Source: a virus | Reading direction: 5' to 3' (one strand) | Virus record (IMG/VR): IMGVR_UViG_3300022748_000034 | Coordinates: 1-34,160 of that record | DNA: 34,160 nt | Shown: one piece after another, positions 1 to 34,160 of the stretch | How positions within the stretch are numbered: the first letter of the stretch is position 1 | Layout: the number at the start of each line of letters is the position of its first letter | Notes under the pieces: model-generated | Seen by the model: the letters and a program-made list of their open reading frames with translations, nothing else | What the model was told of the DNA's origin: nothing | Database searches by the model: none | Made by a program: the position numbers and the translations under genes

Positions 1-127
1 GTTGCTGGCGAGCCGGTGGGGGTCAACCCGAAACAGGCGGGCAACTTGACGGGGCCGAAAGCCGCATCGTATATTGCAGACCACGAAAATCTATCGGTTA
101 GCAAGCCATGAGAATTCCAACCGACAG
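1..127. repeat. Terminal direct repeat copy 1 (circular-assembly overlap)
   Basis: Bases 1-127 read identically to 34034-34160. The repeat cuts through the ORF ending at 34144 and the portal start codon, so it looks like contig closure rather than a biological terminal repeat. Confidence 0.9.
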
Positions 128-1751
128 CGTAGACCGAGAACAGTTCTTTCTGGACTTGATTCAGAAGTGTCTAGCGTCTCGGGAGGAGAGGAAGCCCGAC
201 TACGCTTCGCTGCGTAGCTGGTATTTGTTTGGCAACGGGCCGGACGATGCTCCGGCGCTGTACAACAAAATCTTTCCTCACATTGACCAGCTAACCTCGT
301 TCCTGTATTCCGCAGAAACGACCCGCTTCTCCATCAACCTCGGAGCCGCCGTGCCCGAGGAGGAGAACAACAAGGTTCCCGCACTGACCCGCGCCCTCAA
401 TGATGAGTGGCTCAACAGCAATGCTGACCAAGTGTTTGCGACGGCGACCACTTGGGCGCTGGTCTACAACAGCGCATTCATCAAGCTGGTGGTCAACAAT
501 GGCATTCACCCCTACATGGTGGAGCCTGGGTGCATCGGCGTGCTGCGTGAAGACCAGCCGTACACCGACCGGCAAGAGGCGCTGGTTCAGACCTACTACA
601 TCACGCGCAGCGAACTGTATGCTCGCCTGTGGAGCCACCCGCGCCGCGAACAAATTGTGGCTCGCGTTGAGGCTACGCAGCATGAGCGCACCGAAGTCGC
701 CAACGGTGTTGAGCGCATCATCTTGTCTCAGACCAACCCGACCTTGTACGGCAACGTCAACCTCGACCTTGCTGGCATGAACCGCTACAAGGCCACCGTT
801 GCCGAACCCACTGTCGAGATGACTGAACTGTGGGTGTGGAACGATGACACGCAGGACTATCAGGTCATTACGAAAGCTGACCCTGATGTCATCATCTACG
901 ACCGCCCCGGTGAGTCTGTGTTTCTCAAGGGTGAGTTGCCGTTCGTGCAAATTAGCCCCAACCCCCTGTACGATTATTTTTGGGGGGCGTCAGAGGTGCA
1001 ACGCCTGATTTACCTGCAACAGCTCCGCAACCGTCGCATGACGGAAATTCTTGACCTGCTGAGCAAACAGGTATCGCCCCCCACTGCTCTTATTGGTTTC
1101 ACGGGCATTTTGGATGAGAAGAACTTTGCCCTGAACCGCGCCGGTGGCTTGTTGGCAACCGACATGCCGAACGCAAAGGTGGAGAAACTTGCTCCCACCA
1201 TACCTCCAGATTTGTTCAAAGAAATCGGTGAGATTGACCTGATGTTCGAGGAAGCCTCGGGCATCGTGTCTGTCCTACAGGGCCGTGGCGAGTCAGGCGT
1301 GCGCTCGTCAGGACATGCTTCTCAGCTTGCCCGTCTTGGCTCCAGCCGTGCCAAGAAACGTGCCCTGGTCATCGAAGACAGTCTTGAGAAACTGGCAACG
1401 CTGTACTTGAAGCTGATGCAGGTCTACGATGCAACGCACTTCAAGGACATCAACAGCAAGATGTTCATTGCTGAGCAGTTCACGAAAGACTTTGTGGTCA
1501 AGGTGGACGCGCACAGCAACTCGCCTATCTTCATGGAAGACATGCGCCAGTTGGCGTTCAATCTGTACAAGGCCCAAGTCATCGACAAGGAATCCTTGCT
1601 TGACCTGCTTGAGCCTCCCATGAAACAGTTGCTCAAAGACCGTCTGAAGAAGATGGAAGAAAAGCAACAGCAGCAGCAAGAACAGAAAGCCGCTCAGCAA
1701 CAGGCTGCACCCAAAACAGAGGGCAAGCCGCAACTCAAACAGGTGGGATGA
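108..1751 (+). CDS. Portal protein (putative)
   Basis: 547-aa ORF. Its ATG overlaps the stop of the upstream ORF (ATGA at 108-111). Size and position (after terL, before scaffold/capsid) fit a portal. Q/K-rich C-terminal tail. The family cannot be verified without a profile search. Confidence 0.65.
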   Translation: MRIPTDSVDREQFFLDLIQKCLASREERKPDYASLRSWYLFGNGPDDAPALYNKIFPHIDQLTSFLYSAETTRFSINLGAAVPEEENNKVPALTRALNDEWLNSNADQVFATATTWALVYNSAFIKLVVNNGIHPYMVEPGCIGVLREDQPYTDRQEALVQTYYITRSELYARLWSHPRREQIVARVEATQHERTEVANGVERIILSQTNPTLYGNVNLDLAGMNRYKATVAEPTVEMTELWVWNDDTQDYQVITKADPDVIIYDRPGESVFLKGELPFVQISPNPLYDYFWGASEVQRLIYLQQLRNRRMTEILDLLSKQVSPPTALIGFTGILDEKNFALNRAGGLLATDMPNAKVEKLAPTIPPDLFKEIGEIDLMFEEASGIVSVLQGRGESGVRSSGHASQLARLGSSRAKKRALVIEDSLEKLATLYLKLMQVYDATHFKDINSKMFIAEQFTKDFVVKVDAHSNSPIFMEDMRQLAFNLYKAQVIDKESLLDLLEPPMKQLLKDRLKKMEEKQQQQQEQKAAQQQAAPKTEGKPQLKQVG

Positions 1752-1909
1752 TGGCGGGCAAAACAGGAATTCAACCCCCCAAGGCTGACCAGCCCCGTAC
1801 TACTACGGAGCAGCTAAAGCGCGGCGACCAAATGCCGTCGTTGACATATAGGCAGCAAGGCGTTAAAAACTATTCAGGGCGCAGTCAAAGGGACTATGCC
1901 CGTCGTTAA
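1748..1909 (+). CDS. Small basic protein (53 aa)
   Basis: ATG overlaps the portal stop (ATGA at 1748-1751). Translation MMAGKTGIQPPKADQPRTTTEQLKRGDQMPSLTYRQQGVKNYSGRSQRDYARR. Below the ORF-track size cutoff. Confidence 0.4.
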   Translation: MMAGKTGIQPPKADQPRTTTEQLKRGDQMPSLTYRQQGVKNYSGRSQRDYARR

Positions 1910-1922
1910 CCGGAGAAACGAT

Positions 1923-1967
1923 ATGTACGGTCGCAAGATGAAGCGTGGTCGCAAGGCCCGCCGTTAA
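1923..1967 (+). CDS. Polybasic micro-ORF, 14 aa (MYGRKMKRGRKARR)
   Basis: GGAG at 1912-1915 lies 7 nt before the ATG. The C-terminal GRKAR[RK] is shared with the micro-ORF at 2043 but encoded with synonymous differences. Followed by hairpin 1968-1984. Confidence 0.35.
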   Translation: MYGRKMKRGRKARR

Positions 1968-2042
1968 TTTCCCCCGTAGGGAAAAAGGGTGTGGCTGCCT
2001 CCCCTATGAAGTAGGTGACCGCTGCTTAAGGAGTGTTCCATC

Positions 2043-2084
2043 ATGGCACGCAAAGCACGCAAGGGCCGTAAGGCTCGCAAGTAA
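2043..2084 (+). CDS. Polybasic micro-ORF, 13 aa (MARKARKGRKARK)
   Basis: Consensus AAGGAG at 2028-2033 lies 9 nt before the ATG. Paralogous to the micro-ORF at 1923. Followed by two stem-loops (2086-2105 and 2104-2128). Confidence 0.35.
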   Translation: MARKARKGRKARK

Positions 2085-2133
2085 TCCGTAAGGATTTGCC
2101 TACGGGGGGTCGGCATAAAATGCCCCCCAACTA

Positions 2134-2164
2134 TTGACAAGAGGTTTGTAACTGATTACAAACC
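2134..2164 (+). promoter_or_regulatory. Candidate internal late promoter overlapped by a perfect palindrome
   Basis: TTGACA (2134-2139), 17 nt, TACAAA (2157-2162). Perfect inverted repeat GGTTTGTA-N6-TACAAACC (2143-2164) covers the spacer and the -10, just upstream of the AAGGAG/ATG of the 2181 gene. Confidence 0.35.
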
Positions 2165-2180
2165 GCTCCAAGGAGTGAAC

Positions 2181-2645
2181 ATGAGTGTTCCGGCAGACAA
2201 GTTGATGGAATTGATGCGCGGCCCTCGCAGTGCGGGCGCTATGCCTACTCCCAATCCCGCTGGCCCAATGGGTAACCCGCCGGGAGCAATGTCTGATTCC
2301 GACACGATGCCAATGGCGTCGCCCATGTCTACGCCAGAGCCGAAGATGGGTAGCAAAGAAGCTGCCATGATTAACTTGGGCATGGCAATGGATTTGCTTG
2401 AGCAATCTCTCCCCGCCATTGGCTCCGAGACGGAAGAAGGCGGCAGAATCCTGAATGCCATTCGTGTGCTGAACGGTGTACTCGGCGCTCGTAAGGGCAA
2501 AGTCAATGAGCTGCAACAGTCTGAGATTCTTCAGATGATGCAAGCCTTGCCGCAAGCTGGCGGCGCAAGCCCTGCGGCCCGTGCAATTCAGCGAGCGCCA
2601 ATCCCCGGTATGCCCCCAGGTATGCCACAACCTTCCCCAATGTAA
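2181..2645 (+). CDS. Met/Pro-rich head-module protein, unknown function
   Basis: ATG 2181 is preceded by AAGGAG (2170-2175). The track start at 2175 is a GTG overlapping that SD. N-terminal half is rich in M/P/G/S and the C-terminal half looks helical. Confidence 0.6.
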   Translation: MSVPADKLMELMRGPRSAGAMPTPNPAGPMGNPPGAMSDSDTMPMASPMSTPEPKMGSKEAAMINLGMAMDLLEQSLPAIGSETEEGGRILNAIRVLNGVLGARKGKVNELQQSEILQMMQALPQAGGASPAARAIQRAPIPGMPPGMPQPSPM

Positions 2646-2655
2646 GGAGTCCATC

Positions 2656-2838
2656 ATGGATTTGTTCAAGCCCCGTGGCGCTGCTGCGCCCCGCCGCCCG
2701 ACCGACAACAACCAGAAGCACGGTGATATGGTTAACACCCCGCGCTTCTCACAGTTCGGCGGTCTGTCTGCCCCCAACAAGGTTGGCAAGACCGGCATGG
2801 CAGTGCAGAAGCCTGGTGACGGCAAAAAAGTTATCTAA
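2656..2838 (+). CDS. Small basic protein (60 aa)
   Basis: ATG 2656 is preceded by AAGGAG (2644-2649) at 6 nt. The longer track ORF from 2581 overlaps the previous gene and lacks an SD. Confidence 0.5.
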   Translation: MDLFKPRGAAAPRRPTDNNQKHGDMVNTPRFSQFGGLSAPNKVGKTGMAVQKPGDGKKVI

Positions 2839-2858
2839 TCAGATAAGAGGGTAAAGCT

Positions 2859-3389
2859 ATGTCACTTGAAGACCTGACCCCCGAAGCGCAGCAAGAACTG
2901 GCGCAACTCGCCAAGCGCCTTGCTGACAATCCAGACACTCGCAAAGACTTTCTCCGTCTGACGAAGAAGGTCAATCCTGACCTCCCTATTCCCGAACTCG
3001 AACTTGAGCAAATGACCACGCAAGCCGTCAATCAGGCTGAGCAGCGTGTGCAGCAGCTTGAGAACAAGTTGCGCGAGAAGGAAGCTCAGGAAGTTCTGAA
3101 CAAGCGTCGGGAAACTCTGCTCAAGAAGAATCTGATTGAGTCGGAGGACGAAATCAAGGACGTAGAAAAAATCATGCTGGAGCGTGGCATCACTAACCAC
3201 GAAACAGCAGCCGAGTATCACAGGTGGATGAAACAGTCAGCCGTGCCGACTTCTTCTGGCTATAACCCTTCAGCCGTCAAGCACTTTGACCTGGGTAAGT
3301 ATTGGAAGAATCCGAACATGGCTGCCCGTGAAGAAGCCGTGAAAGCCCTGAATGAGTTGCGTAAGCCTACGCGACCAATCGGGTTGTAA
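2859..3389 (+). CDS. Scaffolding protein (putative)
   Basis: 176 aa, highly charged, with long helix/coiled-coil stretches (EQRVQQLENKLREKEAQEVLNKRRETLLKK). Lies directly upstream of the capsid gene. Confidence 0.6.
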   Translation: MSLEDLTPEAQQELAQLAKRLADNPDTRKDFLRLTKKVNPDLPIPELELEQMTTQAVNQAEQRVQQLENKLREKEAQEVLNKRRETLLKKNLIESEDEIKDVEKIMLERGITNHETAAEYHRWMKQSAVPTSSGYNPSAVKHFDLGKYWKNPNMAAREEAVKALNELRKPTRPIGL

Positions 3390-3418
3390 GAGGGTATTTT
3401 TTAATCTAGGAGAGAACC

Positions 3419-4420
3419 ATGCCTATTGGTGGCGGTATTCTTCCGGCAACAGGTAGTTCGCAGTTTACCGAACTGACTTATGTCACTCGGCGTGCGTTCA
3501 TTCCGAAGCTGGTTGTTCAACTTTACAACTCTACGCCTCTGATGGCGGCACTGATTGCTAACAGTCAGCAAGCCTCGGGTGGTGTGTCTTCCGTAACTGT
3601 GCCCGTTCAGGGCGCTCAGTTTGTCAACGCTCAGTGGTCTGACTACTCTGGTTCTTTCAACCAGCCGTCCGTCCAGCAGGGCGCTTACAACGCTGAGTAC
3701 GACCTCAAGCTGATGATTTCGCCGGTTCCGTTCCTCGGAATGGAAGGCGCAGTTCAGCAGGACGCAGCAATCATCCCGCTGATTGAAGCACGGATGAACG
3801 ATGCGACCAACGTGATGATGGATGCTATGGCGACCGCGCTGTACAACAACACCACGAACACTCAGCAGTTCATCGGTCTGCCCGCTGCTGTGTCGGCTTC
3901 CGGCACTTACGGCAACATCAACCGTTCGACCTACAGCTGGTGGCAGTCGAAGTCCTACACGGCTACTGGTCTGAATCCGACCCGCCAGAACATCCTGCAA
4001 TACATCTCCGGCACTGTGAAGAACGGCGCTGAGATGCCTTCGTTCGGTGTTTGCGGTTTCGGCACTTGGACTCTGCTTGCTCAAGACTTCGTTGGTCAAG
4101 AGCAGTACGTCATCACCCCTGGCTCTAGCTTTGACGGTGATACCAACGGCCCGCACGCAGCATTCCGCGCCCTGATGGTCGCCGGTGTGCCGATTTATCC
4201 TGACCCGTATTGCCCCGAGGGTACGGTGTACTTCCTGAACACTAACTACCTGTCGCTCTACATCCATGAGCAAGGTTCGTTCGTGTTTACGGGCTTTGAG
4301 TCCACTCTCCCGAACTGGCAAATCGGTTACGTTGGTGCTGTTCTGATGATTGCAGAACTGGTCAACGTGAAGCCGAAGGCTATGTCAGTGGTCAGCGGGT
4401 ACAACTACCTCACGCTGTAA
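3419..4420 (+). CDS. Major capsid protein (putative, HK97-fold size class)
   Basis: 333 aa with AGGAGA SD just upstream. Follows the scaffold gene. The long antisense ORF 3401-4321 is a shadow of this gene. Confidence 0.75.
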   Translation: MPIGGGILPATGSSQFTELTYVTRRAFIPKLVVQLYNSTPLMAALIANSQQASGGVSSVTVPVQGAQFVNAQWSDYSGSFNQPSVQQGAYNAEYDLKLMISPVPFLGMEGAVQQDAAIIPLIEARMNDATNVMMDAMATALYNNTTNTQQFIGLPAAVSASGTYGNINRSTYSWWQSKSYTATGLNPTRQNILQYISGTVKNGAEMPSFGVCGFGTWTLLAQDFVGQEQYVITPGSSFDGDTNGPHAAFRALMVAGVPIYPDPYCPEGTVYFLNTNYLSLYIHEQGSFVFTGFESTLPNWQIGYVGAVLMIAELVNVKPKAMSVVSGYNYLTL

Positions 4421-4430
4421 GGAGTACAAC

Positions 4431-4757
4431 ATGTCTCTGTCCACTAACAAGATTATTCTTGCCAACGCAACAACCAATACGGCTGGTGCGTACTTCCAAA
4501 CCACCACGCTCACGGCTATCGCTACCGGCAACGGTACGGTCATCCCGGCTGGCGTGTACGTCATGTTCCCCGCTGCTAACGTCAGTGTTCTTGCCAACGA
4601 TGGTTCGGCAAACAGCACTGTCATGGCGGCTAACGTAGGTGGCGTGGTTTTGTCTGATGGCGTCAACGTCTATGCCAAGAGCAGCAGCGGTAACGTGACC
4701 GTGACTCTGTTGGCAACCAACGGTGGCCTCGCTGTCGGCAGCACCTACGCCAGCTAA
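4431..4757 (+). CDS. Small virion protein (possible capsid decoration/cement)
   Basis: 108 aa with consensus AAGGAG SD. Immediately after the capsid gene. T/N/A/G/V-rich, beta-type composition. Confidence 0.5.
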   Translation: MSLSTNKIILANATTNTAGAYFQTTTLTAIATGNGTVIPAGVYVMFPAANVSVLANDGSANSTVMAANVGGVVLSDGVNVYAKSSSGNVTVTLLATNGGLAVGSTYAS

Positions 4758-4766
4758 GGAGTCGGC

Positions 4767-5186
4767 ATGAACGCGAATCATGTAGGGGCGCTGTACCCTG
4801 ACAACTTTGGCAGCTTCGCTGTCTGCACTACCAATGGTGGCGCTCCGATTTATCTCGGTGCTACTGGTAATGCAGTCGCAACGCTTACGCTGAACGATTG
4901 CTCAAGCTACATCATTCGCCGGATTACCGTTGCCAACGCAAGTGGCAGTGTTGCTCTCGCTAACGTGACCATTCTCACCTCCTCGGATGGGAATACGTCC
5001 AACAACGTGAGCAACGCAGCCGCTCTTAGCACCGTCACGGGCAGCACTAAGTTCCAAGACCTTGCTCTGTCTACAGCAGCAGCGTCTACGGTTTACAGCG
5101 GCCCGCTGTATGTGTACGTTGGCACAGCAGCCGCTGCCAACAACTCAGTTGACATCACGGTATACGGCGACGTTGTGACGCTATGA
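4767..5186 (+). CDS. Virion structural protein, unknown function
   Basis: 139 aa with consensus AAGGAG SD. S/T/A/N-rich. Confidence 0.55.
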   Translation: MNANHVGALYPDNFGSFAVCTTNGGAPIYLGATGNAVATLTLNDCSSYIIRRITVANASGSVALANVTILTSSDGNTSNNVSNAAALSTVTGSTKFQDLALSTAAASTVYSGPLYVYVGTAAAANNSVDITVYGDVVTL

Positions 5187-5524
5187 GTGAAACGGTATTT
5201 GTGACCAACAGAAGTGAGAACCGTTTGGTTGTCACCTATGCCTACAAAGAGTACGTCTTTGAGGTAGACAAGACCACTGAAGTACCGCTTGAGTGCGCTC
5301 AATTTGTCTTTGGTTATCAGATGCAAGACAAGGCTCCTCAGCTAGTCCGTTTGGGCTGGCTGAGGATGTCCAACGAATTAGAACCAGCTTTGGAAAAGCT
5401 CAGCAAGTTTCAAGTGACGGCTGAGCGACCGGAAACGAACCGCTCTCTACCCTCGGCGGTTGGCGTAGTACCCCTGCACGTTGAGAAGCGTGCCGGGGGA
5501 AAGGTCAATCAGAGGGTTGCATGA
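5183..5524 (+). CDS. Head-module protein, unknown function
   Basis: 113 aa, ATGA overlap with the upstream gene. Confidence 0.6.
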   Translation: MSETVFVTNRSENRLVVTYAYKEYVFEVDKTTEVPLECAQFVFGYQMQDKAPQLVRLGWLRMSNELEPALEKLSKFQVTAERPETNRSLPSAVGVVPLHVEKRAGGKVNQRVA

Positions 5525-5536
5525 CATGGATGTTAA

Positions 5537-6382
5537 ATGGCAACTCTTACTTCCTACCTCACGGAAGTCCGGCGTCTACTGCATGACGCCAATGGTGTGT
5601 TCTGGTCAGACTCTGAGCTGACTGATTACATCAATGCTGCCCGTGAGCGCACAGTAAGAGACACAGGTTGCCTTAGAAACCTCCAGGTCACCTCTACCCC
5701 GCTTTCCTCCACTGGCGTAGCCGCGACATCGTGGTCAGCCGGTGCTACGGTCGCCACTGGCGACTTTATTTTTTACAACGTCTACATCTACGAGGTAACC
5801 ACAGGTGGTGTCCTTGGCACAGACCCTCCTCCGTACCCTGCACAGGCTTACGCTTATCCTCCGACAACTCCGTTCGCTAATGGTACGGCGACTCTTACAT
5901 ACAGCAGCCCCGCCGAAATCATTTCGTACACGGCGCTCCCACAAGGAACGCAGACGCTCGACATTCTGAATATCAACCTGTATTGGGGCAATAGCCGCAT
6001 CCCGCTGCGCTACCTGCCCTGGACAAACTTCAACGCACAACTGCGCTACTGGCAGAACTACATCGGTAGGCCGGTGTGCTTCTCCACCTACGGTCAAGGC
6101 CAGCTCTACATCGCTCCGGTTCCTGACCAAAGCTACCCAATTGAACTGGATACGGTCATTCTGCCGACTGCGCTTGACCCTGTGTATCCGTCTACTCCTG
6201 ACGTTATCGTTGACCCGTACACCACGCCTGTTGCCTTCTACGCAGCTTACAAAGCCAAGTACAAGGAACAGTCCTACGGGGAAGCCGAAATCTACAAACA
6301 AGAATACGCCAAGCATGTACAGGCTGCACTGAACAGCACCTACACGCGCCGCATCCCCGACCCGTATAGCTCACCGTACTAA
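5537..6382 (+). CDS. Head-to-tail adaptor-like protein (putative)
   Basis: 281 aa. The N-terminus (LTSYLTEVRRLLHDANGVFWSDSELTDYINAARERTV) resembles the helical N-termini of phage connector/adaptor proteins. It sits between the capsid genes and the nozzle-like gene. Confidence 0.4.
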   Translation: MATLTSYLTEVRRLLHDANGVFWSDSELTDYINAARERTVRDTGCLRNLQVTSTPLSSTGVAATSWSAGATVATGDFIFYNVYIYEVTTGGVLGTDPPPYPAQAYAYPPTTPFANGTATLTYSSPAEIISYTALPQGTQTLDILNINLYWGNSRIPLRYLPWTNFNAQLRYWQNYIGRPVCFSTYGQGQLYIAPVPDQSYPIELDTVILPTALDPVYPSTPDVIVDPYTTPVAFYAAYKAKYKEQSYGEAEIYKQEYAKHVQAALNSTYTRRIPDPYSSPY

Positions 6383-6384
6383 TC

Positions 6385-8601
6385 ATGGCAGCAGCAGAGC
6401 AGAAGAAGTCTTATGCTGTCATCAAGCAATTCCGTGGTCTGAACACACGGGCTAACCGGACAGCAATCGACCAAGAAGAATTCGCATGGATTGAGAATGC
6501 CATGCCGATTGGTTTTGGCAACATCAAAATTGTTCCTGCTCAGTCCGTGTTGACGTACAGCAGCGCGAACGTCACCACAGCCAACACCGTCACGACCTTT
6601 GTCTCAGCCAATATCGGGCTGAACGACTACTTGCTCGCGTTTGAGGACAATGGTCGAGCAGAATACATCAAGCTGTCAGACAACAGCAAAGGCAACGTAG
6701 CTGTCACAGGGACGTTTTCAAACACGGGCGTGACCATCGCTCAGTACAAGAACGAAAGAGTCATCATTGGCGACCCGTCTAAGGGTTTGTCCTCGTGGGA
6801 CGGGAACAATGTGGTCAGCATTGGTTCTGTCGGCAGCATTGGCATTACGAACCCTGGTTCTGGCTATCTGACAGCCCCGTCAGTCACGATTTCAGCCCCG
6901 AATGACGCTAACGGCGTGCAAGCAACGGCTGTAGCGACCATCACAACCGGCGCTGGAAGCGTGCTTTCGGTCAACGTGACCGCTGGAGGAAGCGGCTACA
7001 CCTCGGTTCCCGGCATCACTTTGGGCGCTCCACAAGTGCAAGGCGGTACTCAGGCCACGGCTGTAGCCACGATTTCTGGTGGCGCAGTTGTTGCTATCTC
7101 TGTGGTGAACCCTGGCTCGGGATACACCAGTGCGCCAAGCGTAACTTTTTCATCCGGCTCGGCGACAGCTACCGCTGTGCTTCAGACCGGCACGGTCAAC
7201 AGTGTGACGTTAACTGATGCGGGAACAGGCTACACATCTGCTCCAACCATCACGATTTCTGCGCCTCCAAGCGGCACTACGGCAACCGCTGTAGCGTCCT
7301 ACAACACGTTTCAGACCGGCACAGTCGCCGTTCTGGTGACTAATGGCGGCACTGGATACGGCTCTAGCGGGTCATTCAGCGTCAGTTTTACGGGCGGTGG
7401 AGGCACTGGCGCAGCCGGTACAGCCATCGTAAGCGGTGGTCAGGTGGTTGCAGTCATCATGACCAATCCCGGCAGCGGGTACACAAGCGCCCCAACGGTA
7501 AGTTTTTCCGCAGGAGCGGGCACTGGAGCGACCGGAACATGCGTAGTCAACCTTGACGGTATTGTTGACGTAGCCACGTTTTCGGGCCGTGTATGGGTTG
7601 CAGCGGGCAGAACGGTCTACTACTCGGCTGCTGGTAGCTACAGCGACTTTACAAGCGTATCTGCGGGGGCGTTCACGCTGACGGACTCGACGTTGCACGG
7701 CAACATTCAGTCCATCATGTCTGCGAACAACTTTCTGTACATCTTTGGGGATGACAGCATCAACGTGTTCTCAGACTTGCGGGTTACTAGCACCGGCGCG
7801 ACCCTGTTTACGAACACCAACGTCAGTGCATCGGTCGGCAGCAAGCGCATCTACGGCATTTTCCCGTACTTCCGCTCTGTGCTGTTCATCAATGACTACG
7901 GCATCTATGCCTTGGTGGGTTCCACGACTTCCAAGCTCAGCGACAACATTGACGGTACGTTCCCGCTGATTGACTTCACAGCTCCTGTGACCGCTGGACA
8001 AGTGCTGCTGAACAATATCCTGTGCGCTGCGTTCAACGTGACCTACAACGACCCAACGCTCGGGCCGAGACAGATTCAACTAGTGTTTTTCGACAAAAAA
8101 TGGTTCGTCACCAGCCAGGGCAGCATCAACTACGTCACTTCTGCGCCGGTTAGCGGGGTCATCAACCTCTATGGCGTTGCTGACAAGACCATTTACAGAC
8201 TGTACGCAAGCAGTACAGCAAGCATTAACTCGACTCTCAAGACGGCTTTGATGCCGCTTGGCGACCCTATCCGCACCAAGCAAGCCCTGAAGTTCGGCAT
8301 CGAGGCGATTCTCAGTACGTTTGGCACTCTGAACGTCACGGTAGACAGCGAGACAGGCTCTAGCCCCACTTACACGCTAACTAACGGCGGCGTTACCTGG
8401 ATAAACAATGTTGGCACGATTATTCCGTGGCAGAACAATTCATTGCAAACAATTTCTTGGCTATATGGTAGCGGGTATTTTCTTTATAAGTCAGACGCGC
8501 AACAATACGGGAAGTATCTCGGTCTGACCTTAACCAGCTCTGACCCTGCGTTTGTGGTCAGTACCTTCGAGATGGAACACGAATTGAGAGTGAGGTTCTA
8601 A
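6385..8601 (+). CDS. Tail tubular/nozzle-like protein with an inserted repeat array
   Basis: 738 aa, the largest protein in the neck/tail position of a T7-like gene order. Carries six ~40-aa GSGYTSAP modules. Confidence 0.45.
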   Translation: MAAAEQKKSYAVIKQFRGLNTRANRTAIDQEEFAWIENAMPIGFGNIKIVPAQSVLTYSSANVTTANTVTTFVSANIGLNDYLLAFEDNGRAEYIKLSDNSKGNVAVTGTFSNTGVTIAQYKNERVIIGDPSKGLSSWDGNNVVSIGSVGSIGITNPGSGYLTAPSVTISAPNDANGVQATAVATITTGAGSVLSVNVTAGGSGYTSVPGITLGAPQVQGGTQATAVATISGGAVVAISVVNPGSGYTSAPSVTFSSGSATATAVLQTGTVNSVTLTDAGTGYTSAPTITISAPPSGTTATAVASYNTFQTGTVAVLVTNGGTGYGSSGSFSVSFTGGGGTGAAGTAIVSGGQVVAVIMTNPGSGYTSAPTVSFSAGAGTGATGTCVVNLDGIVDVATFSGRVWVAAGRTVYYSAAGSYSDFTSVSAGAFTLTDSTLHGNIQSIMSANNFLYIFGDDSINVFSDLRVTSTGATLFTNTNVSASVGSKRIYGIFPYFRSVLFINDYGIYALVGSTTSKLSDNIDGTFPLIDFTAPVTAGQVLLNNILCAAFNVTYNDPTLGPRQIQLVFFDKKWFVTSQGSINYVTSAPVSGVINLYGVADKTIYRLYASSTASINSTLKTALMPLGDPIRTKQALKFGIEAILSTFGTLNVTVDSETGSSPTYTLTNGGVTWINNVGTIIPWQNNSLQTISWLYGSGYFLYKSDAQQYGKYLGLTLTSSDPAFVVSTFEMEHELRVRF
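6841..7550 (+). repeat. Six tandem ~40-aa coding modules (N-P-G-S-G-Y-T-S-A-P-x-V-x-F/I ... A-T-A-V)
   Basis: NPGSGYLTAPSVTIS, AGGSGYTSVPGITLG, NPGSGYTSAPSVTFS, DAGTGYTSAPTITIS, NGGTGYGSSGSFSVS and NPGSGYTSAPTVSFS, read directly from the translation. Confidence 0.8.
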
Positions 8602-8602
8602 C

Positions 8603-9262
8603 ATGCCAGTTCCGTATACCTTCGGCAGCGCAACGAGCGCCATTCCGTTGTCCCAACTGGACAGCAACTTCGCCACGACCATCACGCTTGGCAACACAGC
8701 CATTCAGCTTGGCAACACGGTCACCACGCTGAACAACATGACGTTTGCGAACGTCACGATTGCAAGCGTTTCCGCAGCTATCACTGTGTCTCAGGGCGGC
8801 ACGGGCCTGACCACGCTCACAGCCAACAACGTGATGATTGGCAACGGCACATCCAACGTGGCATTTGTGGCCCCAGGCACGACCGGAAACGTGCTGACCA
8901 GCAACGGCACGACTTGGCTGAGTCAAGCTCCTACGGCTGTTACCGGCAACATCACAATTGGCAATACCACGATTGCCCTGGGTGGCACAGCCACCTCTAT
9001 TGGCAACCTTACGCTTACCAACACAACAATCAGTTCTGTTTCCGCGCCGATTACTGTTGCTCAAGGCGGTACAGGATTGAGCACTTTGACTTCAAACAAC
9101 GTCATCCTCGGCGCTGGCACAGCTAACGTCACTTTTGTAGCTCCAGGCACTACAGGCAACGTCCTGACAAGCAATGGAACTACTTGGGTCAGCCAATCAG
9201 CCGGTAGTGGAGGTTCAACCGGCAGCAATCTTTTCCTTGCAACTAACTTCGGAGGCTTTTAA
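8603..9262 (+). CDS. Tail fibre-like protein with internal 90-aa duplication
   Basis: 219 aa. Two copies of ...I(T/S)V(S/A)QGGTGL(T/S)TLT(A/S)NNV...APGTTGNVLTSNGTTW(L/V)SQ... at 8681-8931 and 8951-9201. The QGGTG motif is common in phage fibre proteins. Confidence 0.6.
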   Translation: MPVPYTFGSATSAIPLSQLDSNFATTITLGNTAIQLGNTVTTLNNMTFANVTIASVSAAITVSQGGTGLTTLTANNVMIGNGTSNVAFVAPGTTGNVLTSNGTTWLSQAPTAVTGNITIGNTTIALGGTATSIGNLTLTNTTISSVSAPITVAQGGTGLSTLTSNNVILGAGTANVTFVAPGTTGNVLTSNGTTWVSQSAGSGGSTGSNLFLATNFGGF

Positions 9263-9264
9263 TC

Positions 9265-9747
9265 ATGCCCGTAACCGCAACTCCCATTTTTGCTCAGACT
9301 CCTAACGTCGGGGCGCTGAACGCCGTCCTTAGCACGGCAATGACTAACACCAAGGCATTCGACGGCACGGAAACGGCTGGTACTGCAATGGTGTTGGCTT
9401 ACACCGCCGGTGCTAACGGTTCGCGTATTGACCAAGTACAGATCAAGTTGGCATCAACCAACGGCGCTACCGCTTCTGGTACATCCAATGCTACGGTGGT
9501 TCGCTTTTGGATCAACAACGGTTCGGCGAACACCACTGCGGGCAACAACATCTTCTTTGGTGAAGTTGCAATTCCCGCTACAGCAGTGACTGCTTTGGCA
9601 ACAAGCGTGAATACGGTGTACTACCTGACGCTGCCTGTCGGTGGTTTGAACCTTCCGGCCTCTTATCGCCTGTATGCCGGAACGACCGTGGCTGCTGGTG
9701 GTACGAACATTGGTATCGCCGTGAACGCAATTGGCGGGGATTACTAA
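9265..9747 (+). CDS. Tail-module protein, unknown function
   Basis: 160 aa, tightly packed between fibre-like genes. A/T/G/N-rich. Confidence 0.55.
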   Translation: MPVTATPIFAQTPNVGALNAVLSTAMTNTKAFDGTETAGTAMVLAYTAGANGSRIDQVQIKLASTNGATASGTSNATVVRFWINNGSANTTAGNNIFFGEVAIPATAVTALATSVNTVYYLTLPVGGLNLPASYRLYAGTTVAAGGTNIGIAVNAIGGDY

Positions 9748-9748
9748 T

Positions 9749-10729
9749 ATGCCAATCTCAAGTCAACCGGCGGCGTTCAACTACCAAGTTAACGACAACG
9801 CCGTATTTCAGCAGTTCACAGCCTCTGGCACTTGGTTTAAGCCGCCAAATGTCAAGTTTGTGTATGTAGAAGTTGTTGGCGCTGGCGGAGGCGGCGGTTC
9901 GGGCCCCAGACGTACAGGCGCAAGAGGCGGTGGTGGAGGCGGCGGTGCTGGCGCAAGGGCATGGCGTTTGTTTAGAGCAGATGATTTGCCTAATGCGGTA
10001 TCAATAACCATTGGCGCTGGTGGGGCGGGTGGTACTGCACAAACGGTTGATAGCACAAACGGAAACACTGGAACTGACGGAGGAACCAGTTGGTTTGGCG
10101 GCACAAGTGCTGCTACGTCATACATTGCCGCTTATGGTGGAGGCGGCGGCGCGGGTGGAACCGGCACTGGCGCTGCGGGCGGCGCGGGTGGTGGAACCGC
10201 AAGTTCTGCTAGTGCAAGTACCGCAGGTAATCCGTTTTTATCAGGAGTAACTGTCGCTACCCCCGGTAATGTTGTTGGTGGGATGGGGGCAAATACAACT
10301 AGCTCTTACTCAGGCAATGCCGAGTGGGGCGGCGGTGCTGGCGGCTATACAAGCGGTACTACGCCCACTTCTTCCGGTGGAGGAAGTTCGCTTTACGGGG
10401 CTGGTGGAGGCGGCGGCGGGGGGTGTTCAACCAGCGGCGGCACTTTAAGTAACGGCGGTGCTGGTGGCGCCTCAAACAGTTACTCAAACGGCGGTGGCGG
10501 TGCAGGGGGAACTTCTGGCGCAAACGGAGCAGACGGCGCTTTGCAAATTAACGGGGCCGGTTCTGGCGGCGGTGGTGGTGGAACATCTGCGGCAGCAATA
10601 GGCGGGACAGGGGGCGCGGGCGGTCTTGGCGGCGGGGGTGGTGGCGGTGGCGGTTCATCCGCAAACACATTCAACTCTGGTGCTGGCGGTACTGGCGGCA
10701 ACGGCCTTGTTCGCGTCTACGCTTATTGA
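9749..10729 (+). CDS. Glycine-rich domain protein (tail-associated)
   Basis: ATG 9749 lies 1 nt after the upstream stop; the track start 9731 is a TTG. N-terminus FTASGTWFKPPNVKFVYVEVVGAGGGGGSG is followed by many GGxGG runs and ends in GGNGLVRVYAY. This layout matches glycine-rich phage tail proteins. Confidence 0.6.
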   Translation: MPISSQPAAFNYQVNDNAVFQQFTASGTWFKPPNVKFVYVEVVGAGGGGGSGPRRTGARGGGGGGGAGARAWRLFRADDLPNAVSITIGAGGAGGTAQTVDSTNGNTGTDGGTSWFGGTSAATSYIAAYGGGGGAGGTGTGAAGGAGGGTASSASASTAGNPFLSGVTVATPGNVVGGMGANTTSSYSGNAEWGGGAGGYTSGTTPTSSGGGSSLYGAGGGGGGGCSTSGGTLSNGGAGGASNSYSNGGGGAGGTSGANGADGALQINGAGSGGGGGGTSAAAIGGTGGAGGLGGGGGGGGGSSANTFNSGAGGTGGNGLVRVYAY

Positions 10730-10738
10730 GGTATCAGC

Positions 10739-10981
10739 ATGAACAATAAATTTGCAGTTATTGAAAACGGTATTGTGACCAATGTTGTTATTGGCACACC
10801 AACAATTGCTGAAAACCAAATGCTTGTTCAGTGCGACAACGCGGGGCCGGGATGGAAATACATCGACGGTCAGTTTGTTGAGCCTGACCCTGTGCCCGCT
10901 GCTCCTGCCGCGCCGACCAAAGAACAATTGCTCGCGCAGTTGCAAGCACTTCAAGCGCAGATTCAAAACTTGGGGGCGTAA
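10739..10981 (+). CDS. Small tail-module protein
   Basis: 80 aa with GAGGT SD. Has a PAAPAAP linker plus a C-terminal helix LLAQLQALQAQIQNL. Confidence 0.55.
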   Translation: MNNKFAVIENGIVTNVVIGTPTIAENQMLVQCDNAGPGWKYIDGQFVEPDPVPAAPAAPTKEQLLAQLQALQAQIQNLGA

Positions 10982-11311
10982 ATGGGAATTCAGGCTTTCA
11001 CCAAAACGGGCAATACCGTCACTTTCACGGCGGCTACCAGTGCGCCAACTCCGGTGCAAGCCGTTTCTGACTCTCTCGGCGGCAACCAGTATCGCGTCAT
11101 CAACGCTGGAAGTGTCATTGTTTTTCTCGGCTACGGAACAACCAGCTCTGATGCCTCCAACAATGCAGTGACTGTTAGCACAAGTGCGCCTAGTTTTCCG
11201 CTACTGCCAGGAACAGATGAAATTTTGACGTTTATGCCAAACGCATATTTCACAGCAGTCACCGGCTCTAGCACCGCAACTATTTACGTTACTCCTGGCG
11301 ATGGCCTGTGA
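10982..11311 (+). CDS. 109-aa beta-rich protein, paralogue of 20792-21118
   Basis: MGIQAFTKTGNTVTFTAATSAPTPVQAVS...YVTPGDGL aligns end to end with MGIMAFTPMGNTVTFLAAATPPTPVQALS...YISPGDGS. Confidence 0.65.
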   Translation: MGIQAFTKTGNTVTFTAATSAPTPVQAVSDSLGGNQYRVINAGSVIVFLGYGTTSSDASNNAVTVSTSAPSFPLLPGTDEILTFMPNAYFTAVTGSSTATIYVTPGDGL

Positions 11312-11319
11312 GGTGAAAC

Positions 11320-11829
11320 ATGTTAAAGACAGTACAAACAGGCGGCGGTGGTGGTGGCGGCGGTAACGTAACGGCAGTAACTGCGACCTCTCCTGTTCAG
11401 TCATCCGGGGGAACAGCGCCGAACATATCTATGGCGGCGGCAAACGCCACGACCAGTGGATATTTAACCTCTACTGATTGGACAACCTTTAACAACAAAG
11501 GAACTGGCAACGGTTCCGTCACTAGTGTCGATACAGGAACGGGTCTTACTGGTGGCCCTATCACGACCACGGGCACAGTCAGCCTTGCAAACACGGCTGT
11601 GACTGCGGGCAGCTACGGCAACTCTAGCTCTGTTGCCTCGTTTACGGTTGATGCACAGGGTCGATTGACTGCTGCATCCAACGTCACCATTGTTGCTACG
11701 GCTGCAAACCTGAGCAACACTTCGTCTACAGCCACGTTTGCTACGGCGAGCTTGCCGCTTGTGCCGGAAGGTTACGTTGTCATTCAGGTCAACGGTGTCA
11801 ACAAGAAAATTCCCTACTACGGTGTGTAA
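11320..11829 (+). CDS. Short tail fibre-like protein
   Basis: 169 aa with GAGGTG SD. Has a G8 run, then ATTSGYLTSTDWTTFNNKG and TGLTGGPITTTGTVSL motifs typical of fibre shafts. Confidence 0.5.
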   Translation: MLKTVQTGGGGGGGGNVTAVTATSPVQSSGGTAPNISMAAANATTSGYLTSTDWTTFNNKGTGNGSVTSVDTGTGLTGGPITTTGTVSLANTAVTAGSYGNSSSVASFTVDAQGRLTAASNVTIVATAANLSNTSSTATFATASLPLVPEGYVVIQVNGVNKKIPYYGV

Positions 11830-12051
11830 ATGGAGAACCAGCAGCTTTTCAATATCGTTGTGACCATTGCCGGCTTCTTGGCAGGATGGGTGCTGAACAA
11901 CATCACTCGTAACTTGACGAAAGTTGAAGACAAGATTGCTGAGTTTCCGATGCTGTATGTCAACCGAGAAGACTACAGGCACGACATCTCTGAGTTAAAA
12001 GACATCTGCAAGCAGATTTTTGCCAAGCTGGATGGGAAGGCTGACAAATGA
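11830..12051 (+). CDS. N-terminally membrane-anchored small protein
   Basis: 73 aa. One TM segment (FNIVVTIAGFLAGWVLNNI) followed by a charged helical tail. Confidence 0.55.
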   Translation: MENQQLFNIVVTIAGFLAGWVLNNITRNLTKVEDKIAEFPMLYVNREDYRHDISELKDICKQIFAKLDGKADK

Positions 12052-12467
12052 GAAAGCATTGCCACAAGCCAACGTATCAATCATGGAAAAACATGAGGCA
12101 GCGTTGTAACTTGCCTAGCATGGGCAACTATGCTCGTTATGGCGGTGCTGGCGTTACATACGACAAGTTATGGGATAGCTACGACCAGTTTTTGCAAGAC
12201 ATGGGTGAGCGACCAGATGGCATGACGCTTGACAGAATTGACTCATCTAAAGGGTATAGCAAACAGAACTGCCGATGGGCGACTCCCGCGCAACAGCAAG
12301 CCAACAGAAAAAACTGTATGCACCTAACATACCAAGGTGTAACGCAGACGGCGGCTGAATGGTCGCGTCAGCTTGGGTTAGCAAAAGGAGCAGTGTGGAA
12401 CAGAATTAAAAACGGCTGGCCGGTTGAATTGGCTGTCACGGCTCCGAAAGGAGGGGCGGCCTATTAA
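12048..12467 (+). CDS. Free-standing DNA-binding protein of the YxSWxxMxxRC type (often annotated HNH/AP2-like)
   Basis: 139 aa. Has YQSWKNMRQRC ... LDRIDSSKGYSKQNCRWATPAQQQANR, then a C-terminal HTH-like TAAEWSRQLGLAKGAVWNRIKNGWPVELAV. No nuclease catalytic motif was seen. Confidence 0.45.
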   Translation: MRKHCHKPTYQSWKNMRQRCNLPSMGNYARYGGAGVTYDKLWDSYDQFLQDMGERPDGMTLDRIDSSKGYSKQNCRWATPAQQQANRKNCMHLTYQGVTQTAAEWSRQLGLAKGAVWNRIKNGWPVELAVTAPKGGAAY

Positions 12468-12468
12468 C

Positions 12469-12801
12469 ATGGAAGCGCTCTCCTACGTCAAGTTCGGCGA
12501 CCGCGACGGACTTGCAGAGATGCTGTTTGAAAACGGCGTGCAGCACCTGCTGTTCTACCAAATCCTTGCTGACCAAGGCATTCTGGTTCCGAAGTACCCG
12601 ATTATTGATGCCGACCCTGCCAACCTAGATGATTGGCTGTTCGTGCATAACCAGGAACATGAGTCATTCGCTCGCATTCTGAACTTAGACAACCCGTTCC
12701 AGTTGCTCAATGCTGATTGGAAAGTTGAGGATGACTTCTACGATTGGATTGGCGTTCACCAGACCATCCATCAGCAGATAGCGCAAGCATTGGGAGTGTG
12801 A
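12469..12801 (+). CDS. Hypothetical protein (110 aa)
   Basis: ATG 12469 lies 1 nt after the upstream stop, with AAAGGAGGGG upstream. The track start 12424 is a TTG inside the previous gene. Confidence 0.6.
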   Translation: MEALSYVKFGDRDGLAEMLFENGVQHLLFYQILADQGILVPKYPIIDADPANLDDWLFVHNQEHESFARILNLDNPFQLLNADWKVEDDFYDWIGVHQTIHQQIAQALGV

Positions 12802-12802
12802 T

Positions 12803-15304
12803 ATGGCTATTGAATACGTTTGGATTGGCGGTGATTCTGGAGAGTATTTGCCAATAGAAGTGCCGGACACTCCTGCTGCCGCCCCCGCTGCCGCTGCGCC
12901 AGCCGCTCCTGCTGCCGCCCCTTCTGCTCCAGGGTTGTCTGAGCAGCAAGTACAGCGATTGTCTGCTGAAGACTTGATGCGCCTGGTGGCTGACACCAAT
13001 GCCACGCAACAAGTTGACCCGTCAGTGTCCGGTGGCTTAACTGTTCCACTTGGCGGCGGCTACTTTGCGGACTACACGCAGCCAGGACGCTACTACGGTG
13101 AAGGCGAGTTTGTTCAAACAGGCCCACCTCAACTGTCAATGATTAGCCGTGACATCGGCAACAACTATGCTGAGGTTTACACGCCTCAAGGAGAGTATGT
13201 AGAAACTCGGTACATCCCGCCGAGCAACAGTTTCACCACCATGATTGCAATGGTGGCCGCCCCGTTCCTTGCAGAACTCATATTGCCAGTCATTTCTTCT
13301 GCGCTTCCGGCGGGAACAAGTGCCGCGACCGCAACGGCTGTGTCAAATGCTGTCGCAAGAGCTGGTGTTGCCATTGCTTCAGGACAAGACCCAGGAACCG
13401 CGATAGCCAATGCGGTTGTGTCGGTTGGGCTAAACACTTTTGGTGGAGATGTCACTGGTTCCATCAGAGATGCTATAGGCAACCCATCTGTTGCAAACGC
13501 AGTTATTGCTGCTGGCAATGCTGCTGTGCAAACTTTGGCAAATGGCGGGAGTGCAGATGATATTGCTCGGGCAGCCGTTGGAAGCGCACTAGGCACTGGC
13601 ATAGCAGATGCAGGTGGCAATCAATTTTTTGGCAGGTTGGTTGGTCAGCTTGCAACAGGTCAAAGCGCAGAGACAATTATTGGCAGTGCATTGGGTGGCG
13701 CGGCATCTCAAATTGCCAAAACGACAGCCGCATTGCCAACAAAGACCGTATTTGACGCAGGTTCAATGAATGTGTCTCAGGGCGCGGACGCAATCGTCAA
13801 TGCAATTGAAAAAGGCACTGAGCTTGCATTTGCTCCCGGCCCTGCTGGTGCTGCCGTTGGCGCAGCAAGCGCGGCGACTGAAGCATTGTTGATTCGTCTA
13901 GCAGCCACACCGCAGGGACAAGAGGCGCTACGGCAAGCAGCCACAGTATCGACAACAGTACGCGATGCTCTGATTGCTACCGGCGTATTTACTGGCGCTG
14001 GTGTTCTTGCGTTCATGCAAGGCGCATCTCTTGTACCAGAGAAACCGACTACGGCGACAGGCCAAAGTGTCAGCGAGCTTGTTCAGCAAATTCCTACAGG
14101 CATCTCTGGAACTGGCGGCACATCTACCGCTGGAGCTGGAAGGGGCGTAGTTAGCCCGCCGTTTGTTCGTCCTGTGACAACAACAGGCGCACCTGATGTG
14201 ACTGTTCTTCAGACATTGACGGGCACGGGATATACGCCGCCAGAAGCGTACATTGACAATACGCCCGTGCCGGTGACGGCTGATGTCATCAACGTCGCGG
14301 CAAGACTCAATTTGACGGTTGCAGAAGCACTTGCGTTGCAGCAACAAACGCCGACGCTATTTAGTCAGGTGGTCGGCAACGTCAATCAGGGAACGGCGGT
14401 TGAACCTGACCTCCTGCCGGTACGCGACCTTCGTATTCTTGAGTCGCTGCAACGTGGTCAACCAGACATTGATACTGGCAACGTGCTTGTTGTCGGAGAG
14501 CAAAAAGCACCAGGAAGTCAGGCAGTCATTTCTGGCGGTGAAACGACAGGTCAAGTTGTTCCTACTACTGGCACGGAATTTACTCAAGGCGTCGCGGTTT
14601 CTGTTGACCCGCAGAGCAAGACCGCTATGGTCATTTCTCCTGATGGACAAGTTTCTATTGTCAATGTGACGCCGGATGTGAAGCCTGGAACGTCCGTAAA
14701 CATTAACAGGGCGACCAATACAGCTACAAGCACTGGCACGGGCACTGATACTGGAACCAAAACCAAAACAGACACAAAAACAGACACGCAGACCGGAACC
14801 AAAGCGGGAACACAGACCGGCACTCAAACAGGGACAAAAACTGATACGCAAACAAAGACCGAAACCGGCACGAAGACGGGAACCACTGTCACAACAACAA
14901 CCGACACACCCATAACAACCACTCCTCCAGGCCCACCTGTGGTAACCCCGCCGGTGACTCCTCCCTCCGAGCCTCCCTCCGAGCCTCCGATTGAGCCTCC
15001 GATTGAGCCTCCGATTGAGCCTCCGATTGAGCCTCCGGTTGAGCCTCCGATTGAGCCTCCGGTTGAACCTCCGGTTGAGCCTCCGGTTAGGCCTCCGGTT
15101 GAGCCTCCGACAGTGGTGGTCAAACCTCCGGTCAGACCAAGGACGCCTATGCTGTTTCCGACTGTCTCTGTTCGCGGTTCACCTCTTGAGCAAGCTCTTA
15201 GCGCCTATGTGCCGCCGGGAGAAATTGAAGTTGGAACCGGGAAGTCTCGACGGGACGTTTGGAACGAGGCATCATTACGTCTGAAGGACGCTTTGGGACT
15301 TTAA
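12803..15304 (+). CDS. Internal virion/ejection-type protein with low-complexity repeat regions
   Basis: 833 aa. Has an N-terminal PAAAPAAAAPAAPAAAP tract, hydrophobic Ala/Gly-rich segments, a (Thr-x)n tract, (x-E-P-P)12 and a basic C-terminus. It is the first of four large genes occupying the position of podovirus internal proteins. Confidence 0.5.
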   Translation: MAIEYVWIGGDSGEYLPIEVPDTPAAAPAAAAPAAPAAAPSAPGLSEQQVQRLSAEDLMRLVADTNATQQVDPSVSGGLTVPLGGGYFADYTQPGRYYGEGEFVQTGPPQLSMISRDIGNNYAEVYTPQGEYVETRYIPPSNSFTTMIAMVAAPFLAELILPVISSALPAGTSAATATAVSNAVARAGVAIASGQDPGTAIANAVVSVGLNTFGGDVTGSIRDAIGNPSVANAVIAAGNAAVQTLANGGSADDIARAAVGSALGTGIADAGGNQFFGRLVGQLATGQSAETIIGSALGGAASQIAKTTAALPTKTVFDAGSMNVSQGADAIVNAIEKGTELAFAPGPAGAAVGAASAATEALLIRLAATPQGQEALRQAATVSTTVRDALIATGVFTGAGVLAFMQGASLVPEKPTTATGQSVSELVQQIPTGISGTGGTSTAGAGRGVVSPPFVRPVTTTGAPDVTVLQTLTGTGYTPPEAYIDNTPVPVTADVINVAARLNLTVAEALALQQQTPTLFSQVVGNVNQGTAVEPDLLPVRDLRILESLQRGQPDIDTGNVLVVGEQKAPGSQAVISGGETTGQVVPTTGTEFTQGVAVSVDPQSKTAMVISPDGQVSIVNVTPDVKPGTSVNINRATNTATSTGTGTDTGTKTKTDTKTDTQTGTKAGTQTGTQTGTKTDTQTKTETGTKTGTTVTTTTDTPITTTPPGPPVVTPPVTPPSEPPSEPPIEPPIEPPIEPPIEPPVEPPIEPPVEPPVEPPVRPPVEPPTVVVKPPVRPRTPMLFPTVSVRGSPLEQALSAYVPPGEIEVGTGKSRRDVWNEASLRLKDALGL
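14966..15109 (+). repeat. 12-bp tandem repeat x12 (consensus ATTGAGCCTCCG)
   Basis: Units counted directly: TCCGAGCCTCCC, TCCGAGCCTCCG, ATTGAGCCTCCG x4, GTTGAGCCTCCG, ATTGAGCCTCCG, GTTGAACCTCCG, GTTGAGCCTCCG, GTTAGGCCTCCG, GTTGAGCCTCCG. In frame they encode (S/I/V)(E/R)PP. Confidence 0.95.
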
Positions 15305-15305
15305 T

Positions 15306-16319
15306 ATGGCTAAAACTCTTAAAGACCTAACCCGTGTGGGCACAGATGCCCGCAAGATTGCTGCGCTGCTTCGTGAGAAGGCTCCGGCGGGGCATGACCT
15401 TGCGTGGATTAACCCGCGAGAGGCCGCATTGCTCAAAGCATCCGGCGGCAGCGGTCACATTGACCCGCAGACGGGCATTCGTTCGTATGAAGAAACGCCG
15501 CCCACTCCTTCTATGGACGATATTTATGCGTATGAAGAAGGGCCGGGAGGAGTCGTTGAAGCTGCGCCAGATGTCATCTCGCCATTTGCTCAAAATTACT
15601 ATAGTGGGCAGATTAGCCCTTTAGAGCAAGCAACTTTTACGCCTAGAGATGGCGTGCAGCCTGTGGACATTATGGCTCCCGGTGCTGCTCAAGCCGCCCC
15701 TCCTTCGGAAATTCCGTTTGGTGGCGTGCCGGTAACGACTCCAGATGCTCGCCAATACATTGAGGGGGCAGCCGCGCCTGGAACTCCGGCTGCGTTGGGT
15801 CAACCTCCGACCATGCCGCAAGCTGCTGCACCGGCGGCTGCTAAAACCGGCAAGGACAACTTGCTTGCTCAGCTTGGCATTGCAGGAGTCGGTGCGCTGC
15901 TCGGCGCTCGCGCAGGACGCAGGGCTACGGCTGGCGCTCAGGCTGGCGCACAAGAGATGCGTCAACTTGCAGCCCCGTATCAGCAAGCAGGACAGCAGCT
16001 TCAAGCGGCTGCTCAGCGCGGCGAACTGACTCCCGGCAGCCAGCAAGCATTGCAAGCCATGCAAGCGCAAATGGCTCAGGGCATTGAAAAACGTGGCGGT
16101 GTTGGCGTGGCTCAGGCTCAGGCAGCCATCTCTAACCTCCGAACTCAACTGCTTCAACAGCAATACGACTATGGCTTGAAGTTGTCCGGCATTGGTGACA
16201 ACATTGCGCTTGGCGCTATCAAGACCGGCATGGAAGCTGATAAGTATGCTGCTCAATTGAGCCAGAACTTCTACAGCAATTTGGCTCGTGTGGCTGGTGG
16301 CGCTTTGCGTTCGGAGTAA
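15306..16319 (+). CDS. Internal virion-type protein
   Basis: 337 aa. One hydrophobic segment (LLAQLGIAGVGALLGA) and an Ala/Gln-rich helical C-terminal half. The antisense ORF 15621-16352 is a shadow. Confidence 0.5.
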   Translation: MAKTLKDLTRVGTDARKIAALLREKAPAGHDLAWINPREAALLKASGGSGHIDPQTGIRSYEETPPTPSMDDIYAYEEGPGGVVEAAPDVISPFAQNYYSGQISPLEQATFTPRDGVQPVDIMAPGAAQAAPPSEIPFGGVPVTTPDARQYIEGAAAPGTPAALGQPPTMPQAAAPAAAKTGKDNLLAQLGIAGVGALLGARAGRRATAGAQAGAQEMRQLAAPYQQAGQQLQAAAQRGELTPGSQQALQAMQAQMAQGIEKRGGVGVAQAQAAISNLRTQLLQQQYDYGLKLSGIGDNIALGAIKTGMEADKYAAQLSQNFYSNLARVAGGALRSE

Positions 16320-16324
16320 AGAAC

Positions 16325-17776
16325 ATGGCTGAACCGCTCGCAAAAGCACCAACTCCTAAACTGCCGACAGGTCGCTTGGGGTTTGAGGATGTCATGGGCG
16401 TCCAAAAACCTTACAGAGAAATGAAAGCCGAAATTGGCGGCATGTTGGGCGCGGCTGAGGCTGACATTGCTGAGTCCAAACAGCGTCAGGCTGAAATCAA
16501 GGCTGAGGGATTGGCTCAGGCCGGAGAGCGCAGAGCGGGTGCTGAGCGCATGGCTCAAGAGCGTTTTGAGACAAAAATGCGCGAGGAGCCGCTGCCCGCA
16601 TTTGTGCCGACCAAGGACACGATTCAGGACGTTGCCGCGCTGTTTTCTTTGATTGGTGTCATCGGCATGGTTGTTGGCGGCGGCGGCAAGGGGAATGCGC
16701 TTGCTGCACAGGCAGCCATGAACGGAATGCTTGACGGTTGGCAAAAGGGCCGCAGCGACCTGTACAGCCGTGAGCGCAATGAGTTTGACAAGAACTTCAA
16801 GGCAATGGTTGCCAAGCACAACGAATTCCGCAAAGAGATGGAAGACGCTGTGAAGCTGGCGCAGACCGACTACAACGCAGGATTGCAAGCCGCTGAGCTT
16901 GCCGCAGCCAAGGCTGGCAGTGAAGTTGTCCAGGCGCAGCTACGCAAGGGCGAATTTCTGAATGCGTACAACGTGGTCAACGAGTCTCAGGCTGGTGTGA
17001 CCAAAGCTATAGAGTTTGAGCAAAAGGCTAGGCAAGAAGAAGAACGTCAGCGGCAGCGTGAGCTTGACCGTCAACAGCGTGAGGCGGCTGCTCAACAGCG
17101 TCATCAAGAAGCTATGGCTCGGCTGGAAGCGGCTGACCGCCGGTTCTTAGCGGCACAGACAGCTAAAGCAGAAGCCGGTGAAAAGAAAAAAGAAGGCAAA
17201 CCGCTGTCAGATAAACAGGTCACGACGATTGAGGGCATGGATTCTTTGGCATCTGGCCTTGAGAAGCTCAAGCGTGATTTCAAACCGGAGTTTGCAAGTC
17301 TCGGCGTCATGGGATTTGGCGCTGATATGGAGCTTGAGGCTCGCCGCCGACTTGGTGACGAGAAGGGTCGCCAGCTAGTCAAGTGGTGGTCGGAGTACCA
17401 GCGTCTGCAAGCGCCGAACCGTCACGCATTGTTTGGGGCTACGTTGACCGGCAACGAATTGAAGAACTATCAATCGTTCACGGCTAAGCCGTCTGACAGT
17501 CCTGATGTTGTCAAAGACATGCTGCAAAGCCAGATTGACTACGCAGGAAGCACTGCTGACTCCCGCAGATTGGCGTTTGAGCAAGCCGGTTACCGTGTGC
17601 CGGATGTCAAGCCGAGAGACTTCTCAAGCACCTATGGTGGCGGCGCTGGCGCGGCTCCCGCAGCCGGAGTTGATGTGGCTCAAGAGCGGTCGGCAGCAAA
17701 GGCTGCTATTGCGGCGGGCAAAGATGAAGCCGCCGTTAGAGCCAGATTCAAAGAGCGCACTGGACAGGAGCTGTAA
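16325..17776 (+). CDS. Internal virion-type protein
   Basis: 483 aa with GGAGT SD. Has a TM-like segment (AALFSLIGVIGMVVGGGG) and long charged helices. Confidence 0.5.
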   Translation: MAEPLAKAPTPKLPTGRLGFEDVMGVQKPYREMKAEIGGMLGAAEADIAESKQRQAEIKAEGLAQAGERRAGAERMAQERFETKMREEPLPAFVPTKDTIQDVAALFSLIGVIGMVVGGGGKGNALAAQAAMNGMLDGWQKGRSDLYSRERNEFDKNFKAMVAKHNEFRKEMEDAVKLAQTDYNAGLQAAELAAAKAGSEVVQAQLRKGEFLNAYNVVNESQAGVTKAIEFEQKARQEEERQRQRELDRQQREAAAQQRHQEAMARLEAADRRFLAAQTAKAEAGEKKKEGKPLSDKQVTTIEGMDSLASGLEKLKRDFKPEFASLGVMGFGADMELEARRRLGDEKGRQLVKWWSEYQRLQAPNRHALFGATLTGNELKNYQSFTAKPSDSPDVVKDMLQSQIDYAGSTADSRRLAFEQAGYRVPDVKPRDFSSTYGGGAGAAPAAGVDVAQERSAAKAAIAAGKDEAAVRARFKERTGQEL

Positions 17777-19851
17777 TGAACGGCTACGAAGACCTACCAG
17801 AAAAACAGAAATCTGCTGACCCATACGCAGACCTTCCCTCTGCTCAGATTCCTACTGGTGGCTACCCAACTGTCCCGCCTGGACAACCAGCGGGTGAGCC
17901 AAAGTTTCTTGAAAAAGCCACGATGTATGCGACGGCTGTGCCCGCCGCTGGACTTGTGTCACAAGCACTAAAGCTAGGTACTCGCGGCACTCAAATGGCT
18001 CCGTACGCCTCGCGCCTTGCCGAAGCATTAACGCCAACCACTTTGCGTGGATTGACTACGGCGACCGGCGCTGCTGGTGCTACTGCTATTCCTGCTGAGG
18101 CGACCCGAGCCGCACTGGAGCGCCGTGGCGCTGGCCCAGGCGCACAAGCCTTTGGAGAAACACTGGCTGGCGCAGCGACCGGAGGTGTTGGCTATTTGGG
18201 GGCCACAGGGCGTCGGTTGGCTCAGCGTGCTTTGGGCGGTGATGTAAAGCGAGAGGCTGCTGCGCTTCAACAAAAGACGGCGCAACAGTATCAACCGGCT
18301 ATCTCTGCTGCTGAACAAGAACGCGAGAGGGCCGCAAGAGTTGTCAGCCAAATGGAGCGGCAGCCCACTGTTGCGGCTGAACGGGCAGCACAAGCACCGT
18401 TAACTGCTGAACAGCAGCAAGCCGCATTGCAAGCTGAGGTGCGTCAGCCCGTAAGAGAGAAGGCGGCAGCTCAGAGGGTTAGCGCAGAGGAAGCGGCTCG
18501 CACTGCTGCTACTGAGGCGCGAATTGCAGAGCAAACAACTGCGGCTGCTCAACAGGCCGTGAACAATCTTGAACAGCGTTTGATGGCTCAGCCGACCATG
18601 ACTGCTGAGCAGTTCGGCGCTGAGCTACGCAAAGCTACGCAAGCCTTGCAGCAGCGTCTGGTTCAGCAGAGGGCAGAAGGCGCACAGCTTGGACAAGTCA
18701 TTCGTGCGGCTGGTTCAGACCCGACTGTTGACACTGCAAAGCTGATTGCTCAGGCTAAATCTCTGGCGACCAGGAGCCGCAACCCTCAAGTTCTTGCCAT
18801 GCTGTCGGAGGTTGAGTCGCTCGCCAAGACGGGTGACAAAGCTGCGTTGAGCCTGGAGCAAGTGGATTCGCTGCGGAAGTATCTGAACAAAGACATTATC
18901 AGCAAGTTCTTTGCTCAGACCGGCGCAGACAAGGAAACGCTCAAAGCACTGCGTTCGCTCAGGACAGCGCTGATTGAGGAAACTCCGAAGGCTTACCGCG
19001 AGGCGTTAGGCCAGTGGCGCACGCTATCTAGGCCGCTTGACATTGTGGAGCGCCAAGGCTCGCTCAAGCGTGTGGTGGACATTGACCCTGTAAGCACGGC
19101 TGAGAAGCTGACCGAGGCCCAGGTTGTCGGCGAAATCATCAACAAGGCTCGCGCTGGCAACCCTGTGTTTGCGCGTCTGCTTGAGACAAACCCGAACCTT
19201 AAAGAGTCTGCTCGCCTGTACTTCACGCAAGATTTGTTCGGCAAAGGCGTTGTGCCAACTCCGGCATCCTTGCGTACTTGGCTGACCAACAACGAGCGCC
19301 CGCTGCGCCAGCTCGGGCTGTATGACGAATTCAAGGACATGCGGCTTGCCAAGGAAGCTGCTCAACGGGCTGTTGATGAAGCCAAGCTGTCTGAGCGAGT
19401 GGCAACTCAGGTTGCGGCAGAAACCGGCAAAGAGGCAACGGCAGCCAGAAAACTGAGCGAGGAGTCTCAGCGTCGGCTGGAGTCGGCATTGAAGACCCGC
19501 GTTGGCCCTGCGCCAAAAGCCCCGGCTGGTGCGCCGATTCAGACGTTTATCCAGACGCGAGAGAAGCAAGCAGAGGCCGTGCAGTCGCTGACCAAGATGC
19601 AGACTGACATCAATGCAGCCAAGACGCCCGCAGAAATCCAGAAGTCTGTCGCTACCGCTGCAAACGATTTGCTCAAGCGAGGCATCATTGATGACGCTGG
19701 CTATCGCACCATGCTCAGGGATGTAGAGCGCCTGCAATCTATGACTGACGCTCGTGACAAGGCTCGTAAGATTATTGGGTACTTTGCCGGACTTGCTGGC
19801 ATTGGGTACTTGGGACGCAGGACAGCGGAATCCATCGTTGAAGGAAGGTGA
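17776..19851 (+). CDS. Internal virion-type protein (largest)
   Basis: 691 aa. Start overlaps the upstream stop (TAATG). Ala/Gln/Glu/Arg-rich helical protein with a C-terminal hydrophobic segment (IIGYFAGLAGIGYLG). Confidence 0.5.
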   Translation: MNGYEDLPEKQKSADPYADLPSAQIPTGGYPTVPPGQPAGEPKFLEKATMYATAVPAAGLVSQALKLGTRGTQMAPYASRLAEALTPTTLRGLTTATGAAGATAIPAEATRAALERRGAGPGAQAFGETLAGAATGGVGYLGATGRRLAQRALGGDVKREAAALQQKTAQQYQPAISAAEQERERAARVVSQMERQPTVAAERAAQAPLTAEQQQAALQAEVRQPVREKAAAQRVSAEEAARTAATEARIAEQTTAAAQQAVNNLEQRLMAQPTMTAEQFGAELRKATQALQQRLVQQRAEGAQLGQVIRAAGSDPTVDTAKLIAQAKSLATRSRNPQVLAMLSEVESLAKTGDKAALSLEQVDSLRKYLNKDIISKFFAQTGADKETLKALRSLRTALIEETPKAYREALGQWRTLSRPLDIVERQGSLKRVVDIDPVSTAEKLTEAQVVGEIINKARAGNPVFARLLETNPNLKESARLYFTQDLFGKGVVPTPASLRTWLTNNERPLRQLGLYDEFKDMRLAKEAAQRAVDEAKLSERVATQVAAETGKEATAARKLSEESQRRLESALKTRVGPAPKAPAGAPIQTFIQTREKQAEAVQSLTKMQTDINAAKTPAEIQKSVATAANDLLKRGIIDDAGYRTMLRDVERLQSMTDARDKARKIIGYFAGLAGIGYLGRRTAESIVEGR

Positions 19852-19854
19852 ACC

Positions 19855-19995
19855 ATGAAAGAAACCAAGCAAGAACGCGAGGCCCGCAAGGGTGGCGAGA
19901 ACGAAGTGCGCGGCAGCATTGACGCTCAGCGTGCCCTGAAAAAACCGCCGCTCAAGCTCACCAAGCGCATGGACGCACGCAAGCCCAAGAGGTAA
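19855..19995 (+). CDS. Small basic protein (46 aa)
   Basis: AGGAAGGTG SD. Translation MKETKQEREARKGGENEVRGSIDAQRALKKPPLKLTKRMDARKPKR. Below the track cutoff. Confidence 0.45.
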   Translation: MKETKQEREARKGGENEVRGSIDAQRALKKPPLKLTKRMDARKPKR

Positions 19996-19998
19996 GCC

Positions 19999-20136
19999 AT
20001 GCCACTGAAGAAAGGTTCTAGCCCCAAGACCATCAGCGCCAATATCCGGCGTGAGATGAAGCGCGGCAAGCCTCAGAAGCAAGCCGTTGCCATAGCCCTT
20101 TCTAGCGCCCGCAAGTCGCGCAAAGGCAAGCGATGA
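19999..20136 (+). CDS. Small basic protein of the MPxKKGSSxKTISxNI type (45 aa)
   Basis: Translation [46 protein letters not shown] recognise this conserved small-protein pattern from other phages. Its stop overlaps the next ATG (ATGA). Confidence 0.55.
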
Positions 20137-20345
20137 GCAAGAAGAACAAGGGCATCAACCCCGAGCTTGAGAAGCACATTACGCAGCTTCTCGCCGCCGT
20201 GATGTCCGACCCGACAGCATCCATCACCGAGAAGATGAAGGTGGTTGACCGCGCTCTAAAGCTAGAAGCCCTCAAGCAGAAGGCTGACATGGATGAGTGG
20301 GGCAGCGGCTTCCTCGACGGGGATGACGACGAGGATAGCAAGTGA
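20133..20345 (+). CDS. Hypothetical protein with acidic C-terminus (70 aa)
   Basis: ATGA-coupled. Ends in [12 protein letters not shown]. Confidence 0.6.
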
Positions 20346-20377
20346 TATGATTATCCCGTTACATCAAGAGGGTAATC

Positions 20378-20617
20378 ATGGATGCACAGATTTTGAAGTT
20401 TGTTCGCCTAGCGTTAGAGGTCATCTCAGACCGCTTGGTCACGCTGTTTGGCCTATCAATGTCCTTTGCACTCGGCTGCTGGACGATGTGGGGGCCGGAG
20501 TGGGAGCGCGTGGCGACACTAGCAATTTTTGTGGTTTTCGCGTACCTTACTGTACGAGCAAAGGAGAAGCGCAATGCAGTTCATTCCGAAAGTGAAATCG
20601 GTCAGCCCCAAGGTTGA
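20378..20617 (+). CDS. Two-TM membrane protein (79 aa)
   Basis: Hydrophobic segments LVTLFGLSMSFALGCWTMW and VATLAIFVVFAYLTV. Confidence 0.55.
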   Translation: MDAQILKFVRLALEVISDRLVTLFGLSMSFALGCWTMWGPEWERVATLAIFVVFAYLTVRAKEKRNAVHSESEIGQPQG

Positions 20618-20789
20618 AATCGGCACTGGCTTGATTCAGGGCAAGCTCTGCCCTCCTGGTGAGCATTACTCCGGTAGCTTGCCGTCTGGTGGCTTCCAGG
20701 CTGTTTGGAACTTCAAGAACAATCAGCCCAACAATTATTTCACCCGTAAAGAGTCGCCTACTTCTGGCGGCGGCAAGAAGGTGTACTAA
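20574..20789 (+). CDS. Hypothetical protein (71 aa)
   Basis: ATG 20574 is preceded by AAGGAG (20561-20566). The track start 20529 lacks an SD. Overlaps the previous gene by 44 nt. Confidence 0.5.
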   Translation: MQFIPKVKSVSPKVEIGTGLIQGKLCPPGEHYSGSLPSGGFQAVWNFKNNQPNNYFTRKESPTSGGGKKVY

Positions 20790-20791
20790 TC

Positions 20792-21118
20792 ATGGGAATC
20801 ATGGCCTTCACCCCGATGGGGAACACGGTCACGTTCCTCGCGGCAGCCACGCCCCCGACCCCTGTTCAGGCTTTGTCCAAGACGGTTGGCGGCACTCAGT
20901 ACCGAATCCATAACACCGGCAACGTGGTGGTCTACATTGGCTTTGGCGACACGGCTAATGCTGCGACCACGATGGCTAACACAGCCATTGCCGGACTGAC
21001 ATTCACGATGGTTCCGAATTCGGTGGAAGTCTTCACCCTGAACGGAAATCAATACTTTACAGGCGCAACCGCGACCGGCACTGCTCAGGTCTACATCTCG
21101 CCTGGGGATGGTTCCTGA
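20792..21118 (+). CDS. 108-aa beta-rich protein, paralogue of 10982-11311
   Basis: See 10982-11311. Conserved GNTVTF, TP(T/P)PVQA, GG(N/T)QYR and Y(V/I)(T/S)PGDG blocks. Confidence 0.65.
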   Translation: MGIMAFTPMGNTVTFLAAATPPTPVQALSKTVGGTQYRIHNTGNVVVYIGFGDTANAATTMANTAIAGLTFTMVPNSVEVFTLNGNQYFTGATATGTAQVYISPGDGS

Positions 21119-21624
21119 TGGCATTCCGAGTAGCTGGCCCCGTCGCAAACGTCGCCCCCGTCTTTGTCGGCGGCGGCTATGGCTGCTTTGTCAGTACCGC
21201 AAACCAAACCAACGGTGGCGCAACAGTAGCCAATCAGGTTGCGCTTGACACGCAGATTGATGGCATCAGCGGGATGACCAACAGCAGTGGCACGATTACG
21301 TTCACCACTGCTGGCGTCTATCAGGTGGTCATTGAGCTGTTCTTCACTTCGACCACTGGAGCCAACCCGACCATCAGCCAGTGGATTACAGTTAACGGAA
21401 CCAACGTCGCCAACTCTTGCCAAGACTTCCAGTTGCTCGGCGGCGCAAACACAACGCAAGCGAGTAGCTGTGTGTTCCATGTGAACGTGCTGGTCGGCGA
21501 CACGCTCAGGTTCTATTGGCATTCCTCGAATACCAACGTCAGCCTTGCCTACCAAGGCACAAAGACTAGCCCGACCCGTCCTGCGTCACCTAGCGCCATC
21601 ATTGCTATCCAGCAGATAGCATAG
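21118..21624 (+). CDS. C1q/TNF-like jelly-roll protein, candidate receptor-binding protein
   Basis: 168 aa. The pattern SSGTITFTTAGVYQVVIELFF ... WITVNGTNV ... SSCVFHVNVLVGDTLRFYW ... AIIAIQQIA matches the strand pattern of C1q/BclA-type fibre heads. The start overlaps the upstream stop (TGATG). Confidence 0.45.
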   Translation: MAFRVAGPVANVAPVFVGGGYGCFVSTANQTNGGATVANQVALDTQIDGISGMTNSSGTITFTTAGVYQVVIELFFTSTTGANPTISQWITVNGTNVANSCQDFQLLGGANTTQASSCVFHVNVLVGDTLRFYWHSSNTNVSLAYQGTKTSPTRPASPSAIIAIQQIA

Positions 21625-21642
21625 GAGTGAGTCATAGACCCG

Positions 21643-22002
21643 ATGACCATTCTTGCTGCGTTCGGGCCTCTTGCTGTTGACCTCGGCAAAAGCCTGATTG
21701 GTCGGTTCATCCAGACGGATGTCTACAAGCCGGTCAACATCGACGAGTACGCCAAGATGAAACAGGTGGACATCGACCTGTTCAAAGCCATGAACGAGGC
21801 CGGTGGCGCTAACCCTTCCTACCCCTGGGTTGAAGCTATCGTGCGTCTGATGCGCCCCGGCGTGGCCCTCATCGTGCTTGGCACATGGGCTATCCTCAAG
21901 CTGAACAACCAGCCGAGCGACGCTGTGGATAACTTCGCGGCGGCTGTGGGTTTCTACCTGTTCGGCGACCGCACCCTGTTCTACTCCCGCAAGGTCAAAT
22001 GA
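21643..22002 (+). CDS. Holin (putative, multi-TM)
   Basis: 119 aa. Hydrophobic segments (ILAAFGPLAVDL, GVALIVLGTWAIL, FAAAVGFYLFG). ATGA-coupled to the endolysin gene. Its layout resembles the 3-TM holins linked to gene-transfer-agent release. Confidence 0.5.
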   Translation: MTILAAFGPLAVDLGKSLIGRFIQTDVYKPVNIDEYAKMKQVDIDLFKAMNEAGGANPSYPWVEAIVRLMRPGVALIVLGTWAILKLNNQPSDAVDNFAAAVGFYLFGDRTLFYSRKVK

Positions 22003-22337
22003 GCCTCGCTGATGAGCAAGCTGCCTTCCTTCTGGATGCGTGCAAGCTCATAGGGTTTGCCACTAGCAAGGGCTGGACAGTCACTGGCGGCGAGTTGTTC
22101 CGCACCCAGGCTCAACAGGAGATTTACTTCCAGCAGGGCAAGACTCAGACGATGAACAGCAATCATCTGAGAAGGCTTGCCATAGACCTGAACTTCCTGA
22201 AGAATGGACAGCCAGTGTGGGACAAAGCGCAGCTGGCTGATGTAGGTGCGTATTGGGAATCTTTACACCCGAAAAACCGGTGGGGCGGCAACTTCAAGAC
22301 GTTGCCGGATGTGCCCCATTTTGAGAGGAACGTCTGA
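21999..22337 (+). CDS. Endolysin, peptidase M15 (VanY/L-alanyl-D-glutamate peptidase type)
   Basis: 112 aa. Has Zn-ligand motifs SNHLRRLAID (H-x6-D) and DVPHFE, plus RTQAQQ and WGGNF blocks typical of small M15 endolysins. Confidence 0.8.
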   Translation: MSLADEQAAFLLDACKLIGFATSKGWTVTGGELFRTQAQQEIYFQQGKTQTMNSNHLRRLAIDLNFLKNGQPVWDKAQLADVGAYWESLHPKNRWGGNFKTLPDVPHFERNV

Positions 22338-22570
22338 TGGCAAGCAAGAAGAAAGGCCCGAACCTATCTGTCGGCAGAGGCGAGAAGCTGTCTGTCAAGA
22401 AGGGTGGTGGCTTGACCGCTAAAGGCCGAGCCAAGTACAACAAGGCGACCGGCTCCAAGCTGAAGGCTCCTACCAAGTCAGGGCCGCGTCACAAGTCTTT
22501 CTGCGCTCGCAGCAAGAACTGGAAGGGTGAGCGCGGCAAGGCTGCTCGCAAGCGTTGGGGATGCAGATGA
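22337..22570 (+). CDS. Small basic protein (77 aa), GGLTAKGRAKYN type
   Basis: Translation MASKKKGPNLSVGRGEKLSVKKGGGLTAKGRAKYNKATGSKLKAPTKSGPRHKSFCARSKNW... I recognise this conserved phage small-protein pattern. Confidence 0.6.
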   Translation: MASKKKGPNLSVGRGEKLSVKKGGGLTAKGRAKYNKATGSKLKAPTKSGPRHKSFCARSKNWKGERGKAARKRWGCR

Positions 22571-22713
22571 AGAAGACACCGAAAGCCAAGCGCGGCCTGT
22601 ACTACAACATCAACAAGCGTCGCAAGGCAGGGCTGCCAGCGAAGCGCCCCGGTCAGAAGGGATACCCGACTGCCGAGGCGTTCAGACGTTCCGCTAAGAC
22701 TGCGAAGCGTTAA
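22567..22713 (+). CDS. Small basic protein (48 aa), GLYYNINKRRKAG type
   Basis: ATGA-coupled. Translation MKKTPKAKRGLYYNINKRRKAGLPAKRPGQKGYPTAEAFRRSAKTAKR. Its stop overlaps the stop of the convergent gene (TTAA at 22710-22713). Confidence 0.5.
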   Translation: MKKTPKAKRGLYYNINKRRKAGLPAKRPGQKGYPTAEAFRRSAKTAKR

Positions 22714-23456
22714 GGCGCGGGAATCGGCCCACCTTCAAACAGGTAGGAACCGAAGTGACCCAGGCGTACCCAGGGTGCGCCGTGAATCTTGAAGCCAGCT
22801 TTGCGAGCAATCTTGCAGAACGCATAGTCCTCGCTCAGCAGACGCTTCTCCTCCGGGTCAATGAACACCGGGAAGAACTCATGTATCTCATCCCTGGCAA
22901 GTTTGCCGTCAGCGGTTGAGACATCGTTCGTGTAGGTCGGCACAGTGTCCTTGAGTGTCTCAATGACTTTGCGCTTGATGAGCATGAAGCCCGTACCCCC
23001 GGCTGCAATTTCACACGGCTTATCCACAGGCACAGTGACCATGCCCTTGTTGTCCCCAATCAGGTTGACCACCATAGCGCCCGTGTAGTTCGTGAGCTGG
23101 TCAAACGGCACGTTGCCCTGCGTGGCTGCTGCATGGACGTTGTACCAGTTAATTTCCTTCTTTGGGTACAGACCGCAGATGATGTCCTGGTCAGCCTCCA
23201 GCATCGAGAAGATGTCGTGAGGATTGAACCGGATGTCAGCATCAATGAACATCAGGTGCGTGGCATCCTCGCGCTTGAGGAACTGGTGAGCCAGCAGGTT
23301 GCGTCCGCGCTGGATAAGCGACTCATTGAACAGGAACGAGAAGCTGACGTTCATGCCCTTGTCCCGAGCCAGTGTCGGCAACTGTACGCAGGACTGCGTA
23401 AAGAAGCCGGTGCATTGCCCGCCATACATCGGCGTAGCGATAAAGATGTGTGTCAT
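22710..23456 (-). CDS. Glycosyltransferase (GT-A fold, GT2-like)
   Basis: 248 aa. Has IATPMYGG at the N-terminus, a DxD motif in LMFIDADIRF and GGTGFMLIKR. No TM segment. Last gene of the early block. Confidence 0.55.
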   Translation of the reverse strand: MTHIFIATPMYGGQCTGFFTQSCVQLPTLARDKGMNVSFSFLFNESLIQRGRNLLAHQFLKREDATHLMFIDADIRFNPHDIFSMLEADQDIICGLYPKKEINWYNVHAAATQGNVPFDQLTNYTGAMVVNLIGDNKGMVTVPVDKPCEIAAGGTGFMLIKRKVIETLKDTVPTYTNDVSTADGKLARDEIHEFFPVFIDPEEKRLLSEDYAFCKIARKAGFKIHGAPWVRLGHFGSYLFEGGPIPAP

Positions 23457-23800
23457 TCGATAGTCTCTATGGTTACGAGGATTCGGCCACCGGAGACTTG
23501 CTGACCTCTGAGGATGTGTAGGTCATCCACCTGGAAGTCATCGTTAAAGACTCCCGCTTCCTGCAAGCTGTCCAGCACGCACTTGATGCGGTTGTCTAGG
23601 TCAATCTTGCGCTTGTCCCTCGGCTGAAGAATCATGGTTATCTTCAATTTGGCATCCCCGAATTTGGGTATGTTGTTCTCGCTGACGTACTCAGCCACGG
23701 CTAACTTGTACTCACGCCCCTTCTGAGACAGCACAGTGTGCCCTCGGAAGTTGCGCCAGTAGGTGTTGACGGATGGCGGGTACGGCAGCGTGAGCAGCAT
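23453..23800 (-). CDS. rusA: RusA-family Holliday junction resolvase
   Basis: Has LTLPYPPSVNTYW ... LSQKGREYK ... IDLDNRIKCVLDSLQEAGVFNDDFQVDDL. ATG 23800 overlaps the stop of the upstream peptide gene (TGATG). The track start 23848 is a GTG inside that gene. Confidence 0.8.
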   Translation of the reverse strand: MLLTLPYPPSVNTYWRNFRGHTVLSQKGREYKLAVAEYVSENNIPKFGDAKLKITMILQPRDKRKIDLDNRIKCVLDSLQEAGVFNDDFQVDDLHILRGQQVSGGRILVTIETIE

Positions 23801-23949
23801 CAGAAGCAGTTGGTGGTGCAGTTGCTTCCGTAGCAGCGGGTGGTACACATAACGGTTCTACCGTTCACAAAGTAGGTGTGCGTGGTGCAGTTTGCCCAAA
23901 CGAGAGAGGCAACGGTTGCAAGCCAAATACCGATAAGAGCTTTCTTCAT
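23800..23949 (-). CDS. Secreted Cys/Thr-rich mini-protein (49 aa precursor)
   Basis: AGGAGA SD lies 6 nt before ATG 23949. Translation MKKALIGIWLATVASLVWA|NCTTHTYFVNGRTVMCTTRCYGSNCTTNCF has a Sec-type signal peptide with a VWA cleavage motif. The 30-aa mature part has 5 Cys. Not in the ORF track (<60 aa). Confidence 0.55.
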   Translation of the reverse strand: MKKALIGIWLATVASLVWANCTTHTYFVNGRTVMCTTRCYGSNCTTNCF

Positions 23950-23958
23950 GTCAATCTC

Positions 23959-24276
23959 CTAGAAAGGAATGTCCTCGTCGTTGTTGCGACGGCGAGGGCC
24001 GGTGGTGTTTGTACGAGCCGTGACCTCCCTGGGCGCATTCTCCTCAATCTTCTTCATCTTGAGGAAGTCATCTTCCTTGAGGCTCAGCAGTGTGGTGTTC
24101 CTGCTGGTTGTCTTGGCCCAGGCTGCTAGCTTGAGCTTCTCTCCGGCTGCGTAGTCATGCTTCAGAATGATGAAGCCCTTGTAGTCGGGAGCTTTGTCAG
24201 ACCGCCGCTGAGACTCATCCTCCCAATACATGACGCCGGTTCCAGGCCTCTCTCGGTGAGGGTTACCGTTAGACAT
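23959..24276 (-). CDS. Small SSB-like protein with acidic DEDIPF C-terminal tip
   Basis: 105 aa from ATG 24276; the track start 24399 runs through the HTH gene in another frame. The C-terminus ...RRRNNDEDIPF copies the bacterial SSB tail (E. coli DDDIPF). It lies between the recombinase and rusA. Confidence 0.5.
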   Translation of the reverse strand: MSNGNPHRERPGTGVMYWEDESQRRSDKAPDYKGFIILKHDYAAGEKLKLAAWAKTTSRNTTLLSLKEDDFLKMKKIEENAPREVTARTNTTGPRRRNNDEDIPF

Positions 24277-24445
24277 GTCGTTCCTTTCTGTAGTGATAGC
24301 GGGCAAACTCTTTGCCGTGTTGACTAACCATTTCTGTATGGATGGGATGTCCCTGCCTACGCAGATACTCGATATGTGCCGCAAGGCGAAAGGAGCCATA
24401 GCGTTCTAGTGCCTCCTTTGGCGTCAGCGGCCCAACGTCCTGCAA
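24269..24445 (-). CDS. Small winged-helix/HTH DNA-binding protein (58 aa, non-ATG start)
   Basis: Frame translation (L/M)QDVGPLTPKEALERYGSFRLAAHIEYLRRQGHPIHTEMVSQHGKEFARYHYRKERHV. The pattern xTxxEAxxxxGxxRLAARIxxLRxxGxxI is a common phage HTH. TTG at 24445 lies after GAGG. Its stop overlaps the ssb-like ATG. The exact start is uncertain. Confidence 0.45.
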   Translation of the reverse strand: MQDVGPLTPKEALERYGSFRLAAHIEYLRRQGHPIHTEMVSQHGKEFARYHYRKERHV

Positions 24446-24450
24446 GTGCC

Positions 24451-25299
24451 TCAGAATGTTTCCTCGCTGGCTTCCGAGCCTGCTGCTGACAGGGACTGTG
24501 GCGGCTTTGGGTTTGTGGTCACTCCTACCTTGACCAGCTCGGCTCGAATGCGAATCTTCTGCTCAGCAGTAAAGCCCTCTGTGACCGCTTTATTTGCCTC
24601 TGCAAGCCCCTTCATCTTGTCTTCCTTCTCTTGAGGCGTGAGCTTGGCAGAAGCGGCTATACGCCCCGCCAGAGCAGCGTAGGCGGCTGTCCAATCTTCT
24701 ACGCTTGTGTGTCGGCTAAACGGCTCGGCCGTTCCGGGGACGTATATTGGAAATGCACCGTCCTCGATTTCTTGGTCAACGATTTCCACAGCGCCCATGT
24801 CTTTGGGTGCAGACTCTTTCTGCTCTGGCGCAAAATCTTGGACTTCTTCAGGTGTATATACGCCCACAACGCATCCGGGGTATACAGCCCTAATGCCCTC
24901 CGAAATGCACCGCGCACGGAGCATTGCTCGCGGGTAATTCTTCCAGTTGTCTTTCGACGCAATGCCAATCTGCTTGGCCTTTGCGAGTGTCCAAGAGACG
25001 CTAAGTGAGCCGCCTGACGGATGAGAAAATACCCCCTCAACTCGCTCATCTGTGTACTCCTTCCATTCGACTTTGCCACCGGCCTGCTGGAAGCGAGCGA
25101 GCATGGCATCTGACTTGAGGGCAGGACGCCCATTGATAACGTGATAGTCACGCATGGCTATGCCTGGATGCAGACCTTCTGCTTGGCACAGCACCATGAT
25201 TGCGAGGGCTTCCTCAACATTCTTGAAGTTGAACATGCGGCTCTTGGCTGCTACCTCAGCCATCTGCGACATGTCTTGGTAGGGAATCAATTGACTCAT
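24451..25299 (-). CDS. recT: RecT-family single-strand annealing protein
   Basis: 282 aa from ATG 25299 (AGTGAGGTTCAC box directly upstream). Has EEALAIMVLCQAEGLHPGIAMRDYHVINGRPALKSDAM ... NWKNYPRAMLRARCISEGIRAVYP and is paired with a YqaJ-type exonuclease. Confidence 0.65.
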   Translation of the reverse strand: MSQLIPYQDMSQMAEVAAKSRMFNFKNVEEALAIMVLCQAEGLHPGIAMRDYHVINGRPALKSDAMLARFQQAGGKVEWKEYTDERVEGVFSHPSGGSLSVSWTLAKAKQIGIASKDNWKNYPRAMLRARCISEGIRAVYPGCVVGVYTPEEVQDFAPEQKESAPKDMGAVEIVDQEIEDGAFPIYVPGTAEPFSRHTSVEDWTAAYAALAGRIAASAKLTPQEKEDKMKGLAEANKAVTEGFTAEQKIRIRAELVKVGVTTNPKPPQSLSAAGSEASEETF

Positions 25300-25306
25300 G
25301 TGAACC

Positions 25307-25393
25307 TCACTTAAAGTAGTCAACAAGGGTGATTAGAAAGTCCAGGCTGGACGTAATAGCCATCACCCAAACGGCTATATCGGTTGAAGTCAT
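25307..25393 (-). CDS. Hydrophobic micro-protein (28 aa)
   Basis: ATGA-coupled to the upstream gene. Translation MTSTDIAVWVMAITSSLDFLITLVDYFK. Its stop lies in the recT SD box. Confidence 0.35.
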   Translation of the reverse strand: MTSTDIAVWVMAITSSLDFLITLVDYFK

Positions 25394-25629
25394 TTCTTCT
25401 GAGCCTTGAATATGGCGTACTCAGCAGTTGTTTTTGCGCCGACTTCAATGGTAATTTTCATCACTGGATTGCTGTCAATCCATATAGGGATTGAGTAGCT
25501 GTCCGGCACAGGCACTTCTGCGTTGTTGTAAGCCGACACTGTTCTTGCAATGATGTCAGATGCCGCCTCGTACAGCTTGTGCATCGGATGCTCTTTTGAG
25601 ACATTGCCCTTCACTTTTACGGATTTCAT
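25390..25629 (-). CDS. Hypothetical protein (79 aa)
   Basis: ATG preceded by AGTGAGG. No recognisable motif. Confidence 0.6.
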   Translation of the reverse strand: MKSVKVKGNVSKEHPMHKLYEAASDIIARTVSAYNNAEVPVPDSYSIPIWIDSNPVMKITIEVGAKTTAEYAIFKAQKK

Positions 25630-25636
25630 GCTGGCC

Positions 25637-26527
25637 TCACTTGACTAGGAAGCGCCGTGAACCGGCCTTCTCAACAACGAACTGGTCATACATGGCGGGG
25701 TTGGCTGCCTGAAAGAGCTTGGCATCGAAGGCTTTGCTTGCCTTGGCTGACTTCCAGGTGCAGAGGATTTCCCCGTCCACAGTGGTCAGCGTGTCAGCAT
25801 CCCCGAGGTAGCCTTGTAGGGCTGCCTGGAACGCTGCCTCACGTTCCTCTAGGGCTTTGATTTCAGCCTTGATGAGCTTGAGTGTCTTGGCTGCTTGCTC
25901 AACAGTGCCGGTGGCTGTCTTCACAGAGTCCTTGCTGACAGGGAACATCAGCTTGGCCTGCTCAACGTCTTCCGGTGCGTAGGGTGTCTGAGCCTGGATG
26001 CGCCCCCAATGCTCAGCCATGCGCTGAATCAGCTCGTCCTTCTGCTCGTCATGGATGTCGAAAGGGAACAAGACAAACTCCTGACCGCCGAATAGGACAG
26101 CCAGATAAATCTTGTCCACACCGAACACGGCCGCCTCATGTATGAGTTGCGCCATGTCAGCTGGAGGAATGACGCTGCCATCGAACTTGCCGCGTACAGC
26201 TGCTGAATAGTTCTTAGCTTCCACAAGGACGGTCTTGCCGTTCTCTTTGCCAGCAAAGTCAAAGTGCGACTTGAACCAGGGATGCTTAGGATGGACAAGG
26301 GACTCCTCCACTTTGGTTAGCTCAATCTTGAGCCTGTCCTGGGCTAGTCTACCGATGACAGGTTCCATGACATGTCCCATCTGAACAGCCTCTACGTCAG
26401 ACAAGTCAGGGATAGGTAATTTCCCTAGCTTGGTCAGGATGACCTCGTTGGCTTTCCCATTGGCTGCCTTGCGGGAGTCACCAGACCACCAAGCTGAGTT
26501 ACGGGTTTCGGGGCTGAAGTCACTCAT
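25637..26527 (-). CDS. YqaJ/lambda-Exo-like PD-(D/E)xK exonuclease
   Basis: 296 aa. Has GHVMEPVIGRL, then HFDFAGKENGKTVLVEAKN (D...ExK) and QLIHEAAVFG. Sits upstream of recT. Confidence 0.7.
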   Translation of the reverse strand: MSDFSPETRNSAWWSGDSRKAANGKANEVILTKLGKLPIPDLSDVEAVQMGHVMEPVIGRLAQDRLKIELTKVEESLVHPKHPWFKSHFDFAGKENGKTVLVEAKNYSAAVRGKFDGSVIPPADMAQLIHEAAVFGVDKIYLAVLFGGQEFVLFPFDIHDEQKDELIQRMAEHWGRIQAQTPYAPEDVEQAKLMFPVSKDSVKTATGTVEQAAKTLKLIKAEIKALEEREAAFQAALQGYLGDADTLTTVDGEILCTWKSAKASKAFDAKLFQAANPAMYDQFVVEKAGSRRFLVK

Positions 26528-26786
26528 AAGCTACTCCCAAGCCGTTGGGCAGGATGACGATGTTTTCGGGGTTGGTGTTCTGGATGGTGTCCGGGGATTC
26601 CCAGAGCCGACCGGATTGGCCACAGCCAGTGCTACGGGCGTTAAAACAGGAAAGGTAGGGGTAGGCTATGTATTGCCCGTCAATCGGGCTTCTAGAGCCT
26701 TCTAGAGCCTTGCAAAGGCCCTTCTGAGCATCGTTAGGGAAGTCAGGGTTCGGCGTGTAGTGCCGGCAATCTATGCAGAGTTTCAT
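26520..26786 (-). CDS. Cys-rich small protein (possible zinc ribbon)
   Basis: 88 aa with CIDC ... C ... C ... C spacing. AGTGAGGTTCAC box directly upstream of the ATG. Confidence 0.55.
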   Translation of the reverse strand: MKLCIDCRHYTPNPDFPNDAQKGLCKALEGSRSPIDGQYIAYPYLSCFNARSTGCGQSGRLWESPDTIQNTNPENIVILPNGLGVAYE

Positions 26787-26834
26787 GTGAACCTCACTAT
26801 GGTTAGGGGATTAGAAGATTAGCAAAGGATAGGA

Positions 26835-27092
26835 TTAGGTGTCAAGTGGTTTGTTGCTCCTTGCTCTGATGGCGGAGGCGCAGTCTCTTGGCCCACTTGC
26901 TGAGTCAGGCTCGTCATCCCATCGCCACGTGTCGTGCTTGTCGTCACACACCTTCGCACACGCCTCACGCTCACGCTCGGCAACAAGTGCGGCGAAGCGG
27001 CGCAGGAAAACAATGTCCTTCTCTGGCGTTTCGGATAGCTCGGGAAAGGCTCCGGCCTCACGCGCCATGCGGATGATGTCATCTCTAGTCAT
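26835..27092 (-). CDS. Hypothetical early protein (85 aa)
   Basis: MTRDDIIRMAREAGAF... is an N-terminus common in small proteobacterial phage proteins. Confidence 0.6.
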   Translation of the reverse strand: MTRDDIIRMAREAGAFPELSETPEKDIVFLRRFAALVAEREREACAKVCDDKHDTWRWDDEPDSASGPRDCASAIRARSNKPLDT

Positions 27093-27119
27093 AGGTCACC
27101 GGTCAGCTCTAGGGCTAGG

Positions 27120-27320
27120 TCAATGAGGTAGCGAGGCACTGGCTGACTCTCCCTCACTTTGTCGAGCAGCTTGTTGGCTTCGTATGTGCTGTAGCTTGAC
27201 AAGCTCCAGGCAGCGTTGGGCCTCCCTGTAATGGTGCAGATACTCGATTTGGGGGTTGTCCTTGTACCTAGCTCGTAGTTCATCGACGCGACCTTTCAGA
27301 ATCTTGATTGCCTCGTTCAT
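27120..27320 (-). CDS. Hypothetical early protein (66 aa; C-terminus uncertain)
   Basis: ATGA-coupled to the alpha-CTD-like gene. The N-terminal 45 aa look helical and the last ~20 aa are low complexity. The +1-frame ORF 27089-27283 may supply the true C-terminus. Confidence 0.5.
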   Translation of the reverse strand: MNEAIKILKGRVDELRARYKDNPQIEYLHHYREAQRCLELVKLQHIRSQQAARQSEGESASASLPH

Positions 27321-27703
27321 AGGTTCTCCGTAGGGTGTTCACCGGGGAGGTATTTGCCGTGGGCTGCTAGCGTCTCTGCAAGCTCATTGACAGACTTCTT
27401 GCCCATATTGGGTATCTTCATCAATGCTCGGCGATTCATTTTGAGCAGCTTGTCCAGGCTGTCTACGCCCTCATCCCTCAGACAATGCAGCGTGCGTACA
27501 GTCAGATTGCGACTGAAGTCTTGCCATGCAGCAGCGGATTCCTTGTCGCCCTCTAGCTTGGCAACCTCCTCCTCGTCGTAGTAACCGAGCGCCCTAGCAA
27601 TGCACTGCGCTCTATTGACCAGCTCGTGCGTCTTGACATCCTGCCGGTGAGCAGCAAGAACACAGAACACTTGAAAGACCTTCTCTCTATCTAGTTTCAT
27701 CAT
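27317..27703 (-). CDS. Free-standing RNA polymerase alpha-subunit C-terminal-domain (alpha-CTD)-like protein
   Basis: 128 aa from ATG 27703 (GAGGG SD 5 nt upstream). NLTVRTLHCLRDEGVDSLDKLLKMNRRALMKIPNMGKKSVNELAETLAAHGKYL aligns to the RpoA CTD helix-hairpin-helix region. Confidence 0.6.
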   Translation of the reverse strand: MMKLDREKVFQVFCVLAAHRQDVKTHELVNRAQCIARALGYYDEEEVAKLEGDKESAAAWQDFSRNLTVRTLHCLRDEGVDSLDKLLKMNRRALMKIPNMGKKSVNELAETLAAHGKYLPGEHPTENL

Positions 27704-27736
27704 CGTCACCCTCTAAAAAAACCAATGCGTACCACA

Positions 27737-27755
27737 CTAGTCCATAGAGGACTAG
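27737..27755. promoter_or_regulatory. Perfect inverted repeat CTAGTCC-N5-GGACTAG in the leader of the alpha-CTD-like gene
   Basis: 7-bp arms read directly. The 9-mer CTAGTCCAT recurs at 29779-29787 upstream of the main early promoter. Confidence 0.4.
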
Positions 27756-27814
27756 CACCAGACTGAGGACTAACCAGTCAGTAAACATAAGCGACATGCT
27801 TGATGGTGAGCAAA

Positions 27815-27842
27815 GCCTAGCCCTCCCAAGCAAGGGCTAGGC
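27815..27842 (-). terminator. Intrinsic-terminator-like hairpin
   Basis: GCCTAGCCCT-N8-AGGGCTAGGC, a perfect 10-bp stem. On the minus strand it is followed by only TTTG, a short U-tract. Confidence 0.5.
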
Positions 27843-28104
27843 CTTCCACATGCTCGACGGAGCCGCACATGCCCGACAGCCGTTCGCTCAGAGCCGCTAT
27901 CTTCGCCAGCTCTCCCGGTGTCTCAGAGCTTTCCCACAGTACCGGGTTTCCCGCATCCCTGCCGTATGGGTCACCGACAGATGCGCGGTTGGCGTGGGCA
28001 ACAAAAAAGCCGTTAAGTTCTAGCCCCGGTGAGAAAACATCCTTGCGGGATGCCGCCCCAATGGGGCCAGGACTAGACTTAACGGCTCTCTGCTGGTTTC
28101 TCAC
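27817..28104 (-). CDS. Leaderless-type 95-aa ORF or non-coding structured transcript (unresolved)
   Basis: GTG start with no SD, ~6 nt from the predicted +1 of promoter 28118-28145. The stop codon lies inside the terminator stem. The 5' third carries a 14-bp long-range helix. Confidence 0.3.
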   Translation of the reverse strand: MRNQQRAVKSSPGPIGAASRKDVFSPGLELNGFFVAHANRASVGDPYGRDAGNPVLWESSETPGELAKIAALSERLSGMCGSVEHVEGLALAWEG

Positions 28105-28117
28105 GCCAACGCTCGCA

Positions 28118-28145
28118 AGTATATCGGGATGTTTGTGGCCGTCAA
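28118..28145 (-). promoter_or_regulatory. Sigma70-type promoter (minus strand)
   Basis: TTGACG (28145-28140), 16 nt, TATACT (28123-28118). Same -10 and spacing as the promoter at 29714-29741. Confidence 0.5.
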
Positions 28146-28225
28146 TACCCTAGCCAAAGCAGGGTGAACAACCCTACCAGGGCAGCTAGGCAAACAGCCA
28201 GTACAGCACGGTCACCGATGCTCAT
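28142..28225 (-). CDS. Hydrophobic micro-protein (27 aa, single TM)
   Basis: ATGA-coupled. Translation MSIGDRAVLAVCLAALVGLFTLLWLGY. Confidence 0.45.
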   Translation of the reverse strand: MSIGDRAVLAVCLAALVGLFTLLWLGY

Positions 28226-28383
28226 GGCTGCACCCTCTCTGCTAAGGGTTTCCAGCCATGCCGTCGCCATGTTTCCTGCACGTTGGTTTGTGCGGCGGGC
28301 GTGTACTTGAAGGACGGGTCGAGCAGTGACGGACGCACTGGTGGCTTCTGAGTGCGGGGTTGTTTCTTCAATTCGGGTTTCAT
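28222..28383 (-). CDS. Small basic early protein (53 aa)
   Basis: AGGAGAG SD. Translation MKPELKKQPRTQKPPVRPSLLDPSFKYTPAAQTNVQETWRRHGWKPLAERVQP. ATGA-coupled at both ends. Confidence 0.55.
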   Translation of the reverse strand: MKPELKKQPRTQKPPVRPSLLDPSFKYTPAAQTNVQETWRRHGWKPLAERVQP

Positions 28384-28544
28384 GCTTGCTCTCCTGTGGC
28401 CTTTGCGATTGCTTCGCGTGCGGCTTTCTTGGTCTTGCCGAAAGCGCGGCCAGCGAACACACCATCTACGCGGCGCACTGCAAACCATCCGCGCTGGCCG
28501 TTATATGTGACGGACTCGTATGTGTATGTAATCTTCATGTTCAT
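28380..28544 (-). CDS. Small early protein (54 aa)
   Basis: ATGA-coupled at both ends. Translation MNMKITYTYESVTYNGQRGWFAVRRVDGVFAGRAFGKTKKAAREAIAKATGEQA. Not in the track (<60 aa). Confidence 0.5.
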   Translation of the reverse strand: MNMKITYTYESVTYNGQRGWFAVRRVDGVFAGRAFGKTKKAAREAIAKATGEQA

Positions 28545-28828
28545 TCCCCAAGGGCTTTTGCGATAGCTGCGCGTGCGGCGGTCAAACTGTCAAGCTGTTG
28601 AGCCAGCTTCTTGTCCATGCGCTGACACATGACATACAGCAGGTCATCGGCGCATTGTTGCAGCGCCGCGAGTAAATCAGGCGCGGCGGCGATTAGCGCG
28701 GCATCAGCGGGATTGACACTTTGAACATCACCAACGACACCGCCACCGGCGCGAATAAACCAGTATGCGGGTTTGTTGTTTATCGTATCTTGTACTGTTG
28801 CAATCCAAGGGCCAGAAGTGTGGTTCAT
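28541..28828 (-). CDS. Hypothetical early protein (95 aa)
   Basis: ATG 28828 overlaps the upstream stop (ATGA). Has MNHTSGPW ... NPADAALIAAAPDLLAAL, a motif common in small phage proteins. Confidence 0.6.
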   Translation of the reverse strand: MNHTSGPWIATVQDTINNKPAYWFIRAGGGVVGDVQSVNPADAALIAAAPDLLAALQQCADDLLYVMCQRMDKKLAQQLDSLTAARAAIAKALGE

Positions 28829-29094
28829 GCTGCCTCCGCGTTGTGAAGCATGTGTTCTGCAATCTCGCGCCAATTGACGTCACTCAGGAAAGCAATCGCA
28901 TAGTCGCGTGCAACACCCTCAGAGCTAGTCATGAAGATTAAATCCTCAGCGTAAGCGCAGAGAGTTGAGGCCAGCTCATGCGGCTCATCGTAACCGTCGC
29001 CAGCAATATCGCTGGCTGTCAACCCGTCGAATATCTCTAGGTTGACGCGCCATGTGGCGTAGTTAGTCCAGCCGTTGTAGGTAGTGTCAGACAT
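28825..29094 (-). CDS. Highly acidic early protein (89 aa)
   Basis: Has YNGWTNYATWRVNLEIF. By my count there are 16 D/E against 3 R and no K. Confidence 0.6.
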   Translation of the reverse strand: MSDTTYNGWTNYATWRVNLEIFDGLTASDIAGDGYDEPHELASTLCAYAEDLIFMTSSEGVARDYAIAFLSDVNWREIAEHMLHNAEAA

Positions 29095-29167
29095 GGGAAC
29101 ATCCCTTCATGGTTAGCTGCAACATTGCAGCGCATAGGGCACTGTCACTGCCCTACACGCTGGATTG

Positions 29168-29383
29168 TCAGGCTGTAGCGAAAGAATCAAGCCATGCTTG
29201 CATCCGAGCAGCTCGACGAGCATGAAGGTCTATCTTGTGTTTTTCGTCCCGGATATGGCGCAACAGTGTTGCTTCGATGGTTTCGTCATCTTCCATCAAT
29301 AGGTCGGCACTGGCCCCGTCGCTATCTTCGATGATGAGATAGGTTGCAAAGCCTAGATGATGTGTGCGAATGGTAACTTGCAT
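29168..29383 (-). CDS. Hypothetical early protein (71 aa)
   Basis: ATG 29383 lies 1 nt after the AGTGAGGTTCAC box. The track start 29395 is a GTG inside that box. Confidence 0.6.
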   Translation of the reverse strand: MQVTIRTHHLGFATYLIIEDSDGASADLLMEDDETIEATLLRHIRDEKHKIDLHARRAARMQAWLDSFATA

Positions 29384-29455
29384 GGTGAACCTCACTCAGT
29401 AGATGATGCGACAGTGCATCTCATGGCGCACCAGGATGCGCCACAAGATGAATTG

Positions 29456-29665
29456 TCAAAGCATGATTGACGCCGGCGTGTTGCACGGCACAAGCCAACC
29501 GTCATAGTAACGCTGAGCACTTGCTTGGTCAGAGTAAATGCGCGTTGTCACTGTCTCGCCAGAATCAGCGTCAATTAGTCGAAAGATGAAGCGGTTACGC
29601 AGCTCGTCATGGTCGAGACGGACAATCATGTTGTCAATGAGCTGGTGGAGGTGGAGGTTTTGCAT
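29456..29665 (-). CDS. First early-left protein (69 aa)
   Basis: First ORF downstream of the promoter at 29714-29741. ATG at 29665; the track start 29674 is a GTG. Confidence 0.55.
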   Translation of the reverse strand: MQNLHLHQLIDNMIVRLDHDELRNRFIFRLIDADSGETVTTRIYSDQASAQRYYDGWLVPCNTPASIML

Positions 29666-29713
29666 GGTAGGCACTGCCTTTCGTGGTTGCGTCGTTCAAT
29701 CAACGACAGCACT

Positions 29714-29741
29714 AGTATAGACTAGTTAGAATGCTTGTCAA
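29714..29741 (-). promoter_or_regulatory. Main early leftward sigma70-type promoter
   Basis: Consensus TTGACA (29741-29736), 16 nt, TATACT (29719-29714). It sits ~40 nt upstream of the first early ORF. Confidence 0.6.
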
Positions 29742-29778
29742 CCCCTATCGCACTAGGTTTTACTAACTGTTGCACATG

Positions 29779-29850
29779 CTAGTCCATGACCTAGCATCTA
29801 GTAGAGGGTTACAATCTAGTTAACCTACATCTAGTGTGTGTATCTACTAG
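29779..29850. repeat. CTAG-rich iteron/operator cluster
   Basis: ATCTAGT at 29796, 29814 and 29829 (18- and 15-bp spacing), ATCTACTAG at 29842 and CTAGTCCAT at 29779. I counted 9 CTAG tetramers between 29712 and 29850. Confidence 0.6.
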
Positions 29851-29942
29851 ACTGTGAGCATGGTCGCTTGTCAGAAGTCCGGGGGGGCTGCCCCTATCCG
29901 TTCCCCCGGGTCGATAGGTTTTGCCTATGGGGTCTGGTCTGG

Positions 29943-29993
29943 GGTCGCCCTGTGATGACGCGCAGGGCATTCCCGGTCGCCATGTGATGACGC
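29943..29993. repeat. Two 19-nt direct repeats GGTCGCC(C/A)TGTGATGACGC, 32-bp period
   Basis: Copies at 29943-29961 and 29975-29993 (18/19 identical), inside a GC-rich non-coding island. Confidence 0.8.
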
Positions 29994-30190
29994 ATCCCCG
30001 GCCTGGGTCTGGGCATCGACGCAGTGCAGCACGGCCTAGACGCGCTGCCGTGGCCCTAGTGAGTGGGTCGAGGGGGGCTGTAGGGTGTGCCCCCCACATT
30101 CCCTCCCCCCAAAAAAATTTCTAGTTTTTGGCTAGATGCCGTAGGATGTGATTGCTGACAACGTGCAGTTGCCAGCAGCTCCAAGCACTT

Positions 30191-30218
30191 AGGGCTACCG
30201 TTGCGTAGCCCTTTTTTT
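30191..30218 (+). terminator. Rho-independent terminator
   Basis: AGGGCTAC-cgttgc-GTAGCCCT (8-bp stem, 6-nt loop) followed by a T7 run. It lies 39 nt upstream of the first late ORF. Confidence 0.7.
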
Positions 30219-30229
30219 GCCTGTAGTAT
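30201..30229 (+). promoter_or_regulatory. Candidate late-operon promoter overlapping the terminator
   Basis: TTGCGT (30201-30206), 17 nt, TAGTAT (30224-30229). Confidence 0.3.
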
Positions 30230-30256
30230 TGCGGTATAGAGTTACTAGGGTAGAAG

Positions 30257-30478
30257 ATGATTACTGATATAGCTGTTCAGAAGGGCTATGAGATGCCTGC
30301 TCAGCGGGTGGTGTATGCGTACCCGTATGAGGAGATGGAGGTTGGGGATTCGTTTGTTGTGCCGCTGTCTGCGAGGCAGAAGGTGTTGAATGCCAACAGC
30401 AGGGCGTCTAAGAGGTTGGGGATGCGGTTCAGTGCGAGGACTGAGGGTGATGTAGTCAGGGTTTGGCGAACAGGCTAG
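30257..30478 (+). CDS. First late-operon protein (73 aa)
   Basis: Contains YPYEEMEVGDSFVVP. Unknown function. Confidence 0.6.
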   Translation: MITDIAVQKGYEMPAQRVVYAYPYEEMEVGDSFVVPLSARQKVLNANSRASKRLGMRFSARTEGDVVRVWRTG

Positions 30479-30488
30479 GGAGGCGACT

Positions 30489-30743
30489 ATGCGTTCGGAA
30501 TGGCTTTGGATGGATGAGGATGAGTTACGGGCTGAATGCTCGGCATTGCTGACAGAGCTGTTCTATCTGGCGACATTGCATCAACTGGAAGTAAGACAGG
30601 CGTACAGGAATGGATTTGCAGACGGGAAATGCCCCGCAGGGGCTTTCACATATGGACAAGGACAAAGACCTTGTACAGATGGAATTGTTGGAGAGCCGAC
30701 GCAGACTCAAATACGAAATGCAGAAGGCTTTGTCCTGCATTAG
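30489..30743 (+). CDS. Hypothetical protein (84 aa; C-terminus doubtful)
   Basis: GGGAGG SD. The N-terminal 45 aa look helical and the C-terminal 40 aa look non-protein-like. They overlap the next ORF, which is in the +1 frame. Confidence 0.4.
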   Translation: MRSEWLWMDEDELRAECSALLTELFYLATLHQLEVRQAYRNGFADGKCPAGAFTYGQGQRPCTDGIVGEPTQTQIRNAEGFVLH

Positions 30744-30897
30744 TCCGAAGGCCAAGCGGTTATTGGCTGCGGAATGGCGAGAGAAGTATTCAGAGCTTTT
30801 CTACCGGGAACTGATTAACTGTGCGAAGAACAAGGTAGTCGCTGTGACGATTGCTGATTGGGATTTGAACGGGTTTGACAAGAAAAGGTCTAAATGA
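30652..30897 (+). CDS. Helical protein upstream of terL (81 aa; possible small-terminase-like)
   Basis: MDKDKDLVQMELLESRRRLKYEMQKAL... Its stop overlaps the terL ATG (ATGA). The start could instead be 30610. Confidence 0.45.
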   Translation: MDKDKDLVQMELLESRRRLKYEMQKALSCISPKAKRLLAAEWREKYSELFYRELINCAKNKVVAVTIADWDLNGFDKKRSK

Positions 30898-32648
30898 ATT
30901 TCGACCTCAAGAAGTTCTACAAGTTCTGCTCCGAACTGAAGATTGAAACCAAGGAGGAGGGCTTGAAGAAGATGGGCACTCTCCTTGGCACACAGACCTA
31001 TGTGATGGAGGAGATTGCTAAGGGTCTGCAAGACGATGTGCATTTCTTCGTCATCTTGAAGGGCCGTCAGCTTGGCATCACGACCATTTCCCTGGCTCTT
31101 GACCTCTACTGGCAATTCACGCACCCCGGCTGGCAAGGTACGTTGGTGGCAGATACAGAGGAGAACCGAGACATGTTTCGTTCGACTCTTGCTATGTACA
31201 TGGATGGTCTACCCAAGGAGTACAAGATTCCCTTGGCGGCCCACAACAGGAACCAGATGGTTCTCAAGAACAGAAGCCGACTCTTTTACCAAATCGCTGG
31301 TAACAAGGCTCGCTTGGGGCAGGGCAAGGCTATTACTTACCTTCACGGTACAGAGACAGCTTCCTGGGGCAACGAGGAAGGCTTGGCATCTTTGATTGCT
31401 TCTCTGGCTGAGAAGAACCCTGAGCGCCTGTACATGTTTGAGAGTACGGCTCAGGGCTTCAACATGTTCCACGACATGTACAAGACAGCCAAGAAAGCCA
31501 GAACGCAGAGGGCTATCTTCTGTGGCTGGTGGCGCAATGAGTTCTACAGCGTCCCTGGTGACTCTCAAATCTACAAGGTCTATTGGGATGGCAAGCTGAC
31601 CAGCGAGGAGAAGGAGTGGGTCAAGGACATCAAGAAGCTCTACGGCGTTGAAATCAACTCCCGGCAGATGGCGTGGTGGCGCTGGAAGATGGCTGAGGGC
31701 ATCAAGGACGATGCGCTGATGTACCAGGAGTTTCCTCCCACTGAAGACTATGCCTTCGTGATGACAGGCACTTCGTTCTTCAGCCACACGCGCTGTACGG
31801 AGGCTGCCAAGGAGTCCAAGAAAGAGAACCCGGAGTATTACCGCTACGCCTTTGGGCAACTGTTCCAGGACACCGAGGTACTCAAGAGTACGGAACGTAT
31901 GGCCTCGCTCACCATTTGGGAGCAGCCTGTAGACACAGCCTACTATGTCATCGGGGCTGACCCTGCCTACGGTTCCTCAGATTGGGCTGACCGCTTCTGC
32001 ATTCAGGTCTACAGAGCCTACGCTGATGGCCTAGAGCAAGTCGCTGAGTTTGCTACCTCGGAACTGAACACCTACCAGTTCGCCTGGGTCATCGCTCACC
32101 TTGCCGGAGCCTACAAGAACAGCACGCTGAACCTGGAGGTCAATGGCCCAGGTCAGGCTGTCATCAATGAAATCAGGAACCTCAAACGCTTGGCAAGCGT
32201 CATGGGCGGCGACCTTGGCTACGGCTTGATGGATGTCCTGGGTTCCATGCAGAACTACATCTGGCGGCGCAACGACACGCTCGGCGGCCTGTCCAACAGC
32301 ATTGGCTACCTGACAACCAGCTCGACGAAGGAGCGCATGCTCAACTACATGAAGGACTACTTCGAGCGCGGGATGATGAAGGTCAGGGGCATGGAGCTTC
32401 TGGAGGAGATGAAGGGCATCGTGCGTGAGAACGGCTTCTTGGGCGCACCAGGGCGCGGCAAGGATGACCGTGTGATTGCCTCAGCCTTGGCTGCCGTTGC
32501 CTTTGCTGAGCAAGTGCAGCCCCGCCTCATCGCTATGAAGATTACGAAAGAAATCAGCAAGGCTCAGGAAGAATTCACGCCTGAGCAGATTGCTGTCGGC
32601 AGAAACGTCAGTGACTACCTCAAACGCATAGGACTCTACGGACAATGA
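30894..32648 (+). CDS. terL: Terminase large subunit
   Basis: 584 aa. Has a Walker-A-like ILKGRQLGITT, LHGTE, and nuclease-domain motifs VIGADPAYGSSDWADRFCIQVY and GKDDRVIASALA. Confidence 0.9.
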   Translation: MNFDLKKFYKFCSELKIETKEEGLKKMGTLLGTQTYVMEEIAKGLQDDVHFFVILKGRQLGITTISLALDLYWQFTHPGWQGTLVADTEENRDMFRSTLAMYMDGLPKEYKIPLAAHNRNQMVLKNRSRLFYQIAGNKARLGQGKAITYLHGTETASWGNEEGLASLIASLAEKNPERLYMFESTAQGFNMFHDMYKTAKKARTQRAIFCGWWRNEFYSVPGDSQIYKVYWDGKLTSEEKEWVKDIKKLYGVEINSRQMAWWRWKMAEGIKDDALMYQEFPPTEDYAFVMTGTSFFSHTRCTEAAKESKKENPEYYRYAFGQLFQDTEVLKSTERMASLTIWEQPVDTAYYVIGADPAYGSSDWADRFCIQVYRAYADGLEQVAEFATSELNTYQFAWVIAHLAGAYKNSTLNLEVNGPGQAVINEIRNLKRLASVMGGDLGYGLMDVLGSMQNYIWRRNDTLGGLSNSIGYLTTSSTKERMLNYMKDYFERGMMKVRGMELLEEMKGIVRENGFLGAPGRGKDDRVIASALAAVAFAEQVQPRLIAMKITKEISKAQEEFTPEQIAVGRNVSDYLKRIGLYGQ

Positions 32649-33301
32649 ACATTGAACGATTCAAGGCTTACAACAGCCGCGCCCTGTCGACCGTCTACTC
32701 TGAGCCGGACGAGGGCTTCCATGCCCAACTGATTCCCGATATGGTCAAGCAGTTCATGACCCCCCTGAACTTGCCCAAGCACTCCTACATCCTGGACATC
32801 GGCTGCGGCGGCGGCTTGTTCATGACTCTGGCAAAGGACTTGGACTACACGAACGTCATCGGCGTCACGCTCAGCCCTGAAGACGCCAAAGTAGCCAACG
32901 ATAAAGGCCACAGCATCGTTGAGGCTGACATGTCTGACCTGCCCTTTGGGGATAAGTCTGTGGACTTCATCTGGTGTCGCCATGCCATCGAGCATTCGCC
33001 GTACCCGCTGTTCACTCTGTACGAGTTTTCTCGCGTCCTGAAAGACGATGGCTACATGTACCTGGAGGTTCCTGCCCCCGACTGCGACCGGATACATGAG
33101 GCTAACCCCAATCACTACTCCGTTCTCGGCGAGCGTATGTGGCTGTCGCTCCTCGCCAAGTCCGGGTTCGAGGTCAAGTTAGCCAACACGGTTCAGTTCA
33201 TGCTGCAAATCGGGGACAGGGCCGTGCCTGAGAAGAACATCATCTATGTGGTGAAGAAGAATGGAACTGCTGAGCAAGGCAGAACTGAAGCGGCAAATTA
33301 A
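32645..33301 (+). CDS. Class I SAM-dependent methyltransferase (Methyltransf_11-like)
   Basis: 218 aa, ATGA-coupled to terL. Motif I ILDIGCGGGLF, acidic loop VIGVTLSPED and motif post-II DMSDLPFGDKSVDFIWCRHAIEH. No DPPY/NPPY or cytosine-C5 motifs. Confidence 0.7.
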   Translation: MNIERFKAYNSRALSTVYSEPDEGFHAQLIPDMVKQFMTPLNLPKHSYILDIGCGGGLFMTLAKDLDYTNVIGVTLSPEDAKVANDKGHSIVEADMSDLPFGDKSVDFIWCRHAIEHSPYPLFTLYEFSRVLKDDGYMYLEVPAPDCDRIHEANPNHYSVLGERMWLSLLAKSGFEVKLANTVQFMLQIGDRAVPEKNIIYVVKKNGTAEQGRTEAAN

Positions 33302-33665
33302 GAAGTTCCTTGCTGACAAGGAAAGGGTCATCAGCATTGCCCTTTTTGCCGAGCTTGCAGGGATTACGAAGACCCATTTGCTCGATGTCTTCCATCTGGA
33401 GAAGGAACCGCTGACCGAATACGTCCAAAGACGGGTCAACAAGGCGTTTCAGGCGGTCAAAAACGGGGAAGTCAGGGTCATGCAGAACCGGAACAAGACC
33501 CGTTTTGTGGAGTATCGGAGGGAGCCAAAACCCCCGATTGAACCCAAAATGGGGCTAAAAATGACCTCAGAAGGGGTCAAATTGCGTGTCGGCATGGTCA
33601 ACCGGCATGACTACAGTCAACCAGACCTAGATGAAGCACTGAGAGGGTCAAAATGGCGGTCTTGA
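33261..33665 (+). CDS. HTH-containing protein between terL and portal (possible DNA-recognition/small terminase candidate)
   Basis: 134 aa. Has HTH-like ISIALFAELAGITKTHLLDVF. Overlaps the methyltransferase gene by 41 nt. Confidence 0.5.
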   Translation: MELLSKAELKRQIKKFLADKERVISIALFAELAGITKTHLLDVFHLEKEPLTEYVQRRVNKAFQAVKNGEVRVMQNRNKTRFVEYRREPKPPIEPKMGLKMTSEGVKLRVGMVNRHDYSQPDLDEALRGSKWRS

Positions 33666-34144
33666 AAGATTATTTTTGCTCGACACACGGCATTTTTGAG
33701 GCATGGGAGCCAAAATGCCCCATGAAACTGTGCAAGGGGGAAATCAGCGTGGTTTTCCTCAAGCCTGTAGCCATGAAGTCCGAAAAAACCAAGGCGACAG
33801 ACAAAAATCTGGACAATCTGGCCCTAGATTTTGGGATGACGGACATCAAGAAGACCCATGAGGGCGAACACCAGACCGGCTACCTCAAGCGCAACAACAA
33901 ACTGACCGACAAGCAGTTTGAGGAGGCCACGGCAGCCATTGAGCAGCGTCAGCCGCGCCCCGGCGACAGCGTGATTTGGGGCGGCGGGGGCAACATCAAC
34001 ATGAAATCCGTGATGAACGGACAATTCAAGTCGGTTGCTGGCGAGCCGGTGGGGGTCAACCCGAAACAGGCGGGCAACTTGACGGGGCCGAAAGCCGCAT
34101 CGTATATTGCAGACCACGAAAATCTATCGGTTAGCAAGCCATGA
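33653..34144 (+). CDS. Hypothetical protein with N-terminal Cys/His cluster (163 aa)
   Basis: Has CSTHGIFEAWEPKCPMKLC. Its stop overlaps the portal ATG (ATGA). The last 111 nt are duplicated at 1-111 by the assembly overlap. Confidence 0.6.
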   Translation: MAVLKDYFCSTHGIFEAWEPKCPMKLCKGEISVVFLKPVAMKSEKTKATDKNLDNLALDFGMTDIKKTHEGEHQTGYLKRNNKLTDKQFEEATAAIEQRQPRPGDSVIWGGGGNINMKSVMNGQFKSVAGEPVGVNPKQAGNLTGPKAASYIADHENLSVSKP

Positions 34145-34160
34145 GAATTCCAACCGACAG
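34034..34160. repeat. Terminal direct repeat copy 2 (circular-assembly overlap)
   Basis: Identical to 1-127. Confidence 0.9.

What the first reader, a model, noticed from the sequence alone, without database searches (positions are those of the whole stretch)
27317..27703. Phage-encoded free-standing RNA polymerase alpha-CTD-like protein at the head of the delayed-early genes
Residues ~65-120 (NLTVRTLHCLRDEGVDSLDKLLKMNRRALMKIPNMGKKSVNELAETLAAHGKYL) align without gaps to the C-terminal domain of bacterial RpoA. The E. coli sequence, recalled from memory, is [53 protein letters not shown]. The alignment includes counterparts of the DNA/UP-element contact residues R265 and G296-K297-K298-S299. 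The N-terminal ~60 aa do not resemble the alpha N-terminal domain, so this is an isolated alpha-CTD module. The phage has no RNA polymerase of its own. The gene is the first one after the strong hairpin at 27815-27842. A soluble alpha-CTD copy could titrate UP elements or class-I activators away from host promoters, or bridge host RNAP to phage DNA. I know of no characterised phage protein of this kind.
Basis: partly seen in the sequence, partly recalled or inferred. Interest (0 to 1): 0.72.

Follow-up and report, generated by a model that had tools for sequence, protein, structure and literature searches.

The report
Free-standing RNA polymerase alpha-CTD phage protein
A small early phage gene really does encode a stand-alone copy of the DNA-binding tail domain of the bacterial RNA polymerase alpha subunit, but it belongs to a large, already catalogued and untested family of phage proteins, so its role is still a guess.

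Summary
Window 27317-27703 (- strand) encodes a 128-aa protein. Residues 66-118 are an RNA polymerase alpha C-terminal domain (αCTD): Pfam PF03118 E=8e-15, and the AlphaFold model superposes on solved αCTDs at 0.8-1.0 Å. The DNA/UP-element contact residues are kept (R265, N294, G296, K297, K298, S299, E302; only N268→H). The patches that contact sigma and CAP are not kept. The N-terminal 64 residues form a three-helix domain with no detectable relatives.

The protein is not unique. At least 526 metagenomic proteins and 51 IMG/VR viral loci carry similar small αCTD proteins. UniProt already auto-names several [quoted passage not shown]. I found no experimental paper on them. All nine distinct contexts examined are phage regions with recombination or replication genes within about 4 kb.

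The domain also occurs in tandem arrays and fused to sigma region 4 or SNF2 helicases, so it behaves as a portable DNA-binding module.

My best reading is an autonomous binder of A/T-rich minor grooves that modulates promoter use or DNA transactions. A decoy for class-I activators is not supported.

The "strong hairpin" upstream belongs to a conserved structured phage RNA (Rfam RF02932 plus a 3′ extension). That RNA is not otherwise linked to αCTD genes.

The parts
27317..27703 (-). CDS of the 128-aa free-standing αCTD protein (stop included)
   Evidence: ORF list and sequence. A 99% identical protein P0001 lies on two metagenome contigs. A full-length relative, P0004, is 49% identical.
27512..27703 (-). 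N-terminal domain, residues 1-64: three predicted helices (6-19, 25-39, 44-64) of unknown function, possibly for oligomerisation or partner binding
   Evidence: AF2 model with pLDDT >85 over this part. The domain is weakly conserved across relatives (A32 near-invariant). It has no PDB relative by profile (best E=0.027) and is not sigma-region-4-like (hhalign probability 0.2%).
27350..27508 (-). αCTD-type (HhH)2 domain, residues 66-118, with the DNA-contact residues R70, H73, C74, N99, G101, K102, K103, S104, E107
   Evidence: Pfam PF03118 E=8e-15. PDB phmmer. Foldseek rmsd 0.8-1.0 Å to solved αCTDs. Residue mapping and family conservation.
27709..27713 (-). Shine-Dalgarno-like GAGGG, 5 nt upstream of the ATG
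   Evidence: Read directly from the sequence.
27120..27320 (-). Downstream 66-aa ORF whose ATG overlaps the αCTD stop codon (ATGA), suggesting translational coupling
   Evidence: Sequence. The same ATGA overlap with an unrelated downstream ORF occurs in the 49%-identical relative L064. A second ORF in another frame (27089-27283) was the one called on L001.
27812..27845 (-). It is the variable stem of the 3′ extension of the conserved RNA and is followed by UUUG.
   Evidence: RNA fold: z = -3.75 for the 171-nt region. Not called a terminator. An equivalent variable hairpin is flanked by conserved GAAGG and GGAGGGCTAGG in 24 viral contigs.
27871..27987 (-). Structured RNA, Rfam RF02932 (Betaproteobacteria-1 RNA), lying inside the probably spurious 95-aa ORF 27817-28104
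   Evidence: cmscan 87.3 bits against gathering 49.4, model positions 1-120 of 120. Covariation supports the first two stems in 24 phage copies.
27791..27819 (-). Conserved non-coding block (3′ arm of the hairpin plus GCTCACCA...)
   Evidence: 28/29 nt are identical to L064, whereas the adjacent αCTD CDS is 56% identical at the nucleotide level. The block is conserved in the RNA alignment A6.
28118..28145 (-). Sigma-70-like promoter match (TTGACG-16-TATACT, 10 of 12) upstream of the RNA and the αCTD gene
   Evidence: Consensus scan only. This is not evidence of function.

Best explanation
The gene encodes a small early phage protein of two domains: a roughly 64-residue three-helix N-terminal domain and an RNAP-αCTD-type (HhH)2 DNA-binding domain. 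It belongs to a widespread, uncharacterised family of environmental phage proteins with this architecture.

Shown: the fold, the family, the retained minor-groove/UP-element contact set, and the loss of the sigma-contact and CAP-contact patches.

Inferred: the protein binds DNA on its own, independently of RNAP core, through the R265-type arginine and the N294/G296-S299 hairpin. It would prefer narrow A/T-rich minor grooves as the host αCTD does. The N-domain probably supplies oligomerisation or a partner contact that raises affinity.

Most likely consequence: it occupies UP-like or upstream promoter DNA, or phage DNA near the early and recombination genes. That would modulate promoter use by host RNAP early in infection. 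I do not think it acts as a decoy for activator proteins.
For: Domain identity.

DNA-contact residues are almost invariant over 135 small relatives:
- R265 100%
- G296 100%
- N294 99%
- E302 98%
- S299 96%
- C269 94%
- K298 81% K plus 16% R
- K297 91% R

Selection therefore acts on the DNA-binding surface.

The family is large and phage-borne. All nine distinct contexts are phage regions with recombination or replication genes nearby.

The same domain is reused as a DNA-binding module. It forms arrays of up to 10 copies and is fused to SNF2 helicases. In two viral contigs it is fused to sigma-70 region 4, the other upstream-promoter reader of RNAP. That fusion points to promoter DNA as a target for phage αCTD modules.

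There is precedent for phages attacking the αCTD-UP interaction. T4 Alt and ModA ADP-ribosylate R265 (PMC2988021). Phage G1 gp67 blocks αCTD binding to UP elements at rRNA promoters (PMC3694059).
Against: - There are no binding or expression data.
- From established knowledge, an isolated αCTD binds DNA weakly, so a monomer would be a poor competitor. Oligomerisation of the N-domain is only assumed.
- N268 is H in this protein. The family splits 50% N, 36% R and 11% H at that position.
- No striking UP-like A/T arrays were found in the 54.7% G+C window.
- Synteny with recombination genes fits a DNA-metabolism role just as well.
- The host is unknown. The only hint is the Betaproteobacteria-type RNA next door.
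Confidence: 0.45

Rival explanations
1. The protein is an accessory DNA-binding factor of the phage recombination/replication module. The (HhH)2 domain would tether or orient the exonuclease and annealase (YqaJ/RecE-like plus RecT/Sak/ERF), RusA or the replisome on DNA. The N-domain would contact one of those proteins.
For: In the window the gene lies about 0.8 kb upstream, on the same strand, of a YqaJ/RecE-like exonuclease, a RecT-like annealase and RusA. In L057 it sits between Sak and YqaJ-SSB with overlapping start and stop codons. Other contexts have PDDEXK, Sak, ERF, RusA, RecA_dep_nuc or primase-helicase genes within 0-4 kb. Neighbour Pfam counts over 20 viral loci are led by YqaJ, SSB and PDDEXK_1, with RdgC, RecT and RusA also present. 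HhH domains are common in repair and recombination proteins, and several HhH families hit the αCTD arrays.
Against: Distance and order relative to the recombination genes vary. Such genes are ordinary content of phage early regions, and no background comparison was made. In L055 and L059 the gene lies near the terminase end of the operon, several genes away from RusA. The closest sequence and structure relatives are all RpoA, not RuvA, Rad51 or ComEA.
Confidence: 0.25
2. The protein is a molecular decoy of the host αCTD. The free domain would titrate proteins that normally dock on the αCTD: class-I activators, NusA AR2, Spx-like factors, ADP-ribosyltransferases or a defence sensor. It would not act on DNA.
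For: The domain is a close structural copy of the αCTD. From established knowledge (Schweimer et al. 2011, not checked here), NusA AR2 binds the same R265 surface that is conserved in this family.
Against: The surfaces used by CAP (287 determinant: V287→R, E288→A, R317→E) and by sigma region 4 (261 determinant: D259→S, E261→N in the ungapped register) are not kept in the query. They are variable in the family. Near-invariance of exactly the DNA-contact residues is more simply explained by DNA binding. The domain's occurrence in arrays and helicase fusions argues for a generic DNA module.
Confidence: 0.12
3. The protein is a transcription activator of phage promoters. The αCTD-like domain would bind upstream DNA and the N-domain would recruit or stabilise host RNAP, for example for late genes.
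For: No other late-gene regulator was recognised in the window. In L055 and L059 the gene sits in the region between RusA and the terminase genes, which by my own recall corresponds to the lambda nin region. Sigma-r4 plus αCTD fusions exist in phages.
Against: There is no evidence that the N-domain contacts RNAP. It has no similarity to known activators. No conserved A/T-rich site was seen upstream of the late operon.
Confidence: 0.13

Closest known systems
C-terminal domain of the bacterial RNA polymerase alpha subunit (RpoA αCTD; Pfam PF03118; e.g. PDB 1LB2, 3N4M, 3K4G)
   Same: The fold is the same: rmsd 0.8-1.0 Å and about 37-40% identity. The DNA/UP-element contact residues are also kept (R265, C269, N294, G296, K297, K298, S299, E302).
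   Different: There is no alpha N-terminal domain and no flexible linker to RNAP core. N268 is H. The protein is phage-encoded and carries an unrelated three-helix N-domain.
Uncharacterised small proteins auto-named 'RNA polymerase, alpha subunit, C-terminal [uncultured Caudovirales phage]' (UniProt A0A6J5MNY7, A0A6J5L490, A0A6J5NZM6 and others), with their metagenomic and IMG/VR relatives
   Same: They share the size (111-137 aa) and the architecture of a helical N-domain plus a C-terminal αCTD, and they are phage-borne.
   Different: Only 25-50% identical. PHROGs has no family for them. None has a tested function, as far as my searches show.
Phage strategies against the αCTD-UP element interaction: T4 Alt/ModA (ADP-ribosylation of R265) and S. 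aureus phage G1 gp67
   Same: If the competitor model is right, the outcome would be the same: selective loss of UP-element-dependent host transcription (PMC2988021, PMC3694059).
   Different: The mechanisms differ. Alt and ModA covalently modify α, and gp67 binds sigma region 4. There is no sequence or fold relationship to this protein. The functional parallel is a hypothesis only.
Sigma-70 region 4 plus αCTD fusion proteins in viral contigs (L028 206 aa, L035 235 aa) and multi-αCTD cellular proteins (P0002, P0008, P0012, P0017, P0020)
   Same: They carry the same αCTD-type module outside RNAP core.
   Different: The query has no sigma-region-4 domain (hhalign probability 0.2%), no repeats and no helicase.

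Membership tests
RNA_pol_A_CTD domain (Pfam PF03118) | Profile score above the Pfam gathering threshold | tested here: met
   54.8 bits against 23.8, E=8e-15, residues 66-113
RNA_pol_A_CTD domain (Pfam PF03118) | Compact helical (HhH)2-like fold superposable on solved αCTDs | tested here: met
   AF2 pLDDT 88.8. Foldseek rmsd 0.8-1.0 Å over 54-59 residues to 1lb2_E, 3n4m and 1z3e_B.
RNA_pol_A_CTD domain (Pfam PF03118) | DNA-binding '265 determinant' (R265, N268, N294, G296, K298, S299, E302; the residue list is from the literature) | tested here: met
   6 of 7 residues are identical, with N268→H. They are near-invariant in 135 relatives. DNA binding itself was not tested.
Bacterial RNA polymerase alpha subunit (RpoA) | Alpha N-terminal dimerisation and core-assembly domain | tested here: not met
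   Pfam hits are only PF03118 and a weak HHH_5 match. NCBIfam rpoA equivalogs score 49 bits or less against cut-offs of 228-523 and match the CTD only. The protein is 128 aa.
Bacterial RNA polymerase alpha subunit (RpoA) | Activator- and sigma-contact patches (287 and 261 determinants) | tested here: not met
   V287→R, E288→A, R317→E, D259→S, E261→N. These positions are variable across the family.
Small phage 'N-domain plus αCTD' protein family (unnamed) | Full-length alignment, including the N-terminal helical domain, to other 115-137-aa phage or metagenome proteins | tested here: met
   P0004 is 49% identical over residues 2-124. Alignments A1 and A2. 526 profile hits.
Small phage 'N-domain plus αCTD' protein family (unnamed) | Location in a phage genome, in a region with recombination or replication genes nearby | tested here: met
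   The window has portal, capsid and terminase genes plus a - strand operon with YqaJ/RecE-like, RecT-like and RusA genes. Relatives.
Sigma-r4 plus αCTD fusion proteins | Sigma-70 region 4 HTH N-terminal to the αCTD | tested here: not met
   No Sigma70_r4 hit. hhalign of the N-domain profile against sigma-r4 segments gives probability 0.2%.
NCBIfam NF005841 (PRK07758, 95-aa hypothetical αCTD-like protein) | Score above the curated cut-off | tested here: not met
   17.7 bits against 115

The most novel reading that the evidence does not exclude
The phage makes a free, probably oligomeric, copy of the host polymerase's own UP-element reader. The copy competes with RNAP αCTD for UP elements, or for NusA AR2. 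That would selectively shut down rRNA and other UP-dependent host promoters. It would be a third, non-enzymatic route to the outcome that T4 Alt/ModA and phage G1 gp67 achieve. The sigma-r4 plus αCTD fusions seen in other phages would then be complete mimics of RNAP's upstream-promoter recognition.
Probability: 0.2. Interest if true: 0.75.

Novelty: new variant of a known kind. Interest (0 to 1): 0.5.

Why it matters
The αCTD is the hub through which UP elements and many activators control bacterial promoters, and phages are known to attack it by modification or occlusion.

A large family of phage proteins consisting of little more than a free αCTD with an intact DNA-contact surface would be a new class of phage-encoded DNA-binding or transcription-modulating factors, if they act on promoters. 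It would also offer a natural tool for probing UP-element function.

If the proteins instead serve recombination or replication, they would show that the αCTD fold is a general portable DNA-binding module, not an RNAP-specific one. Either result is cheap to test by EMSA, in vitro transcription and toxicity on induction.

The find is tempered because a routine Pfam scan recognises the domain and databases already list many such proteins.

Tried and rejected
- **GenBank phages, DNA search:** no match.
- **GenBank phages, protein searches with three family members:** where the records are annotated, the hits are rpoA genes, on records that look like bacterial sequence filed as phage. The remaining hits are unannotated. 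No recognisable family member turned up.
- **PHROGs:** no significant family.
- **Single-sequence AlphaFold:** unusable, pLDDT 51. Replaced by the alignment-based model.
- **N-domain profile against PDB:** best E=0.027, a myosin coiled coil. Not significant.
- **N-domain against sigma region 4 by hhalign:** probability 0.2%. Rejected.
- **GTDB genome scan with the protein:** one distant hit (27% identity) in an Acetivibrionales MAG, not examined further. No close prophage relative and no host assignment.
- **A/T-rich or UP-like tracts in the window:** nothing striking.
- **Link between the upstream RNA and αCTD genes:** rejected. None of the 41 viral stretches matching the RNA pattern encodes an αCTD protein. 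None of the 10 αCTD-bearing loci from other phages holds the RNA.
- **Recent capture of a host rpoA fragment:** unlikely. Identity to every RpoA is only about 30-45%, and the family is broad and divergent.
- **Literature:** no paper on phage αCTD homologues. The Weinberg 2017 main text does not discuss the Betaproteobacteria-1 motif, and its supplements are not held.

Full report
**1. The observation**

The finding's coordinates hold an ORF on the - strand. It starts at ATG 27703 (alternative GTG 27709), stops at 27317-27319 and encodes 128 aa. A GAGGG Shine-Dalgarno lies 5 nt upstream of the ATG.

Pfam places an RNA_pol_A_CTD domain at residues 66-113, with E=8e-15 and 54.8 bits against a gathering score of 23.8. 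phmmer against all PDB sequences returns 51 distinct RpoA sequences and nothing else of significance. The best E-value is 2.8e-8, and the alignments are ungapped over residues 66-119.

In the ungapped register 21 of 53 positions are identical. R70 corresponds to R265, C74 to C269, N99 to N294, G101-K102-K103-S104 to G296-S299, and E107 to E302. N268 is replaced by H73.

A single-sequence AlphaFold model was poor (pLDDT 51). With a 44-sequence alignment of relatives the model reaches pLDDT 88.8. Foldseek against PDB then returns only RpoA chains. Isolated αCTDs superpose at 0.8-1.0 Å over 54-59 residues.

The N-terminal 64 residues are predicted as three helices. They do not match the alpha N-terminal domain.

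**2. The element that carries the gene**

The window is a phage genome or most of one, 34.2 kb at 54.7% G+C. The + strand carries portal, major capsid, tail and large terminase genes.

A - strand operon runs from about 29.7 kb down to 22.7 kb. It contains the αCTD gene, a YqaJ/RecE-like exonuclease (25637-26527), a RecT-like annealase (24451-25326) and RusA (23453-23848).

No RNA polymerase family was detected in the ORFs scanned. Four large structural ORFs had no match in the PHROGs or Pfam scans run on them. The phage has no DNA-level relative among GenBank phages. The protein has no close relative in GTDB reference genomes.

**3. The protein is one of many**

An exhaustive HMMER search of 1.84 billion representatives gave 985 hits at E<1e-3. 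They include full-length relatives of similar size. P0004, 123 aa, is 49% identical over residues 2-124.

A profile of ten such proteins found 526 proteins. The 120 listed are 115-157 aa, carry PF03118 as the main Pfam domain (a few add HHH_5), and are all from metagenomes.

A scan of IMG/VR found 51 viral loci. They fall into about 20 protein clusters with diverse N-terminal parts. A common 116-aa type accounts for 17 of the loci.

Foldseek against predicted viral structures shows that UniProt already auto-names several 111-135-aa proteins 'RNA polymerase, alpha subunit, C-terminal [uncultured Caudovirales phage]'. It also lists αCTD-containing proteins in Rhodococcus phage Finch and Mycobacterium phage Mithril.

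PHROGs has no family for the protein. Seven literature searches found no paper characterising a phage αCTD homologue.

So such proteins are catalogued but uncharacterised. This one is a new and rather divergent member.

**4. What is conserved**

I aligned 135 small relatives with E. coli αCTD. The residues known from the literature to contact UP-element DNA are nearly invariant:

| E. coli residue | Conservation in 135 relatives |
|---|---|
| R265 | 100% |
| G296 | 100% |
| N294 | 99% |
| E302 | 98% |
| S299 | 96% |
| C269 | 94% |
| K298 | 81% K, 16% R |
| K297 | 91% R |
| N268 | 50% N, 36% R, 11% H |

The patch that contacts sigma region 4 (D259, E261) is not conserved. Nor is the patch that contacts CAP (V287, E288, R317). 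This holds for the query and for the family.

Selection has therefore kept the DNA-binding surface, not the protein-docking surfaces.

The N-domain is only weakly conserved, with A32 near-invariant. It has no relative in PDB by profile search and is not sigma-region-4-like.

**5. Context in relatives**

In all nine distinct contexts the gene lies in a phage region with recombination or replication genes within 0-4 kb:

- L054: RusA and PDDEXK upstream, primase-helicase downstream.
- L055 and L059: downstream of DnaB, RusA and RecA_dep_nuc, and upstream of terminase.
- L057: between Sak and YqaJ-SSB, with overlapping start and stop codons.
- L060, L061, L062: PDDEXK, Sak, ERF or YqaJ genes nearby.

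Pfam counts over 131 neighbour proteins from 20 viral loci are led by YqaJ, SSB and PDDEXK_1, with RdgC, RecT and RusA also present. This is suggestive. Such genes are ordinary content of phage early regions, however, and I made no background comparison.

**6. The domain as a portable module**

The top hits of the exhaustive search include proteins with up to 10 tandem αCTD domains (P0002). Others carry three copies plus a SNF2 helicase (P0020), or three copies plus sigma-70 region 4 (P0008, P0012, P0017).

Two viral-contig proteins, L028 and L035, are sigma-region-4 plus αCTD fusions. These join the two RNAP modules that read adjacent upstream promoter DNA.

The αCTD fold is therefore used widely outside RNAP core as a DNA-binding unit. 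In phages it is at least sometimes paired with a promoter-reading domain.

**7. Mechanism**

*Best-supported explanation (confidence 0.45).* The protein binds DNA autonomously through the αCTD-type surface, preferring A/T-rich minor grooves. Its N-domain supplies oligomerisation or a partner contact. The protein modulates promoter use by host RNAP, or DNA transactions, early in infection.

Only the fold, the residue conservation and the context are shown. DNA binding, oligomerisation and the target are inferred.

Competition with RNAP αCTD for UP elements is the most interesting specific version. It has functional precedents: T4 Alt and ModA modify R265, and phage G1 gp67 blocks αCTD-UP binding.

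*Rivals.*
- A recombination/replication accessory factor (0.25).
- A decoy for αCTD-binding proteins (0.12). The missing 261 and 287 determinants disfavour this.
- An activator of phage promoters (0.13).

**8. The hairpin and the 'delayed-early' claim**

The hairpin is real, with a 14-bp stem at 27812-27845. Its tail is only UUUG, and the terminator scan did not call it.

Rfam finds a full-length Betaproteobacteria-1 RNA (RF02932, 87.3 bits against 49.4) at 27871-27987 on the same strand. It lies inside a 95-aa ORF that is therefore probably not a gene.

A pattern scan found 41 matching stretches in IMG/VR contigs. Of these, 24 distinct full-length copies, including the window's own, could be aligned. 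In that alignment the Rfam motif continues into a conserved 3′ extension. The extension reads GGCUCC, then GAAGG, a variable hairpin, GGAGGGCUAGG-UUUU-GCUCACCA, and a short direct repeat of the preceding loop.

RNAalifold supports the first two stems by covariation. It also proposes that GGCUCC can pair with GGAGGGCU, an alternative to the local hairpin. That would fit a switchable terminator, but this is unproven.

In L064, the 49%-identical relative, the 29 nt at the 3′ arm of the hairpin are 28/29 identical, while the CDS is 56% identical. The RNA-then-αCTD order is therefore shared within this lineage.

It is not general. None of the 41 pattern-matching stretches encodes an αCTD protein. 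Their downstream genes vary. No αCTD locus from another phage has the RNA.

The statement that the gene heads the delayed-early class is therefore unverified. It is the first ORF after a conserved structured RNA that may or may not terminate transcription.

**9. Verdict**

Novelty is moderate. A known domain appears in a free-standing phage architecture that databases list but nobody appears to have studied. The interest lies in the near-perfect conservation of the DNA-contact surface across a large phage family, and in the sigma-r4 fusions. Together these make a transcription-related role testable with simple experiments.

Noticed in passing
window 27871-27987 (-), extending to about 27791: There is a full-length Rfam RF02932 (Betaproteobacteria-1 RNA) hit inside a 95-aa ORF that is probably spurious. 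A pattern scan found 41 matching stretches in IMG/VR contigs, and 24 distinct full-length copies (including the window's) could be aligned. They share a conserved 3′ extension not covered by the Rfam model: GGCUCC, GAAGG, a variable hairpin, GGAGGGCUAGGUUUUGCUCACCA, and a short co-varying direct repeat. The genes downstream vary. It may be a cis-acting terminator or antiterminator element, or a phage sRNA. It is also a hint that the host is a betaproteobacterium.
   Followed up: partly
window 29700-29860: Nine CTAG sites cluster within 150 bp, although CTAG is under-represented genome-wide (78 observed, 131 expected). The cluster sits among divergent sigma-70-like promoter matches (- strand 29741-29714, 11 of 12; + strand 29703-29732 and 29786-29815). 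It is probably the early control region with operator repeats. ACTAG-type sites also flank the αCTD gene's upstream region.
   Followed up: partly
window 29860-30260: This is about 400 bp of apparently non-coding, G+C-rich DNA. It holds two 19-nt direct repeats (GGTCGCCNTGTGATGACGC, 29943-29993), G-run inverted repeats and an A7T3 tract. A strong + strand intrinsic terminator lies at 30191-30212. The 96-aa ORF 29809-30099 looks spurious. The region could be an origin, or a pac or cos site.
   Followed up: no
L028:7560-8180 and L035:7467-8174 (IMG/VR contigs); P0008, P0012, P0017: These proteins fuse sigma-70 region 4 with one to three αCTD domains. They join the two RNAP modules that read the -35 and UP elements in one polypeptide, in phage contigs and in unidentified metagenomic proteins.
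   Followed up: partly
P0002 (1031 aa), P0003, P0006, P0020 (metagenome proteins): These proteins carry up to 10 tandem αCTD domains, or αCTD repeats attached to a SNF2 helicase. The αCTD fold is widely reused outside RNA polymerase.
   Followed up: partly
window 27089-27320 (-): Two overlapping ORFs lie in different frames just downstream of the αCTD gene. The 66-aa ORF 27120-27320 starts at an ATGA overlap with the αCTD stop codon. The 64-aa ORF 27089-27283 is the one called on the near-identical contig L001. This could be a frameshift, or one of the two is spurious.
   Followed up: no
window 26520-26786 (-): An 88-aa cysteine-rich ORF (CxxC...C...C pattern) overlaps the start of the YqaJ/RecE-like exonuclease gene. 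It has no family match.
   Followed up: no
window 12803-19851 (+): Four consecutive large ORFs (833, 337, 483 and 691 aa) in the structural module gave no match: the 833- and 691-aa ORFs in both PHROGs and Pfam, the 337- and 483-aa ORFs in Pfam only. They may be internal or ejection proteins.
   Followed up: no
GenBank 'phage' records CAKLQH020000003.1, CAKLQF020000004.1, AFYI01000003.1, AGRM01000003.1 (and possibly OR851339.1): Records in the phage collection carry an annotated bacterial rpoA gene. They appear to be bacterial sequence filed as phage. OR851339.1 gives the same match but has no annotation. They produce false 'phage αCTD' hits in tblastn.
   Followed up: no

What the first reader, a model, noticed from the sequence alone, without database searches (positions are those of the whole stretch)
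27815..28145. Self-contained promoter / structured region / terminator cassette inside the early operon (leaderless moron-like gene or ~300-nt RNA)
On the minus strand TTGACG-16 nt-TATACT (28145-28118) has the same -10 and spacing as the main early promoter. Its -35 overlaps the stop codon of the upstream mini-ORF. About 290 nt downstream lies a perfect 10-bp GC-rich hairpin (27815-27842) followed by UUUG. The only ORF in between (27817-28104) starts with GTG ~6 nt from the predicted +1 and has no Shine-Dalgarno. Every neighbouring gene has an SD or is ATGA-coupled. The ORF's stop codon lies inside the hairpin. The 5' third of the transcript can form a long-range helix (28009-28023 with 28073-28086, 14 bp with one bulge). 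That helix encloses two hairpins: CAUCC/GGAUG with a 5-nt loop, and GCCCC-AUU-GGGGC. So this is either a leaderless, independently transcribed accessory gene or a structured non-coding RNA. Third-position composition is compatible with coding, so I cannot decide from sequence alone.
Basis: partly seen in the sequence, partly recalled or inferred. Interest (0 to 1): 0.62.

Follow-up and report, generated by a model that had tools for sequence, protein, structure and literature searches.

The report
Two-part structured phage RNA gene
The flagged stretch is not a protein gene but a promoter-driven, heavily knotted non-coding RNA made of two conserved modules (a terminator-bearing leader and a long form of the catalogued but function-less "Betaproteobacteria-1" RNA) that many uncultivated phages carry.

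Summary
The described features are all in the sequence, but two were misread and two were missed.

**Not a gene.** The 95-aa GTG ORF is spurious. It has no Pfam or PHROG hit. Only 8 of 68 homologous regions keep an open frame, and all 67 homologues have frame-breaking indels.

**Module 1, leader (28112-28000, minus strand).** This is an uncatalogued leader RNA. A 5' hairpin loop forms an 8-bp pseudoknot with the strand just before the 3' arm of a 20-bp helix. The design occurs in more than 120 IMG/VR contigs, right after sigma-70 promoters. It precedes several different structured RNAs.

**Module 2 (27988 to about 27794).** This is a full-length Rfam RF02932 match (87 bits) plus an uncatalogued 3' extension. 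A phage-specific 7-10-nt word occurs twice, after GGCUCC-R and after YCACC-A. None of my tests explained it.

**Best reading.** The leader terminator meters transcription, and read-through yields a folded RNA of unknown function. This scan had already met the family on at least 8 other genomes.

The parts
28118..28145 (-). Sigma-70-type promoter: -35 TTGACG (28145-28140), 16-nt spacer, -10 TATACT (28123-28118). The predicted start is near 28113-28110.
   Evidence: 10 of 12 matches. In homologues, 80 of 155 leaders have a match of at least 9/12 in the 70 nt just upstream, against 2 of 121 control windows.
28000..28112 (-). Module 1, leader RNA (about 110 nt). It is a variant of a widespread uncatalogued phage leader.
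   Evidence: Covariance model R1 was built from 67 canonical leaders without the window. It matches 28119-28002 full-length at 35.3 bits, E about 1e-6; the next best hit in the genome scores 12 bits. Rfam has no hit for it.
28092..28110 (-). P1 hairpin: GUUGG (28110-28106) pairs with CCAGC (28096-28092). The loop CGUGAGAAA contains the ORF's GTG.
   Evidence: Read from the sequence. P1 is 98.9% paired in 67 homologues, with 3 of 4 pairs changing on both sides.
28029..28036 (-). 3' strand of the pseudoknot, UUUCUCAC. It pairs with the P1 loop GUGAGAAA (28104-28097).
   Evidence: All 8 pairs of this helix change on both sides in alignment A1; one column has AU 21, CG 16, UA 16, GC 12. The alignment is MAFFT-made, not fitted to the structure.
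28009..28086 (-). P2 long helix (28086-28067 with 28029-28009). It encloses P3 (28067-28055) and P4 (28054-28036).
   Evidence: fold. P2 is 99.3% paired in homologues, with 10 of 17 pairs changing on both sides.
28003..28008 (-). U6 tract directly after P2. Together they have the form of an intrinsic terminator.
   Evidence: A run of 5-9 U follows the helix in every leader examined; note that TTTTT was part of the search pattern. Fifty-three of 68 distinct RF02932 loci, found with a different pattern, also have it.
27871..27987 (-). Module 2 core: Betaproteobacteria-1 RNA (RF02932). Helices: H1 27988-27950, H2 27946-27914, H3 27901-27875. Pseudoknot PK-A is 27913-27909 with 27894-27890. Pseudoknot PK-B is 27929-27926 with 27889-27886.
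   Evidence: 87.3 bits, model positions 1-120 of 120; standard pairs make up 90-97.5% of cells in the H1 outer stem, H2, H3, PK-A and PK-B, with 3-6 pair types per column. Controls with the partner slid give 14-69%.
27847..27871 (-). H4 hairpin (27871-27865 with 27853-27847). Its loop shows site 1: GGCUCC (27864-27859), G, then word copy 1, UCGAGCAUGU (27857-27848).
   Evidence: H4 pairing is specific to each RNA's own sequences (own -4.1 vs other -3.3 kcal/mol; 3 of 2000 permutations).
27815..27842 (-). It is preceded by the conserved purine linker GGAAGG (27847-27842).
   Evidence: A hairpin with the conserved 3' strand GGGCURGGY is present at this place in homologues. Column counts are poor (62%) because its length varies.
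27794..27814 (-). 3' tail with site 2: UUUGC, then UCACC (27809-27805), A, then word copy 2, UCAAGCAUGU (27803-27794).
   Evidence: Longest common substring of the two words: 6.45 within an RNA vs 3.61 between RNAs, 0 of 5000 permutations.
27817..28104 (-). Spurious 95-aa GTG ORF.
   Evidence: No Pfam or PHROG hit. The matching ORFs in homologues end at scattered positions. Only 8 of 68 homologous regions keep a frame open over at least 90 codons, and 67 of 67 have indels that are not multiples of three.

Best explanation
The region from 28145 to about 27794 (minus strand) is a promoter-driven non-coding RNA locus built from two separable modules.

Module 1 is a leader of about 110 nt. It folds into a three-way junction clamped by a pseudoknot. 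Its closing 20-bp helix is followed by U6, so it acts as an intrinsic terminator. I infer that this terminator stops or meters RNA polymerase arriving from the cassette's own promoter and from the upstream early promoter. The result would be an abundant short leader RNA and a smaller read-through fraction.

Module 2 is made only by read-through, because the 12-nt gap (27999-27988) after the U tract leaves no room for another promoter. It is a long form of the Betaproteobacteria-1 RNA. Three hairpins are locked by two pseudoknots. Two further hairpins and a single-stranded tail then present the motif C-N-C-C-purine plus a phage-specific word twice.

I take module 2 to be a stand-alone folded RNA that works as RNA, most likely in trans. 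Its molecular target is not known.

Shown here: the sequence elements, the folds (by covariation), family membership, and absence of coding. Inferred: that the promoter fires, that termination is partial, and that the RNA acts in trans.
For: - Rfam RF02932 matches full-length at 87.3 bits.
- The core helices and both pseudoknots covary.
- The leader fold and its pseudoknot covary in 67 independent leaders: 93.8% of cells paired vs 77.4% in shuffles, and 25 of 33 pairs change on both sides.
- The window's leader is the only significant hit of the leader model in the genome.
- Sigma-70 promoters are enriched just upstream of leaders, 80 of 155 vs 2 of 121.
- The modules are separable. Burkholderiales copies have a promoter and 5' hairpin directly before the core, without the junction and U tract. 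The leader precedes other RNA classes, a tRNA (L273) or a protein gene (L286).
- The region is not coding.
- RF02932 was found in only 1 of 151 sampled genomes of the class of a carrier bacterium. That fits phage cargo rather than a host housekeeping RNA.
- A published result shows that stable structures next to an intrinsic terminator lower its efficiency (bioRxiv 10.64898/2026.06.17.733018). This makes a tunable terminator plausible.
Against: - Promoter use, termination efficiency and RNA ends are therefore all untested.
- The window's leader is a variant that lacks the CAUG/CAG internal loop of canonical leaders (alignment).
- No terminator follows module 2. In most relatives the genes after it lie on the same strand. 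A purely cis-acting 5'-UTR role is therefore not excluded.
- The nested fold of module 2 alone is not exceptional (z = -1.6). Its support rests on covariation.
- The U tract could instead be a protein-binding or processing site.
Confidence: 0.72

Rival explanations
1. The whole 320 nt is a cis-acting 5' leader of the delayed-early operon (alpha-CTD protein, RecE, RecT, RusA). It would be an RNA-based antitermination or attenuation device, in the manner of HK022 put or a riboswitch. It would decide whether polymerase enters the operon and would have no trans function.
For: - It is co-oriented with the downstream genes and lies directly upstream of them.
- No terminator follows module 2.
- RecE-like and small genes are conserved downstream on the same strand in 16-18 related loci.
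- A terminator is embedded in the leader.
- The 80 nt after the RNA are G-rich and C-poor in relatives (GC skew +0.40), which would disfavour Rho loading.
Against: - The immediate downstream gene differs between loci.
- Burkholderiales copies have their own promoter and different neighbours.
- Earlier notes of this scan report family members read from the strand opposite to their neighbours (I did not check this).
- No ligand or factor is known.
- The window itself lacks the G-rich tract (+0.14).
Confidence: 0.2
2. The locus is a transcription-primed replication origin. The RNA would be a ColE1 RNA II-like primer or R-loop former. Word copy 1, shown in the H4 loop, would pair with the template DNA strand at word copy 2 and anchor the nascent RNA to the DNA.
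For: - It would explain why the two words must be identical rather than complementary.
- No complementary copy exists in the genome.
- The ORFs tested in the early region gave RecE, RecT, RusA and alpha-CTD, but no initiator, primase, helicase or polymerase.
- G-rich, low-GC sequence follows the RNA in 72% of relatives.
- ColE1 needs an rG stretch in the RNA pairing with a dC stretch in the template (PMC4412123). That the rG stretch lies far upstream in RNA II is from my own memory of Masukata and Tomizawa 1990.
Against: - The two sites keep conserved differences (GGCUCC-G vs YCACC-A), which would be mismatches in such a hybrid.
- The window lacks the G-rich tract.
- GC skew shows no inflection at the locus.
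- Not all ORFs were annotated.
- The leader terminator upstream would work against priming.
- There is no experimental hint.
Confidence: 0.07
3. The locus is a leaderless or near-leaderless 95-aa accessory (moron) protein gene.
For: An open frame of 95 codons with a GTG about 6-9 nt from the predicted start. Eight of 68 homologous regions also have a long open frame.
Against: - No family hit.
- 60 of 68 homologues lack the frame, and 67 of 67 have frame-breaking indels.
- Conservation follows base pairs, not codons.
- The GTG lies in a covarying pseudoknot.
Confidence: 0.01

Closest known systems
Betaproteobacteria-1 RNA motif (Rfam RF02932; from the 224-motif survey, PMC5737381)
   Same: Window 27987-27871 matches all 120 model positions at 87.3 bits. 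The three hairpins are the same.
   Different: The catalogue entry covers only the first roughly 120 nt and carries no pseudoknots in the model as printed. Here the RNA continues for about 80 nt (H4, H5, tail) and has two covarying pseudoknots and a twice-written word. Most carriers found are phage contigs. The paper's main text does not discuss the motif, and no function was found in the library.
Lambda PR'-6S RNA-tR' unit and other promoter-proximal terminator leaders
   Same: A strong promoter, then a short transcript ending at an intrinsic terminator, then downstream genes that need read-through.
   Different: Here the terminator hairpin is a three-way junction tied to the 5' hairpin by a covarying pseudoknot. 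No Q-like protein or qut site was identified. The comparison with lambda rests on my general knowledge and was not tested.
'Tug-of-war' antitermination (Bushhouse, Fu and Lucks, bioRxiv 10.64898/2026.06.17.733018)
   Same: A stable RNA structure stands beside an intrinsic terminator, which according to that paper lowers termination.
   Different: In that design the structure sits immediately upstream of the terminator hairpin with a very short spacer. Here P1 lies 5 nt (AGAGA, 28091-28087) upstream in the window and roughly 9-14 nt upstream in canonical leaders. It reaches into the terminator's junction through a pseudoknot. The effect could go either way, and no ligand is known.
c4 / CI antisense RNA immunity of coliphages P1, P7 and P4 (Rfam C4, RF01695)
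   Same: A phage-specific short word is written more than once as direct repeats in one early transcript.
   Different: Those systems hold a complementary copy in the RNA. None is found here. There is no RF01695 match.
ColE1 RNA II primer
   Same: A highly structured, promoter-driven RNA in a replicon that appears to lack its own initiator. An upstream RNA segment has the same sense as a downstream one.
   Different: There is no evidence of a hybrid or an origin here, and no sequence similarity. See the rival explanation.

Membership tests
Rfam RF02932 Betaproteobacteria-1 RNA | Score above the curated gathering cut-off over the full model. | tested here: met
   87.3 bits vs 49.4, model positions 1-120 of 120, E = 5e-15.
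Rfam RF02932 Betaproteobacteria-1 RNA | The three consensus hairpins are kept by compensatory changes. | tested here: met
   Standard pairs: H1 outer stem 93%, H2 90%, H3 97.5%, with 3-6 pair types per column in 68 distinct sequences. The sequences were selected with a pattern in the H2 loop and the H2-H3 linker, not in the stems.
Phage terminator-clamp leader (uncatalogued; defined here) | A 5' hairpin whose loop pairs with the strand before the 3' arm of a long helix, followed by a U tract. | tested here: met
   Model R1 scores 35.3 bits, E about 1e-6, full-length. The 8-bp complementarity is 28104-28097 with 28036-28029, and the U6 tract is 28008-28003.
Phage terminator-clamp leader (uncatalogued; defined here) | Conserved internal loop in P2 (UUAC-N-CAUG ... 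CAG-NN-GUAA). | tested here: not met
   The window has UUAAGUCUAG ... CUAGAACUUAA instead (alignment). It shares this subtype with L007 and L022. The loop was part of the search pattern, so its invariance in that set is by construction.
Intrinsic (Rho-independent) terminator | A G+C-rich stem directly followed by a run of U. | tested here: met
   This applies to P2 plus U6 (28086-28003). The stem base is GCCG/CGGC, followed by UUUUUU. Function was not testable. The scan tool did not list it because its loop limit is 3-8 nt.
   It is followed by CUUUGCUC, which has only 3 U. It is not listed, and it is conserved as an internal helix with conserved sequence after it.
Leaderless protein-coding gene | The reading frame is conserved in relatives. 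| tested here: not met
   8 of 68 frames are open, and 67 of 67 have indels that are not multiples of three. Searches give no family.
tRNA-like / tmRNA-like RNA | Recognised by tRNA or tmRNA models, with an invariant 3' CCA after an acceptor stem. | tested here: not met
   ARAGORN finds none. Rfam finds no tRNA or tmRNA even at E up to 10. The invariant part is CACC; the next base is G, C or U in some members. Pairing of the strand before CACC is not specific.
c4/CI-type antisense immunity RNA | A copy complementary to the repeated word. | tested here: not met
HK022 put-type processive antiterminator RNA | Two stem-loops that act in cis on RNA polymerase without protein. | not testable with these tools
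   No model of put was on hand, and the defining property is functional.

The most novel reading that the evidence does not exclude
Betaproteobacteria-1-type RNAs would be origin transcripts of phages that lack an initiator. The phage-specific word in the H4 loop would pair with the template DNA strand at the identical second word about 55 nt downstream. This would lock the nascent RNA onto the DNA as a persistent hybrid that primes or opens the origin, a ColE1 RNA II-like mechanism. The upstream clamp-terminator leader would set how often that happens.
Probability: 0.07. Interest if true: 0.85.

Novelty: new variant of a known kind. Interest (0 to 1): 0.55.

Why it matters
An RNA catalogued in 2017 as a 120-nt orphan 'sRNA' of Betaproteobacteria turns out, here and in about 150 related contigs, to be larger. 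It is the core of a phage RNA of about 200 nt with two pseudoknots and a twice-written specificity word.

It usually sits behind a second, uncatalogued RNA module: a terminator whose hairpin is clamped to the transcript's 5' end by a pseudoknot. That leader alone occurs in more than 120 viral contigs and precedes several unrelated structured RNAs. It therefore looks like a general phage device for dosing non-coding RNA or early-operon transcription.

Folds this elaborate are usually ribozymes, ligand sensors or RNP scaffolds. Finding what this one does would add a new piece to phage early-gene control. For annotation, the practical lesson is that the 95-aa ORF, and similar ORFs in relatives, should not be called as genes.

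Tried and rejected
1. **Protein gene.** Rejected.
2. **BLAST against cultured phages.** Neither the window RNA nor a Burkholderia copy gave a match.
3. **Literature.** No paper on the function of Betaproteobacteria-1 or RF02932 was found.
4. **Complementary partner for the repeated word.**
   - None in the window at up to 3 mismatches in 18-19 nt.
   - Hits to the 10-mer are at chance level.
   - No consistent partner in about 75 loci.
5. **Two-state switch.** I tested whether the strand before CACC pairs with either word copy. This pairing is not specific to each RNA's own sequences (1599-1908 of 2000 permutations do as well). Only H4 is supported.
6. **Anti-Shine-Dalgarno-like targeting of an mRNA** (complement of the word, then GGAG or GGUG). 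Hits in the window are at chance (7 vs 5.4 expected, two of them the locus itself). In a carrier Burkholderia genome the two non-self hits look intragenic in the flanking sequence and are no more frequent than the control.
7. **tRNA/tmRNA likeness.** Not supported.
8. **Hammerhead or other catalogued ribozymes and riboswitches.** No Rfam hit at E up to 10.
9. **GC-skew evidence for an origin.** None.
10. **A conserved partner protein next to the RNA.** None beyond a clade-specific RecE module. The alpha-CTD gene is not a conserved neighbour.

Full report
**Observation.** Everything below is on the minus strand.
- The promoter-like site TTGACG-16-TATACT lies at 28145-28118. It shares its -10 and spacer with the early promoter at 29741-29714.
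- Its -35 overlaps the TGA of the upstream mini-ORF.
- The 95-aa GTG ORF runs from 28104 to 27817.
- The 10-bp hairpin is at 27842-27815.
- The long-range helix enclosing two small hairpins folds as described (-57.3 kcal/mol, z = -5.1).

The count of promoter-like sites in the region is at chance (6 vs 5.1 expected). The promoter call therefore rests on the comparative data below.

- The long helix is followed at once by UUUUUU (28008-28003).
- The GTG lies in a hairpin loop that is complementary to a strand inside the long helix.
- The centre of the 'ORF' is a catalogued RNA.

**Not coding.**
- The 95-aa product has no Pfam or PHROG family.
- I fetched relatives with a pattern from the RNA core: 39 IMG/VR contigs, 116 metagenome contigs and 16 genome contigs, 7 of them true.
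- The ORFs that run through the region in relatives end at scattered places.
- Only 8 of 68 distinct homologous regions keep any sense frame open over at least 90 of 96 codons.
- All 67 homologues differ from the window by indels that are not multiples of three.
- Conservation follows base pairs instead.

**Module 2, the Betaproteobacteria-1 RNA in a long form.**
- Rfam RF02932 matches 27987-27871 over all 120 model positions at 87.3 bits, against a cut-off of 49.4.
- I anchored an alignment of 68 distinct sequences. In it the H1 outer stem, H2 and H3 have 90-97.5% standard pairs with 3-6 pair types per column.
- Two pseudoknots covary equally well. PK-A is 27913-27909 with 27894-27890. PK-B joins the H2 loop and the H3 loop, 27929-27926 with 27889-27886. 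Controls with the partner slid give 14-69%.
- Conservation continues about 80 nt beyond the Rfam model. It covers hairpin H4 (27871-27847), a purine linker (GGAAGG), hairpin H5 (27842-27815) and a tail, UUUGC-UCACC-A.
It is followed by only three U, is not listed by the terminator scan, and is followed by conserved sequence. It is therefore an internal helix.
- The nested fold of module 2 alone is unremarkable (z = -1.6). The evidence for the structure is the covariation.

**Module 1, a clamp-terminator leader.**
- *Fold.* Between the promoter and module 2 lie P1 (28110-28092), a 20-bp helix P2 (28086-28067 with 28029-28009) enclosing P3 and P4, and U6. The P1 loop GUGAGAAA (28104-28097) pairs with UUUCUCAC (28036-28029), the strand just before the 3' arm of P2.
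- *Distribution.* Most RF02932 relatives have the same design (53 of 68).
- *Covariation.* In a MAFFT alignment of 67 such leaders without the window, 93.8% of cells pair, against 77.4% in shuffles. Twenty-five of 33 pairs change on both sides. All eight pseudoknot pairs covary; one column has AU 21, CG 16, UA 16, GC 12. The positions fixed by the search pattern (UUAC-N-CAUG, CAG-NN-GUAA, UUUUU) are invariant by construction and carry no weight.
- *Membership.* A covariance model from that alignment finds exactly one significant place in the 34-kb genome. It is 28119-28002, full-length, 35.3 bits, E about 1e-6; the next best scores 12 bits. The window, with L007 and L022, is a subtype that lacks the canonical internal loop.
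- *Promoters.* Sigma-70 matches of at least 9/12 occur in the 70 nt upstream of 80 of 155 leaders, against 2 of 121 control windows.
- *Catalogue status.* Rfam has no family for the leader.

**The two modules are separable.**
- Copies in Burkholderiales and Rhodocyclales genomes have a TATACA-type -10, a simple 5' hairpin and then the core, with no junction or U tract.
- The leader in turn precedes other things. These are at least three other classes of long structured RNA, a tRNA in one case (L273), and a protein gene directly in another (L286).
- One of the other classes ('A', ACACGAGCAAGCC...) shares the GGCUCC / YCACC two-site 3' end.
- RF02932 was found in only 1 of 151 sampled genomes of the class of a carrier bacterium. 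It therefore behaves as sporadic mobile cargo.

**The twice-written word.**
- Site 1 lies in the H4 loop: X-GGCUCC-R-word. Site 2 lies in the tail: X-YCACC-A-word. Both carry the same 7-10-nt word. In the window the two copies are UCGAGCAUGU and UCAAGCAUGU.
- The word differs widely between phages, for example UCCAGCA, AAAGGCA, UAGUGCA, AGGGGCA and CGGGGAU.
- The longest common substring within an RNA averages 6.45, against 3.61 between RNAs (0 of 5000 permutations). The 3-5 nt before the sites also match (1 of 5000).
- Class A RNAs show the same feature. One of them (L230) changes CUCC and CACC to CUCU and CACU together.
- I tested four explanations, and none held:
  - There is no complementary copy in the window or in the loci.
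  - Alternative pairing of the strand before CACC with either word copy is not specific.
  - There is no Shine-Dalgarno-type mRNA target in the phage or in a carrier Burkholderia genome beyond chance.
  - The RNA is not tRNA-like.
- The word remains unexplained.

**Surroundings.**
- *Upstream:* small early ORFs. One is a 54-aa product with a sub-threshold dsRNA-binding-motif hit.
- *Downstream:* a CTAG palindrome (27755-27737), then T7 (27721-27715), then a free-standing RNA polymerase alpha-CTD protein (PF03118, E = 8e-15). After that come RecE-like, RecT-like and RusA genes.
- The ORFs tested showed no initiator, primase, helicase or polymerase.
- In relatives, the 80 nt after the RNA are G-rich, C-poor and low in GC (skew +0.40 vs about +0.1 elsewhere). 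The window shows only +0.14.

**Mechanism I commit to.**
- The promoter makes a transcript whose first 110 nt fold into the clamped junction. P2 plus U6 terminates part of the polymerases, including those arriving from the early promoter at 29741.
- The rest read on through module 2, which has no room for a promoter of its own.
- The pseudoknot sets the termination efficiency. A recent preprint shows that structures beside a terminator lower termination. The direction of the effect here is not known.
- Module 2 then acts as a folded RNA. Its separate occurrence with its own promoter in bacterial prophage-like loci favours a stand-alone, probably trans-acting role over a pure 5'-UTR role.
- My odds: about 0.95 that this is structured non-coding RNA, about 0.5 that the leader meters transcription by partial termination, and about 0.4 that module 2 acts in trans.

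**Rivals.** They are a purely cis-acting operon leader (0.2), an origin or primer RNA (0.07) and a protein gene (0.01).

**Standing.** The core is a known Rfam family of unknown function. The 3' extension, the pseudoknots, the word pair and the leader were not found described in the library searched. Earlier agents of this scan had already reported the family on at least eight other genomes, and a similar clamp-terminator leader on others. My tests agree with those notes. No read data could be consulted.

Noticed in passing
window 28380-28544 (-): A 54-aa early ORF ends in ...GRAFGKTKKAAREAIAKA and gives a sub-threshold match to the dsRNA-binding motif (PF00035, E = 0.008, 17 bits vs cut-off 23). 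A mini dsRNA-binding protein just upstream of a structured RNA gene would be worth a fold prediction.
   Followed up: partly
window 27715-27755 (-): There is a perfect palindrome, CTAGTCC-TCTAT-GGACTAG (27755-27737), then 15 nt, then T7 (27721-27715), directly before the ribosome-binding site of the alpha-CTD gene. Relatives have the same layout after their RNA: a CTAG-containing palindrome, a T8-9 run, then AGG..ATG (listing). It may be an operator or promoter element for the delayed-early genes.
   Followed up: partly
window 22710-29700 (-): The early-region ORFs that I scanned gave RecE-like, RecT-like, RusA and alpha-CTD hits, but no replication initiator, primase, helicase or DNA polymerase. 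Small ORFs and the plus-strand genes were not all scanned.
   Followed up: partly
loci L173-L289 (IMG/VR), 0-400 nt after the leader: The same leader precedes at least three other long, apparently structured RNA classes that Rfam does not hold in the loci tested. They are class A (…ACACGAGCAAGCC…GGUGGGCGAA…), class B (…CCGUACUCC…GGGGUAGGGGGGUCUUUGGG…) and class C (…CYCAGRGCGSGUUAGC…CCACCCUUGGGG…). Class A shares the two-site, twice-written-word 3' end with RF02932.
   Followed up: partly
L273:5678-5855: In one contig the leader is followed, after a truncated class C start and a second T run, by a tRNA-model match (RF00005, 33.6 bits).
   Followed up: no
loci L003, L009, L010, L018, L032 and others, 0-80 nt after the RNA: The stretch after the second word is strongly G-rich and C-poor, and often carries short tandem repeats. 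Examples are GGGGCAG / GGGGTA at a period of about 11 nt in L003, and GTACAGTACAGGG twice in L032. These could be iteron-like sites or R-loop-prone sequence. The window lacks it.
   Followed up: partly
window 27996-28000 with 27870-27874 (-): UGCCC just after the U tract can pair with GGGCA just after H3, closing the whole RF02932 core. Relatives have UGCCC with GGGUA or GCCCG with CGGGC. The MFE suggests this helix, but I did not test it for covariation.
   Followed up: no
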